Virus record (IMG/VR): IMGVR_UViG_3300020470_001595
Location: 1-60,382 of that record
DNA length: 60,382 bases
Direction: 5' to 3' (one strand)
Source: a virus
Taxonomy: Duplodnaviria > Caudoviricetes
Part shown: positions 1 through 60,382 of the stretch, in pieces
Layout of the letters: each line of letters opens with the position of its first letter
Position numbering within the stretch: position 1 is the stretch's first letter
Notes under the pieces: generated by a model
Told to the model about the DNA's origin: nothing
The model's input: the letters and a program-made list of their open reading frames with translations, nothing else
Database searches by the model: none
Position numbers and translations under genes: made by a program

Positions 1-53
1 GTTCCTACGACTGCTGCTGCTGTTACTCCTGATGTTACTTTCTGAATGTCCAT
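1..53 (-). CDS. 5' end of a small minus-strand protein (MDIQKVTSGVTAAAVVG...), truncated by the window edge
   Basis: ATG at 53-51 on the minus strand, open to position 1; late-promoter-like ATAAATA on the minus strand at 79-73. Confidence 0.6.
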   Translation of the reverse strand, partial: MDIQKVTSGVTAAAVVG

Positions 54-72
54 CTATTTATTAGTATCGAAG

Positions 73-92
73 TATTTATCCATGACTAAATA
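73..92. promoter_or_regulatory. Back-to-back T4-type late (gp55) promoter boxes
   Basis: ATAAATA on minus (79-73) and CTAAATA on plus (86-92) between divergent genes; T4 late consensus is TATAAATA. Confidence 0.55.
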
Positions 93-123
93 ACATCAGC
101 ACAATGTATCTTATTATAGAGAG

Positions 124-3100
124 ATGCCTTTAAATAAGTTAGAGAATTTTATAAAGAATACAGAGGGTAGGATTCTCTATGTAAATCCAAGCGATTTGGA
201 CTCCACCGATAGTATTACTAATCAGGGTAACTCTTTAACAAAACCCTTCAAGACGATACAGAGAGCACTGTTAGAGTCTGCTAGATTTTCATATCAGTCA
301 GGGTTAGATAATGATATAAATGATAAAACTACTATTTTAATATATCCAGGTGAGCACCTTATTGATAATAGACCTGGATTTGCACTTAAACCAGATCCCA
401 CAGATCCTACCAGAGCATTATCTGTATCTCCTGCTGGTGCTGAAACTCTTGCTACAACAACATTTAGTCTTAGCTTAACCAGTGAGTTTGATTTAACTGT
501 AGAAAATAATGCATTATATAAGTTTAATTCAGTTCATGGTGGAATAATTATACCTCGTGGTACATCTATTGTAGGTATGGACCTTAGAAAGACTAAGGTG
601 CGTCCTAAGTATGTCCCTAACCCTACAGATGATAGTGTACCAAACTCTGCTATATTCAGGGTTACTGGTAACTGTTATTTCTGGCAGTTCTCATTCTTTG
701 ATGGTGATCAGAATGGATTAGTATACACTGACCATCAACAGTTTGATACTATTAATCAATCTAAACCAACATTCTCTCACCACAAGTTAACTTGTTTTGA
801 GTATGCTGATGGTATTAATGAAGTTAAGGGATATGATGAGACAGACCTTAGCATGTATTATTATAAGCTAAGTTATGCTTATCAGGAACCAACTGGTCGT
901 GCTGTTAACTATGAGTGGCCAAATGCAGAAGGTGACTTTGATACAGTTCGTGAGGAATATGAAATAGTTGGTGCTCTTGGTACTGACCCATTGGTTATAT
1001 CATCTATTGTATCTGGTGATGGATTAACACCTACATCACAAGTAACAGTAAGAACTCAGATACCACATGAATTAACTGCTGGTACTCCTATTAAGATTAG
1101 TGGAGTTAATGTATCTCAATATAATATTTCTACTATAGTTCAGAGTGTTATATCAACTACTGAGTTTACATATTTAATAGTAGATTTCCCAAGTAATTTA
1201 CCTGCTAAACCCACAAATATTACTTCCGCAAGAGTAACTATTGAATCTGATACTGTCAGAGGTGCATCACCTTATATCTTTAACTGTTCAATGAGATCAG
1301 TTTATGGTATGCAAGGTATGCTTGCTGATGGTACGAAAGCAACAGGTTTCCGTTCAATGGTTGTTGCTCAGTTCACTGGTATCTCACTACAGAAGGATGA
1401 TAGAGCATTTGTTAAATATAATCCAGAGACAAGATTGTATGAATCAATATCATATAGTACAGTTAAAGGTGCTACATTAGCAGCAGAATCTAGTTCTACT
1501 GATCCTAATACTGTTTATCATTTAGATAGTGGTGCAGTATACCGTCCTGGATGGGAACAAGCTCATGTTACGATAAACAATAAAGCACAACTTCAAATAG
1601 TTTCTGTTTTCGCTATTGGATTTAATGCACACTTAAGAGGTGATAGTGGTGCTGACGCATCTATTACTAACTCCAACTCCAACTTTGGACAATATGCTTT
1701 AGTTGCAGATGGATTTAGAAATGATGCCTTCCTAAGAGATGATCAGGGATATATCTCTCATGTTGTCTCTCCTGAATGGGTATCAACATATCAAGAAGAT
1801 TTAGATAATATTACTTGGTTCCAGATTGATGTACCTAAGACACAACAGACTGGTATATCTTCACATTTATATCTCTCTGGATTTACCAGACAGGATGTAG
1901 CACCACTTGGTTTAACTCAAGGTTATAGAATTGGTGCTAATTTAAATGAGAATCTATATGTTTCTATTGGTGGTACTGAATATAGTTCTCCTGTATACAT
2001 GCCAGAGAATGTAACTGCTGGTATACAAACTGCTAATGTTGGAATTAATTCTCATCAAGGAACTAAATTTACACCAGCAAGTTCTCCTAATACCAATTTT
2101 GAATTAACTGTTAATGATATTGGTATTGTTAATGGTGAAACTATTCGTATATTCAGTGATGATGGTGATTTACCTGAGAACCTAGCACCAAATACAGTAT
2201 ACTATGCTATTAGAGTTAGCTCAACTGCACTTAAGATTGCAAGTACATTCTCTAATGCTGTTAATAATATTCCTATTGCCATATATGGTGGTACAAATTT
2301 AAGGATTGAGAGTAGAGTTAGTGACAAATCTCCTAATAGTATAGGACACCCAGTTCAATGGGATGCTAATCAGAATAACTGGTATATATTGAGTGAAACT
2401 AATTGTGATCTTTATGATAATATTGTTAATAATGATTATGTTAAGACATTAGTAGAAACTACTCCTGCATACTTCAAGAGATATGAAGATCGTAGAGGTA
2501 TTGATAATAAATTATACAAGCTTCGTTATGTAATACCTAAGCAAGCAGATAATTCTAGAAATCCTGTTGATGGATTTATTCTTCAACAGTCAGGTCAAAC
2601 TGGTTTTGCTAAGACTGCTGATATTAATGCTACAAGTATTACTCTTAATGATACTAACTATCAAAGAAATTATGGTTTCATTGCTACATGTAGTGAGAAT
2701 AGTGATACTGTTACTGTTAGATGTGAATTACCTCATAATGTTAAGGTAGGTGATATAGTATTCACTGAGAACATTAAAGATTCTAATAATAATACTGGTA
2801 CACCAAATAAAGGATATAATGGTTACTTTACTGTAACTAATGTTCCTAATAATATGGAATATAAGTTCAGTAATACAGACAACTCTGGTGTTAAGAGAAA
2901 CACTGGTAATTATATGGATGAAACTTCTAATAGAACTTTCTTCCTTCCTAGATTTAGTGTTAATGATAACAAAGGAAACTTTAGCATCTATCGTTCAAGA
3001 GTATTATCTGATTGGGTAAAAGATGAGAGTGATGGTGTCTATCTATTAGATGTTGTTGCTGCTGATTATGCACCACCAACAGAATTTACAAGTCAAAAAT

Positions 3101-5379
3101 ACAATCAACAAATTACTGATTTCTATCCACAATTAGATAGAGATAATGTAAGAAAAAATCCACCACCTGCTGTTTCATTTGCAAGAAGAGATCCTATTGG
3201 TAAGGTAGAGACTAATAGTCTTCTTAATTCAATAACAAGAGAATCTATTAATAAGTTCACTACTAACTGGGGTGTAGGTATTGCTATATCTAGTGTTACT
3301 CCTGTATCTGCTGGTATAGCAACACTTCAACTTACTGGTCAGCATGACTTTAATGGTTTTGTTGATTATGAGAATCTTGAATCCTATCATAGTGGTGCAG
3401 GATTTGCTGTTACAACCAAATATAATGTTAGACTATTAGATAGTCTTGGTGGTTGGAATGGTGCAACAGCTAAAGTAACTGTTGGTGTTGGTTCTACTAA
3501 CATCACTGGTGTTGAGATTCAGAGTGTTGGATCTGGATATACTGGTGGGGAACAGTTATTCTTTGAGAATTTTGCTGGTACTTCTATTGGTGTTCCAACT
3601 ACAGGTTTGATTAATGGTATTAATGATGTAGTTCAGGTTACTGGATCTGGTAAGACTGATGGTGGATATTATAGAGTTACTAATGTACCAACAAAAGATT
3701 CTATTGTAGTTGGAATATCTACATTAGATCCAACAATTACTGCACATGAGTTCATTTACAGGGTTGGACCTTCTGTTGCTATTGCATCTACAGACTTTGA
3801 CACTACTACTGGATTAACAACATTTGTTACATCTAATGCTCATGGTTTGAGACAAGGTGGTAAATTCACTCTTGTTAATAGTAATAATAATGAAAAAGTT
3901 GGTGAATACTATGTTCAAACTACATTGACAGGTGTTACTTCATTCACTGCTAAGACAGTTAGTGATCCTGTATTTGTAGCAGGATATAGAATACTTCCAC
4001 ATGCTTTCTCAGATAATAATCAATCAATTAGTGTTGAAGAAGCTATTGGATCTAGATATTTCAACATGTATGATGGTGATAGTGTAGGTATTAAGACTAA
4101 CTTAACCAACACTGATACTTCAATACCTGTTCAACATGCTAGTGGTATTGGTACTGCTAACAGATTTAAGATTGGTGAGTATCTTGAAATTGATGAAGAA
4201 ATTGTAAGAGTATCCACTACTGGATTGAGTGGATCTAATAATGATTCACTTACAGTTCTTCGTGGTCAATTAGGAACTATTCCTAAACCACATACTATTG
4301 ATTCTCTTGCTAAAAAGATAAAGGTATTAGCTGTAGAGACTAGACGACCATCTATTATGAGAGCGTCAGGTCATACATTTGAATACCTTGGTTTTGGTCC
4401 AGGTAACTATTCAACTGGTTTACCTCAAGTTCAGAACAGAACTCTAACTGATACTGAAGAATATCTTGCTCAAGCACAGAATAGAAGTGGTGGTTCAACT
4501 GTTTATACTGGATTAAATAACAGAGGTGACTTCTATATTGGTAATAAGAGAATTTCATCAGCAAGTGGTAAGGAATCTTCATTTGGTATTCCTATTCCTA
4601 CTATTACTGGTGAGGATCCATCTGCTAACTCTATTGTAGTTGATGAAATTACAGTTAAGCAGAGAATTAATGTTGAGGGTGGTATTCAACAGAATATCCT
4701 GTCACAGTTTGATGGTCCTGTTACATTTACCAATGATGTAAACTTCACTGGTAAGGTTGTATCTAGTGGTAGTATTGAACTAGCAGGTGATATAGCATTT
4801 ACTGGTCAATTCCCAGATGGTGCTAGAGTTAACAATGTTCGTATTGGTGTTGGTACTCAGAATACTGAGATTACTACTGAACCCAATATTGGTGATTTGA
4901 TTCTTAATGCTGCACCTGGATTTAAAGTTGCTATTGCAACTGATACTGCATATTCTGCAGAAGTTAACTTCAATGATACTGTTAGATTCACTGGATTTAC
5001 CACAATGAGTGGTAATTTCTTCCATAGTGGTGCAGGTGCTACATTCTGTGGAGGTCCACTCCATTGTTGTGATGACATTGTTGCTTTCTATGGTCAAACA
5101 TCTGATGTTAACCTTAAAGAGAATGTCACTATCTTGGATAGTTCATTAGAGAAATTAATGGGCATCCGTGGTACTGAATATGATTGGAAAGAAGGACATA
5201 AGAGCTACACTGGACATGACATTGGTGTCATTGCTCAAGATGTAGAGAAGGTTCTTCCTGAAGCAGTCTCAACTAAACCTGATGGCACTAAGGGTGTCCA
5301 CTATAATAAACTAATTCCTCTATTAATTGAGGCAGTCAAAGACTTGTCACAACAAGTCGATGACATCAAAGATAAATAA
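124..5379 (+). CDS. Large virion structural/tail-fibre protein with C-terminal peptidase S74 intramolecular chaperone domain
   Basis: 1751 aa; beta-rich body; C-terminal SDVNLKENV...YDWK...DIGVIAQDVEKVLPEAV...YNKLIPLLIEAVKDL is the S74 chaperone signature. Confidence 0.85.
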   Translation: MPLNKLENFIKNTEGRILYVNPSDLDSTDSITNQGNSLTKPFKTIQRALLESARFSYQSGLDNDINDKTTILIYPGEHLIDNRPGFALKPDPTDPTRALSVSPAGAETLATTTFSLSLTSEFDLTVENNALYKFNSVHGGIIIPRGTSIVGMDLRKTKVRPKYVPNPTDDSVPNSAIFRVTGNCYFWQFSFFDGDQNGLVYTDHQQFDTINQSKPTFSHHKLTCFEYADGINEVKGYDETDLSMYYYKLSYAYQEPTGRAVNYEWPNAEGDFDTVREEYEIVGALGTDPLVISSIVSGDGLTPTSQVTVRTQIPHELTAGTPIKISGVNVSQYNISTIVQSVISTTEFTYLIVDFPSNLPAKPTNITSARVTIESDTVRGASPYIFNCSMRSVYGMQGMLADGTKATGFRSMVVAQFTGISLQKDDRAFVKYNPETRLYESISYSTVKGATLAAESSSTDPNTVYHLDSGAVYRPGWEQAHVTINNKAQLQIVSVFAIGFNAHLRGDSGADASITNSNSNFGQYALVADGFRNDAFLRDDQGYISHVVSPEWVSTYQEDLDNITWFQIDVPKTQQTGISSHLYLSGFTRQDVAPLGLTQGYRIGANLNENLYVSIGGTEYSSPVYMPENVTAGIQTANVGINSHQGTKFTPASSPNTNFELTVNDIGIVNGETIRIFSDDGDLPENLAPNTVYYAIRVSSTALKIASTFSNAVNNIPIAIYGGTNLRIESRVSDKSPNSIGHPVQWDANQNNWYILSETNCDLYDNIVNNDYVKTLVETTPAYFKRYEDRRGIDNKLYKLRYVIPKQADNSRNPVDGFILQQSGQTGFAKTADINATSITLNDTNYQRNYGFIATCSENSDTVTVRCELPHNVKVGDIVFTENIKDSNNNTGTPNKGYNGYFTVTNVPNNMEYKFSNTDNSGVKRNTGNYMDETSNRTFFLPRFSVNDNKGNFSIYRSRVLSDWVKDESDGVYLLDVVAADYAPPTEFTSQKYNQQITDFYPQLDRDNVRKNPPPAVSFARRDPIGKVETNSLLNSITRESINKFTTNWGVGIAISSVTPVSAGIATLQLTGQHDFNGFVDYENLESYHSGAGFAVTTKYNVRLLDSLGGWNGATAKVTVGVGSTNITGVEIQSVGSGYTGGEQLFFENFAGTSIGVPTTGLINGINDVVQVTGSGKTDGGYYRVTNVPTKDSIVVGISTLDPTITAHEFIYRVGPSVAIASTDFDTTTGLTTFVTSNAHGLRQGGKFTLVNSNNNEKVGEYYVQTTLTGVTSFTAKTVSDPVFVAGYRILPHAFSDNNQSISVEEAIGSRYFNMYDGDSVGIKTNLTNTDTSIPVQHASGIGTANRFKIGEYLEIDEEIVRVSTTGLSGSNNDSLTVLRGQLGTIPKPHTIDSLAKKIKVLAVETRRPSIMRASGHTFEYLGFGPGNYSTGLPQVQNRTLTDTEEYLAQAQNRSGGSTVYTGLNNRGDFYIGNKRISSASGKESSFGIPIPTITGEDPSANSIVVDEITVKQRINVEGGIQQNILSQFDGPVTFTNDVNFTGKVVSSGSIELAGDIAFTGQFPDGARVNNVRIGVGTQNTEITTEPNIGDLILNAAPGFKVAIATDTAYSAEVNFNDTVRFTGFTTMSGNFFHSGAGATFCGGPLHCCDDIVAFYGQTSDVNLKENVTILDSSLEKLMGIRGTEYDWKEGHKSYTGHDIGVIAQDVEKVLPEAVSTKPDGTKGVHYNKLIPLLIEAVKDLSQQVDDIKDK
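5372..5378 (+). promoter_or_regulatory. Late promoter box
   Basis: ATAAATA about 30 nt upstream of ATG 5408. Confidence 0.55.
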
Positions 5380-5407
5380 GTAAAAGCGTCTTGTCTCCTA
5401 TAAGATA

Positions 5408-8122
5408 ATGCCTAGCAATTATAAAACCGTCATCAATTTTAGAGATGGGATCCAGGTAGATACTGATGATCTGATCTCTAATAATGGTCTGGTCGGTATC
5501 GGAAGTACCATCCCCAGACAACAACTCGATGTTCGAGGTAATGTAATTGTCGATGGCGTATCAGAATTTAATAATGTAAATGTTACTGGTGTAACTACAT
5601 TCTTCAATGTTGTTAATGTTGCCAGTGGATCGTCAGTAGGTATAGGAACCACGGTTCCAGAGGAGGCATTTCAAGTTGGTGTAGGTAGTACAGGGGCAAC
5701 GATCAGTCTTGCTGGTGTTATTACAGCAACTAAATTTGTAGGAGATGGATCAGAATTAACTGGAATACCTGCTTCAGTGTGGGTAAATCCAGGTGCAGGA
5801 GATACGATATATTCTACTAAAATTGTTGGTATAGGTACTACTTTAACACGAGATAATGCTGGATTTGGTGTAGGTTATGAAATCTACATGGATCCTGTAT
5901 CTGGTGTTGGTACATTTGAAGGTATAGTAGCAAAGAATTTAACAGTTACAAATACAACAGGTGCAGGTCAGGGTAATGTTAATGCTGATGTTGGTACATT
6001 CTCTACGGTAACTGCAACCTCACAAATTACTGCTCCACAATTTATTGGTACTGTTACAAATGCTACTAGAGCAGTAGTAGCAGCAGGTTTAACAGACTCT
6101 CCTAATATTGCTGTTAATTATATTAATGGTGTTGGTGGTACATTTACTGGTATAACTAGCTTCCAAACTCTAAGAATTAGTGGTGGAGTTATTGGTGAAG
6201 CAGGAATTATTACTGCTACCACATTTAGTGGTAGTGCCACGACTGCCCAAAATGCAGCAATAGCATATGGAATTGCTGGTGATCCTGATATCCAAGTAGA
6301 TAAACTAACTGTTAATGGTACTACACCAACCACTATTAAAGGTACTGGTGTCAGCACGATTGGTTCTGTTCTTAATGTTGGTGAGTTCCTAGGTGTTGGT
6401 GATACTGCATCTGCTGTAGGACAAGCAGCAGGATTTATTGGTACTGTTAGAATATCTGATGGAGACTTAATACTTGGTGGTAGTATTTCTATTGGTGGTA
6501 GTCTTGTAGGTACTGTACCTCTTGGTGGTACTCAAGAGATTAATGAATTAATTGTTGGTGCTGGTTTATCTGTTGCTGGTGTAACTACATTCACTGGATC
6601 TGTGAGTGGTGGTGCTGATTTCAATGTAACAGGAACTGTTACAGGTGGTGAGATAGATTCTCAAGATAGTATTATAGCAGGTGGTGGTATAACTTGTGGA
6701 AGTGGGATTGTTGTTGGTACTACTGTAGCTGGTTCTTCAATTACCATTAGCAATGGTGGTGGAATGATAATTGGTAGTGGTATCACTATGAATGGTCCTA
6801 TTCAGGGTGCTACAGATATAGTAATGAATGGAAACCTTAGTGGCATGTCTTCTATTGCTGCTAGTGGTGAAATTACTGGTGTCACAGACATTTCTGCATC
6901 TGGACAACTTAGTGGTATTACTACCATAGCTATGGCAGGTGCTGGTGAGTTTAGTGGTGTTAATAGAATAACTGGTATTGGTTCTATTATTGGTAATGGT
7001 CAATGGATTACAACTTCAATTATATCTGCTGGTCATTTGAGAGGTGAGTTAATAGATCAAACTCCTGCTGGTATAGCAACACTAGGTACAGTAAATTGTT
7101 CTGTTCTTAATGTAAATACTGGTGGTAAATTTGACTTTAATAATGCTACTGGAATTGTCTCTTGTGTTGCTCTTAATGCACCTGAAGGGTTAAGTACAGT
7201 TAGTAATCTTCGTGTTACAAATGGAAATGATACCTACATGTTTGCTAGGTATATTGGATTTAACACTTCTGTTCCTAAAATTACTGATGGTCAAGAAGTT
7301 AATGGTGCAGCAGCAGAGATATATGTTGATGGTGAGACAATGGGAATTGGTATCGGATCTACTGGAGGTCAGAGATTAGACGATGCTAGATTCTATGTTG
7401 GATATGCAAGAACTCAGGGTGGTGGAATAGACAATACTACTTCAATATTTGAGTGTGGTAATATTGGTATTGGTACTACATCTGTTCAATCATCAAGTAA
7501 TGGTGTTGAGTCTGTAAATATCTACAGGAATGTAAACTTCTATAATAATCATACTGGAGTTGCTGGAACTGCTGGTATTGGAACTAATATAGTTCAGGTA
7601 GGATTTAATTCAGATCAACCTGGTGGTGCTCTTGACATGAGATATGCAGGTGGTCCATTATGTCTACCAATAGCTGATGGAGATCAAGATGGTGCAGGGT
7701 TCTCATACTTCCACACAGAAGGAGATGCTACAGGTAACCTATGGTTCAGTAAGCATGACATGTCTCTTAAAGTTGGCATGGGTAATGGAAGTGGAAACTA
7801 TATTGGATTAAAGACTGATACATTTGGCAAGGAACTTAATGATTATCAAGCGATAAGAGGATGGAGAGGACCAATATTTACAAGTAATGCCTCTAAAAAT
7901 GCACAAGCACCACAATTACCACCTGAACAACCAGTTGGATGGGCAACGGCAAATATAGGTTATTATCTCCCAACTAACCAGTTCCAACACTTTGGTGATG
8001 ATGGTGTATGGAGGTCACATGTTGGTAGTGCAACCACTGGGGTTGAATTTATAATCAACGGAACTACTGCTATACTAAATGTAGTAGGGGTTGGTTCTAT
8101 TACATTGGGAACACTATCATAG
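5408..8122 (+). CDS. Tail fibre-like structural protein
   Basis: 904 aa, G/T/V/I-rich; repeated VGIGT(T) and ITATKFVGDGS-type cyanophage fibre motifs. Confidence 0.75.
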   Translation: MPSNYKTVINFRDGIQVDTDDLISNNGLVGIGSTIPRQQLDVRGNVIVDGVSEFNNVNVTGVTTFFNVVNVASGSSVGIGTTVPEEAFQVGVGSTGATISLAGVITATKFVGDGSELTGIPASVWVNPGAGDTIYSTKIVGIGTTLTRDNAGFGVGYEIYMDPVSGVGTFEGIVAKNLTVTNTTGAGQGNVNADVGTFSTVTATSQITAPQFIGTVTNATRAVVAAGLTDSPNIAVNYINGVGGTFTGITSFQTLRISGGVIGEAGIITATTFSGSATTAQNAAIAYGIAGDPDIQVDKLTVNGTTPTTIKGTGVSTIGSVLNVGEFLGVGDTASAVGQAAGFIGTVRISDGDLILGGSISIGGSLVGTVPLGGTQEINELIVGAGLSVAGVTTFTGSVSGGADFNVTGTVTGGEIDSQDSIIAGGGITCGSGIVVGTTVAGSSITISNGGGMIIGSGITMNGPIQGATDIVMNGNLSGMSSIAASGEITGVTDISASGQLSGITTIAMAGAGEFSGVNRITGIGSIIGNGQWITTSIISAGHLRGELIDQTPAGIATLGTVNCSVLNVNTGGKFDFNNATGIVSCVALNAPEGLSTVSNLRVTNGNDTYMFARYIGFNTSVPKITDGQEVNGAAAEIYVDGETMGIGIGSTGGQRLDDARFYVGYARTQGGGIDNTTSIFECGNIGIGTTSVQSSSNGVESVNIYRNVNFYNNHTGVAGTAGIGTNIVQVGFNSDQPGGALDMRYAGGPLCLPIADGDQDGAGFSYFHTEGDATGNLWFSKHDMSLKVGMGNGSGNYIGLKTDTFGKELNDYQAIRGWRGPIFTSNASKNAQAPQLPPEQPVGWATANIGYYLPTNQFQHFGDDGVWRSHVGSATTGVEFIINGTTAILNVVGVGSITLGTLS

Positions 8123-8132
8123 GTAATTAAGT

Positions 8133-10046
8133 ATGGCAGCACCTGATTGGTCGAATACCACACAAAAGTTACTTAAAACTGCTAATATACCAAATAATAC
8201 TGAGATATCATTTGGTCAGATTAGAGCAGCAATAGGTGACACAACAAAATCTATTGGAGCATCAGAGTGGCATAGGATCACTGATCTTGATGCACCCTAT
8301 AATTTTCCATCTGTACCCACAACATCTACTCCACATTTACCATATATCTTAGATGCCACCGAAAATGCTGGCATACCTACTAGTGGTGCTATATCTCCTA
8401 ATCAAATTAAGGATGTTGTTAAAGAATATGTTATTGAACAAGATCCTAATAAACAGGAAGAAGAGTTTGATGTTGGTACTCTTACAGGACCAGACACACC
8501 TACTGCTAGTGTAAACTGGAATTCAAATTTAAACAAGAATATTACCAAATATCTTAAGATTAGAGGAAGAGTAATATCTGATGATGTTAGTAAACCTGCT
8601 GTATCTATTGCTAGCTCAGCATCATCTAATCTTAACATATATGTGAACAATTCACCTGCTGGTGATGGTGTCATGGCATGTGGTGGTGCTAAAGGAGTAT
8701 CATCTGGACAACCTGGTGGTCATGCTATTAGTATTACCAACCCATCTGCACCTGCTACTCGTGTAGTCTATGTTGAGTGTGAAGGTAATGAGTCTAAGAT
8801 ATGGGCAGGAGGTGGTGGAGGATATGATGGTGTTGATGGAGTAGATGGAGTTAGTGGATCAAACTGGACTGGTAATGGTACTGATGGTGTAGATGGAAAT
8901 TCAGGTAATCCAGGATCTCCAGGTAATAATGGTACACCTGGCAATCCTGGAAGTGATGGATCTCCAGGTAATTCAGGTAATTCAGGATCTCCAGGAAATC
9001 CTGGTCAATCTGGTAACCCTAACTTCTCTATGCCACCAGGTCAGTGGTGTTGGTCATCATATAAATGGCGAAGAGTTGCTGGTACTGGTACTCAACAGCA
9101 AAGTATAGCTCATGTAAGAAGTAGTAGACGAAGAGAATGGTGGAGTAGATATCCTAGTAGTAATACAACATACTCTCAGAATACAATAACAATAACAACT
9201 AGAACTAACCAACAGTACCTTGTACAAGAGTGTCAACCTTGTTCAGGTGGATCTGGTGGTTCAGGTGGACAGGCAGGATCTGGTGGATCTGGCGGTGGTG
9301 CTGGTGGCGGTGGATCAGGTGGATCTGGAGGAAATGCTGGTGGTGGAGGATCTGCTGGTGGCGGTGGATCAGGTGGATCTGGAGGTCAGGGTGGATATAA
9401 AGGATATGGAGGATTCAATGGTACAAAGGGTTTCAAAGGATATGCAGGATCAGGATCATCTGGTAGAGGGTGGACTAACTTATCGTCTCCTTTAAGTAGT
9501 AGTGGAGGAAATCCTGGCAACCCAGGTAACTCAGGTGGAGGAGGAAATCCTGGAAACCCAGGTACACCAGGCAATCCTGGTAATGATGGTACTTCTGGAA
9601 CTCCAGGCAACTCAGGAAATCCTGGAAACTCAGGTAACTCAGGTGGAGGAGGTGGATCAGGAACTCCAGGTAATGCTGGAACTCCAGGTACACCAGGCAC
9701 TCCTGGAAGTGGACCTGGATGTCTAGGAGGAATTCCAGGTAATGCTGGAACTCCAGGAAATCCTGGTTCTGGAGGTAATTCAGGAAATCCAGGCAATCCT
9801 GGAAGTGATGGAAATCCTGGAAATCCAGGCAATCCAGGTGGTGATGGAAATGATGGAAACCCAGGTACACCAGGCAATCCTGGAGGTAGTGGTCAACCTG
9901 GTACACCTGGCAATCCTGGTCAACCTGGAGTTGCTGGTGGTGACTGGGGTAAATCCAATCCTGGCGGTGGTGCTGCTGGTCGTGCTGTGGCAGGATCTAA
10001 ATATACCGTCATCCCTAATGGAGGTGACATTAGAGTAATCTACTAA
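8133..10046 (+). CDS. gp38-like glycine-rich tail-fibre adhesin with expanded Gly-X-Pro tracts
   Basis: GGHAI, IWAGGGGG, AGGDWG and terminal GGAAGRAV motifs resemble T-even gp38 polyglycine adhesins; follows two fibre genes. Confidence 0.6.
   Translation: MAAPDWSNTTQKLLKTANIPNNTEISFGQIRAAIGDTTKSIGASEWHRITDLDAPYNFPSVPTTSTPHLPYILDATENAGIPTSGAISPNQIKDVVKEYVIEQDPNKQEEEFDVGTLTGPDTPTASVNWNSNLNKNITKYLKIRGRVISDDVSKPAVSIASSASSNLNIYVNNSPAGDGVMACGGAKGVSSGQPGGHAISITNPSAPATRVVYVECEGNESKIWAGGGGGYDGVDGVDGVSGSNWTGNGTDGVDGNSGNPGSPGNNGTPGNPGSDGSPGNSGNSGSPGNPGQSGNPNFSMPPGQWCWSSYKWRRVAGTGTQQQSIAHVRSSRRREWWSRYPSSNTTYSQNTITITTRTNQQYLVQECQPCSGGSGGSGGQAGSGGSGGGAGGGGSGGSGGNAGGGGSAGGGGSGGSGGQGGYKGYGGFNGTKGFKGYAGSGSSGRGWTNLSSPLSSSGGNPGNPGNSGGGGNPGNPGTPGNPGNDGTSGTPGNSGNPGNSGNSGGGGGSGTPGNAGTPGTPGTPGSGPGCLGGIPGNAGTPGNPGSGGNSGNPGNPGSDGNPGNPGNPGGDGNDGNPGTPGNPGGSGQPGTPGNPGQPGVAGGDWGKSNPGGGAAGRAVAGSKYTVIPNGGDIRVIY
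8818..9020 (+). repeat. Gly-X-Y triplet tract 1 (GVD/GNP/GSP/GNS)
   Basis: 9-nt periodic codon repeats, e.g. GNPGSPGNNGTPGNPGSD. Confidence 0.9.
9505..9940 (+). repeat. Gly-X-Y triplet tract 2 (GNP/GTP/GNS/GQP)
   Basis: Long GNPGNPGTPGNPG runs interrupted by GGGG. Confidence 0.9.
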
Positions 10047-10052
10047 TTTATT

Positions 10053-10655
10053 ATGTCATTTTATCCTATATTACCTCATCCTACATTTGATGAGGTTGAC
10101 TTTGCTACTTGGGAAGATGGATTCACTAATGATGAGTGTAATGAAATTATCCGTCTTGGTGAATCTCTTGATGCTAAGGATTCTACAGTAGGTGGTAAGG
10201 TTGAGCAAGGCAATGCTGTAAATAATGACATTCGCAAGTCATTAAACTCTTGGTTATCTGTTAATGATGAAACTGATTGGTTATACAATAGATTAGCTAA
10301 CATCTCTAGGTGTCTCAATGGGATGCACTGGAGATTTGATATTTCAGGGTTTAGTGAAGATTTACAGTATACCAGATATAATGATGATAAATCATTTTAT
10401 AATTGGCATATTGATAGTGGAGTAAATAAATCAGATCATCCTCAAAGGAAACTGAGTCTTACTCTACAATTATCTGAACCAGATGAATATGAAGGTGGTG
10501 ACTTTCAAATACATGGTAGTAGATTAAATACACTACCTAAAAAGAAAGGATTACTCATAGCATTTCCTAGCTATTCTTTACATCAAGTTACACCAGTTAC
10601 AAAAGGTATTAGAAGGAGTCTAGTTGTATGGTTATGCGGTCCACCGTTTCGTTAG
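10053..10655 (+). CDS. 2OG-Fe(II) oxygenase (PKHD/prolyl-4-hydroxylase-like)
   Basis: WHID (HxD), RKLS, YEGGDF, HQVTPVTKGIRRSLVVW motifs. Confidence 0.92.
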   Translation: MSFYPILPHPTFDEVDFATWEDGFTNDECNEIIRLGESLDAKDSTVGGKVEQGNAVNNDIRKSLNSWLSVNDETDWLYNRLANISRCLNGMHWRFDISGFSEDLQYTRYNDDKSFYNWHIDSGVNKSDHPQRKLSLTLQLSEPDEYEGGDFQIHGSRLNTLPKKKGLLIAFPSYSLHQVTPVTKGIRRSLVVWLCGPPFR

Positions 10656-10711
10656 TGACACCTCATAAAGTGTCCAGTCATGCCCCATTGAGTCCCTCTG
10701 GGTACTATAAT
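10655..10711 (+). promoter_or_regulatory. Early-type promoter motif copy 1
   Basis: GTGACA-N6-AAAGTGTCCA with TATAAT at 10706-10711. Confidence 0.75.
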
Positions 10712-10717
10712 GGTAAC

Positions 10718-11902
10718 ATGAAAAACACACACCTTGAGCATCTCGAAGATAACATTCTCAACGCTGGTTCTACTGGTGGATTGGAGACTGTTGACTTCCT
10801 GAAAGATTTTGGAAATATGCTTACAGGTAAGAAGAGTGATATTTCAATCTCAACCAAATGGGATGGAGCTCCTGCTATTGTATGTGGCAGAGACCCAGTA
10901 AATCATAGGTTCTTTGTTGGTACTAAATCAGTATTCAATAAGGTTAATCCTAAAGTATGTTATGATGATACAGATATAGATCGTTATTATCAAGCAGAGG
11001 TACTAAGAAGGAAACTTAAGACTTGTTTGAAGTATCTCTCACAAACTGGAATAGTTGGAGTGATGCAGGGTGATCTGCTGTTTACTGAAGAGGATAAGAA
11101 ATTTGCTAAGATAGGTGGCAAACAAGTGGTCACTTTCCAACCTAATGCTATTACATACGCTGTGCCTGTTGATTCACTCAAGGGAATTAGCGTGATGGAA
11201 GCAAAGTTGGGTTTGGTACTTCACACACTCTATATTGGTGAAACTCTTCAGGATATGAAGGCAGTATTTAATCCTAATTGGCAATTCCATACTATTCATA
11301 CTGATGAAAATATATTCATAGCTAATGCTAATTTTGCTGATGAAGCAGGTGTTGCTAAATTTAATGTTAGGGAATCTGCTAAGTTTACTGCATTGATTAA
11401 TAGAGCAACTGGATCATTGAAGAGATCATCTGAGTTCTTGAATATTATTCATGACTATGGTGAGTCTAAGTTTATTATGGCAATATTGTTTAAGAAGTTC
11501 TTCAATGATAGGATTCGTAAAGGTCAAGGAATTGTTGATACTAAAAGAGTAGCATCTGATTTTGCACAATTCTATTCTATCAGAATGGATGAAGAAATTG
11601 ATAGTAAGAAAACAGAAAAGACTAAATCGAAATATATTGAAATGAAACGCAATGGACTAGCATTTATTGCTAAGTATGAGCAGGAGATATATTTTACTGT
11701 TGCATCTTACATTTCAGTTCGTACTGCTAAGAAGATGATAATTGATCAGTTGAATAAAGTTAAGGAAATTGAGACATTTGTTGACAACATACCTTCACAA
11801 CCAGAGGGTTATGTGGTATCATATAATGGAAAAGCACTAAAGTTTGTCGATGATGACTTTAGAAGGGCAAACATTACAGTCACTAAATCATGGCAACCGT
11901 AG
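10718..11902 (+). CDS. Conserved phage protein (DUF6267-like) with ATP-dependent ligase-type motifs
   Basis: Start moved to MKNTHLEHLED, downstream of the promoter; KWDG, QGDLLF, PEGYVV, LKFVD motifs. Confidence 0.7.
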   Translation: MKNTHLEHLEDNILNAGSTGGLETVDFLKDFGNMLTGKKSDISISTKWDGAPAIVCGRDPVNHRFFVGTKSVFNKVNPKVCYDDTDIDRYYQAEVLRRKLKTCLKYLSQTGIVGVMQGDLLFTEEDKKFAKIGGKQVVTFQPNAITYAVPVDSLKGISVMEAKLGLVLHTLYIGETLQDMKAVFNPNWQFHTIHTDENIFIANANFADEAGVAKFNVRESAKFTALINRATGSLKRSSEFLNIIHDYGESKFIMAILFKKFFNDRIRKGQGIVDTKRVASDFAQFYSIRMDEEIDSKKTEKTKSKYIEMKRNGLAFIAKYEQEIYFTVASYISVRTAKKMIIDQLNKVKEIETFVDNIPSQPEGYVVSYNGKALKFVDDDFRRANITVTKSWQP

Positions 11903-12153
11903 CAACATTCAAAGACTTTATTAAAGTCAGGGAGTACATCTACCTTAAGTATGAGTATTATGCTAATTTGGGTAGAATGAGGGAAAATCTATCACCTGAA
12001 GAGGAGTTGGAACAACAAGCATGTTGGGAACTAATCAGGGATTTGAAGGGATTTCTTGATAATGTAGAGGAGAACTTTGAAGATCCTGATAGAGTGAATG
12101 ATTTCTTGATTGATGATAAAGTAGTACCTATCAATCCAATGTGGAATGACTAA
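11890..12153 (+). CDS. Hypothetical protein
   Basis: 87-aa ORF overlapping both neighbours in operon fashion. Confidence 0.7.
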   Translation: MATVATFKDFIKVREYIYLKYEYYANLGRMRENLSPEEELEQQACWELIRDLKGFLDNVEENFEDPDRVNDFLIDDKVVPINPMWND

Positions 12154-12730
12154 ATTTCAAGTTTATGATAACTTTTTGTTACCATCATATGCTAATTACT
12201 TAGAAACTTTAATGTTATCTAAGAGTATTAAATGGGAACATCAAGATCATATGGATCATGATGATAGCTATCCACAAAAGGTTCTAGGGATTCTTGATGA
12301 AGGGTATAGTATAGCACATAATACAATGTACCATGCACTTGCAGGTATGATTGGTCAAATAATAGATCAATTAATGCCTGATCAACATCCTGTTAGAATT
12401 AGAGGAGTTAAACAACGCAATATTACTGATAATATTCAATTTTATCCACCACACACAGATATGACTGATGATGGTGGGTATAGTTTAATATATTATCCTA
12501 CTGATTGTACAGGTGATACATATTTGTTTGCAGAGAAAGATATAAATGATGTATCATTTGTAGAAAATAATGATACATCAAATTATAATTGGGAACCTAC
12601 CGATCAAGTTTCACCAAAGAAGAATAGAATGATAGTATTTCCTTCTAATAATTATCATGCAGGATCACCACCATTAGAGATAAGATATTTAATTAATTTT
12701 AATTTCCTACCACTAAATAATCTTACCTAA
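12146..12730 (+). CDS. 2OG-Fe(II) oxygenase (cyanophage short type)
   Basis: PHTD, SLIYY, GDTYLF, PKKNRMIVF, HAGSPP, RYLINFN. Confidence 0.85.
   Translation: MTKFQVYDNFLLPSYANYLETLMLSKSIKWEHQDHMDHDDSYPQKVLGILDEGYSIAHNTMYHALAGMIGQIIDQLMPDQHPVRIRGVKQRNITDNIQFYPPHTDMTDDGGYSLIYYPTDCTGDTYLFAEKDINDVSFVENNDTSNYNWEPTDQVSPKKNRMIVFPSNNYHAGSPPLEIRYLINFNFLPLNNLT
12713..12719 (+). promoter_or_regulatory. Late promoter box upstream of the halogenase pair
   Basis: CTAAATA 20 nt upstream of ATG 12740. Confidence 0.45.
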
Positions 12731-12739
12731 AGTATTACT

Positions 12740-14098
12740 ATGTCCAGAAAAATTGCTGTAATTGGTGCATGTATGGAGGGTTTCCTTCAATTATGTGACT
12801 TAGTTAATAATAAAAGATATGGAGAAGGTTTAACAACATATAAAGATGATGAATATGTATTGATACATGATCCCAGTAAAGCAAGTCCATTCTCATTAAC
12901 TGGTGCTGGTTTAGCATTTCAGGAGATGATGGAGTCAGAGATATTCTTTACTAAAAGATGGTTGAAGAAATATTGTGATGCTGTTGAGGGTTGTGGTTAC
13001 AAATATATTGGATGGGGTAATAGGAGAGATAAGAACTTTGTGGTTCAAGGTTGTAGTCATATGTTTGATATGGATATGTTTAGAGCAGAATTTATTAAAG
13101 ATGGTGGAAAGATATTTGGTGATTTTGTTACTATAAAAGAAGAGAAGATTGATTCATTCTCAGTAGATGAAGATAAGGTTAGTATTAATGGTGCTGAGTA
13201 TGATTATGTCATTGATTGTAGTGAAGAATTGCCTATGATTGGTGAGGAGGATTATATGAATCCTTCTGTTATGTTTACCAATAGCTATGCATTAATAGAA
13301 AAACCAATACCAGGTGATTTTAATTATACTATACAATATGCTGCAAAACATGGTCATGTTACTGGATTACCATATCAAAGTAAACAAATATGGGTATATT
13401 TGTATGATAATGAGATAAGCACAAGAGCAGAAGTTTGGGAAGATTTTAAATCTATATTCCCTGATGAGGATATGTCAGAGTATAAGAGTTATGAATCTAC
13501 ATTTAGACCAAGAGTATCTAATTATATACTAAACCCAAACAATAAAAGATATTTTAGGAATGGTAATGCACTAATTAATATAGATCCTGGAAGTCCTGGA
13601 ACAAGTGCTCAATATAGTATGTTTGCTTCAGCACAGATTTGTAGGTATCTATTTAATGAAGCAGCAAGAAATGATGAGATAGTTAGTCAAGAATTGCAAT
13701 TAAATTATAATCATTATGTACTGCAAACTTTGCAGTCATTTATATGTTTCTCTTATCAGTATGGATCAAGATATGATACACCATTCTGGAATAAAGTATC
13801 AAAGGAGGCAAGAGAATATCTTGATGAACCATATTTTACCATGCCATCTATATTTCCTGGTAAACCAGTATCACAAATATTAATTAATGACACATTTAGT
13901 GAAGAAGATTATAGAATATCACATCATGTTGATCAGGGTGAAGGTGCTAAACTATTACCTTATGATTGGATGAATAATTCTAATATGTTCTATGAATATG
14001 CTATTGGATTAGGTGCGCCATATGCAGATAAATTGAGTAGGTTAGGTGATACTGATCCCCCTGAAGATTTTGGTACTATTTGTTATGATTGTTTATGA
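12740..14098 (+). CDS. Degenerate tryptophan-halogenase-family flavoprotein
   Basis: Colinear with the family (KIAVIG, YDYVIDCS, YGSRYDTPFW) but GxGxxG, the catalytic Lys region and WxWxIP are altered. Confidence 0.7.
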   Translation: MSRKIAVIGACMEGFLQLCDLVNNKRYGEGLTTYKDDEYVLIHDPSKASPFSLTGAGLAFQEMMESEIFFTKRWLKKYCDAVEGCGYKYIGWGNRRDKNFVVQGCSHMFDMDMFRAEFIKDGGKIFGDFVTIKEEKIDSFSVDEDKVSINGAEYDYVIDCSEELPMIGEEDYMNPSVMFTNSYALIEKPIPGDFNYTIQYAAKHGHVTGLPYQSKQIWVYLYDNEISTRAEVWEDFKSIFPDEDMSEYKSYESTFRPRVSNYILNPNNKRYFRNGNALINIDPGSPGTSAQYSMFASAQICRYLFNEAARNDEIVSQELQLNYNHYVLQTLQSFICFSYQYGSRYDTPFWNKVSKEAREYLDEPYFTMPSIFPGKPVSQILINDTFSEEDYRISHHVDQGEGAKLLPYDWMNNSNMFYEYAIGLGAPYADKLSRLGDTDPPEDFGTICYDCL

Positions 14099-15645
14099 TT
14101 AAGAATATTATTATTGTTGGTGGTGGTACTTCAGGATTAGTTACTGCTGCAATGTTTCAGGATTTCTGGAAACAAAAAGCTAATATATCTGTAATATATG
14201 ATCCAAATAATAAAACTATTGGTGTTGGTGAAGGTACTACACCTAGTTTTACTGATGTATTAAAGAATACTCTGGGTTATAGTACAGAGGATTGTATTAG
14301 ATCTTTAGATGCAACTATTAAATTAGGAGTTAAATTTAAGAATTGGATACCTAATGATGAATATTATCATGGATTTGGTCAAGTAGTCAATGATCTTGAT
14401 GGTAACCAAAATGAAGAATTGACAGATAATGTAGCATCTCTTCATGCATTATTAAATGATAAGTATACTGGTGGTGTTAATTTCAATGAAGCAACTACAA
14501 ATATACCTACTGATTTAAAAGACTATCATTTTGCATATCATATAACAACAGATAAATTAGTTGAGTTTTTGTTTAGATATTTAAAAGATAGAGTAACACT
14601 TATTCCTGATAAAGTAATAGAGGTAAACTCTGATGGTGAGAATATACAAAATATAATATGTGAGAAGACAGGTACATATGAAGCAGATTTATTTGTTGAT
14701 GCAACAGGGTTTGATCCTATTTTAATGAAGGAATTAAACAATGAGTGGGTAGACTTATCAAATCATTTACCTATTGATAGTGCAATTCCTCAACCAGTAG
14801 ATAATAATACTGGTAGTATTCCAACATATACTTTATCTGAAGCAACTAAACATGGTTGGATATGGCAGATACCAACTAGAGAAAGATTTGGTACTGGTTA
14901 TCTATATTCTTCTAAATTTACATCTGATGATGAAGCAAAGGAAGATTATAATAAATGGTTAATTAAGAATCATGGTGTAGGATTAGAGTCAAATAGAATA
15001 ATTAAATGGAACTCAGGACATTGGAAGAAGGCATGGGTAGGTAATTGTTTTGCTGTTGGATTGTCTGGTGGTTTTATCGAACCACTTGAGGCATTAACAC
15101 ATCAATATCTAACCTTTATGGTTGATAGCTTTATGAGTTTGAATTCTACATTAAAACACTTACAGTATAACAGAGATAGATTAAATATGGTACAAACTAG
15201 AATATTCTTTGATTATACACAGTTTCTTAATTTACATTATTGTACAAATAGAGATGATTCACCATTCTGGAGACATATGACTGCTAATAAAACTGAATGG
15301 GTCAGAACTATTGAAGAGAAATGTAAACATGAGTTCTTAGATCTCTTTAGAACTGATGATATGTTAGATTATTGGGGTCACGATAATTATATACAGGTAA
15401 TGAATGGAATTCATATGTTTAATAAAGATGCAATTAAAGATTTCATTAACTCAAGATTTTCAACTGAAGATTTAATGAGTGAATCTAGGAAACAAGATGA
15501 ATTCATTGAGTTTATGAAAAGAAAGATGGCATTTATAGATCATAAAGAATATCTTGATGAATTGCAACTGGTTGAAGATGAAGAGTATACAATAGGTAAA
15601 GAGCTAGAGACACTCAAAGAACCGTCCACCCTACCATACATTTAA
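14095..15645 (+). CDS. Flavin-dependent (tryptophan) halogenase, PrnA family
   Basis: GGGTSG, IGVGEGT, ATIKLG (catalytic Lys), DLFVDATGF, GWIWQIP, GFIEPLEA, LHY...SPFW; start at 14095 overlaps the upstream stop (ATGA). Confidence 0.9.
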   Translation: MIKNIIIVGGGTSGLVTAAMFQDFWKQKANISVIYDPNNKTIGVGEGTTPSFTDVLKNTLGYSTEDCIRSLDATIKLGVKFKNWIPNDEYYHGFGQVVNDLDGNQNEELTDNVASLHALLNDKYTGGVNFNEATTNIPTDLKDYHFAYHITTDKLVEFLFRYLKDRVTLIPDKVIEVNSDGENIQNIICEKTGTYEADLFVDATGFDPILMKELNNEWVDLSNHLPIDSAIPQPVDNNTGSIPTYTLSEATKHGWIWQIPTRERFGTGYLYSSKFTSDDEAKEDYNKWLIKNHGVGLESNRIIKWNSGHWKKAWVGNCFAVGLSGGFIEPLEALTHQYLTFMVDSFMSLNSTLKHLQYNRDRLNMVQTRIFFDYTQFLNLHYCTNRDDSPFWRHMTANKTEWVRTIEEKCKHEFLDLFRTDDMLDYWGHDNYIQVMNGIHMFNKDAIKDFINSRFSTEDLMSESRKQDEFIEFMKRKMAFIDHKEYLDELQLVEDEEYTIGKELETLKEPSTLPYI

Positions 15646-15664
15646 TATAATAATAAACTATAAT
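15607..15664 (+). promoter_or_regulatory. Early-type promoter motif copy 2
   Basis: GAGACA-N6-GAACCGTCCA with TATAAT at 15659-15664. Confidence 0.6.
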
Positions 15665-15686
15665 GAAAATACCTAAACGATCTGAT

Positions 15687-16412
15687 ATGACTGCTGCTGT
15701 GACTGCTGGTAAAAATGCCAAGAAAAAAGGACATGAATTCGAGCATCACATTGCTGGAACATTTAATAAACTATTTGGTGGAGATCATCAAGTTGATGGA
15801 AGACCACAAACTAAAGTAGATGTTTATGATAATGAAGGCACTAAGAGAAAATACTCTTGTAAGAGTATGTCAAAGAACCATACTCAGGTAGCATTGTTGT
15901 CTACTCAAGGTTTTATTGAACACTTTAAGATTAAAGGAAACAATAAAAAGTTTCTTGATATGTTCTTTGGATATTATAACAAAGAATGTAATAATATTGT
16001 AGAAGAGAAACATCCTGACTTAACTCTGTCTGCTATGGAGATAAGACAGAACCGAGTGTACAAAAATAATATAGAAAAGAAAATTTGCAGTTCTTTTGTA
16101 ACATGGATGAATCGAAACAAGTGTGCAATTTTTGATGTTATTGTTAGAAAGGGATATGATGGTGATTCAGTTGATACTATTATATTTCATACTAAAGGAT
16201 CTGAAATGATTAGAATGGTTCCTGTGGAAACTATAGCTAAACAGGTTGAAAATGGTAGATGGACACTCAATGATACAACTCTTGAATTTAGAATTGCAGA
16301 TGGTAGGAAACTATTTCATCTACAAATGAAGGGATCAGGTAAGAAATATAATAGTGGTTATCATAGCATGATGTTTCACATTTATAATATTAACTACAAT
16401 AAAATAATATGA
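15687..16412 (+). CDS. PD-(D/E)XK restriction-endonuclease-like protein
   Basis: GHEFE...KVDVY...YSCKS...TQV...LQMKG pattern; ATG 15663 overlaps the -10 box, so 15687 is preferred. Confidence 0.55.
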   Translation: MTAAVTAGKNAKKKGHEFEHHIAGTFNKLFGGDHQVDGRPQTKVDVYDNEGTKRKYSCKSMSKNHTQVALLSTQGFIEHFKIKGNNKKFLDMFFGYYNKECNNIVEEKHPDLTLSAMEIRQNRVYKNNIEKKICSSFVTWMNRNKCAIFDVIVRKGYDGDSVDTIIFHTKGSEMIRMVPVETIAKQVENGRWTLNDTTLEFRIADGRKLFHLQMKGSGKKYNSGYHSMMFHIYNINYNKII

Positions 16413-16702
16413 GTAAAGTAAATGTACCATTAGATCTATTTGAGTTAATACAGTTTGGTGAATTAATTAATGAGATTAATAATTTACCTAAATCTGAACG
16501 ATCTAGATTTATGGTTAATAACAATGATAACACATTTAATCAGTTAGTTGATATTGTTAACAAATTGAAATTATATTACGATCAAGCATTAGATGATGTT
16601 GGTTTTACTCTCGAAGATCACTATAAAGATAAGTTAGAATATCCTGATTTATGTAATCAAGTAATTGATATTATAAACGATAAATATCAACGACACGCTT
16701 AA
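16409..16702 (+). CDS. Hypothetical protein
   Basis: 97-aa ORF whose start overlaps the upstream stop. Confidence 0.65.
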
Positions 16703-16707
16703 ATTTC

Positions 16708-17007
16708 ATGGCATCATATACAATTACCCTCAAAGATTCTGAAGGGGTTGAACTTAGTACATTTGATTGTGCAGAAGATACATACATTCTAGATCAATTA
16801 GAAGAGGAAGGTTTAGATCATCCTAGTTCATGTCGTGCTGGTGCTTGTTCATCATGTGCAATGAAATTAGAAAAGGGAAGTGTTAATCAAGAAGATCAAT
16901 CTTTCTTAGATGATGATCAAGTAGAGGAAGGATATGTGTTAACTTGTGTAGCGACACCTACATCAGATTGTGTTATAATAACAGAGCAAGAAGAAAATCT
17001 TTATTAA
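16708..17007 (+). CDS. petF: Plant-type [2Fe-2S] ferredoxin
   Basis: [10 protein letters not shown]...QSFLDDDQ...GYVLTC; ATAAATA at 16680-16686 upstream. Confidence 0.97.
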
Positions 17008-17097
17008 TGGATAACACTACAGTCGAAATTATTGATACCTTGATTTTATTGTCGGTTGGTGTTATAATAACATATTATCAGACAAGGGTATCTAAAA

Positions 17098-17259
17098 ATG
17101 ACGACATTTGAAGTTATTGCCAGATACACAGATTATCAAAGTAGATCACATTTTGTGTCTATAGATTCTGATACATCCGATAGGAGACATATTGAAGATT
17201 TAATTAAATCTCGATATCCTGCGGATAAAGTTTATATTCAAACTGTATCACAAAAATGA
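17098..17259 (+). CDS. Small hypothetical protein (MTTFEVIARY..., 53 aa)
   Basis: Hand-translated; stop overlaps the next ATG. Confidence 0.6.
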   Translation: MTTFEVIARYTDYQSRSHFVSIDSDTSDRRHIEDLIKSRYPADKVYIQTVSQK

Positions 17260-17468
17260 CTGCACCAATTCCTGAATGGACTCGACCAGAGTATAAAAAA
17301 AGACATCAAATTAAATCGAAATTTTATTATATCTTTTGGGGTATAGCTACGGTTTCAGTTGTATTTGGTCAACTATATGTTGGTAGTGGTTATAGATCAT
17401 ATGCCAACTCATTGAATAGAATTTTTGATACTATCGAAGTAGAAGTAAATCAACCTCGCTTTTATTAA
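17256..17468 (+). CDS. Small membrane protein
   Basis: Single hydrophobic segment FYYIFWGIATVSVVFGQLYVG. Confidence 0.7.
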   Translation: MTAPIPEWTRPEYKKRHQIKSKFYYIFWGIATVSVVFGQLYVGSGYRSYANSLNRIFDTIEVEVNQPRFY

Positions 17469-17470
17469 TC

Positions 17471-17878
17471 ATGCATTTACAGGACAGATTGTACAATTTC
17501 ATTATGAATTTCAATCTTAAAAAAGAGAATGAAACTAACATTTATGAATCACCTGATGGTGGCAATACTGTATATGTTAGAAAATCTAATCAAGATCCTA
17601 AATTTAGATCTAGAGTTATTATAAACCATGATGATCCATTTATTGATGAATTAGTATCAAAAGGATATACATTTGATATTGGTAATTCATGGTATCGCAG
17701 AAGATGGTCAACAAATAATGGTTCTGAATCTATTGAAGAAGTTTACCAAATGGTTGAACATGGTGATAATAAATCATGGAAACACTTGATGATTGGGTTC
17801 AATAATGAGGTATTTTATGAAGAACCAGTCGATAAAGTGTCACAACAGAGGGTTGGCAAGGACTTAGACCTGCTATAA
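17471..17878 (+). CDS. Hypothetical protein (IYESPDGG motif)
   Basis: 135-aa ORF; start uncertain. Confidence 0.6.
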   Translation: MHLQDRLYNFIMNFNLKKENETNIYESPDGGNTVYVRKSNQDPKFRSRVIINHDDPFIDELVSKGYTFDIGNSWYRRRWSTNNGSESIEEVYQMVEHGDNKSWKHLMIGFNNEVFYEEPVDKVSQQRVGKDLDLL

Positions 17879-17879
17879 T
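17822..17879 (+). promoter_or_regulatory. Early-type promoter motif copy 3
   Basis: GAACCA-N6-AAAGTGTCAC with TGcTATAAT (17874-17879). Confidence 0.8.
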
Positions 17880-17885
17880 GAGTAT

Positions 17886-17986
17886 GCGAAACAGTCAAGG
17901 GATCACTAAGTTTGAATCTAGTCTGACTTAGAAGCAGACACATGACGATTCAGTAATTGACTTCCCTTAGTCCCTTGATGTTTCGC
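17886..17986 (+). ncRNA. Candidate 101-nt rod-like structured RNA
   Basis: Starts 6 nt after TATAAT; GCGAAACA/TGTTTCGC, TCAAGGGA/TCCCTTGA, CTAAG/CTTAG, TGAATC/GATTCA and GTCTG/CAGAC nested pairings. Confidence 0.65.
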
Positions 17987-18014
17987 TCACCTACACACTT
18001 GCATTTATTATTTT

Positions 18015-18323
18015 ATGCCAACTGCTGCACCTGTTACGAAGAAAGTATCAACAACTCCTCGTAAAAGACGCACTCGTAAAGTAACAACAACTCCTAAAAA
18101 GACTGTTACTAAGGCAACAACGAAGAAATTAAAAAGACCTGCTAAACCAGTTTTGACTCTTAATCATTATAAGAGAGACTTCCAGTCAAGAGTTAAAATT
18201 CATAACTATGAGTTTAACTTATTTGTGGAAGATTGCAAAAAAGGTTATCAATTAGCTAACAAATCTCTTCGTAGTTTCTATGAGTATGCCAGCACTTCTT
18301 ACAAAGCACACTTCAATGTGTGA
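18015..18323 (+). CDS. Basic protein with K/R/T/P-rich N-terminus (possible nucleic-acid binding)
   Basis: TTPRKRRTRKVTTTPKK. Confidence 0.7.
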   Translation: MPTAAPVTKKVSTTPRKRRTRKVTTTPKKTVTKATTKKLKRPAKPVLTLNHYKRDFQSRVKIHNYEFNLFVEDCKKGYQLANKSLRSFYEYASTSYKAHFNV

Positions 18324-18377
18324 CACCTAAAGAACTGACACTCACCCCCTATTCAGGGGGTTTTTTATTGCTATAAT
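18320..18377 (+). promoter_or_regulatory. Early-type promoter motif copy 4
   Basis: GTGACA-N6-GAACTGACAC with TGcTATAAT (18372-18377). Confidence 0.8.
18344..18366 (+). terminator. Intrinsic terminator embedded in promoter copy 4
   Basis: CCCCCT-ATTC-AGGGGG followed by T6. Confidence 0.75.
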
Positions 18378-18383
18378 GAATGT

Positions 18384-18558
18384 GTTGAGGGATATGTGGT
18401 TCCTATGCCCCAGTTCTGGGGGTTCAGGTGTAAGCGATTCCCATAGGTTAAATTTGGACTCTTGGGTGAAACCCATTACAGTTAGTCCCACTCTCTCAAC
18501 TGCTGCATGTCCCTTTGGTGGTTTCAGACATGGAGGCGATAGGAAACCACCATTTTTT
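18384..18558 (+). ncRNA. Candidate ~175-nt structured RNA/leader (branched domain + pseudoknot/terminator)
   Basis: Starts 6 nt after TATAAT; GTTGAGGG/CTCTCAAC, CCTATG/CATAGG, CCCCAG/CTGGGG, GGACT/AGTCC, TGGGT/ACCCA, CATGTC/GACATG, TGGTGGTTTC/GAAACCACCA + T6. Confidence 0.7.
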
Positions 18559-18575
18559 CATTATGAGTAAATTCA

Positions 18576-19007
18576 ATGCCAGTAACTATGTCTTCTAATT
18601 ATAAAGAAGTCTTCAGCAAAGAGACAGTAGAACAAATTGAAGAATTGATAGAATTTGACTATCAACTAAACGAAGTTCTTGACTTTCTTGATACTTATGG
18701 TGAAGATAAAGTAGAATATTTTGAACCATATTCTCAAGCGATTGAGAACATTGGTTGTGATGATGCACAAGAAGTAGTTGATAGGTATGTTGATAGTAAT
18801 GGTATTGAATATGTTGAAGGTTGTGATGAATTGTACCAAGGAAATTATCAATCAGTAGAAGAATTTATTGATGTAATGGAACTAATTGATTATGATATTC
18901 CCTCATGGTTGTGTATAGATTATGAGGCAACATGGGATTCTGCATTGAGATTTGATTATGATAAGATTGATGCACCTTATGGTTATGATTTTTGGAGGAT
19001 TAATTGA
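18576..19007 (+). CDS. ArdA-like acidic antirestriction (DNA-mimic) protein
   Basis: Very acidic; YQGNY...EEF...IPSWL.IDYEATW...FDY resembles the ArdA C-terminal motif. Confidence 0.6.
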   Translation: MPVTMSSNYKEVFSKETVEQIEELIEFDYQLNEVLDFLDTYGEDKVEYFEPYSQAIENIGCDDAQEVVDRYVDSNGIEYVEGCDELYQGNYQSVEEFIDVMELIDYDIPSWLCIDYEATWDSALRFDYDKIDAPYGYDFWRIN

Positions 19008-19294
19008 TGACTAAGTTTTATTATCAAACTTATGATAATGCTAAGTACAATACTATTAATTCACAACGATTGTATAAACAATACCCACCAACATACGAGG
19101 AGACAGAACGAAAATGGAAATTGAAACTATTTAAATCTCGTAAATGTCGTAATGCTAGGAATGTTTGGAAGATTCTACATTGGGATTTACCTCAAGAAGA
19201 ATTTGAAGAATTGCGATATAAAGCAACAACATTCCCTGTAATGTATGATAAATGGGGATTCCGTAGGTCTAATCCATTTGGTGCAATCACCTAA
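19004..19294 (+). CDS. Hypothetical basic protein
   Basis: 96-aa ORF coupled to the upstream gene. Confidence 0.6.
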   Translation: MMTKFYYQTYDNAKYNTINSQRLYKQYPPTYEETERKWKLKLFKSRKCRNARNVWKILHWDLPQEEFEELRYKATTFPVMYDKWGFRRSNPFGAIT

Positions 19295-19321
19295 ATAAAT
19301 TATAGTAATTCTTCATTAATT

Positions 19322-19528
19322 ATGGCAAATTATGTACAGATAGTAACTTATCGTAAGTTACCTAAAGGCAAGAAACATTACACAGAAAATGTTATTGCAG
19401 AGTCACCAGTTGTTGCTCACGATGCACTTAAAGAGGCAAAAGGTAACATTGAAATTATTGATAACAAAACAACTTTAATTAGTATGTTAAGTGAAGATGA
19501 TCTCAAAGATTCTATTCAAGTACAATAA
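19322..19528 (+). CDS. Small hypothetical protein, paralog A
   Basis: YVQIVTY...YTENVIAESP; CTAAATA at 19291-19297. Confidence 0.7.
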   Translation: MANYVQIVTYRKLPKGKKHYTENVIAESPVVAHDALKEAKGNIEIIDNKTTLISMLSEDDLKDSIQVQ

Positions 19529-19530
19529 CT

Positions 19531-19710
19531 ATGTCCTATTTACAAACAATTACTTACCAAACTGGTGGTAAAGAGTATACAGAAGAAGTTATTGCTGATA
19601 CACCTGAAAAGGCAGAAACAGCAATAAACAATAGACTTGGCACTACAATTAGTGTTCAAAGAGTATTAACTTCTGTGCCATCCACTGTGTTTACAAATGT
19701 CCTAAAGTAA
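19531..19710 (+). CDS. Small hypothetical protein, paralog B (59 aa)
   Basis: Hand-translated MSYLQTITYQTGGKEYTEEVIADTPEKA..., similar to the 19322 ORF. Confidence 0.7.
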   Translation: MSYLQTITYQTGGKEYTEEVIADTPEKAETAINNRLGTTISVQRVLTSVPSTVFTNVLK

Positions 19711-19728
19711 CCTAGCTAATTATTAATT

Positions 19729-19881
19729 ATGTCTGCTTATCGCACCGCCACAGTTACATTTTATCGTAACGATATGGGTTTGATTGATGTTGAAGTTCCA
19801 GCAACAAATTATGATGCTGCGAGAAGAATTGTTGAAGAACAATATGGTGATGTTGACATTAAGCGAGTGAATCTTAATTGA
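19729..19881 (+). CDS. Small hypothetical protein (50 aa)
   Basis: MSAYRTATVTFY...VEVPATNYDAARRIVEEQYG; stop overlaps the MTase ATG. Confidence 0.65.
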   Translation: MSAYRTATVTFYRNDMGLIDVEVPATNYDAARRIVEEQYGDVDIKRVNLN

Positions 19882-20855
19882 TGAAAGATACTATTTTATA
19901 TGGTGATTGTCGCCAAACTCTTGATACTTTAAAATCACAAATTACGATAGGTATTTGTGATAAACCACGAATGTGTGTTACATCCCCACCTTATTACGGT
20001 TTGCGTGATTATGGTGGGGAAGATAGTCAAATAGGACAAGAACAAACACCTGAAGAATATATTCAGGAGATGGTTAAAGTATTATCTAAGGTGAAAGATT
20101 GTCTTGCTGATGATGGTACATTATGGTTAAACATTGGGGATAGTTATTATAACTATAGACCTGGAAAAGGTCAAGCATTAGTTAAACAAACTGTATCTAA
20201 TACTAAACAAGATTTACCAGACAAATGTGCAAGACGAGGTAATAAATTAGATGGTGTAAAAGAGAAAGATTTAATTGGTATTCCTTGGATGTTGGCATTT
20301 GCATTAAGAGCAGATGGATGGTATTTAAGACAAGATATTATCTGGCATAAACCTAATCCAATGCCTGAAAGTGTAAGAGATAGATGTACAAAATCCCACG
20401 AATACTTATTCCTCTTAAGTAAGAACAAAAAATACTATTATGACAATGAAAGTATCAAAGAACCAGCAAAAGATTGGGGAACAAGAGATAGATCAAAAGG
20501 CAAATATCACAATAAAGGAACAGGATTACAACCACATTCAGGTCTTACAAAATCATATCCAAAAAAGAATAAACGCTCTGTCTGGTCGATAACAAATAAA
20601 CCTTATAGAGGCGCACATTTTGCTGTATTTCCACCTGAATTAATTATACCATGTATTAAAGCAGGATCACAAAAGGGTGATATTATACTAGATCCATTTA
20701 TGGGAAGTGGCACAACAGCAGTCGTAGCTAGGGATTTGGGTAGGCATTATATAGGTTGTGAATTGCATAAAGAATATTCTAAACTAATTGATGAGCGTGT
20801 GCCAACCAACAAAGTGGTACACAATGGACTGACAGAGGCACTTGCCGAGTTATAA
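19881..20855 (+). CDS. Beta-class N4-cytosine/N6-adenine DNA methyltransferase
   Basis: TSPPY before DPFMGSGT; IIWHKPN, HFAVFP. Confidence 0.95.
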   Translation: MKDTILYGDCRQTLDTLKSQITIGICDKPRMCVTSPPYYGLRDYGGEDSQIGQEQTPEEYIQEMVKVLSKVKDCLADDGTLWLNIGDSYYNYRPGKGQALVKQTVSNTKQDLPDKCARRGNKLDGVKEKDLIGIPWMLAFALRADGWYLRQDIIWHKPNPMPESVRDRCTKSHEYLFLLSKNKKYYYDNESIKEPAKDWGTRDRSKGKYHNKGTGLQPHSGLTKSYPKKNKRSVWSITNKPYRGAHFAVFPPELIIPCIKAGSQKGDIILDPFMGSGTTAVVARDLGRHYIGCELHKEYSKLIDERVPTNKVVHNGLTEALAEL

Positions 20856-20856
20856 T
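20799..20856 (+). promoter_or_regulatory. Early-type promoter motif copy 5
   Basis: GTGCCA-N6-AAAGTGGTAC with TATAAT at 20851-20856. Confidence 0.8.
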
Positions 20857-20881
20857 GAATATGTAAACAAATAAAGGATTT

Positions 20882-21301
20882 ATGACCCAAACAAGAACAG
20901 TTCCAGAGTTGGTGTCCGAATGGACAGAAGAACTCGCAAACCGTCTTAATTCTAACTATAGAAGGTATACTGTTAAAAGTTTGGAAACTTTCACTTCAGA
21001 CTATGCACAACAGAGACTAAAGAGAATTAAGTCAGGTGCAGAGAAGTTGACACAATTTGTTATTAGAGAAGGACGCAAATATTATAAAATTAATCAAGCA
21101 GAATGGCGTGATGGTGAATATGTAGACACAAGTGTTCACTGCTTTGTTGATAAGAAAACTGGTCAAGTTTACAAACCTGCTAGTTGGAAATCACCACATA
21201 CTAAGCATGTTCGTTATGATTTAAGGATCATAAAAGAGCGTGAATATGCTTATGAAAACTGCGATTGGGCAGGTGGTTGGTTATACTTAAGGAGGGGTTA
21301 A
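20882..21301 (+). CDS. Conserved phage early hypothetical protein
   Basis: SVHCFVDKKTGQVYKPASWKSP...WAGGWLY. Confidence 0.8.
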   Translation: MTQTRTVPELVSEWTEELANRLNSNYRRYTVKSLETFTSDYAQQRLKRIKSGAEKLTQFVIREGRKYYKINQAEWRDGEYVDTSVHCFVDKKTGQVYKPASWKSPHTKHVRYDLRIIKEREYAYENCDWAGGWLYLRRG

Positions 21302-21303
21302 TC

Positions 21304-21498
21304 ATGTCATTAGGTGTTATTGATTCTCGTTTAGATTTATTATCAGATGTATTAGAAGATTTCTGCACTAAACATAACTTAGAGTTAATGAGTGCAGATG
21401 ATATTTTATACGGTGATTCTGATGATAAACTATCAAATTACCAGAAAGATTGGTTGAGAAACTATATCGAAATCTGGGACATTATTGTAAACTATTAA
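21304..21498 (+). CDS. Small acidic hypothetical protein
   Basis: GGAGG SD upstream; start reassigned to MSLGVIDSR. Confidence 0.65.
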   Translation: MSLGVIDSRLDLLSDVLEDFCTKHNLELMSADDILYGDSDDKLSNYQKDWLRNYIEIWDIIVNY

Positions 21499-21509
21499 GG
21501 AGGATTAAC

Positions 21510-21659
21510 ATGTTTGTTGTATTCACCGAACCAAAGAAGTTCACCACAAGTTATAAAGAAGCATGTCAAATAGCTGATGCTCATTATAACATAACTGGTG
21601 AAATCGTAGCAGTTGAAAATAGTTCAACTAATATAATTTCATTCCCTAGTGATCATTAA
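21510..21659 (+). CDS. Small hypothetical protein
   Basis: AAGGAGG SD; start reassigned to MFVVFTEP. Confidence 0.6.
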   Translation: MFVVFTEPKKFTTSYKEACQIADAHYNITGEIVAVENSSTNIISFPSDH

Positions 21660-21812
21660 AGGAGGTTAATTTATGAGAAATTTAGGCACAATCGCTTTAC
21701 TATTTGTGTTATTTACTAACGCATTTAATTTAAGAACTAATGCACGAATTCTTAGTTCTAATGTATTAGATAGTATTAGCACAGTTGTTCACCCTTACAG
21801 GAGTTATTAATC

Positions 21813-22043
21813 ATGTTTCATAGTGAATCATTCGGGCGATTATTCTGGGTTGATGATAACAATGACTTCAGAAGTTGCCCACAAAATATAGATGGAACAG
21901 GTGATTTTAACTGTTCTGATTATGTTTCAGAGTGGACAGATTGGGAGGGTGTTAATTTTGAAACTCTCTTTAATATCCATCAGTCATGTGTACTTAATAA
22001 AAACAATTACTCAAACTCATTAACATTTAAAGGAGGTATTTAA
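21813..22043 (+). CDS. Small hypothetical protein
   Basis: GGAG SD; 76-aa ORF. Confidence 0.65.
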   Translation: MFHSESFGRLFWVDDNNDFRSCPQNIDGTGDFNCSDYVSEWTDWEGVNFETLFNIHQSCVLNKNNYSNSLTFKGGI

Positions 22044-22044
22044 C

Positions 22045-22224
22045 ATGAAAAGTTATCTAATTGAATGTGCAGAAATTAACTATTTCACAGTAGAAGTTGA
22101 TGCAGAATGTGAAGACGAAGCAAGAGCATTAGTTAGGGAAAATATAAACAATTTTGATGTAATTGATGAATGGGTATCAGATTGGGACATTAATGATGTT
22201 AAAGAAATTGCGGAGGTAGAATGA
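22045..22224 (+). CDS. Small acidic hypothetical protein (59 aa)
   Basis: AAGGAGG SD; hand-translated MKSYLIECAEINYFTVEVDAECEDEARAL... Confidence 0.65.
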   Translation: MKSYLIECAEINYFTVEVDAECEDEARALVRENINNFDVIDEWVSDWDINDVKEIAEVE

Positions 22225-22574
22225 CAAAAGTATTACAAATTGAATACACATTAACAGATGAAGAGTTAGAAAATATCCTGGAAATGGCAGGTTATGGATG
22301 TAATTATTGGGCAGATTCTATGGATATTGCTGATGATTATTCTAGTGTAACTTTCCATGATTGTGAACAAGAAGAATCACATACTTTGACTAAAGATGAT
22401 ATTGAAGCGTCCATAATTACTATAGCAGAGTGTAAGAAAGATGTACAATTACATATTAGCTATAGACAACAAGTGTTCGCTTATATTATAGACAACGATA
22501 AAACAGTTTGTGATAGTGACATGGCAGATTGGATCATTCAAAATGCAATTTTTGGTGAGGTAATTTATGGTTAA
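22221..22574 (+). CDS. Acidic hypothetical protein
   Basis: GGAGG SD; YWAD...ADWIIQNAIFGEVIYG. Confidence 0.75.
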   Translation: MTKVLQIEYTLTDEELENILEMAGYGCNYWADSMDIADDYSSVTFHDCEQEESHTLTKDDIEASIITIAECKKDVQLHISYRQQVFAYIIDNDKTVCDSDMADWIIQNAIFGEVIYG

Positions 22575-22938
22575 ATGTAAAGAATTAACCTATGATGAGG
22601 CAATCGCTGACGGGTGGGAAATGACGGGTGACGGGTTCTGGTTCAAAGAAACCAGTGAACAAAGTGGCACAAGAGAGGTTGAATATGCACCTGATAACGA
22701 GTATATTGATAATGTACTAATTGAGGAATTGATTTTGCCAGTTGAAACACAAACTGACTCTGTGCAATTTGCGTGGGGTGCTGAGATCTTAAACGATCAC
22801 AATGATTTACAAGTTGAAGAGTATGAAAAGTTAATCGAACTTGTATTCAATGAGATTAAAAAAGAATACAAAGATGATGAAACTTGCAGATTTAATTCAC
22901 TCTTACTAGGTAAACTTCTCATTCTCGCTAACCAATGA
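22567..22938 (+). CDS. Acidic hypothetical protein (possible internal TTG start at 22735)
   Basis: 123-aa ORF containing promoter copy 6 and an in-frame GAGG-preceded TTG. Confidence 0.55.
   Translation: MVKCKELTYDEAIADGWEMTGDGFWFKETSEQSGTREVEYAPDNEYIDNVLIEELILPVETQTDSVQFAWGAEILNDHNDLQVEEYEKLIELVFNEIKKEYKDDETCRFNSLLLGKLLILANQ
22649..22707 (+). promoter_or_regulatory. Early-type promoter motif copy 6
   Basis: AAACCA-N6-AAAGTGGCAC, TTGAAT-17-TATATT. Confidence 0.7.
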
Positions 22939-23113
22939 ACACAAAACTTGATGCACTATTTGATAGTTATGATGGCAATCTTCTTAACTATTTTGCAGGA
23001 TTAACACCTGAAGAATCCCGCACTTTTAATGAAACAATTAAACAGAAAAAGCAAGCACAATATTGTTATAAACCTTACCGCACACTTAACAACTACTTAG
23101 GAGGTTAATTAAC

Positions 23114-23353
23114 ATGAATAACTTACAAGAATTCATTGATTATGTGTGGTCATTTTATAACCCACAATCTGATCTTTATCCAATTAAAGGTTTAACAAAG
23201 AAAGACATATTAGAGGCAAGTTGGTTATATTTACAGATGTGTGCTTATCCATCAATGCCCGAATATTCTTGGGGTGATGGTGATAGTTTAGATAGGGAAC
23301 ATGTAAGAGATATTTTACTACAAAGTCCACAATTTTCCTTTGGAGGTGCTTAA
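23114..23353 (+). CDS. Hypothetical protein
   Basis: GGAGG SD; FIDYVWSFY...GDSLDREHVRD. Confidence 0.75.
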   Translation: MNNLQEFIDYVWSFYNPQSDLYPIKGLTKKDILEASWLYLQMCAYPSMPEYSWGDGDSLDREHVRDILLQSPQFSFGGA

Positions 23354-23598
23354 TGAAACAACTAACATCTGCACAATGGGATGAACTAATTGATCAGTAT
23401 GTTGAGTTACAAATTGATGGTATGACCCATAAAGATTTCGTTCAATTTGTAACACAAACTCTAACACAAGATTTAAGAGAAATTGAATCTAGAGAAGAGT
23501 TATGTGATGAGATTAAGTATACATTTGATGAGGAAACTTTAGATGAATTAATTGATAATGTTACATCTAATCCAAACCCTTCACTAACAATCAAATGA
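23353..23598 (+). CDS. Acidic hypothetical protein
   Basis: GGAGG SD; TAATG coupling. Confidence 0.7.
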   Translation: MKQLTSAQWDELIDQYVELQIDGMTHKDFVQFVTQTLTQDLREIESREELCDEIKYTFDEETLDELIDNVTSNPNPSLTIK

Positions 23599-23840
23599 CA
23601 CAATTAGAGAAAAACATTGCATTTTGCATTGATGAATGTAACATGGAAGATGAACAAATTGGTGACATCTTAAGATGTATTGAAAGAGAAAAGATTGCAT
23701 CTGTTGAACATTTTCTTGAAGAATTCGTCTTTATATGTTATGATGAGGACGGTGTAGAAGATGTTGATCATTTAGGTAGATTGCATGACCCAGAATATTT
23801 AAATATCGCTGAGTTTAATGCACTTTACTGGGAACAATGA
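23595..23840 (+). CDS. Acidic hypothetical protein
   Basis: ATGA coupling. Confidence 0.65.
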   Translation: MTQLEKNIAFCIDECNMEDEQIGDILRCIEREKIASVEHFLEEFVFICYDEDGVEDVDHLGRLHDPEYLNIAEFNALYWEQ

Positions 23841-24215
23841 TGAACATTAATGATCTAAAAGATGATCAGGAATTTATCATCCAAACAGACTATTTTGACT
23901 TGGAAACTAACAAGAATAGTCTAGCACATTATGAACAAAAGTGTAAAGAACTAAATGTCAGTTTAGATTACTTTATCTTTGAATTCCTCACTAAATAGCT
24001 AACACTTTCATTCTTTAAATTCACTCAAAACAATGACACAAACTACTGCACAATCTATTGTAGTTAATAAACATCAAGCAGACCTATTGTTGTGGTGTTA
24101 TGAACAAATGAGTATTGACCTATCTGATAGGGAAGAGGATGAATTGGAGGAAATTGTTGTTAAACTAGACGAAATTGCAAGCAATTAATATCATTATTTC
24201 ACAATGTAACGAAAT

Positions 24216-24266
24216 CGGGGTTTTGTATCACCATGAACATCAAAACCCCGTTTTTTATGCTATGCT
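24216..24266 (+). promoter_or_regulatory. Hairpin/terminator enclosing an NtcA-like box, followed by a -10 element
   Basis: CGGGGTTTTG...CAAAACCCCG+T6; GTA-N8-AAC at 24225-24238, then 22 nt, then TATGCT at 24261-24266. Confidence 0.5.
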
Positions 24267-24272
24267 TAAAGC

Positions 24273-24587
24273 ATGAATAATTCAATTACTAAATCTCTCT
24301 TTTCACAGTCCATCAACCTATGTGACGATTACCTAGGTTTTGAGTGGTCTTTAGGTGTTCGCACCTCTATGTTTGATTCTTACCGTAGATCAAACGATCT
24401 AGATCCAAATCTAGCAATCTATCATTATGGTAACGACATTTTCAAAGTTCGTACCATGATTTACAATGATTCAACTGGTTGCATTACTGGTGATCAGGTT
24501 GATCTCGGTTCTTTTGATAACATTTATGACGCTGAAGATTGCGCTGAATGTTATCTAAAAGATTTACTATTAGACCTCGGTGTTTAA
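24273..24587 (+). CDS. Hypothetical protein
   Basis: 104-aa ORF; ATG 6 nt after the -10 box (possibly leaderless). Confidence 0.7.
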   Translation: MNNSITKSLFSQSINLCDDYLGFEWSLGVRTSMFDSYRRSNDLDPNLAIYHYGNDIFKVRTMIYNDSTGCITGDQVDLGSFDNIYDAEDCAECYLKDLLLDLGV

Positions 24588-24619
24588 TAGTCAGCAGCAC
24601 ACATTATTCATTCTTTATT

Positions 24620-24868
24620 ATGCAAATTACTTCACAATCTGGTTCAGTTGTTGTTGATTACTATCCTGTAAAAACATGGGGTGGACAACACATAACAGAC
24701 AAATTTCTTAGAGTTCTATCATTTAATGGTGGCACATTAACTAAGAGAATTGTATCATCATTTAATATGGGTGATGATATACTTAACAGAGTTAATAATT
24801 TTGATTTCATTGTTACTGATAATTCAAAAGGTTTACCACAATTCTCATCATTAGTGGAGGAGAATTAA
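24620..24868 (+). CDS. Hypothetical protein
   Basis: Start reassigned to MQITSQSG to avoid overlap. Confidence 0.6.
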   Translation: MQITSQSGSVVVDYYPVKTWGGQHITDKFLRVLSFNGGTLTKRIVSSFNMGDDILNRVNNFDFIVTDNSKGLPQFSSLVEEN

Positions 24869-25071
24869 TGAACAAAACTAATACTTTAATCCAAAGAATT
24901 AAGGATGTAGATAACTTTCAGAATATGGCATGTTTCTGCTCTAATTGGGAAGAATTCACCATAGAATTAGCAGAGTGGGGTGTATATTCAGCAGCAAAGA
25001 TTGACTTTGATGATGATGATTTAGATATCAAATCATTAGATCAATTTATTAACAACTGGGAGGGTAATTAA
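24868..25071 (+). CDS. Small acidic hypothetical protein
   Basis: GGAGGAG SD; TAATG coupling. Confidence 0.65.
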   Translation: MNKTNTLIQRIKDVDNFQNMACFCSNWEEFTIELAEWGVYSAAKIDFDDDDLDIKSLDQFINNWEGN

Positions 25072-25420
25072 TAATGTCAAGAGTATTAAATCTCAAGTCA
25101 GATGTAATTGATTGTCTACTATCTGACTACCCAGAGTATAAACGAGAGAATCTCTTAAATGAGATTTTAGTAGACTATCTTTCCCTAATTGATGATGATA
25201 GACTATCAGAATTAGAGGACATTGTTGTTAACCAATTTGAGGCAATTTAATTATGTCAGTATTACATCACGAGTCAATTCTTGAAACTTTGTTTGAAGAA
25301 GTATGCGAAGAATATCCTCAATTTAGTGAGGAACAATGCGAGGTTATTGCATATCAACGCTTTGAAGATATGTGCCAATAGCTATTATAAACTGTGTACA
25401 CACTAAATGTTATTTAAGGT

Positions 25421-25478
25421 GTACCAGTCAACAAAGTGTCCCACAAGTGGTATACACGCCCCCTAAATCGTGTATAAT
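25421..25478 (+). promoter_or_regulatory. Early-type promoter motif copy 7
   Basis: GTACCA-N6-AAAGTGTCCC with TATAAT at 25473-25478. Confidence 0.8.
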
Positions 25479-25513
25479 TAAAGAGTCAAGCAAACAAAGC
25501 ATTTTTGAACCCT

Positions 25514-25852
25514 ATGAGAAAACTTGAAAAGCAAATGAACTCAGCACTTCTAAGAAAGGCAAACTGGGCAGGTAGCAACACCACAGTTCAGTATAATGAG
25601 TTAACAAATTGCTCACAAGTCTTACTACATGGTCATAACATTGCAACGCTAGATCATCACACTAATGCACTCAAATTGTCATCTTGTGGTTATCAAACAG
25701 TAACGACAAAATCAAGACTAAATGCATTACTTAGTGAGTTCAAATATGGTTGCAAAGTGTTTCAAAAGAACTTTGATTGGTATCTCTCCACTATTAACGA
25801 AACCGTTGATTTTTGGGATGGAATGATACTTTGTCAAGGTCAAATCATCTGA
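25514..25852 (+). CDS. Conserved phage early hypothetical protein
   Basis: MRKLEKQM...LHGHNIA...TTKSRLNALL...VFQKNFDWY. Confidence 0.75.
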   Translation: MRKLEKQMNSALLRKANWAGSNTTVQYNELTNCSQVLLHGHNIATLDHHTNALKLSSCGYQTVTTKSRLNALLSEFKYGCKVFQKNFDWYLSTINETVDFWDGMILCQGQII

Positions 25853-26047
25853 TTTGTTGAAACATAGTCCCTCTAATCACCTCTAGGGGACTATAAACAT
25901 ACTAGGGGTATTTTTGTACCTTATTTTACTACAATGTCTCTACAATCTGTTCCTTTTGTTAACATTGACCTTGAAGAGTTCTTTGAAGATTGTGTTAACG
26001 GAAATGATGTAATTGCCCGTCTTAATGAACTCGTAGGAGAGTAATTA

Positions 26048-26344
26048 ATGCCTCGTAAATCTTCTCTAACAGTTGAAAAACTGTCAAAAGATATAAACTT
26101 CTTTGAAGGATATGTCGCTAAATGTGAAATAGCTTTTGCATCAGTTAGTAACACATTGCTCTTAGATTTCATCTCTAAATATCAACAAGATGATGTAATC
26201 GTAGACCTAGTTAGTGTTAATGACTACATTGCACATTTCAACATTTATAGTAATGGAGAAAAGCAATTACGCTCACTAATTAACATTATAGGTGAAGATC
26301 TAAATGTTATTGACTTTGAGTTAATTTCACTGGAGGAGTGTTAA
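26048..26344 (+). CDS. Hypothetical protein
   Basis: GGAG SD; 98 aa. Confidence 0.6.
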   Translation: MPRKSSLTVEKLSKDINFFEGYVAKCEIAFASVSNTLLLDFISKYQQDDVIVDLVSVNDYIAHFNIYSNGEKQLRSLINIIGEDLNVIDFELISLEEC

Positions 26345-26348
26345 TAAT

Positions 26349-26371
26349 AGGGGGATCATTTTCCCCCTTTT
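26349..26371 (+). terminator. Intrinsic terminator
   Basis: AGGGGGA-TCATTT-TCCCCCT followed by a T-run. Confidence 0.7.
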
Positions 26372-26578
26372 GTTATTACTCAAGCACACACTATTCACCC
26401 CTTTTAATTAACAACTATGAACACTAATCCTCAACCAGTTGTTATCACTAACTATGATGCGATTGTCGAGTATTTTAAGTTATTCCCAGAACAATTAATG
26501 CAAAATGTGAGTAACAACGAGTCACGCCCGATTTCGCCCCTAGATTATAAACAATCTAATAACAATAAGGGTGCTTAA

Positions 26579-26767
26579 ATGACAACTAAACCTACACAAT
26601 ACTCAGTGGATTTATCACACAATCAACTGTCATTCTTACACGCATTAGTATTAAACTATCAGCAAGTTTGGAATGGAAAAGATAACAAACTTCCTGAACA
26701 TGTAGACGATTTATTACAAACAACACTACACCAGTTAGTATCATGCAGGAAGCAGACTTCAAAGTAG
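26579..26767 (+). CDS. Small hypothetical protein
   Basis: 62-aa ORF. Confidence 0.5.
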   Translation: MTTKPTQYSVDLSHNQLSFLHALVLNYQQVWNGKDNKLPEHVDDLLQTTLHQLVSCRKQTSK

Positions 26768-27015
26768 GAGTAACAATTAAGTATGATAATATCGTGGGTG
26801 ATGTACAATTTGTTGGTGATACTTACATCACCTTTTGTGTTAGTGAACAACCCTCACATTGCAAACATTCTTTATATCCAACCTGTAAAGTTGCTATGCT
26901 AGTTTATCCTCACCAGTTCAAAGATTGTGAGTTGATTAGTAACAACAATTCCACAGAAGATTCTCTACTAAGTGGATATAAGGCGCAAAAGTATAGACCC
27001 CTTGATACACAATGA
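26743..27015 (+). CDS. Hypothetical protein
   Basis: 90-aa ORF, last gene before the ORF-poor interval. Confidence 0.55.
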   Translation: MQEADFKVGVTIKYDNIVGDVQFVGDTYITFCVSEQPSHCKHSLYPTCKVAMLVYPHQFKDCELISNNNSTEDSLLSGYKAQKYRPLDTQ

Positions 27016-27049
27016 GTTTGAAAGATTTGCCACTAAGTAATAAGAACTG

Positions 27050-27081
27050 TTTTCCACAGTTATTAACACTTTTGTGGAAAA
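27050..27081. promoter_or_regulatory. Inverted pair of cyanobacterial-type DnaA boxes
   Basis: TTTTCCACA (27050-27058), TTATTAACA (27060-27068), TGTGGAAAA (27073-27081). Confidence 0.5.
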
Positions 27082-27200
27082 GTACGCATTTCTTTTAAAT
27101 ACTTAAATAAACAAGTATGCGTGTTATGTATCATTAACTGTGTGGTCACTAAATGATACTCTAAGGGGTCTAATTGCGTGATTATGATGTTAGTAAAGCG

Positions 27201-27229
27201 AGCGTAACATGAGGATCGCAGAATGTCAA
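27201..27229 (-). promoter_or_regulatory. Sigma70-type promoter, minus strand
   Basis: TTGACA-17-TACGCT with extended TG. Confidence 0.6.
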
Positions 27230-27306
27230 GTAGGGGACACACAGTTTGTAACACACAGTCCATTAAATCCTCATGCAGTTGTTATAACATAAGACCTGCA
27301 CAGTTG

Positions 27307-27335
27307 TTGACAGTCTGTGAGTATCATGTTATAAT
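27307..27335 (+). promoter_or_regulatory. Consensus sigma70-type promoter
   Basis: TTGACA-17-TATAAT with extended TG. Confidence 0.85.
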
Positions 27336-27412
27336 ACAATGTATACACAACTATGAGGTAATCATGACACTCTGAGTATCACTGAGCATTATGTAATTGG
27401 CAGTCTTATGTT

Positions 27413-27442
27413 ATACTAACTGTAACACACAGTAAGTGTCAA
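27413..27442 (-). promoter_or_regulatory. Sigma70-type promoter, minus strand
   Basis: TTGACA-18-TAGTAT. Confidence 0.55.
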
Positions 27443-27607
27443 CAATTCGGCAGTGTTTTTGTTCTTATGTGTTATCGTGGGGTGTTGCGATGCGGTGTTT
27501 AAAACGAAGGAACCTTTGTAAGCTATAAACGACCCAATTCGACCTTTCGATATCTGTCTAGAAAAAAAATTTCTGATATATAAAATCATAGGTCAGTCCA
27601 CAATAAT

Positions 27608-27772
27608 GTGAAAAAATTTAATAAATTCAAAACTCCCATAAGGGTCGATAATGTAACTGATGAGTACATTATAGCAGTTCCAGAAAGATTTGTCAATGAA
27701 CTCGATTGGTATGAGGACACCGAGGTTACTATAAACCTCACAGATGACGGACTTTACATTGAAGAAGAATGA
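27608..27772 (+). CDS. Small AbrB/MazE-like protein (54 aa)
   Basis: GTG start; YIIAVPERFVNELDWYEDTEV...DGLYI fits the swapped-hairpin pattern. Confidence 0.55.
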   Translation: MKKFNKFKTPIRVDNVTDEYIIAVPERFVNELDWYEDTEVTINLTDDGLYIEEE

Positions 27773-27936
27773 ACACAACTTTCCATGTATACGACAACCA
27801 TAATACACCTGTAGGGGATTTAATTAATCTGGATGAAGAGCAATTGATCAAAAAGATTAGAGAGAGGGTTAATAATTATGATGAACTCACTATAGTTAAA
27901 GTAGAACAAGATGATATGGCAGATGCTTCATATTGA
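27769..27936 (+). CDS. Small hypothetical protein (55 aa)
   Basis: Hand-translated MNTTFHVYD...DASY; ATGA coupling. Confidence 0.6.
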   Translation: MNTTFHVYDNHNTPVGDLINLDEEQLIKKIRERVNNYDELTIVKVEQDDMADASY

Positions 27937-27961
27937 CTGTGCATATATAATCTGTTATAAT
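27933..27961 (+). promoter_or_regulatory. Sigma70-type promoter
   Basis: TTGACT-17-TATAAT with extended TG. Confidence 0.8.
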
Positions 27962-27982
27962 AACGAAGTGTTTTAAAACATT

Positions 27983-28738
27983 ATGGCTAAAGGATTTACT
28001 GTTAAGGCGAAAAACCCGCCTAAGAAGCAAGAGGAAGAATGGGATTATGATAGGGCATGGGAATTACTAAAGGGCAAGTCCGTTGTCTTCTGTATGCCTG
28101 GTCGTGGTTGTTCATATGTCTTCTTGAAGAACTTCGTGCAACTTGCATTTGACTTAGTGCAGCATGGAGTAAGTATACAGATTAGTCAAGACTATTCATC
28201 TATGGTAAACTTTGCCAGATGTAAGTGTCTTGGTGCTAATGTCTTAAGAGGTCCAGACCAGATTCCTTGGGATGGCAAACTTAAGTATGACTATCAGTTA
28301 TGGATTGATAGTGATATTGTATTCAACACACCTAAGTTCCTACAACTTGTTCTTATGGAGAAGAACATTGCTGCAGGTTGGTATATGACGGAAGATGGTC
28401 AAACTACTTCTGTTGCTCACTGGCTTGATGAAGATAACTTCCGTAATAACGGAGGGGTTATGAATCATGAGACTGGTGAAACTATGTCTAAGCGTAAGAA
28501 ACCATTTACTGTCGATTACACAGGATTTGGATGGGTTCTTATCAAGCATGGTGTATGGGAACATGATAAGATGAAGTATCCTTGGTTCGCACCTAAGATG
28601 CAAGTCTTTGAATCTGGAGAGGTACAAGACATGTGTGGAGAGGATGTCTCATTCTGTCTAGATGCTCTCGATGCTGGATTTGAGATCTGGTGTGACCCTC
28701 GTATCCGTGTGGGGCATGAAAAGCAACGAGTTATATAA
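27983..28738 (+). CDS. Conserved cyanomyovirus protein with GT-A glycosyltransferase-like motifs
   Basis: WIDSD (DxD), TGFGWVLIK, GEDVSFC, RVGHEK. Confidence 0.8.
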   Translation: MAKGFTVKAKNPPKKQEEEWDYDRAWELLKGKSVVFCMPGRGCSYVFLKNFVQLAFDLVQHGVSIQISQDYSSMVNFARCKCLGANVLRGPDQIPWDGKLKYDYQLWIDSDIVFNTPKFLQLVLMEKNIAAGWYMTEDGQTTSVAHWLDEDNFRNNGGVMNHETGETMSKRKKPFTVDYTGFGWVLIKHGVWEHDKMKYPWFAPKMQVFESGEVQDMCGEDVSFCLDALDAGFEIWCDPRIRVGHEKQRVI

Positions 28739-28934
28739 TATAACCATCGAAGGAGGAGAGATCTATACAGGTCTCTCTGAGGAGGCTTTCCTAGAGAAAA
28801 TGATGGAATTATCTCAGTGTTATTATGATACTGGATATCCATCACCTGATCTTATTACACATTCAACTTACAATGGCGAAAATGTACACGAGTCCCACGG
28901 GGACGAACATTCAAACGAGACCAAAGAAGACTAG
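28716..28934 (+). CDS. Small hypothetical protein
   Basis: Start reassigned to MKSNELYNI. Confidence 0.6.
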   Translation: MKSNELYNITIEGGEIYTGLSEEAFLEKMMELSQCYYDTGYPSPDLITHSTYNGENVHESHGDEHSNETKED

Positions 28935-29019
28935 GCAAGGTAACAGTAAGCATACTAAACATGCTGCTACCGCCCGTAACTCGGCTCGTAAACCTTATAG
29001 AGGACAAGGAAGAAAATGA
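28873..29019 (+). CDS. Small basic protein
   Basis: PKKTRQG...KPYRGQGR. Confidence 0.65.
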   Translation: MAKMYTSPTGTNIQTRPKKTRQGNSKHTKHAATARNSARKPYRGQGRK

Positions 29020-29234
29020 TTAATCTCCTGGCGGCGGCGAGTCTCGATCTCAATGAGGCATGGAATATGTCTTGGGCAGAAGGGATTCAATTTATACTTG
29101 TACTTACATTCTTATACTGGTTAAAGGTAAAGATTGATACTAGGGCAGGTATTGGTAAGAAGAAGTTAAGACAGTTGAAAACTGTTATTAAAGAGGCTAT
29201 ACTAGAGACACAAGTAAGAACTGGTAAACCGTGA
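29016..29234 (+). CDS. Small membrane protein
   Basis: One hydrophobic helix followed by a basic tail. Confidence 0.65.
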   Translation: MINLLAAASLDLNEAWNMSWAEGIQFILVLTFLYWLKVKIDTRAGIGKKKLRQLKTVIKEAILETQVRTGKP

Positions 29235-29335
29235 TTGATGATATCATCGTATTCATTATAATAGTCTTTGTAATGATTGTTGAAATCTATCATAGAAAAA
29301 AACCTTCTAAATAACACACACTCGCTTTTTTAGTT

Positions 29336-29554
29336 ATGTCAAAACAGGAAACGGTTAAGTACACTATTAAACAAGATGGTACTGTAACCGAAGAGGTTAT
29401 CGGTGCAACTGGTAAGCAATGTTTAAAGGCAACTGAGGGAGTAGAAGAGCAGCTTGGTAATGTTGTGAATAGAGATTTTCTTCCTTCTTTTTATCAGGAG
29501 TTAGATTTTCAAGAATATGTTGAGGAATTTACGCACGATTCAGAAGGTTGTTAA
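29336..29554 (+). CDS. DUF2997-family protein
   Basis: TIKQDGTVTEEVIGATGKQCLKATEGVEEQLG. Confidence 0.8.
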   Translation: MSKQETVKYTIKQDGTVTEEVIGATGKQCLKATEGVEEQLGNVVNRDFLPSFYQELDFQEYVEEFTHDSEGC

Positions 29555-29931
29555 TGTCACATTTCAGTACGATAAAGACTAAGATTACAAAAAAACCTGC
29601 TTTACTCGAAGCATTAGAGTTACTACAGTATAATGTAGTAGAAGATGTCGAGTTAGAAAATCCACTTGACCATGAACATAAAAAATGGCAAGTGGATATT
29701 TCTATTGATAATGAAATTGGCTTCCGTTGGAATGGAAAGGAATATGAACTGGTTGCTGATTTACAGACTTGGAGTCAACCATTCCCTCCAGAGAGGTTTA
29801 TTGAGAAAGTTAGACAACAATATGCAAGGATGACCATCCATAATACAGTAAAAGAAGAGGGTTGGCAGGTCGCAGAAGAGTGGGAAATGGATGATAATAG
29901 TATAGAATTAACAGTTACACGCTGGAATTGA
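29554..29931 (+). CDS. DUF1257 (Ycf35-like) protein
   Basis: MSHFSTIKTK...IGFRWNG..YELVADLQTW...QQYA...LTVTRW. Confidence 0.85.
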   Translation: MSHFSTIKTKITKKPALLEALELLQYNVVEDVELENPLDHEHKKWQVDISIDNEIGFRWNGKEYELVADLQTWSQPFPPERFIEKVRQQYARMTIHNTVKEEGWQVAEEWEMDDNSIELTVTRWN

Positions 29932-29941
29932 GAAAATAGGG

Positions 29942-29949
29942 TATAAATA
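29942..29949 (+). promoter_or_regulatory. T4-type late promoter
   Basis: TATAAATA upstream of gp25. Confidence 0.8.
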
Positions 29950-29975
29950 ACCCTGACATCTATTATAATTCGCCA

Positions 29976-30371
29976 ATGGCGACTAAATCTAGAGCATATA
30001 AAGACATAACCCTTGATTTTCAACCAAATCCTGTCACAGGAGATCTAAATGTGTTGAAAAATGAGAGGGCTATTATGCGTTCTATTAGGAATTTAGTCCA
30101 AACTGGAAATCAGGAAAGGTTTTATAGTGACATAGGGTCGGATGTAGGTGATTTATTATTCGATTTCTGTGATGAAGTCACAGGTGGAGTGCTTGCAAGG
30201 AAGGTTAAAAGTGTTATAGAGATGTATGAACCTAGGGTAACTGAAACTGAAATTACTGCAAACCCTAGACCAGACTTAAATAACTCCTTTGAAATGAATA
30301 TTTCTTATAAAATTGTAGGTGAAGACCTCCCTGTACAAAATTTTGCATTTCTTTTAGAAGGAACTAGGTAA
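29976..30371 (+). CDS. gp25: Baseplate wedge subunit gp25
   Basis: YKDI.LDF..NPVTGDL, SIRNLV.T..ERF, YEPRV. Confidence 0.9.
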   Translation: MATKSRAYKDITLDFQPNPVTGDLNVLKNERAIMRSIRNLVQTGNQERFYSDIGSDVGDLLFDFCDEVTGGVLARKVKSVIEMYEPRVTETEITANPRPDLNNSFEMNISYKIVGEDLPVQNFAFLLEGTR

Positions 30372-30375
30372 AAAA

Positions 30376-32295
30376 ATGCCAGTAACCAAGTTTACAAACT
30401 TAGATTTTGATCAAATTAAGGGTCAAATCAAGTCTTACCTCAGAGCAAACAGTAATTTTACTGATTTTGACTTTGAAGGATCAAATATGTCGATTTTAAT
30501 CGATATTTTAGCGTATAATACCTATATTTCGGCATTTAATAGCAACATGGTTGTTAATGAATCCTTCTTGGATTCGGCAACTTTGAGAGAAAATGTGGTT
30601 TCATTGGCAAGAAACATCGGATATGTACCTAGATCTCGTAAATCTTCGGAAGCAATCATAAATTTTGACTATAAATTCAACGGAAACAGTAATAGCGTCA
30701 CATTAAAGAAAGGATTAGTCGCAGTTGGAGTTCAAAATAACACTTCTTTCACATTTTCTATCCCAGAAGACATAACTGTTAGCAGTCCAGTAGATGCTGG
30801 AAGTAATATTACCGTAAATCCACCAAGAACTGCTCAATTTAGGAATCTTACGATATATCAGGGTACACTTTTAAAGAAAAATTTCATTGTAAATGCTAGT
30901 TTAGACCAAAGATTTATATTAGACAACTCATTTATCGATACTGCATCAATTAGAGTGTTTGTTAGGAAGTCTGGAGCGTCTTCTGGACTTGAATATTCTG
31001 TAGTTGATAATATTACAGGTATAAATGAGAAGTCAAACATCTATCTTATCCAAGAAATCAAAGATGAGAAGTATGAATTGCTATTTGGGGATGGATTATT
31101 TGGTAAAAAATTAGAAAATGGAGATGTTGTTGAAGTTAGCTATATTATTACTGATGGAAAAGCAGGAAATGATGGTAAAAAGTTCTCATTTAGTGCAGAT
31201 GCAGTAGATGATGCTGGAAATCCTCTTTCAGCAGCAGCAACTCCTGTTCTAACAACGATTCAAACCGCTAAAGGAGGCGGTGATATCGAAGAAATAGACT
31301 CTATTAAGTATATTGCACCTAGAGTCTATTCATCGCAGTACAGGGCGGTTACAGCAAAGGATTATGAGGGGATTATACAGAGTGTTTTCCCTGATGCAGA
31401 GTCAGTTTCGGTAATTGGTGGTGAAGAATTGGATCCACCTGAATATGGTACTGTTGTATTAAGTGTAAAACCTCGAAATTCCACTTATTTGTCCGACTTT
31501 ACTAAAGTACAGATCTTAGATAGATTAAAAAGGTATTCTATTGCTGGAATTAACCAAAGAATAGTCGATTTAAAGATACTTTTCGTAGAATTAGACACTT
31601 CTGTCTATTTTAATTCCAATATTTACAGTGATATTGATGGTCTTAAGACTCAAGTTACCAATTCACTAACAGATTACGGAAAATCCACTAATTTAAACGC
31701 ATTTGGTGGTAGATTTAAGTATTCTGATGCTTTAAAAGCAATTGATGGCACAAATAATGCAATTACATCGAATATTACTAGGTTGACAATAAGAAGAGAC
31801 TTAAAACCAGTTTTTAATGCCTTTACTCAGTACGAATTATGCTTTGGTAATGCATTTCATGCCAATCCTAAAGGCAAAAACATAAAAAGTACTGGATTTA
31901 CCATTGCTGGTAATCCAAATACTTTATATTTCACTGATTTGCCACATGACGACTTAAAAACGGGTGATATTGCTGTAGTTCAATTAACTGAACTCTCTGA
32001 TGATGCTCCACCTGTTGTTTTACCTTCTGCAGGAACTGTGGATTATGTAAAAGGTGAAATTATGATCAATACCATCAATATAACGGGTACTTCTCGTGCA
32101 TCAGGTGTTGTTGAAATTCAAGCATATCCAGAATCCAATGATATTATAGGATTGAAGGATATTTACCTCCAATTAGACATGTCAAATACTAAGATAAATA
32201 TCGTGAGAGACACAATATCTTCTGGACAACAAATATCTGGAATTGGATATAAAGTCACCTCTAGTTACTCTAACGGAACCATCATTAGGTCATAA
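30376..32295 (+). CDS. gp6: Baseplate wedge subunit gp6
   Basis: LDFDQIK, FTDFDFEGS, ESFLDSA.LRENVVSLA, QYRAVTAKDY. Confidence 0.95.
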   Translation: MPVTKFTNLDFDQIKGQIKSYLRANSNFTDFDFEGSNMSILIDILAYNTYISAFNSNMVVNESFLDSATLRENVVSLARNIGYVPRSRKSSEAIINFDYKFNGNSNSVTLKKGLVAVGVQNNTSFTFSIPEDITVSSPVDAGSNITVNPPRTAQFRNLTIYQGTLLKKNFIVNASLDQRFILDNSFIDTASIRVFVRKSGASSGLEYSVVDNITGINEKSNIYLIQEIKDEKYELLFGDGLFGKKLENGDVVEVSYIITDGKAGNDGKKFSFSADAVDDAGNPLSAAATPVLTTIQTAKGGGDIEEIDSIKYIAPRVYSSQYRAVTAKDYEGIIQSVFPDAESVSVIGGEELDPPEYGTVVLSVKPRNSTYLSDFTKVQILDRLKRYSIAGINQRIVDLKILFVELDTSVYFNSNIYSDIDGLKTQVTNSLTDYGKSTNLNAFGGRFKYSDALKAIDGTNNAITSNITRLTIRRDLKPVFNAFTQYELCFGNAFHANPKGKNIKSTGFTIAGNPNTLYFTDLPHDDLKTGDIAVVQLTELSDDAPPVVLPSAGTVDYVKGEIMINTINITGTSRASGVVEIQAYPESNDIIGLKDIYLQLDMSNTKINIVRDTISSGQQISGIGYKVTSSYSNGTIIRS

Positions 32296-32301
32296 AAAAG
32301 G

Positions 32302-35300
32302 ATGATAGAAACCTATAGCCCCTTATCCTCCAGAGTTAAGACATACCAAATTGTTGGTGAGCAGGCTCCAGAGTTTACTCTTGCAGAAAACCCTCTTTTT
32401 GAGGATTTTTTGAAGCAATATTATGTTTCGCAAGAATATCAAGGTGGTCCTGTAGATCTTGCTGAAAATATTGACAAATATATTAGAATTGACAATTTAA
32501 CTAAGGATGTTATATCTGGATCAGTAGCAATTGCTTCTAGCATTGGTATTACTGATGATGAAATTGTAGTTGATGGTACTACTAAGGGATTTCCACAAGA
32601 ATGGGGTCTTTTAAAGATTGATAGTGAAATTATTACCTATACGGGAGTAACAACCAATAGCTTTACTGGGTGTGTAAGGGGTTTTTGTGGAATTGAGACA
32701 TATCATGCACTTAATGATACTGAGAATTTGCAATGGACACAAACTGCAGCTTCTTCCCATCTTACAGGGTCTGCGGTACAAAATTTAAGTGCATTATTCC
32801 TTCATGAGTTTTATGATAAGTTAAAAGCGCAGTATACACCTGGTTTAGAGGGTGTACAATTAAGTCCTGAGTTAGATGTTAATAATTTCGTAAAAGAAGC
32901 AAGAAGTTTATACGAATCTAAGGGTACTGACGAATCTTTCAAGATTTTATTTAAAGCACTGTTTGGTTTAGAACCAAAAATCAATGATCTTGAAAAATAC
33001 CTCATAAAACCCTCTTATGCCAACTATTTGAGAAGAGAGTCTTTTGCAGTACAGGTAATTTCTGGTGATGCTAATAAATTAGTTGGTCAAACTCTGTTTC
33101 AAGACAATGAAGAAGGTAATCCTTTAGTAAATGCTGCTAGTGGACCTATTTCTGAAGTTGTTCAGATTAGAGATGACTATTATCGTATTTCTGTCTTTAT
33201 TGGATATGATGATAGAGACTTAATACAGGGTACATTTGTTGTTCCAGGAAGAACTCAAGCAGTTGGTAAGGTTGGTCTTGGTGCAACAGTTATTACAGTT
33301 GACTCTACTGTTGGATTCGGTCAAACTGGTGTTATTGAGGTTGGAGTAGATACAGATGATGATTATATGCGTTTGGATTACACTGAAAAGACTATAAACC
33401 AGTTTATTGGTGTAACTACGACAACAAAAGATATTGCATCCACTAAAAATATCTTTACACCAACTTTTGTTTATGGATATGAGGAAAATAATTTAGAAAA
33501 ACCAGTTAATATGAAAATAACTGGTGTTTTGAGTGAATTTGATACTCTTCAGGATTTATATGGATTATCAATGTCTTCAAGGGTTAATGTTAAGAACCTT
33601 GGAAGATTTGTAACCAATCCATTGACATCCAAGACATTTGAACAGATTTTCTTCAATTCTTGGATTTACAATACTAGTGCTAGATACCGAATTGCAGATT
33701 TAACAGGATCTACATTTACTTTAGCAGGTAATATTGATAAAGCTAGTCTAAGGGTGGGTGATAAGATTGATTTGCTTGTTAGAAACACTGAAACAGTCGC
33801 TGCATCACCATTAACAGTAACTTATGTCAATAAAACTAATAATTCGATTAGTATATCTGGTGTTTTCACAACTACTCCTGGATATGAGTATGATGTAAGA
33901 AGAATTCAGGTAAAAGCAACAAGTACAATTGTTCCAATCATAGGTGGACAAAATCAACTCTTAGGTGATGTTTCTAATACCTATGTTTTAGATAAAAAGA
34001 ACTCAGAAAGTAATGAGCAAGAAGGATTTGTAGCTTCTAACTCTATTCCCACATATCCTATCGATACTGATAAAATTCATGCTACTTTAGTCAATCCTAC
34101 TGTATCTGGTGGATCATGGGGTGGATATGATACTTTATCTAACAAATATACCATAATTTCGTTCCCACAAGATGTTCCTTTCAGAACTGGTGAGCAAATT
34201 GCTTATGTGCCTGTTGGAAACACTGTTGCTATTGGTGGATTAGATGCAGCCTCTTATTTTGTTGAAGTATTATCTCAAAAGAACAAAATTAAGTTATATC
34301 CTTCCAGATCCTTTATTCCATCAGGAATTTCTATAAAATTTGCACCTCCAGACTTAACAACTGGAATTCATGATTTTGTTAAAGTAGAACAAGCAAGAAA
34401 ATCCATTTTCCCAGGTAGAACACTTAAAAGATTCATTTTAAGTCAGGATTTAACTAGAGGAAAGGCGCAACAGACAACTTCTGAAGTAACACTGGATGGT
34501 AATACTGGTATGCTTATAAATGGTGTAGAAATCACCAATTATAAGTCTGACAGATATATTTACTATGGACCTTTAAAAGCACTTGATCTTGTTAATGCTG
34601 GTACTGGATATGATGTTCTTAACCCACCTTCAATCAGCATAGAAAATAGTTCTACTGGAATTAATACTGCTTATGGTAGATTAGCAATTGGTGGTACTGT
34701 TACTGGGGTTTTAATTGATCCTGTTGATTTTGAAATTAAAAAAGTAGTTTCTGTTGATGTACATGGTGGAAATGGTTATGGAGCAAAAGCGCAAGGTGTA
34801 ACAGAGTTAGCATATAGACAGTTTACATTTAATGCAAAATCTTTCTATAATGGTGGTAATATCGAACATGCTGATGAAGGCAATGGTCGATTTATAATGA
34901 ATAAACCCCATTATTATAAAGATGGGGATAGGGTAATTTATTCTTCCAATAATAATCCTGTTGTTGGACTTACAACTATTGCACCAGTTGGTATTGATAC
35001 TAGTTTAGTTGAGGGGCAATCTTATTATGTTGGAGTTAGTAGCGCAACCATATTTAAACTTTATAGGTCAAAAGCTGATGCTATTGCTGGAGTTAATACT
35101 GTTGGATTCGGTACAACAGCAGCAAATTTAAATACTGGTATCCATCAATTCAGAGATTATAATACTAAGAGAAGAATTTCGAGAGTTAGTATACTTGATG
35201 GTGGAAGTGGATATACAAATAAGAGACTTTCTATAGCACCAACTGGTGTTAGTACTTTTAGAGATTTTGTTGAATTTCCTAATCATGGATTTAAAGATGG

Positions 35301-38300
35301 TGAAGTAGTTCATTACGGCATATCAACTACTCCAGGAGCTACTGCTATTACTGGTTTAAGCACTAATAGTCAGTATCAGGTATTAAATCTTGATGAGGAT
35401 AAATTCAGACTCTGCTATTCTGGTATTGCTACTACTAGAACTCCAGATAAGACAAATTATAATAATAAAGAATATGTGAGATTTACTTCACATGGAGTTG
35501 GATATCAAGATTTCTTCTATCCACCTGTAACTGTTGATGTTAATGTTATTACAGATTCAGATACACCAGTTACTTTAAATGCTACTCCAGTTGTTCGTGG
35601 TGAAGTTACAGAAGCTATTTTGTATGATAAGGGTAAAGATTATGGATCAAATATTATAAACTTTGAAAAAGCACCTGCAGTTGATATCAATTATGGCGAT
35701 TTTGGTCAAATAGGAATAACTATTGTTAATGGTAGAATTATTGATGCTTTTGTACAGAGTAGTGGATCAAATTATGATGGACCTCCAGATATAACAGTTA
35801 CTGGTGTTGGTAGTGCCTTTGGTGCTAAAATTCGTGCTGTTATGAATGGTGGTGCTATTTCCGATGTTATTGTATTATCTCAAGGTGTTGGATATGCTGC
35901 AACTACTACAGTTGTTTCTGTTAAAGCACCAGGTGATGCTGCAACATTCTCTACTAGGGTAAGATCATTAGTTGCTAATAAGTTTAATACTACTGGTACT
36001 GTAAATGGAGACTATCTTACTCCAGTTGAAGGTGGATTAGCAATTGAATCTGTTGGTTATGGAGAAACTATTAGAAATTATCTTGGTGATGATGGTAGTG
36101 GACATTCTCCTATAATTGGATGGGCATATGATGGTATACCAATCTATGGTCCTTATGGTTTATCAGATCCAGATAATATTCAGTCAGGATCTACAAGATT
36201 AAAGTCTTCATATGTTCTTGATACAACTCAAGTCGAAAATAGACCATCTCTTTCTGATTATGAAGCTGGTTTCTTTATAGAGGATTATGTTTATAATGCC
36301 AGTGGAGATTTAGATGAGCATAATGGAAGATTTAGCAAAACCCCTGAATTTGAAGAAGGAATATATGCTTATTTTGCTACTGTAGATAATACAAATACTC
36401 CAATTTTCCCATATTATATTGGTAATACTTATAGAGGATTCCCAATAGATGTTAATACAGTTTCTGGTAAAAAGATTAAACAAAGCAACTTTAGCTTTGA
36501 AAGTTCCAAATTAATCAGAAATACCTTCCCTTACAATATGTTTGGTGATGGTGTTGCGTATGATTTTGTATATCAACCATATAAACAGATCCCTAATGTA
36601 GCATTACCTGATCGTATTGAAATTGGTGGTGTAGAAAATCTTATTATAGCTTCTCCAGGTACAGGATATACTACTGGTTCAATTATTAGATTTGATAACT
36701 CTGGTACTGGTGGAACTGGTGTAAATGCTTCTGTAAGTCTTTTAGAAGGCAAAACAGTTAATAAAATTGACACTACATTCAAATTATATGAAGATGTAGT
36801 GTTTGAATGGAAGAATCAAAGTGTTATTGGTCATTTTGATCCATCACACGGATTAGAGTTTGATGATTATGTACAAGTTGCTGGATTGTCCACAAGTGTA
36901 TCTAAATTAACAGATTCTCATGTTATTAGTAGTTTAAATTACTCAACTCAACTTTTAGATAGTACTGTTGTTGGATTAGTTACCGATATTAAAGTTCAAT
37001 TTGTTCCATCTACAGTTTCTGCAGGTGCTACGATTGGATTCGCTACAATGACTCCATCTACAACTGGTATAGGAACAACCGTTGGAATTGGAACAGAAAC
37101 TGCTCGTATATTGAATATTTTTGGAGATGATAATGTTTTAAGGATTCGTAGATCAGTTGCAACTGGAACTACTACTTTAACTGGATTGGGAGTTACATTT
37201 TTTGCTGATGAAATAGAAATACCAATTATTACTGATAAATTCGAGTCTACTCCATCTAAAAAGATTTATTTTAACCCCACAGAAACAGTAGGATTTGGTA
37301 CTACATCAGGACAGACTATAACTAGGAATTATGATTATCTTGGGGAAACTAAAACTAGATCTATCAAAACTCAAAGTATTTACTTAGAAAATCATGGTTT
37401 ACGAACTAATGATACTTTAAGTTTGACTATTCCTGCTGGTGGAGCTACTTTAGGTCTAAAAACTGACGGAATTGGAAATACCTTTAATATACCAGATCCA
37501 TGTTATGCTGTAAGAAAAACAGAAAATACTATTGGTATAAAAACAACAAAAACATCTAATGATGTCTATTTTGTTAGTGGTGGTACAGATGCTTATGATT
37601 ATTTACTTACATATACCCCAGATAAGCAAGTTACTGGATCTGTACAAAAAATTACTGCTACAGTTCAAACTGCAGAAAATCATGAGTTAAAAACTGATGA
37701 TAGGATCGATTTAATTGTTAAACCTGGTCTTTCAACTGGTATTGGCACAACAACCTTTGCAACTGTTAAAATTATTGATAATTACCTAATTGTTAACCCA
37801 ATTAGTATTGATCAAACTGGAATAAACACTACAACTAATAGAATTACCTCATATCAGCATAATTTGGTAACAGGTGATAAAATTTTATATTATGGTACAA
37901 ATCTTCCAGATGGAATTACTCAAAGAGAGTATTATGTTGTTGCAATTGATGAAAATACCCTTCAATTAGCAAATACATTTAAAGAGACTTCAGGAACTCC
38001 AAATGTTGTTAATATAACATCTCAAGGTGGATCTGGACAAACTATTAATCCAATTAATCCACAATTAAGACCATTTAGAAATAATGATCTTATATTTGAT
38101 ATGAGTGACCCAACTTTAGTTGGAAGTGACTTAAAATTCTATTATGACAAGAATTTCTTTAATGAATTTGTTGGTTCTGGTACAAGTCTTGGATTTGAAA
38201 TAGTTGGTGTTAGTACTGTGTCAACAGTTGGTGTTGCATCAACATTACCAGTTTATACAAATGAATACCATCCTACAATAAAAGTTAAATATTCTGAAAC

Positions 38301-41300
38301 TGCGCCTAAGATCATATATTATAGTTTATTTACTCCTTCTGGTATATCTACTGCTGACGGTACTGTATTTAATGGATCTGAAATAAAATATATTGATAGT
38401 TTATATACTGATAATTATTCAATTATTAGTATTGGGGATACTACCTTCAATCTTAATCTACAAGATAAACCTGAATCTTTATATTATGATTCTGGTATTG
38501 CGGATATTAGTTATACTACAAGTTCTGCCAATGCTACTGGTGGAATTGCATCAACAAGAATAACTAGTCCTGGATTTAACTATTCTAGACTTCCTGGTAT
38601 TTCCAGTATAGGAGATGCTGGTGAGAATGGTGTAATAATTGCCGAATCACTAAAAATTAATAAATTAGACTCTTTGACAGTTCCAGAAGATGTTTATGGA
38701 TATCCTTCTGATAACACTCTTAAACCAGATGCTTTTGTTCCTAGAGTTATCAATATTGATAATTTTGGGACTCTTGAAGAAGTTAATGTTGTTTATGGTG
38801 GTAAATTCTACATCACTGCACCAGCTTTAGTTTTATTTGATAAAGGAACTGGTGATATTTTAGATAATGGACTTATTACTTGTGAATTAAGCGATTCTGC
38901 TGTCACTAGCGCAACCATTTCAGTACCTCCAATTGGATTGTCTGGTAATGATTACGGTATTGCTCCTGTTAGAAATAGTAATGGTCTTAGTATCCTTAAT
39001 GTACAAGCAGCTGCAGGAATATTAACCTGTACAATTACTACTCCTGTTTTGGGTTATGTTAAAGAACCAATAAAGATTGGTGATAAAATGCAAATTGAAG
39101 GTGTTGCAATAGATGCTGGAAGTGGTACTGGATATAACTCTGGAGATTATAAATTTGCTTCAATTGAAGTTACTGATTACAATGATGCTGTTAACCCAAG
39201 AGAAGTTACTTTTGATTTAAATGGAATCAGTACTAATCCTGGTACTGGTGCAACAGTTGCTTATGGATTTGGTCAATTGACTCAAGAAGATTATATTGCT
39301 AAATTTGAAGTTATTAAGGGATCATCAAGATTTATTGAAAATGAACCATTTAAACGAAATAACAATCCTATCGCAGATGTTGCTTTGGATTTTATTGACT
39401 CTAATGCTGCTAAAATTATAGTTAGTGGTGCTGAGCCTTTAGAAATTGATGATATATTGATAGGTAAATTAAGTGGTTCTCAGTGTAGGATTGTTGGTAT
39501 TAAGGAATTTGCAGGAAGTTTTAATATAGCGTCTTCTGTTAAGACATTAGTTGGTTGGAGGGATAATGTTGGAATTATTAATGATGGTAATCAAGTATTG
39601 CCAGATAATGATTATTATCAAAATATGTCTTATGCAATTGACAGTCCTAAGACATATGAAGATTTAATTACCTTTGTTAATGATATAGTTCATCCATCTG
39701 GACTTAAAAACTTTGCCAATACTGAAGTTATGGCATTGGGTGATCCAGGTGAAACAAATATTCCAGCAGAAGACGCTGGTGGATTAGTTCTTGACTTTAT
39801 TGGAGATCCTCTTAGAGTTGACTCAATATACCCATTTGATATGGCAAGAGATTTTGAATCTCAAGGTAATATCTCTAAATTTGTAGAATTAAGAAATACT
39901 CGACTTTCTGACTTTATTTTAAACAAAACAAATAGAGTTCTTAATATTGACGATATTAGTCCTAAATTTGTGTCTAATGAGTCTAATGATTTGAGTGATT
40001 ATAGAATTGTTGCTACTTATCCTGCAGGAAGGTTCTTCCAAAGATTCTTAACACAAACTGTTCATCAAGCAGAAGATCCTACTAAAAACCAGTATCAGTT
40101 TAATGAATTTATTTCAGTAACTGTTGATGAAGATACTTATCTTCTTCAGAAGAATGAAATGAAGAATTATGATCAAGTTGGTCTTTCTACTGGATATGTC
40201 ACATTTGATACTGAGTATTCTCCTGCGAAATCAGAAACACAGTTAATTGTCCGTCCAAATGAGCCATTTGACACAGATTATGAAGTTAAGTCATTACAAA
40301 CATATTTTTCAGATTCTATAGGTACTGGAAATACAGCATTTGGTCATATTAGACTAGAAGGTGGTGTAGCACAAATTGGTGCAGCAAGTACTCTTGGAGT
40401 TTCGGTTACAGGTAATATTTTTGGAATATCTACTACTTCTTCACAAGCTGGTGTTGTACAAGTACTAGTTATTGATAATCCTGGTCCAAATTCACCAAAA
40501 CAAGTTGATTACTTAGAATATGCAATTATGCATAATGGTGTTGACACATATTTGACCGAATTAGCATCATTTAACTCAAAACAAAATCTAAGTGGTCTTT
40601 CTGGTCCAAACTTTATTGGTACAGTAACATCTAAGATTGAAGGTGGTTTAGTTAAGTTTGATTTTGAAAATGGTCGTACAAATACAGTATCTGTAAAATA
40701 TAAGTCTATTATAGTTGATCCATCTACTGTTGGTGCAAATAATTATAGATTTAAGATTCCATTTACTCCAGATGGTACAGAAAGGACAGGAAGATTTGAA
40801 GTTACCAGTCAATCAAAAGCTGGCATTTCTACAATTGTTGGTATAACAAGTCTTACAGATTTATCTGTTAAGTCTACAATTCATGTTTCTTATGGCGCAA
40901 CTCAATCATTACATCAGATTTATATGTTATCTGATCCTGAGAAGAGTCAAACATTCCTTACCGAAACCCCACTCGCATCTGTTGGTTCTACAACTGGTAT
41001 AGGAACATTTGGAACTACTTATAGATCTGATGGTACTTATGGATTAGAATTCCACCCATCAGTTGCTGGTATTGTTAGTGTTACTGCTTACAATGAAGTA
41101 TTATACAAAGTATTAGACCCTAATGGTAGTATTGGTGGTATTGGTGAAATTAATTATGGTCAAGTATATGAAAATGCTAACCAATCACTTTACCTTGGTA
41201 TTAACAATAGAAACATCAAATCATTTGATTTGACTTATCAAGGAATACCTATCTATGCTCGTGAAACAAATATTGCGGATCCTTCAGCAATATCTTATAA

Positions 41301-44300
41301 CTCTGGTATCTTTAGTCAAAAGCACTTCTTCTCTAATTATGAGCAATTAACCTATAAACCAGATTCTAACCTTATTGGTATTGGTGGATCTGCTCTTATC
41401 TACAGTACTGGTGCTGGTGTAACTGGATATTTGCCAGAAACTGTCTATTGCATCAAAGATAATAATCAACAGTACAGAATTGCATTAACAGAAAATGATG
41501 CTATAGCAGGTGCTGCAGTAACCTTTATTGAAAATACTGGTGCTGGTAATAAGCATAGATTCTCTATGAGAAAGAGAGATTCTAAGTCTATGATCTCTAT
41601 TAGTGGTCTTGTACAGAAACCATTATCTTATACCGCAATTAACTATACATTAGAAGAACCTGTTGCAGGATTTGTAACTGCATTTGTTTTGAGTGGTATT
41701 GGTTCTATTAGATCTGGAGATTTACTTAAGATTGAAGATGAATACTCTATTGTAAGAACAGTTGGATTTGGTACTAATAAGATTGGTCCTGTAGTTGGTA
41801 TTGGTACTTGGACTCTTGTAGAGATTGAAAGGGGTGCTGTAGGTACTGCAGCTACTCCACATTCTGCTGGTCAAGATGTTAGACTCTTTAGAGGATCATT
41901 CCAGATCTTAGATAGTCAGGTTCATTTCACACAAGCACCTCTTGGTGGTGACTTAGGTATTATTAATGCGTCTAACTTACCATATGCTAGAGCAAGTTTT
42001 GGTGGAAGAACCTTCTTAAGACAAGATTATAGTAAGAACCAAGTATTTGATGATATTTCTAATAATTTTGATGGGTTAGAAACTACTTATCCATTAACAT
42101 CTATTGGTGTTGCTGTTACTGGTATTGGTTCAACTGGTGGTAATGGTGTATTATTCATTAATAATATCTTCCAAGCACCTTATAGTGAAAATAATACTAA
42201 TTCCAACTTCAAGATTCTAGACAACCCTAGCGCAGGAATTGCTAGTGTAGTGTTTACAGGTATTAGTTCTATTGGATATGAAACGCCTATAATAGACATA
42301 GGAGATGTAAATGAAAACCAGTTACCTAGAGGTGGTATTATTGTTTCTGTTGCTTCTACTCCAGGTAGAGGATATGCTCCATTTGTAGGTGCTAATGTAA
42401 GACCAGTAATTGAAGATGGTGTAATTGTAGATGTTGTTGGTTTCCCTACAGAAGGAAGGCGTGTTGCTATTGAAACTGCATACTATGATAATGTATCTGG
42501 AATTATGGAGGTCAGTACAGTTGGACCTCATAATCTTGATGTAGCTGAAACTGTTTACCTCAATGGACTCCAAATGGAGTGTATTGGTTATAAGCATGTC
42601 TTTAGAAGTGCTACATCCAATGCTCTAATAATGGGTGGTGATTATGTACATACTTGGGCTGGTGGTACTGCTACTAATGCGGTTAATGTTCAAAGTGGTG
42701 CAGAATCAGGTAATCAGAAGAGTCCAAATGGATCTACTTATGACGCAAGTACTGGTGTACTAACACTATCATTTGCTTCTGGTCATGGCATGATGACAGG
42801 TGATACTATTACTCTTGATAATAATTCATTAACATATACTTGCTCTAGAGATAATCATGCTACTCAGCATACTTATCCTCGTAGTACTGATCCAATTAGC
42901 GGTGTAACAACTGGTATAACAACTACTTCAACTACTTCATTTAGTTTAAATGTTGGTATTTCAACTCTAGTTTATGCAGATGTATCTGATGTTAGGTATA
43001 ACGCATTAACAGGTGCGATGACATTATCTATCGGATCTACTGCTGTGGGTCTGGTATATGCTAATAACAATCTTGTAGGACTTGCTACAGGATCAATCAC
43101 AATGAGTTGTGATAAGGATGGATACGCAACAAATCATGCATATCCTAGAATAACTGATCCTTTCCATAATAAGATTGGTTCTGCCACAACTACTGCAGAT
43201 AGTATTACTATCAATGTTGGTAAGTCTGGTCTTGGATATGGAACTACTATTGGAATAACTTCCTTTGTATATGATCATGTTAGTGGTATTGCAACAATTA
43301 TTGCTGATGGTAATCATAACTTTACTGATCCTAATTTGATTGGTATTGCTACAGATGCTTTGACATTTACATGTGATCAAGATGGATATGCAACAAATCA
43401 CACATATCCAAGAGCATCTGATCCTGTAAATGACAAGTTCCTCGAAGTAAGGAATGTCACTGCTAATACTTTTGATGTATTTGTTGGTATTACTACTAAT
43501 GTTGGTTGGACACCTACTAATGCTATCTACGATCCTGTAGCTGGTATTATGACAATGACTATACCTAACCATAATATTATGGCAGGTAAAACCATCAAGA
43601 TTAAGGGTAGTTCACTTGACTTCAAGTGTGCTATGGATGGAAATAGTCAAACTAAGTCTTATCCTAGACCATCTGATCCATACTTCGATACCGCAATTTC
43701 CGTTGCATCTACTACTGCAACTGGTATTGCTATTACTGTTGGTACATCACCTACTGTCAATTATAGTGTCACTACTGCAACTTACACACCTACAACGGGA
43801 TTCCTTGATCTTAATATTGGTCAACATGGATTAGCAGAACAAACTGCAATTAAGTTAGCGACTGGATCACTTATCTTCCGTTGTGCTAATGATAGCTATA
43901 TTTCTTCTCACGCATATCCACGAAATACAATTGATACTCAAACTGTAAATGGCGCAGTTTATGATGCAAATGCTGGCATTATGACTGTTACAGTTGTACC
44001 TGGCGGCAGACTTATTCATGATGGCGATTGGATTAGATTCGATAATGACTCTATTTCCTTCAAGTGCGACATGGATGGCGGTACTTCTACGAAGACTTAT
44101 CCAAGATCATCTGATCCTGTTAGTGGTAAGTGGTTGCCAATAACAGGCATAGGAACCACTTCATTTAGTGTAGAGGTAGGTAAGTCACCTATAGCACCTT
44201 ATAGCATCTCCTCGGCGATCTACGACCCCACTGCTGGCATCGTAACAGCTACTATTGGTGACCATAGTTTCATGACTGGTCAATCTATCCAAATTTCACC

Positions 44301-47300
44301 TGAATCGATGTCATTTAGGTGTGGATTAGACACATATCAAAGTGTTCACAAATATCCAAGATCGAGTGATCCTGGATTCACCACTGCGGTTTCTATTGCT
44401 TCTACTAGCGCAAATACGATTTCTTTCCAAGTTTTAGCGTCACAACCATCCACAAATATTTCAACTCATCATTATGTACCGCATGAAGGACTAACTGCTG
44501 AATCTGGTACGCAGTATGATGGTGGTGTAGGTATCATGACTGTTACCTCTGCTAATCATGGATTAAGTAATGGTGATTATGTTATGTTTGAAACTGGTGC
44601 AGTTTCATTCACTTGTGAGATGGATGATTACAGTACTGTACATGCATATCCTAGAGAAACAGATCCTTATAGCGGTAAGTGGATTAAGGTATCTAATGTA
44701 ACTACCAATACATTCAGAGTGAATGGTATGAAGTCTGGTCTGGATGGACAGTCAGATCATATATTCTCATCTGGTGTAACTGGTGCTATTAAGAGAGCAC
44801 AAGTTCATGGTGGTGGTGCTTATGGTCACACCTTCCAAGCTGCTGGTGTTGGTAGCATGGATCAGAAGCGTGATAGAGCATTTGATCAACCAATTGGTAT
44901 TCATTCTGTTGGATCCAGTTCTCATACAGCAACTAATGCAGTATATGATCCTAATGCTGGTATTATGACTGTAACAGTCGCTGGTCATGGATTTATGAAC
45001 AACGACAGAGTTAAATTTGATGATAATTCAATATCACTTAAGTGCGCTAAGGATCATTACAGAATTCCTCATACATATCCAAGATCTTCCGATCCTATTA
45101 GTGGTAAGTGGGTTTCTATTGCGAGCACAACTGTAGATACATTTGCGGTTGATGTTGGTAAATCTGGTCCTGCTCATCAATTTGCACATACATTTGATAG
45201 TGCAACTACAGGTGGTATTAAGAAACAAACTGGATATATTACACTTCAAGTTGGTGTTTCAACTGATACTAGCAACCATCATTATGATATTGGTGCAGGA
45301 CATGAAGCAACTAACGCTGTAGTTTCTGGTGGAAATTACGCTCATACCTTCCAAGGTGCTACAACTGGAGCAGTTCAGTATGGTGGTGGATATACACATC
45401 AATTTGTTAGTGCTGCTTCTAGCGCACTTTATATTGATTCTTGGACTGGTGCAGCATTAACACCAACAAATGCAACTTATAATCCTGCAACTGGTATTCT
45501 TCAATTTACTGCTGCTAATCATGGATTAGTAAAACCTGAGAACTTTAAGTTAGCAGGTATTGGCGTTACTTGTACATATGGTGCTAAGACTTATCCTAGC
45601 GGTGTTCAAGGATATTATTACACTGTAAGGTCTGTAGGAACTACTACATCCTTTACAACATTCGTTGGTATATCTACATTAGCGCATCCTTATACAGGTG
45701 GTGGTACAGTAAGAGTTGGTTTAACAACTAACATTTACCCTGATTATGATCAACAGCTAGATGTAACTGGTATTGTTTCTACTAGAACATTCAGAGTTAA
45801 TGCTGGTATAAGCACAATCCCACACTCTTATCATAGCGGTGGTACTGCTTCTATCTACTATTGCGAATTAACATATGGATCTGGTTATACTACAGATCTT
45901 GGTACAATAACTGCTATTGGTGTAACTGATCCAGGTAACTCACCTTATGGTATTGGTGCAACAATTACAGCAATTGTTGGTGCTGGTGGTAGTTTGATAT
46001 ACAGTATTGATAATGGTGGATCTGGATATTCTAAGAATACAGTTATTAATTCACCTGCACCAAGCGGAGAATATCTAAGTATTGAAGGTAATTATAGAGT
46101 TGGTCTTGGTAACACTACAGTAACAGGTGTTGGTGCTTCTATTACTGTAGATGTTGTTGGTCTATCTACTCAATATGTTGGATATTCAACTGGACCAGAG
46201 TTCTTGTTAAATGAAATTTCTGCGTGGACTTTATCAAAACCTGGATATGGATTTAGAGTAGGTGATAAATTTGGATTGGTTGGATTATCAACTGACCCTG
46301 ATGCTGGTGATTTATTCAAACCATTTGAGATTGAAGTAACTAATATATTCAATGATGATATTGCTTCATGGCAGTTTGGTAATTTAGATTATATTGATAA
46401 TATTAGACCATTCCAAGACGGTGAAAGATTAAGGTATCCATTGTATTATCAGAATCAATTAATTAGTTTTGAGATTGATAACAATGATGCAGATTCTAGA
46501 CAAATAGATCTTGGACCAGTTCTACTAATATTTGTCAATGGTGTTCTTCAGGAACCAAACAAACATTATACATTTAGAGGTGGAACATCAGTTTCGTTTG
46601 AGACTGCGCCTACTATAGAAGATGATGTGTTCATATTCTTCTATAGAGGAACTGTTGGTACTGATAGTATATTCTTTGATGTTAATGAGATTATTAAGGA
46701 AGGTGATTCTGTAGAACTATTCAAGAGTGCCGATCTTGAACTAAACCAAGTTGCAAAAGACAACACTAACTTAGCTCAAAGAGATCCAAGAATTGTTGTT
46801 AGAATAGCAACAGCGTCTGTTGTTGAAACTCCATTCTATCAAGGAGGAGGAGTCAATAACGACAACTACAAACCAATGAGATGGAATAAGCAGAAAGTCG
46901 ATAGAGTATTTGCTGGTGGATTAGTTTCCAAAGCAAGAGATTCTATGGAAGCACAATTCTATCCAAATGCTAATGTTATTGCTTCTTATGCATCAACTGA
47001 TACTTCACTGTTTGTTGATCATGTAGCAAACTTTAGAGATATTGATGGATTGTTAGATGATGATTTTGGACTTTATGTTTATGGTGTTGGTATTGGTACA
47101 ACTGCACAAGCAGGTGTTAACTGGGAATACTGGAATGATATTGATCCTTTAAATACCGATGTTAAGGGTTATATTGGTTTAGTTACTGGTATTACTACTT
47201 CTACTGGTATTGGTACTGATCTTGGACTTGTTATTCAACTTGATACTAACAATTTAGTTAATTCAGAAAACTCTTCCTTTGTCCAAGACTTTAAAGAAGG

Positions 47301-47703
47301 GTATCCATTTAAACTCTATGGTACAGGTATAACACCTGCTGCTGGAGTTATTACAAGTACTGATACACATGATTCTGATGTTATTGGTATTAGTACATAT
47401 GAAGTGGATAATATATATTATGCATCAGCATTATCATGGGACGGAAGTGCTAGAACAGGTGTTATCACATGTAATATCCATTCTGGAACTGATGTTAGCG
47501 GATTGGTTGGTGTTGGATCAACCTTACATCCTGCAGGAAGAATTACATGGGGACGCTTCTCTTCAGCAATAAGAGATGTCAAGTATCCTCTAAGTTTAAC
47601 TGTTAAGGGACTTGACTATAATCCAGACCTAGATAAGTGGCCAATTGTCCAAAGAAGGAATATTGGTTTGCGTAATACTGGTGCTCTTGGCAAGAAACTT
47701 TAA
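32302..47703 (+). CDS. gp7: Giant baseplate wedge initiator gp7-like protein (5133 aa)
   Basis: Between gp6 and gp8; FLKQYY, LYESKGT.ES..ILF, DNDYYQ.MSY, VHPSG motifs. Confidence 0.8.
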   Translation: MIETYSPLSSRVKTYQIVGEQAPEFTLAENPLFEDFLKQYYVSQEYQGGPVDLAENIDKYIRIDNLTKDVISGSVAIASSIGITDDEIVVDGTTKGFPQEWGLLKIDSEIITYTGVTTNSFTGCVRGFCGIETYHALNDTENLQWTQTAASSHLTGSAVQNLSALFLHEFYDKLKAQYTPGLEGVQLSPELDVNNFVKEARSLYESKGTDESFKILFKALFGLEPKINDLEKYLIKPSYANYLRRESFAVQVISGDANKLVGQTLFQDNEEGNPLVNAASGPISEVVQIRDDYYRISVFIGYDDRDLIQGTFVVPGRTQAVGKVGLGATVITVDSTVGFGQTGVIEVGVDTDDDYMRLDYTEKTINQFIGVTTTTKDIASTKNIFTPTFVYGYEENNLEKPVNMKITGVLSEFDTLQDLYGLSMSSRVNVKNLGRFVTNPLTSKTFEQIFFNSWIYNTSARYRIADLTGSTFTLAGNIDKASLRVGDKIDLLVRNTETVAASPLTVTYVNKTNNSISISGVFTTTPGYEYDVRRIQVKATSTIVPIIGGQNQLLGDVSNTYVLDKKNSESNEQEGFVASNSIPTYPIDTDKIHATLVNPTVSGGSWGGYDTLSNKYTIISFPQDVPFRTGEQIAYVPVGNTVAIGGLDAASYFVEVLSQKNKIKLYPSRSFIPSGISIKFAPPDLTTGIHDFVKVEQARKSIFPGRTLKRFILSQDLTRGKAQQTTSEVTLDGNTGMLINGVEITNYKSDRYIYYGPLKALDLVNAGTGYDVLNPPSISIENSSTGINTAYGRLAIGGTVTGVLIDPVDFEIKKVVSVDVHGGNGYGAKAQGVTELAYRQFTFNAKSFYNGGNIEHADEGNGRFIMNKPHYYKDGDRVIYSSNNNPVVGLTTIAPVGIDTSLVEGQSYYVGVSSATIFKLYRSKADAIAGVNTVGFGTTAANLNTGIHQFRDYNTKRRISRVSILDGGSGYTNKRLSIAPTGVSTFRDFVEFPNHGFKDGEVVHYGISTTPGATAITGLSTNSQYQVLNLDEDKFRLCYSGIATTRTPDKTNYNNKEYVRFTSHGVGYQDFFYPPVTVDVNVITDSDTPVTLNATPVVRGEVTEAILYDKGKDYGSNIINFEKAPAVDINYGDFGQIGITIVNGRIIDAFVQSSGSNYDGPPDITVTGVGSAFGAKIRAVMNGGAISDVIVLSQGVGYAATTTVVSVKAPGDAATFSTRVRSLVANKFNTTGTVNGDYLTPVEGGLAIESVGYGETIRNYLGDDGSGHSPIIGWAYDGIPIYGPYGLSDPDNIQSGSTRLKSSYVLDTTQVENRPSLSDYEAGFFIEDYVYNASGDLDEHNGRFSKTPEFEEGIYAYFATVDNTNTPIFPYYIGNTYRGFPIDVNTVSGKKIKQSNFSFESSKLIRNTFPYNMFGDGVAYDFVYQPYKQIPNVALPDRIEIGGVENLIIASPGTGYTTGSIIRFDNSGTGGTGVNASVSLLEGKTVNKIDTTFKLYEDVVFEWKNQSVIGHFDPSHGLEFDDYVQVAGLSTSVSKLTDSHVISSLNYSTQLLDSTVVGLVTDIKVQFVPSTVSAGATIGFATMTPSTTGIGTTVGIGTETARILNIFGDDNVLRIRRSVATGTTTLTGLGVTFFADEIEIPIITDKFESTPSKKIYFNPTETVGFGTTSGQTITRNYDYLGETKTRSIKTQSIYLENHGLRTNDTLSLTIPAGGATLGLKTDGIGNTFNIPDPCYAVRKTENTIGIKTTKTSNDVYFVSGGTDAYDYLLTYTPDKQVTGSVQKITATVQTAENHELKTDDRIDLIVKPGLSTGIGTTTFATVKIIDNYLIVNPISIDQTGINTTTNRITSYQHNLVTGDKILYYGTNLPDGITQREYYVVAIDENTLQLANTFKETSGTPNVVNITSQGGSGQTINPINPQLRPFRNNDLIFDMSDPTLVGSDLKFYYDKNFFNEFVGSGTSLGFEIVGVSTVSTVGVASTLPVYTNEYHPTIKVKYSETAPKIIYYSLFTPSGISTADGTVFNGSEIKYIDSLYTDNYSIISIGDTTFNLNLQDKPESLYYDSGIADISYTTSSANATGGIASTRITSPGFNYSRLPGISSIGDAGENGVIIAESLKINKLDSLTVPEDVYGYPSDNTLKPDAFVPRVINIDNFGTLEEVNVVYGGKFYITAPALVLFDKGTGDILDNGLITCELSDSAVTSATISVPPIGLSGNDYGIAPVRNSNGLSILNVQAAAGILTCTITTPVLGYVKEPIKIGDKMQIEGVAIDAGSGTGYNSGDYKFASIEVTDYNDAVNPREVTFDLNGISTNPGTGATVAYGFGQLTQEDYIAKFEVIKGSSRFIENEPFKRNNNPIADVALDFIDSNAAKIIVSGAEPLEIDDILIGKLSGSQCRIVGIKEFAGSFNIASSVKTLVGWRDNVGIINDGNQVLPDNDYYQNMSYAIDSPKTYEDLITFVNDIVHPSGLKNFANTEVMALGDPGETNIPAEDAGGLVLDFIGDPLRVDSIYPFDMARDFESQGNISKFVELRNTRLSDFILNKTNRVLNIDDISPKFVSNESNDLSDYRIVATYPAGRFFQRFLTQTVHQAEDPTKNQYQFNEFISVTVDEDTYLLQKNEMKNYDQVGLSTGYVTFDTEYSPAKSETQLIVRPNEPFDTDYEVKSLQTYFSDSIGTGNTAFGHIRLEGGVAQIGAASTLGVSVTGNIFGISTTSSQAGVVQVLVIDNPGPNSPKQVDYLEYAIMHNGVDTYLTELASFNSKQNLSGLSGPNFIGTVTSKIEGGLVKFDFENGRTNTVSVKYKSIIVDPSTVGANNYRFKIPFTPDGTERTGRFEVTSQSKAGISTIVGITSLTDLSVKSTIHVSYGATQSLHQIYMLSDPEKSQTFLTETPLASVGSTTGIGTFGTTYRSDGTYGLEFHPSVAGIVSVTAYNEVLYKVLDPNGSIGGIGEINYGQVYENANQSLYLGINNRNIKSFDLTYQGIPIYARETNIADPSAISYNSGIFSQKHFFSNYEQLTYKPDSNLIGIGGSALIYSTGAGVTGYLPETVYCIKDNNQQYRIALTENDAIAGAAVTFIENTGAGNKHRFSMRKRDSKSMISISGLVQKPLSYTAINYTLEEPVAGFVTAFVLSGIGSIRSGDLLKIEDEYSIVRTVGFGTNKIGPVVGIGTWTLVEIERGAVGTAATPHSAGQDVRLFRGSFQILDSQVHFTQAPLGGDLGIINASNLPYARASFGGRTFLRQDYSKNQVFDDISNNFDGLETTYPLTSIGVAVTGIGSTGGNGVLFINNIFQAPYSENNTNSNFKILDNPSAGIASVVFTGISSIGYETPIIDIGDVNENQLPRGGIIVSVASTPGRGYAPFVGANVRPVIEDGVIVDVVGFPTEGRRVAIETAYYDNVSGIMEVSTVGPHNLDVAETVYLNGLQMECIGYKHVFRSATSNALIMGGDYVHTWAGGTATNAVNVQSGAESGNQKSPNGSTYDASTGVLTLSFASGHGMMTGDTITLDNNSLTYTCSRDNHATQHTYPRSTDPISGVTTGITTTSTTSFSLNVGISTLVYADVSDVRYNALTGAMTLSIGSTAVGLVYANNNLVGLATGSITMSCDKDGYATNHAYPRITDPFHNKIGSATTTADSITINVGKSGLGYGTTIGITSFVYDHVSGIATIIADGNHNFTDPNLIGIATDALTFTCDQDGYATNHTYPRASDPVNDKFLEVRNVTANTFDVFVGITTNVGWTPTNAIYDPVAGIMTMTIPNHNIMAGKTIKIKGSSLDFKCAMDGNSQTKSYPRPSDPYFDTAISVASTTATGIAITVGTSPTVNYSVTTATYTPTTGFLDLNIGQHGLAEQTAIKLATGSLIFRCANDSYISSHAYPRNTIDTQTVNGAVYDANAGIMTVTVVPGGRLIHDGDWIRFDNDSISFKCDMDGGTSTKTYPRSSDPVSGKWLPITGIGTTSFSVEVGKSPIAPYSISSAIYDPTAGIVTATIGDHSFMTGQSIQISPESMSFRCGLDTYQSVHKYPRSSDPGFTTAVSIASTSANTISFQVLASQPSTNISTHHYVPHEGLTAESGTQYDGGVGIMTVTSANHGLSNGDYVMFETGAVSFTCEMDDYSTVHAYPRETDPYSGKWIKVSNVTTNTFRVNGMKSGLDGQSDHIFSSGVTGAIKRAQVHGGGAYGHTFQAAGVGSMDQKRDRAFDQPIGIHSVGSSSHTATNAVYDPNAGIMTVTVAGHGFMNNDRVKFDDNSISLKCAKDHYRIPHTYPRSSDPISGKWVSIASTTVDTFAVDVGKSGPAHQFAHTFDSATTGGIKKQTGYITLQVGVSTDTSNHHYDIGAGHEATNAVVSGGNYAHTFQGATTGAVQYGGGYTHQFVSAASSALYIDSWTGAALTPTNATYNPATGILQFTAANHGLVKPENFKLAGIGVTCTYGAKTYPSGVQGYYYTVRSVGTTTSFTTFVGISTLAHPYTGGGTVRVGLTTNIYPDYDQQLDVTGIVSTRTFRVNAGISTIPHSYHSGGTASIYYCELTYGSGYTTDLGTITAIGVTDPGNSPYGIGATITAIVGAGGSLIYSIDNGGSGYSKNTVINSPAPSGEYLSIEGNYRVGLGNTTVTGVGASITVDVVGLSTQYVGYSTGPEFLLNEISAWTLSKPGYGFRVGDKFGLVGLSTDPDAGDLFKPFEIEVTNIFNDDIASWQFGNLDYIDNIRPFQDGERLRYPLYYQNQLISFEIDNNDADSRQIDLGPVLLIFVNGVLQEPNKHYTFRGGTSVSFETAPTIEDDVFIFFYRGTVGTDSIFFDVNEIIKEGDSVELFKSADLELNQVAKDNTNLAQRDPRIVVRIATASVVETPFYQGGGVNNDNYKPMRWNKQKVDRVFAGGLVSKARDSMEAQFYPNANVIASYASTDTSLFVDHVANFRDIDGLLDDDFGLYVYGVGIGTTAQAGVNWEYWNDIDPLNTDVKGYIGLVTGITTSTGIGTDLGLVIQLDTNNLVNSENSSFVQDFKEGYPFKLYGTGITPAAGVITSTDTHDSDVIGISTYEVDNIYYASALSWDGSARTGVITCNIHSGTDVSGLVGVGSTLHPAGRITWGRFSSAIRDVKYPLSLTVKGLDYNPDLDKWPIVQRRNIGLRNTGALGKKL
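42730..45680 (+). repeat. Tandem ~85-aa domain repeats within gp7
   Basis: Nine YPR motifs (most C..D...(H/K)xYPRxxDP) plus one degenerate copy, each associated with YD/N..xG.xT. Confidence 0.85.
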
Positions 47704-47711
47704 TTTTTCAT

Positions 47712-47719
47712 TATAAATA
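47712..47719 (+). promoter_or_regulatory. T4-type late promoter
   Basis: TATAAATA upstream of gp8. Confidence 0.8.
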
Positions 47720-47753
47720 CCAAAATAGTAAGACCTCACACTAGAACATTGCA

Positions 47754-49331
47754 ATGGCAGCAATTATAACCGATCAGTTTAGGATTATTAACGCTAATAA
47801 CTTCATGGATGATGTTACTAGTGGAAATAACTCTTACTATGCTTTCCTCGGATTAGCAAATCCTACAGTGTCGGGATTCGGAAGAACAGATACTTGGAAT
47901 AGTACCACTATTCAACCACCATCACCTGTTGATAGTATCAATTACAATAACCATGTATATGATACTATGTTATTTGGTAGGAAAGTTTTTCCTGGTGATG
48001 TTAGAAGATTAATTAGAAAGGTTACTTGGACTAAAGGTACATCATATGATATGTACCGTCATGACTATAGTACGACTAATCGTTCTTTAGTTTCCAATTC
48101 AAGTAGACTTTATTCAGCAAACTACTATGTTATGAACAAAGACTATAGAGTCTATGTTTGTATCAATAATGGTTCTGCTGGTATTAGTACTATTGCAAGC
48201 GCATCTCTTGATGAACCAACATTTACTGACCTTGAACCATCTGCTGCTGGTGTAAGTGGTGACACTTATCTTTGGAAATACATGTTCACGGTTCCTCCTG
48301 CGGATATCGTGAAGTTTGACTCCACTGAATATATTGCTGTTCCTAATGAATGGGAAACAACAACTGATGCCGATGTTAAGGTTGTTAGAGAAAATGGAGA
48401 TTCTGAAACAAATAATAATCAGATTAAGGTAGTTTCAATTGATGAAGCTGGGGTAGGATATAATTTCCTATCAAGTCCTATTGAAGTTGATATTATTGGT
48501 GATGGAACTGGAGGTAAAGTTAGGATACTAACGAATACTCAAGGTCAAATCATCTCAGCTCAAGTTACTAGTGGTGGTAGGGGGTATAGTTATGGAAGGG
48601 TTGATCTTTCTTCTATCAACGGTTCTGCTACAAAGTTTGCTAAGCTCACGCCGATTATTCCTCCCTCAAATGGGCATGGATACAATGCATACAAAGAATT
48701 AGGTACTGATAAGGTTCTAATTTATACTAGATTTGACGCATCTTCTTACGATTTTGCTTCTGATACTAGATTTGCACAAGTCGGATTGATTAGAAACCCA
48801 ACTGCAGTTGGTGTTGCTGGTACTAACTACTTACAATCTTCTGAATTTTCAGCATTAAAATCAATTAAGTTTACTGGAGATACTTCACAATCTCTAGGTA
48901 TTGGAACTGCTATTGAGCAGAATATTACAGGAGTTGGTACTGCTAGAGGATATGTTGCTTCTTACGACATTGATACTAAGGTTATTAAGTACTTCCAAGA
49001 TAGAAGTTTAGCTTATAACCAGTCATTATTTGATGCTACTGACAGTTTGGATGTTGCAACACAATCTCCTGTTATTGATTTCCAATCTGGTGCTTCAGCA
49101 AATGCAGTAACTAGTACTTCATTTAGTGTTAATGTGGATTCTACATTTAGTGGTATATCTACAACTACACCTGCTGGTAAGGTAGTTGATCTAGGCGTTC
49201 AGTTCACAAATGGTGTTGCTGACGGTGAAATAAATAAGAGGAGTGGCGAAATAATATATCTTGACAATAGACCTGCTATTTCAAGAAATGTTCGTCAAAA
49301 AGAAGACATCAAAATCGTATTAGAATTCTAA
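47754..49331 (+). CDS. gp8: Baseplate wedge subunit gp8
   Basis: MAAIITDQFR, YRVYVC, YLWKYMFT, SGEIIYLDNR...QKEDIKIVLEF. Confidence 0.92.
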   Translation: MAAIITDQFRIINANNFMDDVTSGNNSYYAFLGLANPTVSGFGRTDTWNSTTIQPPSPVDSINYNNHVYDTMLFGRKVFPGDVRRLIRKVTWTKGTSYDMYRHDYSTTNRSLVSNSSRLYSANYYVMNKDYRVYVCINNGSAGISTIASASLDEPTFTDLEPSAAGVSGDTYLWKYMFTVPPADIVKFDSTEYIAVPNEWETTTDADVKVVRENGDSETNNNQIKVVSIDEAGVGYNFLSSPIEVDIIGDGTGGKVRILTNTQGQIISAQVTSGGRGYSYGRVDLSSINGSATKFAKLTPIIPPSNGHGYNAYKELGTDKVLIYTRFDASSYDFASDTRFAQVGLIRNPTAVGVAGTNYLQSSEFSALKSIKFTGDTSQSLGIGTAIEQNITGVGTARGYVASYDIDTKVIKYFQDRSLAYNQSLFDATDSLDVATQSPVIDFQSGASANAVTSTSFSVNVDSTFSGISTTTPAGKVVDLGVQFTNGVADGEINKRSGEIIYLDNRPAISRNVRQKEDIKIVLEF

Positions 49332-49335
49332 ACCG

Positions 49336-52300
49336 ATGCCACAACAGACTAACCTGAATATAAGTCCCTATTACGACGATTTTGACAGGTCCGATAATTA
49401 CCATAAGGTTCTGTTTAAACCAGGATTACCTGTTCAAGCCCGTGAATTAACGAGCTTACAGTCTATTCTTCAGAATCAGATTGAACAGTTCGGTAGTCAT
49501 ATGTTTAAAGAGGGTTCCGTAGTGATCCCTGGTGGTATTACTTATGATGGGGATTATTTTGCTGTTCAGTTAGATCCCACACATTTAGGAACTGATGTTG
49601 AAGTTTATATACAAGATCTTGTAGGAAAAAGAATAAAAGGAGAAACATCAGGTATTAAAGCAAAGGTTATCAATTATATTCCTGCTAGTGAGTCTAGAAC
49701 TTCAACTGCAACAATATATGTAAAATATGTGGCTCCAGGTCCAAGTGGATCTTTTGATTTCTTCCGTGATTCTGAATTGTTATTGATGGAAGAATCTCTT
49801 ACTTATGGTAATACTACCATAAACGCTGGTTCATCTATTGCTAACACAATACAACAGGATTCTTGTAGTTCTGCATCTGCAGCTTCTATTTCTAGTGGTG
49901 TATATTTCGTAAGAGGTGCTTTTGTAAGAGTCAATCAACAGACTGTTATATTAGATCAATATGATAATCAACCATCATTTAGAGTTGGTTTACAAGTAGT
50001 AGAAAGTGCAATTAATGCTAAGGAAGATCCAGGACTATATGATAACGCTAAAGGATTTTCAAACTATGCTGCACCAGGCGCAGATAGATTAAAAATAGAA
50101 TTAAAACTTGCTAAGAAGGATGTTAATGATTTTGATGATACAGATTTTATTGAGATTTTAAGGGTAAGATCTGGTATTGTTGAAAAGCAACTTAGTGGTA
50201 ATAGTGACTATAATAGGATTGAAGATTATCTAGCTCAGAGAACTCACGATGAGTCGGGAGATTATACAACAAATCCATTCTTTATCAATATTCTTGATAG
50301 TTTGAATGATAGAATGGGTAGTGAAGGTATATTTTATGCCACTGATACTACTCCTGAAGGAAATACTCCAGATGAGTCTCTTGCATGTGTAAGATTATCT
50401 GCTGGTACTGCATATGTTAAAGGTTATCAATATGAGACATTTGGAGAAACTCTTGATGTAGACAAACCAAGAACTACATCAGATAAGATAGAAGAAACAT
50501 TTAATCTTAGATTAGGTAATAGACTTAGATTGAATGGTGTTCAAGGTATTACAACATTCAGAAATTCTATTGATTTACAAACAGGTATTAGTAGTGAAAA
50601 GGTTGGTGATGCTAAAGTTTATAATTTTGGTTTAGTAGATTCTAAGTATAAGGATAATTCAACTGAATTTGATGCTTATTTGTATGATGTTCAATTATAC
50701 ACTAAGTTACTTATTAATGATCCAGTATCCAATGCAGAAGTTGGACAGTCTGCTTATATCGAAGGACAAGAGAGTGGTGCTACAGGATATGCAGTAGCTG
50801 CTGGTGCTGGTTCTAGTACAATTACATTAACACAAGTATCTGGTCATTTCCAATCAGGTGAAAGATTAAACTTTAAAGGTAATCAAAATTTATCTAGAGT
50901 TGTTGATAAGGTAATTTCATATAGTATGGATGATGTTGAGAATGTTCAACAATCAAATACATTCTATGCTAAGAAGAAATTAAATTTAGCAACTCCATAT
51001 AATATTGGTGATTCTGATGTTCGTATTGCAACTAATGGTGATACTACATCAACTGGTAATACATTTGATAGATTTAAACCTGGTGATATAGTAATTTACT
51101 ATAGATCTAACCAAACTCTACCTAATCACAATGTAGTAACTTCTGTTGCTGCTGATGGTGCAAGTATGAAGTTGGCTGCTTTGACTACCAATTCTAACTT
51201 GTTTACTGGAACGCTTCCAGGTAGTACATTTGAAGGTAGGATTTATAAAGGAGAACAGCAATTAACTAATGAAGATAATGCTGGATTATATTTAAAATTA
51301 CCTGCACCTAATATTTCTGATATAGATTTTACTGGAGCAGAATTATTACTTTCTGATCAAGTAACTGGTGAATCAACCGATGCTAATGGTGTTTTGGTTG
51401 TTAATACTAGTTCTCTTACTCTTGATGATGTTACCTTCGTAGCATTTGATCAAGAAAGATATCAAGTACAATATAGTAGCGGTACAGTAGCTAATATCAC
51501 TCAAGATCAAGTAGTTGTTACTAATAGCACTCTAACTATTAATGGATTAGCATTCTCTGAGAGTAATATTAAAGTTAATGTAACAGTAGCAAAGAGTAAT
51601 ATTAAGAACAAAACTAAAGAATATAAGAGAAGTGAGCAAGTATCTATTGTATATTCTTCTAAAGATATATCTGGAACTAATGCTAATAGCAGCAATAATG
51701 ATGGATTAACTCAAAGTGGTCTTTATGGCGTAAGAGTTCAGGATGAAGAAATTTGTTTGAACTATCCTGATGTTGCTAATATCGTTGCTGTTTATGAATC
51801 ATTAGATACAAATGTACCATTATTTGACAAATTAGTATTTACATCAACTGATCCTATTTTCCAAAATGCGGTTGTTGGTGAGGTTATTATAGGAGAAGAT
51901 ACTAATGCTGTTGCAAGAATAGTTGCAATTGATGCTGGTTCTAGTAGTATTAGTATTGTATACAAGACAATAGATAAGTTTAGACTTCTCGAAACTCTTT
52001 TATTCCAAGAATCTAATACATCAGCAACCCTTCAATCTATAACTCTTGGTAAGTATAAAGATGTTACCAATTCATTTACTTTAGATAAAGGTCAAAGAGA
52101 ACAGTATTATGATTATTCAAGATTATTGAGGGTCAATGAGAGTTATGTTCCAACAAAACAACTCTTAGTTGTCCTTGACAGATATGAAATTCCATCTTCA
52201 GATGTTGGAGATGTATTTACTGTCAATAGTTATGATTCAGAAAGATTTGCTAAAGATATTCCTGCAATAGGTAAGAGTGGTATAAGAGCAACGGATACTC

Positions 52301-55300
52301 TTGACTTTAGACCTAGGGTTGCAACATTTGTTCCTAATAGCGCAACTGTATCTCCATTCTTCCCATCTAATAGAGTAATTGATTCTGGGTCACGAATTGT
52401 AACTCCAAACGAATCATCTAAATTTAAGTATCAACATTACCTAGGAAGAATTGATAAGGTCATTCTTAAGACTGTAGGGGATGTAGTTATTGATAAGGGA
52501 ATACCATCAGCAAATCCCAAACCACCTGCTGATCAGCCAGATGCAATGACATTGGCTACTATTGTTTGGCCACCTTACTTATTTGATACTAGTAATGCTC
52601 AAGTATACTTAATAGATAATCGCCGATACACTATGCGTGATATTGGTGATATTGAAGATAGATTAGAGCATCTTGAAGAGGTTACATCATTATCTTTATT
52701 AGAACAAAAGATTGAAAATTTACAAGTTAAAGATGCTGATGGTTTAGATAGATTTAAGAGTGGTTTCTTTGCAGATTCATTTAAAAATAAAAAGTTAGTT
52801 GATATATCATCTCCAATTGATATTGATGTTGATAGAGGTCATTTAAAACCTCTAACAGACTTAAGTTCTATTGATATGCAATTGTTGCCAGGAACAGAGC
52901 AGTCTCCTGAAACATTAGATTTTACCCAAGATTTTGCTCTCTTAGATGAGAATGCAGTAAAGACGGGTAGAATGGTTACTCTTAAGTATGAAGAAGAACT
53001 TTTTGTTGATCAGAACTTTGCAACTAGGGTAGAGAATTTGAACCCATTCTTGGTTCATGCTTATACTGGTGAGATGAAGTTGAATCCATCCAGTGACAAT
53101 TGGATTAATACTCAACAAACTCAAACTTTATCAACTCAAGTTATTAGAAGGAGAGTCTTTGATACTAGAGTTAGTGCAACTACTGTTGATGGTGGGTTTG
53201 GTCAGGATGAATTATCTGCATCTACAAATGAGTTTGTCTCTAATGTAGAAAGAGATGATATCACATCAAGAAATACTTATATTGCTCAAGAGACCTTTGA
53301 TCCTTTCTGTAGGTCAAGAAATATTGAATATAATTGCACTGGATTAAGACCCGAAACTAAATTCTTCCAATACTTTGATTCTCTTGGTAATGTTGATGTA
53401 ATTCCAAAAGTTATTGGTATTACGAATGTTATTGGTGCATTTACTGTCGGTGAGACTATTACTTCTCTTGTAAATGGAGAAACTTATAGATTCAGACTTT
53501 GTAGACCTGATCATAAGAAAGGACCAATTGCTGCACCTACAACTACATTTGAACTTAATCCTTTAGATAGGAATGAGACACTACCTACAGCGTATTCTCA
53601 GGGTTCTACTATACTTAATATAGATACTGCTGCTCTTGCAACTGCTGCACAAGGAGATTTCTTTGGATATCTTCCAGAAGGTGCTGTTGTTTCTGGAGAA
53701 ACTAGTGGAGCACAAGCAACTATCTCAGATCTTAATTTATGGTCAGATGTGTATGGAGATCTTGCTGCTTGTATATGGCTTAGAGATCCATTTGCTTCAC
53801 CAACTCCACTTGCTAGAGTAAGATCTGGTGAAAGAGAAGTTAAAGTAACATCTGATCCTAATAATGTTGTTTATCATAAGGGTAGTACTGCTAATTCAGT
53901 AGCAACTGCTGTATATACTGCTATTGGTACAACACGAATTGTACAAACTGATGTAAGTGTTACAACTTTAGAGACTACGACGATACAGAGAGATGTAAGT
54001 CTTACATTTACAAACCGTAGACCGCCCCCACCACCACCACCTCCACCACCAGTTATTATTAATAACACAACCTTCATTGATAGGACTGTTACCAATAACA
54101 TCACTGTTACTGGTAGAGGTGGTAGAGGACCGCAAAGAAGAAGACAACGAAGGAGAAGTCGTAGAAGAAGAGGAAGGAGAGGTGGAGATCCCTTGGCACA
54201 GTCATTCAAGACTGATATCAGTGGATGTTATCTAACTTCTATAGATCTTTACTTCTATACGATGGCAGATCCAACTATTCCTTGTTGGTTTGAAGTAAGA
54301 ACAATGGAATTGGGGCAGCCAACAGAACAGTTGGTTACACCAGATGCTAGAGTTGTTTTAACTGGAAATGATGTCACTCTTTCCAATGATGCTTCAATAG
54401 CAACGAATATTAAATTCCCATCACCAATTTATTTGGAACCAGAAACAGAGTATTGCTTTGTTGCAGGATCACCATTGAATACTTGGGAAATTTATACAGC
54501 AGAAATGGGGCAAACTGCGATTAACGCACAGAACTTGCCTAGTGCTGCAGGAAGGGTTTATAGTAATCAATTTATGGTTGGTTCTATGTTCAAGTCGCAA
54601 AATGCGTCTACATGGACTCCATGCCAATTTGAGGATATTTGCTTCAAGATCTACTCTGCAAAATTTGTAGAATCAGATGCTGTAGTAACATTCCAGAATC
54701 CTCCAGTTAGAGCTAATAATGGTATCTTACCAGCATTGAATTTGAATCCAATTCAGACTCTTCCTAAGAAGGCTGCACTTGGAATCACTACTACAACTAA
54801 CGCTGGATTAATAGGAACCGTATTTACTGTTGGAAGAAAGGTCGGTGATGCTAGTGCAACATATCGATATGGATATATCGAAGATGTTGGAGGACCAGTT
54901 CAAACTGGTGGTACTCTTGCTGTTGGTATTCAAACCAATGGTGAAGGTTATGGAACTCCATCATCATCTTCTGTTAGCACTTACGCTATTACTGGACAAG
55001 GTGCAGGGTTAAAATTAGGTGTAACCGTTGGTACTGGTAATTCAGGAATTACTGCTCTTACCATTCAAGATGACGGACAAGGTTATAAAGTTGGTGACAT
55101 TGTAGGAATCGTTACTGCTGAAATGAGTGGTGCAGGTTCTGGAGTTAGAATTGGTATCAATTCTCTCAGTGGAATAGATACTCTTTACTTGACTAATATT
55201 CAAGCAGAAGAGTTTACTAATGCTGCTAGTGTTAACTACTTCCATGATCTTGGAACTGTTATTGATTCTGGTTTAGATGTAACTAGGTATGATGAGACAG

Positions 55301-56649
55301 GTAGTATCTACACTGGTGAATATGCACGAGTATCTTGCTTCAATCATGGAATGTATGGTCCAGGCAATAAGGTTGCTATTAGTGGAGCAGCTCCAGATAC
55401 TCTACCTACTGTAACATCAACTACTATCAATTCTACAACTAGCTCCATTGCTATTGGTGATAGTACAGGATTTGATGTATTTGAAGGAGTACTTGTTAGT
55501 GCTGCTAATACTGCATATGCTATTATTAACAACGAAGTTATTTCTTATACTTCAGTTGGTATTAATACTTTAAGTGGTATTGTTCGTGGTGTTGATAACA
55601 CTCAACCTATTAACCATGAATCTGGGTCTCCTATTCAGAAGTATGAACTTGCTGGAGTTGGTCTAAGTAAGATCAATAAGACTCATGATGTTTCTACTAT
55701 AGGTAGGAATATGGATGATTATATTATTCAGATTGATAGAGAAGGTAGAGCAACTGACATTTCAGGTCTAACACAACCACAACTTTCATTTAATGCTGAA
55801 TCTTATGGTGGTGGTAGTCATTGTCATTCATCTAAGAATATGATGTTTGACACAGTTACCCCTGTATTTGATGTAACAACACCTGGTCCTAATGATTCTC
55901 TGACTGTAAGTCTTAGAACTGTTAGTGGTACTAGTGTAGATGGTAATGAAACATCATTTATTGATCAAGGATTTGAAGATTTTATTGTTAATCAACCAAC
56001 TAAGTTGCCAACCAATAGAATAGTCGCTTCCGAAGTAAATGAAGATGCTAGATTGACCAATCTCTTTAGAAATAGATCTTTAACTGCTAGAGTAACATTG
56101 AGCAATGGGGAAGATGAAACAAGTTCTCCAATGATTTGCTTAGATACTATGGCAATGAAGTTCTCATCTAATAGGATTAATAAACCAATCGATGATAACA
56201 GTTATCCTCTAGATAAGAGATCTAATCAACTTACTGGGGATCCTCATACATCTTACTATGTTTCTAAGTTAATCACTATTAAGCAACCAGCGAGTTCCTT
56301 AAAGGTTATATTTGATGCATTTAAACCTGCGTCTTCTGATTTCCGAGTTCTCTATAGTTTGCTTAGACCAGATTCCAGTGAAATCGATCAAAAGTTTATA
56401 CTCTTCCCAGGGTATAAGAATAGTGTTGATACCACTGGTGATGGATTTGGAGACACAGTAATTGATCCTGCAAAGAATGATGGTCGTCCTGATAAGTATG
56501 TTACTCCTGGAGAAAACTTCAAAGAGTATCAATACACTATAAATGACTTAGAACCTTATACTGGGTTTGTTATTAAGGTTGTTTTCAGTGGCACTAATCA
56601 GGCACAAATTCCTATCATTAAAAACATGAGGGCAATTGCATTAGCATGA
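49336..56649 (+). CDS. VrlC-like large virion structural protein (DUF4815)
   Basis: PYYDDFD...VQARELT, APGADRLK, RYTMRDIG.IEDR, RFKSGFFAD.F, DPLAQSF. Confidence 0.88.
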   Translation: MPQQTNLNISPYYDDFDRSDNYHKVLFKPGLPVQARELTSLQSILQNQIEQFGSHMFKEGSVVIPGGITYDGDYFAVQLDPTHLGTDVEVYIQDLVGKRIKGETSGIKAKVINYIPASESRTSTATIYVKYVAPGPSGSFDFFRDSELLLMEESLTYGNTTINAGSSIANTIQQDSCSSASAASISSGVYFVRGAFVRVNQQTVILDQYDNQPSFRVGLQVVESAINAKEDPGLYDNAKGFSNYAAPGADRLKIELKLAKKDVNDFDDTDFIEILRVRSGIVEKQLSGNSDYNRIEDYLAQRTHDESGDYTTNPFFINILDSLNDRMGSEGIFYATDTTPEGNTPDESLACVRLSAGTAYVKGYQYETFGETLDVDKPRTTSDKIEETFNLRLGNRLRLNGVQGITTFRNSIDLQTGISSEKVGDAKVYNFGLVDSKYKDNSTEFDAYLYDVQLYTKLLINDPVSNAEVGQSAYIEGQESGATGYAVAAGAGSSTITLTQVSGHFQSGERLNFKGNQNLSRVVDKVISYSMDDVENVQQSNTFYAKKKLNLATPYNIGDSDVRIATNGDTTSTGNTFDRFKPGDIVIYYRSNQTLPNHNVVTSVAADGASMKLAALTTNSNLFTGTLPGSTFEGRIYKGEQQLTNEDNAGLYLKLPAPNISDIDFTGAELLLSDQVTGESTDANGVLVVNTSSLTLDDVTFVAFDQERYQVQYSSGTVANITQDQVVVTNSTLTINGLAFSESNIKVNVTVAKSNIKNKTKEYKRSEQVSIVYSSKDISGTNANSSNNDGLTQSGLYGVRVQDEEICLNYPDVANIVAVYESLDTNVPLFDKLVFTSTDPIFQNAVVGEVIIGEDTNAVARIVAIDAGSSSISIVYKTIDKFRLLETLLFQESNTSATLQSITLGKYKDVTNSFTLDKGQREQYYDYSRLLRVNESYVPTKQLLVVLDRYEIPSSDVGDVFTVNSYDSERFAKDIPAIGKSGIRATDTLDFRPRVATFVPNSATVSPFFPSNRVIDSGSRIVTPNESSKFKYQHYLGRIDKVILKTVGDVVIDKGIPSANPKPPADQPDAMTLATIVWPPYLFDTSNAQVYLIDNRRYTMRDIGDIEDRLEHLEEVTSLSLLEQKIENLQVKDADGLDRFKSGFFADSFKNKKLVDISSPIDIDVDRGHLKPLTDLSSIDMQLLPGTEQSPETLDFTQDFALLDENAVKTGRMVTLKYEEELFVDQNFATRVENLNPFLVHAYTGEMKLNPSSDNWINTQQTQTLSTQVIRRRVFDTRVSATTVDGGFGQDELSASTNEFVSNVERDDITSRNTYIAQETFDPFCRSRNIEYNCTGLRPETKFFQYFDSLGNVDVIPKVIGITNVIGAFTVGETITSLVNGETYRFRLCRPDHKKGPIAAPTTTFELNPLDRNETLPTAYSQGSTILNIDTAALATAAQGDFFGYLPEGAVVSGETSGAQATISDLNLWSDVYGDLAACIWLRDPFASPTPLARVRSGEREVKVTSDPNNVVYHKGSTANSVATAVYTAIGTTRIVQTDVSVTTLETTTIQRDVSLTFTNRRPPPPPPPPPPVIINNTTFIDRTVTNNITVTGRGGRGPQRRRQRRRSRRRRGRRGGDPLAQSFKTDISGCYLTSIDLYFYTMADPTIPCWFEVRTMELGQPTEQLVTPDARVVLTGNDVTLSNDASIATNIKFPSPIYLEPETEYCFVAGSPLNTWEIYTAEMGQTAINAQNLPSAAGRVYSNQFMVGSMFKSQNASTWTPCQFEDICFKIYSAKFVESDAVVTFQNPPVRANNGILPALNLNPIQTLPKKAALGITTTTNAGLIGTVFTVGRKVGDASATYRYGYIEDVGGPVQTGGTLAVGIQTNGEGYGTPSSSSVSTYAITGQGAGLKLGVTVGTGNSGITALTIQDDGQGYKVGDIVGIVTAEMSGAGSGVRIGINSLSGIDTLYLTNIQAEEFTNAASVNYFHDLGTVIDSGLDVTRYDETGSIYTGEYARVSCFNHGMYGPGNKVAISGAAPDTLPTVTSTTINSTTSSIAIGDSTGFDVFEGVLVSAANTAYAIINNEVISYTSVGINTLSGIVRGVDNTQPINHESGSPIQKYELAGVGLSKINKTHDVSTIGRNMDDYIIQIDREGRATDISGLTQPQLSFNAESYGGGSHCHSSKNMMFDTVTPVFDVTTPGPNDSLTVSLRTVSGTSVDGNETSFIDQGFEDFIVNQPTKLPTNRIVASEVNEDARLTNLFRNRSLTARVTLSNGEDETSSPMICLDTMAMKFSSNRINKPIDDNSYPLDKRSNQLTGDPHTSYYVSKLITIKQPASSLKVIFDAFKPASSDFRVLYSLLRPDSSEIDQKFILFPGYKNSVDTTGDGFGDTVIDPAKNDGRPDKYVTPGENFKEYQYTINDLEPYTGFVIKVVFSGTNQAQIPIIKNMRAIALA

Positions 56650-56840
56650 TTCGAGTAGAAGGTAAACCACATCTTTATAGAGATGAAACTGGGGCTATCA
56701 TTAATGATGATAGCTCTGGTTATTCTGCTTATATGAATGCAAAATCTAAAAAAGCACTTGAAAGAAAAGAGCTAGATACTATGAAACAAGAGATCTCTGA
56801 AATAAAGGAGATGCTTGCCAAAATTACATCAAAATTATGA
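56646..56840 (+). CDS. Small coiled-coil protein
   Basis: VEG..HLYRD.TGAIIN followed by a heptad tail. Confidence 0.75.
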   Translation: MIRVEGKPHLYRDETGAIINDDSSGYSAYMNAKSKKALERKELDTMKQEISEIKEMLAKITSKL

Positions 56841-57025
56841 GAGACCCACATATTGAACATTTAAGATTCCTACATGGGGATGAATGTGTACCCACAAAAG
56901 TGGCAGAATTGGGAGACCTTGAAATAATAAGAAATGATATAGATCGATTAGACTTAAAAGTCAGTCAAATGACACAAGCCTTACAAGAAGTACTAACAGA
57001 GATTAAGAAGATAAATACCTTATAG
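56837..57025 (+). CDS. Small coiled-coil protein
   Basis: 62-aa ORF overlapping the upstream stop. Confidence 0.55.
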   Translation: MRDPHIEHLRFLHGDECVPTKVAELGDLEIIRNDIDRLDLKVSQMTQALQEVLTEIKKINTL

Positions 57026-57045
57026 GATAATAGTCAGCATACAAG

Positions 57046-57381
57046 ATGGCAGTATATGTCGCTAATTTGCAGATTGAATCGGGTACTGATTTTGAACATT
57101 TATTTTCTCTTGGTGATAACGATAATAACACTACCCTAAATCTAGCAGGATTTACAGTAACCTCACAACTGCGTAAGTGGGCAGGTAGCAGCAATTATGT
57201 TGCCTTTGCTTCGACTGTATCTAGTCCATTGGAAGGAGAGATCCAGATCTCAATGGCATCCACTATAACAACCGACATAAAACCTGGTCGTTACCTTTAC
57301 GATGTTATTTTGCAAGACGGCGTTAGTACGGTAAAAGTCGTTGAAGGAATGGTCAATGTTAGAGCAGGGGTAACAAGGTAA
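57046..57381 (+). CDS. Small virion structural protein (beta-sandwich, fibre-associated)
   Basis: GRYLYDV...VVEG.V.V.AGVT; ATAAATA at 57011-57017. Confidence 0.75.
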   Translation: MAVYVANLQIESGTDFEHLFSLGDNDNNTTLNLAGFTVTSQLRKWAGSSNYVAFASTVSSPLEGEIQISMASTITTDIKPGRYLYDVILQDGVSTVKVVEGMVNVRAGVTR

Positions 57382-57596
57382 TGCCTTCTTTACGAATTGG
57401 TACTGGTAGCCAAGTTAAAGTCATTGCCAGCGGCTCTTTAGGAGGCGGTGGTGGTGGAGGTAAACTAGTTTTACTTTCAGATGTTAATGCGAATAACTTA
57501 ACTAATGGCAGTTTTCTGGTCTATGACTCAGCATCCGCTAAATTTATAACACAAACTACTTTACCATCCACAACAGTTGATGGAGGGGAATACTAA
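57381..57596 (+). CDS. Small fibre-associated protein
   Basis: LSDVN....NGSFLVYD, terminal DGGEY. Confidence 0.7.
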   Translation: MPSLRIGTGSQVKVIASGSLGGGGGGGKLVLLSDVNANNLTNGSFLVYDSASAKFITQTTLPSTTVDGGEY

Positions 57597-60382
57597 TGGC
57601 AGCAACGATTCTGATAAAGAGGACGCAAGGAACCTCTCCTCCAACCGCAGCACCAGTTGGTACTGGTGTATCGTTTGGTGAATTAGTATATACCTACGAT
57701 ACTTCGGATGTAGGTGCTGGTAAGTCGTATAAGAAATTATATATTGGTCATCCAGACGGTAATACAAATCCTCCTATAGCAATCGGTGGTGAATATTACA
57801 CCGATATGCTGCCAGATAACCCTGCAGATTTTGGTAAACCAACTGCATCTAAAGCAGTCATTCTTAACCCCTCAGGGCAAATTGATACCTGGAGTGTAGC
57901 TACTGATCTTTTAGTAGGTGCTGCAGCCACTGTATCAGGTAATCTATCTGTTGCTGGTAATTTAGATGTTACAGGCGATTTAACATATGACGAAGTAAAT
58001 GCAAGAAATTGGAATATAACTGGTGTTGCAACTGCACCAACTCTTAATGTTACTGGAGTATTTGATACTCCTAATCTACAAAACAGAGTAGGTTTAATTA
58101 GTGCTATTGCTGGTGTTGGTGGTACATTTAATGATTGGAATGCCACATCTGCACAGTTTGAACAGGTTAATGTAAGTCATGCTACAACGACTAAGAACTT
58201 AACTATTAGTGGTATCTCAACGATTGAGAACAACTATGATTTCAGAACGCAATTAATAAGAATTGGTAGAGAAGCAGGTAAATTAGAGACTGACGGTACA
58301 GATCGTCAGGGTATGTTTATTGGTAACTGGGCTGGTAATCAGGCTGGTTTAGGAACTCAAACTAAGAGAAACATTGCTATTGGTCAAAGTGCCTTCCAAA
58401 AGGGTGGTGTAACTAAAGCAGAGTCTAATATATTCTTTGGTAATTTTGCAGGACAAGAAGCAGAAGGTTCACATAACATCTATATTGGTGACAAGGTTGG
58501 ACAAGATTTAGGTTCTCAGTCTATTCTCACTTATGGTGAGACTGGTGATGCTAGTACTATTTCATTCTCTGATGGTAGTCAATTAAGCAATGATCCATAT
58601 GCTTACAGAGTATATGGTACTACAGATAATTTCTCCAACATACAGGGTGGTGACTGGGCAATTGCTATTGCTAATCTTGGTGATCTTGGAATCATTAACA
58701 ATGCTGTTACTGGTAACCTATCATTTAACATTGGTACTTGTACTAATGCTTATCTAGCAAAGCTAATTGGTCAACAGTTTACAGTTAAGGGACAGGATAA
58801 CTTTGCGTTATTAACTGATAATAACGATGCTATCTACTTATCCACTGGTACTGTTGGATTAACAGATACTTATGGATTCTTAGTTGTAAGATCAGGTATT
58901 ACAACAAATAGTGGTAAGGAAGATCATGAGCAGAATATTGGTATAGGTAGAGAAGCACTATGGGGTGCTGGTATATCCACTAACCAAAGCAATAACATTG
59001 CTATTGGTGCATTTGCCCTTTACAATGTAATGGGTAGTGATAATGTAGCTATTGGTAATTCTGCTGGTACTCATAATACTGGTAATAATAATGTTATCAT
59101 TGGTAAAGGACAAGATGTTAGATATCCAGATCAAGACGATCAGTTAATAATTGGTTCAGGTGATGTTAAGTGGGTATCTGGTAATAAGGACGGTTGGGTT
59201 GGAATCGGGACCACCACACCAACAGCACTCCTCGATGTGGATGGTGATGTCAACATCACTGGTGTTGCTACTATTCCTCAATTAGATGTTAATAGTCTTG
59301 GTATAGAAGCACTATATGTTACTGCTGGTGTTCAAACATCTTATGTTGGTACTTATTCAACAATAACTGTATTTGATACTGAGACAGCAGATCTAAACGA
59401 TGTTAAGATTACTTCTGGTATCATTACATCTCAAGTTGGTACTTATGCGACAATAACAGTATTTGATACTGAAACCGCAGATCTTAGAGATGTTCAGATC
59501 ACTGCTGGTATCATTACTGACATTGTTGGTACTGCTGCAACTATAACCACATTTGACACAGAGATAGCAGATCTTCAGAGTGTTAAGATTACTACTGGTA
59601 TCATTACCGATATCGTTGGTACTGCTGCTACTATTACTAATGTTGATTTTATCAACACAGATATTGAACAAGCAAAGATTACTGCTGGTATCATTACATC
59701 ACAGGTTGGTACTTATGCAACCATAACAGTATTTGATACTGAAACTGCAGACTTACAAGATGTTAAGATTACTGCTGGTATTATTACATCTCAAGTTGGC
59801 ACTTATGCAACTATAACTGTATTTGATACAGAAACTGCTGACCTTAAAGATGTTAAGGTAACTTCTGGTATCATTACTGATATTGTTGGTACAGCAGCAA
59901 CTATTACAACTATTGATTCTGAAAATGGTGATATTGAATTTGCTAAGATTACTGTTGGTATCATAACTGATATTATCGGTGTTGCTGCTACATTTACTGA
60001 TGTTAATATTACTGCTGACCTTAGAGTTGGTGGTGCAACTACCTTTACTGGTAATGTAACCTTCAATGGAGGTACAATCGGTCTTGGTGATTCTATAACA
60101 GATAATGTTGTATTCAATGCAGACATTGATTCTAACTTTATCCCTGACGATGACGATACTTATGATATTGGTAGTGCTACTCAACAATGGAAAGATATCC
60201 ATATTGACGGTGTTGCTTATGTTGATGACCTAAGTGTTGATTCTACAGTCGGTACTTATGCAACATTCACTACAGCACACATAACAACTCTGAGTGCTGA
60301 TAATCTAAGCTTTACTGGAATTGCTGTTACTGATGTTGTTGGTACTGCAGCAACCATTACAACTATCGATAGCACAGAAGGT
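57596..60382 (+). CDS. Tail fibre protein, truncated at the window end (absent from the ORF track)
   Basis: TAATG coupling; MAATILIKRTQGTSPP...FGELVY N-terminus; NxxIG repeats; fibre-like translation continues to the window end. Confidence 0.85.
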   Translation, partial: MAATILIKRTQGTSPPTAAPVGTGVSFGELVYTYDTSDVGAGKSYKKLYIGHPDGNTNPPIAIGGEYYTDMLPDNPADFGKPTASKAVILNPSGQIDTWSVATDLLVGAAATVSGNLSVAGNLDVTGDLTYDEVNARNWNITGVATAPTLNVTGVFDTPNLQNRVGLISAIAGVGGTFNDWNATSAQFEQVNVSHATTTKNLTISGISTIENNYDFRTQLIRIGREAGKLETDGTDRQGMFIGNWAGNQAGLGTQTKRNIAIGQSAFQKGGVTKAESNIFFGNFAGQEAEGSHNIYIGDKVGQDLGSQSILTYGETGDASTISFSDGSQLSNDPYAYRVYGTTDNFSNIQGGDWAIAIANLGDLGIINNAVTGNLSFNIGTCTNAYLAKLIGQQFTVKGQDNFALLTDNNDAIYLSTGTVGLTDTYGFLVVRSGITTNSGKEDHEQNIGIGREALWGAGISTNQSNNIAIGAFALYNVMGSDNVAIGNSAGTHNTGNNNVIIGKGQDVRYPDQDDQLIIGSGDVKWVSGNKDGWVGIGTTTPTALLDVDGDVNITGVATIPQLDVNSLGIEALYVTAGVQTSYVGTYSTITVFDTETADLNDVKITSGIITSQVGTYATITVFDTETADLRDVQITAGIITDIVGTAATITTFDTEIADLQSVKITTGIITDIVGTAATITNVDFINTDIEQAKITAGIITSQVGTYATITVFDTETADLQDVKITAGIITSQVGTYATITVFDTETADLKDVKVTSGIITDIVGTAATITTIDSENGDIEFAKITVGIITDIIGVAATFTDVNITADLRVGGATTFTGNVTFNGGTIGLGDSITDNVVFNADIDSNFIPDDDDTYDIGSATQQWKDIHIDGVAYVDDLSVDSTVGTYATFTTAHITTLSADNLSFTGIAVTDVVGTAATITTIDSTEG
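59311..60030 (+). repeat. 90-bp (30-aa) tandem repeat, about 8 copies
   Basis: Unit DVKITxGIITxxVGTxATITxFDTExADL; equivalent positions at 59401, 59491, 59581, 59671, 59761, 59851, 59941. Confidence 0.9.

Follow-up and report, generated by a model that had tools for sequence, protein, structure and literature searches.

Organization of the locus

The window, which is the whole stretch of DNA that was analysed, comprises 60,382 nt of a Caudoviricetes virus (IMG/VR record IMGVR_UViG_3300020470_001595). An earlier note on this DNA had proposed a switch-like structured RNA upstream of an ArdA-like gene, and all of the elements that it named were found in place. The features of the locus are listed in Table 1.

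The upstream gene is ended by an intrinsic terminator detected by the terminator scan, in agreement with the proposal that the RNA has its own terminator upstream. From the extended -10 element that follows, the transcription start is placed near 18384, so the structured RNA begins at the predicted +1, as had been supposed. Terminator and promoter together form a terminator/promoter cassette, and the succession of a terminator stem-loop and an early sigma-70-like promoter among variable early genes (18344-18377) has the arrangement of a cassette of the PeSL type (promoter-early stem-loop). The promoter is followed by two RNA domains, D1 and D2, a run of six U residues (U6) and the gene for an acidic protein. 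The GC content is 0.45-0.49 in the flagged stretch versus about 0.31 in its surroundings. Other early promoters within the window bear different folds. The best reading of 18385-18552 is a putative 5' leader of an early transcription unit in a T4-like cyanomyovirus.

Table 1. Features of the leader locus in the window.
Feature	Position	Strand	Description	Basis
Upstream gene (ORF)	18015-18323		ended by the terminator 18344-18367	
Intrinsic terminator of the upstream gene	18344..18367	+	hairpin 18344-18361 and T-run; 7 pairs, 5 G-C	terminator scan
Extended -10 promoter	18369..18377	+	TGCTATAAT	read from sequence
ORF spanning the leader RNA	18376-18570		64 aa	
D1	18385..18499	+	three-way-junction RNA, 115 nt	alignment of relatives and pair counts
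D1 P1	18385-92/18492-99	+		
D1 P1b	18396-98/18489-91	+		
D1 P2	18402-07/18442-47	+		
D1 P3	18408-12/18417-21	+	hairpin, expansion site	
D1 bulge	18422-18441	+	near-invariant, 20 nt	
D1 J2/4	18448-55	+		
D1 P4	18456-59/18485-88	+		
D1 P5	18463-67/18471-75	+	hairpin	
D2	18500..18552	+	H-type pseudoknot (predicted), 53 nt	alignment and pair counts with pseudoknot brackets
D2 stem a	18503-11/18527-35	+	G.G at 18505/18533; contains CAUGUC/GACAUG (18506-11/18527-32)	
D2 L1	18512-15	+		
D2 stem b	18516-25/18543-52	+	UGGUGGUUUC pairing with GAAACCACCA	
D2 L2	18526	+	A	
D2 L3	18536-42	+	GCGAUAG	
U6 run	18553..18558	+	directly 3' of stem b	read from sequence
Anti-restriction-like gene	18576..19007	+	143 aa, acidic	PHROG 36653 'anti-restriction protein', E = 2.8e-18

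Covariation defines two RNA domains

The helices of D1 were defined by covariation and not by the minimum free energy (MFE) fold of a single sequence. Among 30 relatives, 96.7% of the cells were paired and compensatory (two-sided) changes were present in 17 of 32 pairs; none of 500 shuffles equalled the real pairing, and slid controls reached 34-54%. P1 closes the domain, and the closed branched fold that had been drawn for this part of the RNA is thus borne out. Single-sequence folding was unexceptional: the plus strand had z = -1.55, a stability equalled by 12 of 200 shuffles, and the minus strand z = -0.68. Thermodynamics alone therefore does not single out the region, and in the MFE fold of D1 the P3 and P5 hairpins alone were correct, with P1, P2 and P4 mis-paired. 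The domain has about 56 invariant positions, although the relatives for both alignments were collected by exact sequence anchors, so that invariance at the D1 core and at D2 columns 29-35 and 44-55 is by construction. Between the 5' anchor and the core, the relatives have 25-241 nt, and P3 accepts inserts of up to about 215 nt. A covariance model of D1 (R1) matched the window at 115.6 bits (E = 8.8e-30) in a single copy.

D2 is, as the earlier note drew it, a predicted H-type pseudoknot, each stem of which is separately backed by covariation. In 53 distinct sequences, compensatory changes were found in six of nine pairs of stem a and in four of nine pairs of stem b, with 99.6% of the stem b cells paired, and in one relative the whole sequence of stem b has been exchanged, yet its pairing is kept. 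Over the whole domain, 95.0% of cells were paired and 10 of 18 pairs showed compensatory changes, with 24-51% paired in slid controls and no match to the covariation score in 500 shuffles. With stems of 9 and 10 bp, loops of only 4, 1 and 7 nt leave little slack, and simultaneous formation of the two stems is a prediction. The covariance model of D2 (R2) gave 80 bits and a single copy in the window. A tRNA-like 3' ACCA on D2 was considered and rejected: where ACCA is replaced by AUCA or ACUA the pairing partner changes too, and the CC is lost by covariation, indicating that the pairing is under selection and not CCA.

The pseudoknot had also been proposed to double as a terminator. Stem b followed by U6 is indeed present here, and is left uncalled by the consensus terminator scan because its loop is 17 nt; however, a U-tract or T-run within 3 nt after D2 was found in just 10 of 91 relatives, which lends no support to termination as the conserved role. 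In the window, U6 may be either terminator-like or the start of an A/U-rich linker to the start codon.

Distribution and modularity of D1 and D2

The 21-nt core of D1 and the D2 pattern were each found in at least 119 viral contigs, and R1 gave 99 matches in 100 sources. D1 lies upstream of D2 in 30 of 109 distinct D2 contexts and is absent from the other 79, while D2 lies downstream of D1 in 26 of 101 D1 contexts and is absent from 75. D1 and D2 are independent, separately mobile modules; in AG-345-E08, for example, D2 is 96% identical within unrelated flanks.

The usual site of D2 is after a small 5' hairpin just downstream of an extended -10 promoter. Such a promoter was found within 450 nt upstream in 76 of 91 D2 contexts, at a distance of just 21-37 nt in 40 of them, and 43 of the 76 have a T-run immediately before it (within 12 nt). 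For D1, a -10-like hexamer ends about 7 nt 5' of P1 in 59 of 118 distinct contexts, 40 of which have TG one base upstream, and a second motif stands at one fixed distance in a further 23. The real neighbouring genes were all on the same strand.

The copy number is 0-1 per genome. R1 found one copy in each of five records, including the cultured phage P-SSM2, and R2 found a single copy in the window, another in P-SSM2 and no copy in three other records. P-SSM2 carries both modules, D1 at 56,700-56,817 and the D2-type copy at a different locus, 144,051-144,103. Synechococcus phages S-B05, S-B43, RB11-B and S-H68 share 67 nt with a D2-bearing contig at about 86-87% identity; RB11-B, the one inspected, has D2 preceding a tRNA array. 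A blastn search of D2 against phage records gave a single matching record, since a module this short and variable is poorly suited to BLAST.

In 185,579 prokaryote genomes, the D1 21-mer had no match on either strand. The D2 pattern had 14 matches in cellular genomes versus about 11 expected by chance on our own estimate. With R2, 13 of the 14 scored at most 20 bits and one scored 80.8 bits; the latter lies on a contig of 8 kb that had been binned as Verrucomicrobiota but otherwise matches Synechococcus phages, and that is probably phage DNA. As far as these sequence searches reach, D1 and D2 are confined to phage DNA.

A cmscan of the whole window against Rfam 15 at the gathering threshold gave no match, and neither did a scan of the P-SSM2 homologue. 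At E ≤ 10, the region 18300-18620 gave weak terminator-like matches to SpF51, NsiR1 and DicF only, all far under threshold, so the comparison with Rfam, one of the checks suggested for the RNA, assigned it to no family. As a positive control, manA, tRNAs and tmRNA were recovered in related loci; manA in P-SSM2 scored 181.6 bits, about 1 kb from the D2 copy of that phage. ARAGORN found no tRNA or tmRNA gene in the window. The two folds are absent from Rfam 15 and no description of them was found in the papers searched, with the proviso that a catalogue of more than 10,000 candidate viral structured RNAs from IMG/VR (PMC10690425) may list them unnamed in its supplementary tables. That this is a real, modular and uncatalogued leader RNA is held with high confidence.

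Downstream genes and coding potential

In the window, the 17 nt separating U6 from the ATG of the 143-aa gene contain no further promoter, and the gene is therefore predicted to be fed by the leader promoter. Its product matched no Pfam family at E ≤ 0.01 and is thus a putative ArdA protein only. The idea that the leader is dedicated to this ArdA-like gene did not hold across relatives, since the modules mostly occur apart, D2 stands before unrelated genes and tRNA genes, and in one relative the same leader lies directly before a homologue of the next gene, the ArdA-like gene being absent. In 56 of 93 contexts, D2 is followed at 10-39 nt by the start of an ORF of at least 45 aa, and tRNA genes follow D2 by 2-6 nt in four relatives; near D1, no tRNA gene was found in the 120 loci gathered by the D1 core.

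Clustering of 2,866 ORFs within 3 kb of 140 instances showed broad synteny, with a DNA methyltransferase near 53 and a helicase near 42 of the 140, and no accompanying family. Two further 'families' from this clustering were reading frames through the RNA itself and were discarded. Neither module has a conserved partner gene.

The ORF that spans the leader RNA bears on a further reading, in which the conservation comes from a small protein, or from a DNA-level recombination cassette without a role for the fold. The cassette is shuffled among genomes, like the PeSL elements of T4-type phages as presented in the available part of PMC4122927. However, the frame is open for at least 180 nt in just 13 of 114 relatives (median 78 nt), the alignment of D1 has indels of 1, 2 and 4 nt, and no Pfam or PHROG family matched the translation, so that translation of this ORF, which the earlier note had set against its RNA reading, gained no support beyond the open frame in the window. 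Compensatory double changes in 27 base pairs argue for selection on a folded strand and not on a recombination site, and a reading in terms of protein or DNA only is scarcely tenable.

Alternative pairing and the switch model

The earlier note had proposed mutually exclusive pairings in which 18396-18406 pairs with 18539-18550 at the expense of the terminator stem. This alternative helix can form in the window with 11 of 11 pairs, using the 5' strand of P2. Among 16 distinct combinations of D1 with D2, however, it is complete in 4 and has 7-9 of its 11 pairs in 11, whereas the local P2 helix is intact in all 16 and its 5' strand covaries with the local partner; the alternative helix shows no covariation. 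The alternative helix is thus not conserved, the very outcome that had been named as speaking against the switch.

A riboswitch or attenuator, in which D1 would sense a signal and exclusive pairings would set a D2 terminator controlling the ArdA-like gene, would explain several features of the window: the aptamer-grade conservation of D1 with its three-way junction and invariant internal bulge, the perfect alternative helix, the U6 after stem b and the lack of an own promoter for the ArdA-like gene. Beyond the window these features come apart, because D1 and D2 are separate in most relatives, U-tracts after D2 are as rare as given above, the genes that follow share no function and some of them encode tRNAs, and no Rfam riboswitch matched. 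We therefore consider this model, as put forward for the ArdA-like gene, very unlikely.

Transcripts and possible action as a separate RNA

The RNA data consisted of assembled contigs, from which starts, ends and strand are unreadable. In contigs of three marine metatranscriptome runs from three studies, the word depth at the D1 core was 116, 73 and 31 and that of the flanking ORFs at most 6, which faintly hints at expression, as the depth at a conserved core sums over many strains and may thus be inflated, with DNA carry-over possible. The ArdA-like gene had no cover in these contigs, an observation that carries no weight. A joint of 17945 to 18386 in one RNA contig was considered as splicing and turned out to be a different module order in a relative.

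These depths would also fit, weakly, a stable small RNA of about 85-180 nt that stands alone and works in trans. Its invariant loops would bind a protein or RNA of the host or phage, and downstream genes would be expressed by read-through only. The 3' end of this RNA would be set by stem b and U6 in the window, by P1 and a U-run in P-SSM2, or by RNase P release before a tRNA. The window indeed holds a discrete promoter-to-U-tract unit of about 170 nt, a T-run follows P1 within 4 nt in 13 of 101 D1 contexts (P-SSM2 and 12 others), the spacing of 2-6 nt to tRNA genes means that RNase P would release the leader, and the loops are very highly conserved in an element with a single copy per genome. 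On the other hand, most relatives have no terminator after the modules (81 of 91 for D2; 62 of 101 D1 contexts with neither D2 nor a T-run), no target, partner protein or accompanying gene family was found beyond the broad synteny, and the 21-nt core has no exact complement on either strand of the 185,579 prokaryote genomes. A trans-acting RNA is accordingly a possible reading, on the unlikely side.

The position immediately downstream of early-type promoters raises a second possibility, namely an RNA that, like HK022 put and lambda nut, acts on the polymerase and brings about processive antitermination or controls elongation, so that the early operon would be read through internal terminators. 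The early region is built from terminator/promoter cassettes, the copy number of 0-1 per genome is like that of put and nut sites, and the occurrence before both mRNAs and tRNA genes would fit an action on transcription rather than on translation. Against this, the modules have no sequence or structure likeness to any catalogued element, many D2 copies precede one short gene and some genomes have no copy, which leaves such a role a slim chance.

The many invariant unpaired positions around the multi-helix junction of D1, the tolerance of the peripheral stem P3 for long inserts and the varied gene contexts in phage DNA, which are typical of small ribozymes, could also be expected if D1, or D1 with D2, were a self-cleaving ribozyme or the recognition structure of an RNA-processing enzyme, cut at a defined site of the early transcript. 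No ribozyme family of Rfam 15 matched even at E ≤ 10, and the ends of two RNA contigs from two runs at 18514 fall where conserved sequence meets the variable stem, a boundary at which assemblies typically break. Cleavage of this kind is hardly to be expected.

Proposed role of the leader

Many relatives show a basic unit made up of the terminator/extended -10 cassette, a P1 hairpin within a few bases of +1 and D2 directly after P1, and ending in a start codon 10-39 nt past D2 or a tRNA gene 2-6 nt past it. In the window, D1 is inserted in the loop of P1, and P3 of D1 is a further insertion site in relatives. The leader would be made constitutively with the early message and would act as an RNA rather than as a ligand-sensing switch, and in the window stem b and U6 may end part of the transcripts, which would give a free RNA of about 170 nt.

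In bacteria, 5'-terminal stem-loops guard mRNAs against 5'-end-dependent decay, as in the ompA leader of E. coli and in RNase J substrates of Bacillus. By analogy, we infer a protective role of the leader, whose paired 5' end would, together with the compact pseudoknot, hold off decay of the transcript by RNase E and RNase J, with the invariant loops serving as tertiary contacts or as a protein-binding site. Shielding from 5'-end-dependent decay is the likeliest mechanism, and is put forward tentatively. Stabilisation of mRNA would bring little to a leader ahead of tRNA genes, and a general expression device would be expected in more than 0-1 copy per genome; both count against protection. The invariant positions of D1 and the invariant loops of D2 exceed what simple protection would need and point to a specific partner or chemistry. 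The statement as a whole, a constitutive modular 5' leader with the protective mechanism included, is in our judgement evenly balanced.

A more specific form of this idea is that the 5' hairpin and D2 constitute a nuclease-blocking RNA of a DNA phage, a bacterial counterpart of the xrRNAs of eukaryotic viruses, which would halt RNase J (or 5'-end-dependent RNase E) before early messages and tRNA precursors, while D1 would be a plug-in module with its own ligand, protein or catalytic role. This is considered unlikely.

Marine cyanomyoviruses are among the most abundant viruses of the ocean, and their early gene expression is little known. Here, two folds of riboswitch-grade conservation appear as interchangeable, nestable blocks attached to early promoters. 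If the modules protect transcripts or recruit a factor, they would represent a general device of phage take-over and a ready part for cyanobacterial gene expression; a ligand-binding or RNA-cleaving D1 would be a new class of functional RNA. Since cultured phages carry the modules, these possibilities are directly testable.

Comparison with known RNA elements

HK022 put and lambda nut are promoter-proximal antitermination RNAs of lambdoid phages. Like them and like the T4 gene 32 leader, D1 and D2 are structured RNAs heading early phage transcripts in one or two copies per genome, and the gene 32 leader further resembles the present one in having a 5' pseudoknot followed by an A/U-rich linker and the start codon. 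None of these elements has a sequence relation to D1 or D2, and the gene 32 element belongs to a single gene, unlike D2, which stands before many different genes and tRNAs. The gene 32 leader pseudoknot is mentioned in the available text of PMC10690425.

The coremin motif (xrRNA-C), as described in the available parts of PMC6546385 and PMC10520033, consists of two hairpins of 3-5 bp with YGAD or YGNNAD loops and a conserved 10-nt spacer. Coremin and the plant-virus xrRNAs with a pseudoknot between hairpin and 3' tail (PMC11702639, available part) are, like the leader, compact folds upstream of the RNA to be preserved, and D2 resembles xrRNAs, to the extent that these sources present them, in its overall topology, in which the apical loop pairs with the 3' tail. 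The 7-nt AAACUAC is common to D2 relatives and coremin as printed in PMC10520033; the corresponding string in the window is AAACCAC, which belongs to stem b and covaries accordingly. By inspection, neither D1 nor D2 contains a hairpin-spacer-hairpin unit, D2 having a 9-bp stem and a 15-nt loop, and an assignment to coremin was rejected. Any nuclease resistance of D2 would be directed at RNase J or RNase E, whereas Xrn1 would play no part here.

PeSL cassettes of T4-type phages are reportedly the subject of work by Arbiol et al. in 2010. They are also treated by Comeau et al. 2014 (PMC4122927), the available part of which places an early sigma-70-type promoter directly 3' of a terminator hairpin, in cassettes that separate small variable early genes and are shuffled among related genomes, as at the present locus; the cassettes are described there as DNA-level terminator/promoter motifs, and cyanophages are not mentioned. 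The cassette here differs in bearing a further 70-400 nt of covarying RNA.

The manA, wcaG, PhotoRC-II and glutamine-riboswitch motifs are said to come from Weinberg et al. in 2010. According to the available part of PMC9602691, these motifs, including manA (RF01745) and wcaG (RF01761), are RNAs of T4-like cyanophages. Like D1 and D2, they are covariation-defined RNAs in 5' untranslated regions of marine cyanomyovirus genes, most of them without tested function. They have no homology to D1 or D2, and none was found in the window by cmscan. In addition, each of these motifs is tied to particular gene classes, whereas D1 and D2 are not, and D1 and D2 nest.

The leader and its surroundings in the window

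The window comes from an uncultured viral record, a 60-kb fragment with a CheckV completeness of 28%, and its gene content is akin to that of T4-like cyanomyoviruses such as P-SSM2, P-SSM4, P-RSM4 and S-TIM4. The flagged stretch is a G+C island (G+C 0.45-0.49 versus about 0.31 around it), bounded by the terminator of ORF 18015-18323 and by ORF 18576-19007, for which no Pfam family was matched. The start site near 18384 and the separate upstream terminator predicted in the earlier note agree with the promoter and terminator scans, the +1 being placed from the position of the extended -10 element. In the cmscan search against Rfam 15, no family reached the gathering score and none was found at E <= 10 for the flagged region alone, and no tRNA or tmRNA genes were found in the window.

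Features of the leader region (window positions)
Feature	Position	Strand	Description	Source
Second extended -10 element	17871-17879		TGCTATAAT, perfect; overlaps end of ORF 17471-17878	promoter scan
Structured leader of ORF 18015-18323	17871-18014		differs from D1 and D2
Hairpin in that leader	~17921-17939		GUCUG-ACUUAGAAG-CAGAC, then ACAUGA
Terminator of ORF 18015-18323	18344-18361	+	hairpin and T-run	terminator scan
Extended -10 element	18369-18377	+	TGCTATAAT	sequence, promoter scan
D1 closing stem			P1 8 bp and P1b 3 bp	covariation alignment
D1 P2			stacked on P3 hairpin; 20-nt near-invariant bulge on 3' side
D1 J2/4 junction			UUAAAUUU in window; GUAAAUUU in most relatives
D1 P4			encloses P5 hairpin GGGUGAAACCC; invariant part GGUGAAACC
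D2 stem a	18503-18511/18527-18535
D2 stem b	18516-18525/18543-18552		loop-to-tail pairing
Downstream ORF	18576-19007	+	143 aa, acidic; PHROG 36653 'anti-restriction protein'	E = 2.8e-18

D1 is a widespread three-way-junction RNA

By blastn, D1 (the first domain) matched intergenic DNA with no annotation in P-SSM2, in P-SSM5 and in five single-cell 'Marine virus AG-345' records at 79-84% identity, although its flanking genes were unmatched there, and its 21-nt core (18421-18441) had an exact match in at least 119 IMG/VR contigs. In the alignment of 30 of the 31 distinct relatives with a short P3 hairpin (the copy in contig L021 was omitted, being identical to that of P-SSM2 over the modelled 118 nt), 96.7% of cells in the six helices counted were paired and 17 of 32 pairs were changed on both sides, while none of 500 shuffles was as good and sliding the partners by 1-3 columns left 34-54% paired. 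P2 was the clearest helix, with five of six pairs varying, all by double changes, and zero broken cells. The closed branched fold proposed in the earlier note is thereby upheld, and D1 is a real and widespread three-way-junction RNA.

A second-anchor scan yielded 32 new loci, comprising 22 real D1 copies, with a slightly variable core (GGUACAGG, GGUGCAGG, GUGCAAG), and 10 that matched coding DNA by chance; in the real copies the first P2 pair also swaps from C-G to G-C. P3 is a site of expansion, the distance from 5' anchor to core ranging from 25 to 241 nt (105 of 127 instances, those with the anchor found), and its inserts are themselves recurring modules. The covariance model of D1 gave 99 matches in 100 sources. 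It detected D1 once in the window and once per record in five larger records, among them the full P-SSM2 genome and one of 202 kb with a completeness rating of 100%; in the core scan, one contig (L021) carried two copies.

Among 118 distinct D1 5' contexts, a -10-like hexamer ends about 7 nt before P1 in 59 (40 of these with TG upstream), a different conserved motif (TAAA-s-TG-y) stands at one fixed distance in a further 23, and other modules often precede D1 in the remaining 36. From these contexts, D1 alone is also predicted to be promoter-proximal. The motif (..ACG..TAAA-s-TG-y..) precedes the GGUU of D1 by about 22 nt in 23 of 23 loci (e.g., L014, L017, L091 and L096) and is a possible second promoter type (non-sigma-70) for D1 RNA.

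D2 is a separate pseudoknot module

The pattern specific to D2 (the second domain) was matched in at least 119 contigs, and among the matches listed a D1 core occurs within 140 nt upstream in only 30 of 109 distinct contexts; D2 is a module separate from D1. In the alignment of 53 distinct D2 sequences, compensatory changes were observed in six of nine pairs of stem a and four of nine pairs of stem b (99.6% of stem b cells paired), 95.0% of all cells were paired, none of 500 shuffles matched the covariation score, and slid controls gave 24-51%; alignment columns 29-35 and 44-55 were set by the search pattern, so their invariance is no evidence. In locus L214, the stem b sequence is wholly different and the pairing is kept throughout. 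Each stem is backed separately by covariation, which supports the pseudoknot as first drawn, although connecting loops of only 4, 1 and 7 nt leave little room between stems of 9 and 10 bp and the two may not form at once. The D2 model found one copy in the window, one in P-SSM2 (144,051-144,103) and none in three other records, the P-SSM2 copy standing before PSSM2_175, about 87 kb from the D1 of the same phage. A manA RNA (RF01745, 181.6 bits) was also observed in P-SSM2 (142,837-143,034), between regA and a purL-annotated gene and about 1 kb upstream of the D2-type leader, which places catalogued and uncatalogued leaders in one phage region.

Leader architecture and nested modules

In the usual order, a terminator hairpin with T-run leads into an extended -10 promoter, which is followed after about 7 nt by a small hairpin (GUUGAG...CUCAAC, GUCA...UGAC or GCCAG...CUGGC) and then, with no spacer, by D2. 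The promoter was found within 450 nt upstream in 76 of 91 distinct D2 contexts with enough flank, with a T-run just before it in 43 of the 76, and it ends only 21-37 nt before D2 in 40 of the 91. This small hairpin and P1 of D1 are one and the same helix, with a loop of 4-10 nt in minimal leaders and with all of D1 in the loop in the window; D1 is therefore best viewed as inserted into the 5' hairpin of a leader of the D2 type, with D2 as the common unit. D1 is followed at once by D2 in 26 of 101 contexts, by a T-run in 13 and by something else in 62.

Other modules were observed in and around these leaders. In relatives, the 9-nt loop ACUUAGAAG has complementary stems of at least seven different kinds around it, and the module that bears it also occurs as an insert in P3 of D1. 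A conserved fold, GUGGUAUGACUUAGUACCUGU ... CAGGUGAAGCACCUCUUGAGCAUACCAC, whose middle is variable or insert-bearing, stands directly after D1 in P-SSM2 (L001 2619-2710) and several contigs (L005 2580-2710), and shares the string AGGUG(U)AAGC with the invariant bulge of D1. A module of about 50 nt, GGAUCUAUGGUUGUCUC..GAGAAAUUACGUCCUGUAAGUCC (L006 2440-2495, L005 2617-2670, L007 2594-2650), is inserted in P3 in certain contigs and stands by itself downstream of D1 in others, indicating that one module can sit inside the loop of another. The promoter scan also picked up TGGTATCAT sites every 90 bases at window 59416-59976, which indicates a 90-nt (30-aa) tandem repeat in the large ORF at the window end, probably encoding a fibre-like protein.

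Downstream genes and tests of the switch and coding readings

An ORF (45 aa or longer) begins 10-39 nt after D2 in 56 of 93 contexts (linker 71% A+T) and 60-299 nt from it in 28, usually beyond further modules, and the proteins downstream belong to many unrelated families. In L051, which lacks an intervening ArdA-like gene, a D1+D2 leader lies directly before a homologue of window ORF 19004-19294. A tRNA gene begins 2-6 nt after D2 in four loci (L168, L185, L197 and L245), and the D2 of Synechococcus phage RB11-B has an hli gene on one side and a tRNA array on the other. The IMG/VR contig L185 (729-2887, minus strand) carries nine tRNA genes, a permuted tmRNA of cyanobacterial type (RF01851, 146 bits; ARAGORN tag peptide ANNIVSFRRTAVAV) and, between tRNA-Ser and tRNA-Pro, a D2 with its own promoter.

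The earlier note had read the stretch as a switch-like RNA upstream of the ArdA-like gene, with a helix between 18396-18406 and 18539-18550 that excludes stem b, itself read as a terminator. This alternative helix uses the 5' strand of P2 and is complete in only 4 of 16 distinct three-segment combinations from relatives with both domains, those sharing the P2 sequence of the window, whereas all 16 keep P2 fully paired; one combination keeps 10 of 11 pairs and the other 11 keep 7-9, and the D2 side (AUAGG) never changes to match P2. A T-run within 3 nt after D2 was found in only 10 of 91 relatives, which makes termination at stem b no more than a local trait. Because the helix is unconserved, the T-run rare, the modules independent and the genes downstream mixed, L051 included, a conserved attenuator that serves the ArdA-like gene specifically loses its basis. 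D1 may bind something, but a riboswitch as originally suggested is very unlikely.

Translation of ORF 18376-18570 was not borne out either: the frame is open for at least 180 nt in 13 of 114 distinct relatives (median 78 nt), the D1 alignment contains 1-, 2- and 4-nt indels, and no protein family was matched in Pfam or PHROG. Coding is excluded by these sequence comparisons, and readings of the stretch as an ORF or as DNA only have next to no probability.

Host range and expression

No exact match to the D1 core was found on either strand in 185,579 prokaryote species (one genome each). In the same set, the D2 pattern gave 14 matches versus about 11 expected by chance by our own estimate, of which the D2 model scored one as a true D2 (80.8 bits) and the rest at 20 bits or less. 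The true copy is on a contig of 8 kb (JAYZHR010000288.1) assigned to Verrucomicrobiota. The other matches of this contig are to Synechococcus phages, including structural genes of S-WAM2, and it probably represents cyanophage DNA wrongly placed in a bacterial MAG. The 67-nt stretch with this D2 is 86-87% identical to cultured Synechococcus phages RB11-B, S-H68, S-B05 and S-B43, among which RB11-B alone was inspected for D2. On these searches, D1 and D2 appear restricted to phage DNA.

Three of the four marine metatranscriptome runs, drawn from three studies, had contigs of relatives over the D1 core (18417-18457), at word depths of 116, 73 and 31, compared to 38, 5 and 0 for D2 and at most 6 for the flanking ORFs. 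These depths come from assembled contigs of public runs, which are blind to ends and strand and may include DNA carry-over, and depth over the conserved core pools reads of many strains, making it a weak hint of expression.

Possible function and comparison with known systems

D1 and D2 are folded, modular and mobile, and stand at the very start of predicted early-type transcripts. 5' structures that shield from 5'-end-dependent nucleases are established for other bacterial leaders, and a helix from the +1 followed by a compact pseudoknot would deny access to the 5'-end-dependent RNase E and RNase J. We put forward a protective 5' leader as the likeliest reading, but only tentatively, because protection accounts neither for the invariant loops nor for the copies before tRNA genes. 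Protection would make different folds interchangeable at different promoters, and the promoter at 17871-17879 is predicted from the promoter scan to drive a different structured leader. That the RNA is released and acts in trans is conceivable, if rather doubtful; an antitermination signal directed at the polymerase is unlikely, and a ribozyme or processing signal is highly improbable.

No description of the two folds was found in the literature searched, although the tables of the viral RNA catalogue PMC10690425 may list them unnamed. Neither D1 nor D2 fits the coremin xrRNA. The search that gave no Rfam cyanophage motif in the window does detect manA in P-SSM2, as a positive control. The Rfam cyanophage motifs manA, wcaG, PhotoRC-II and the glutamine riboswitch are closest in kind to D1 and D2, yet unrelated, while the terminator and promoter part of the leader matches the PeSL cassettes of T4-type phages (PMC4122927).
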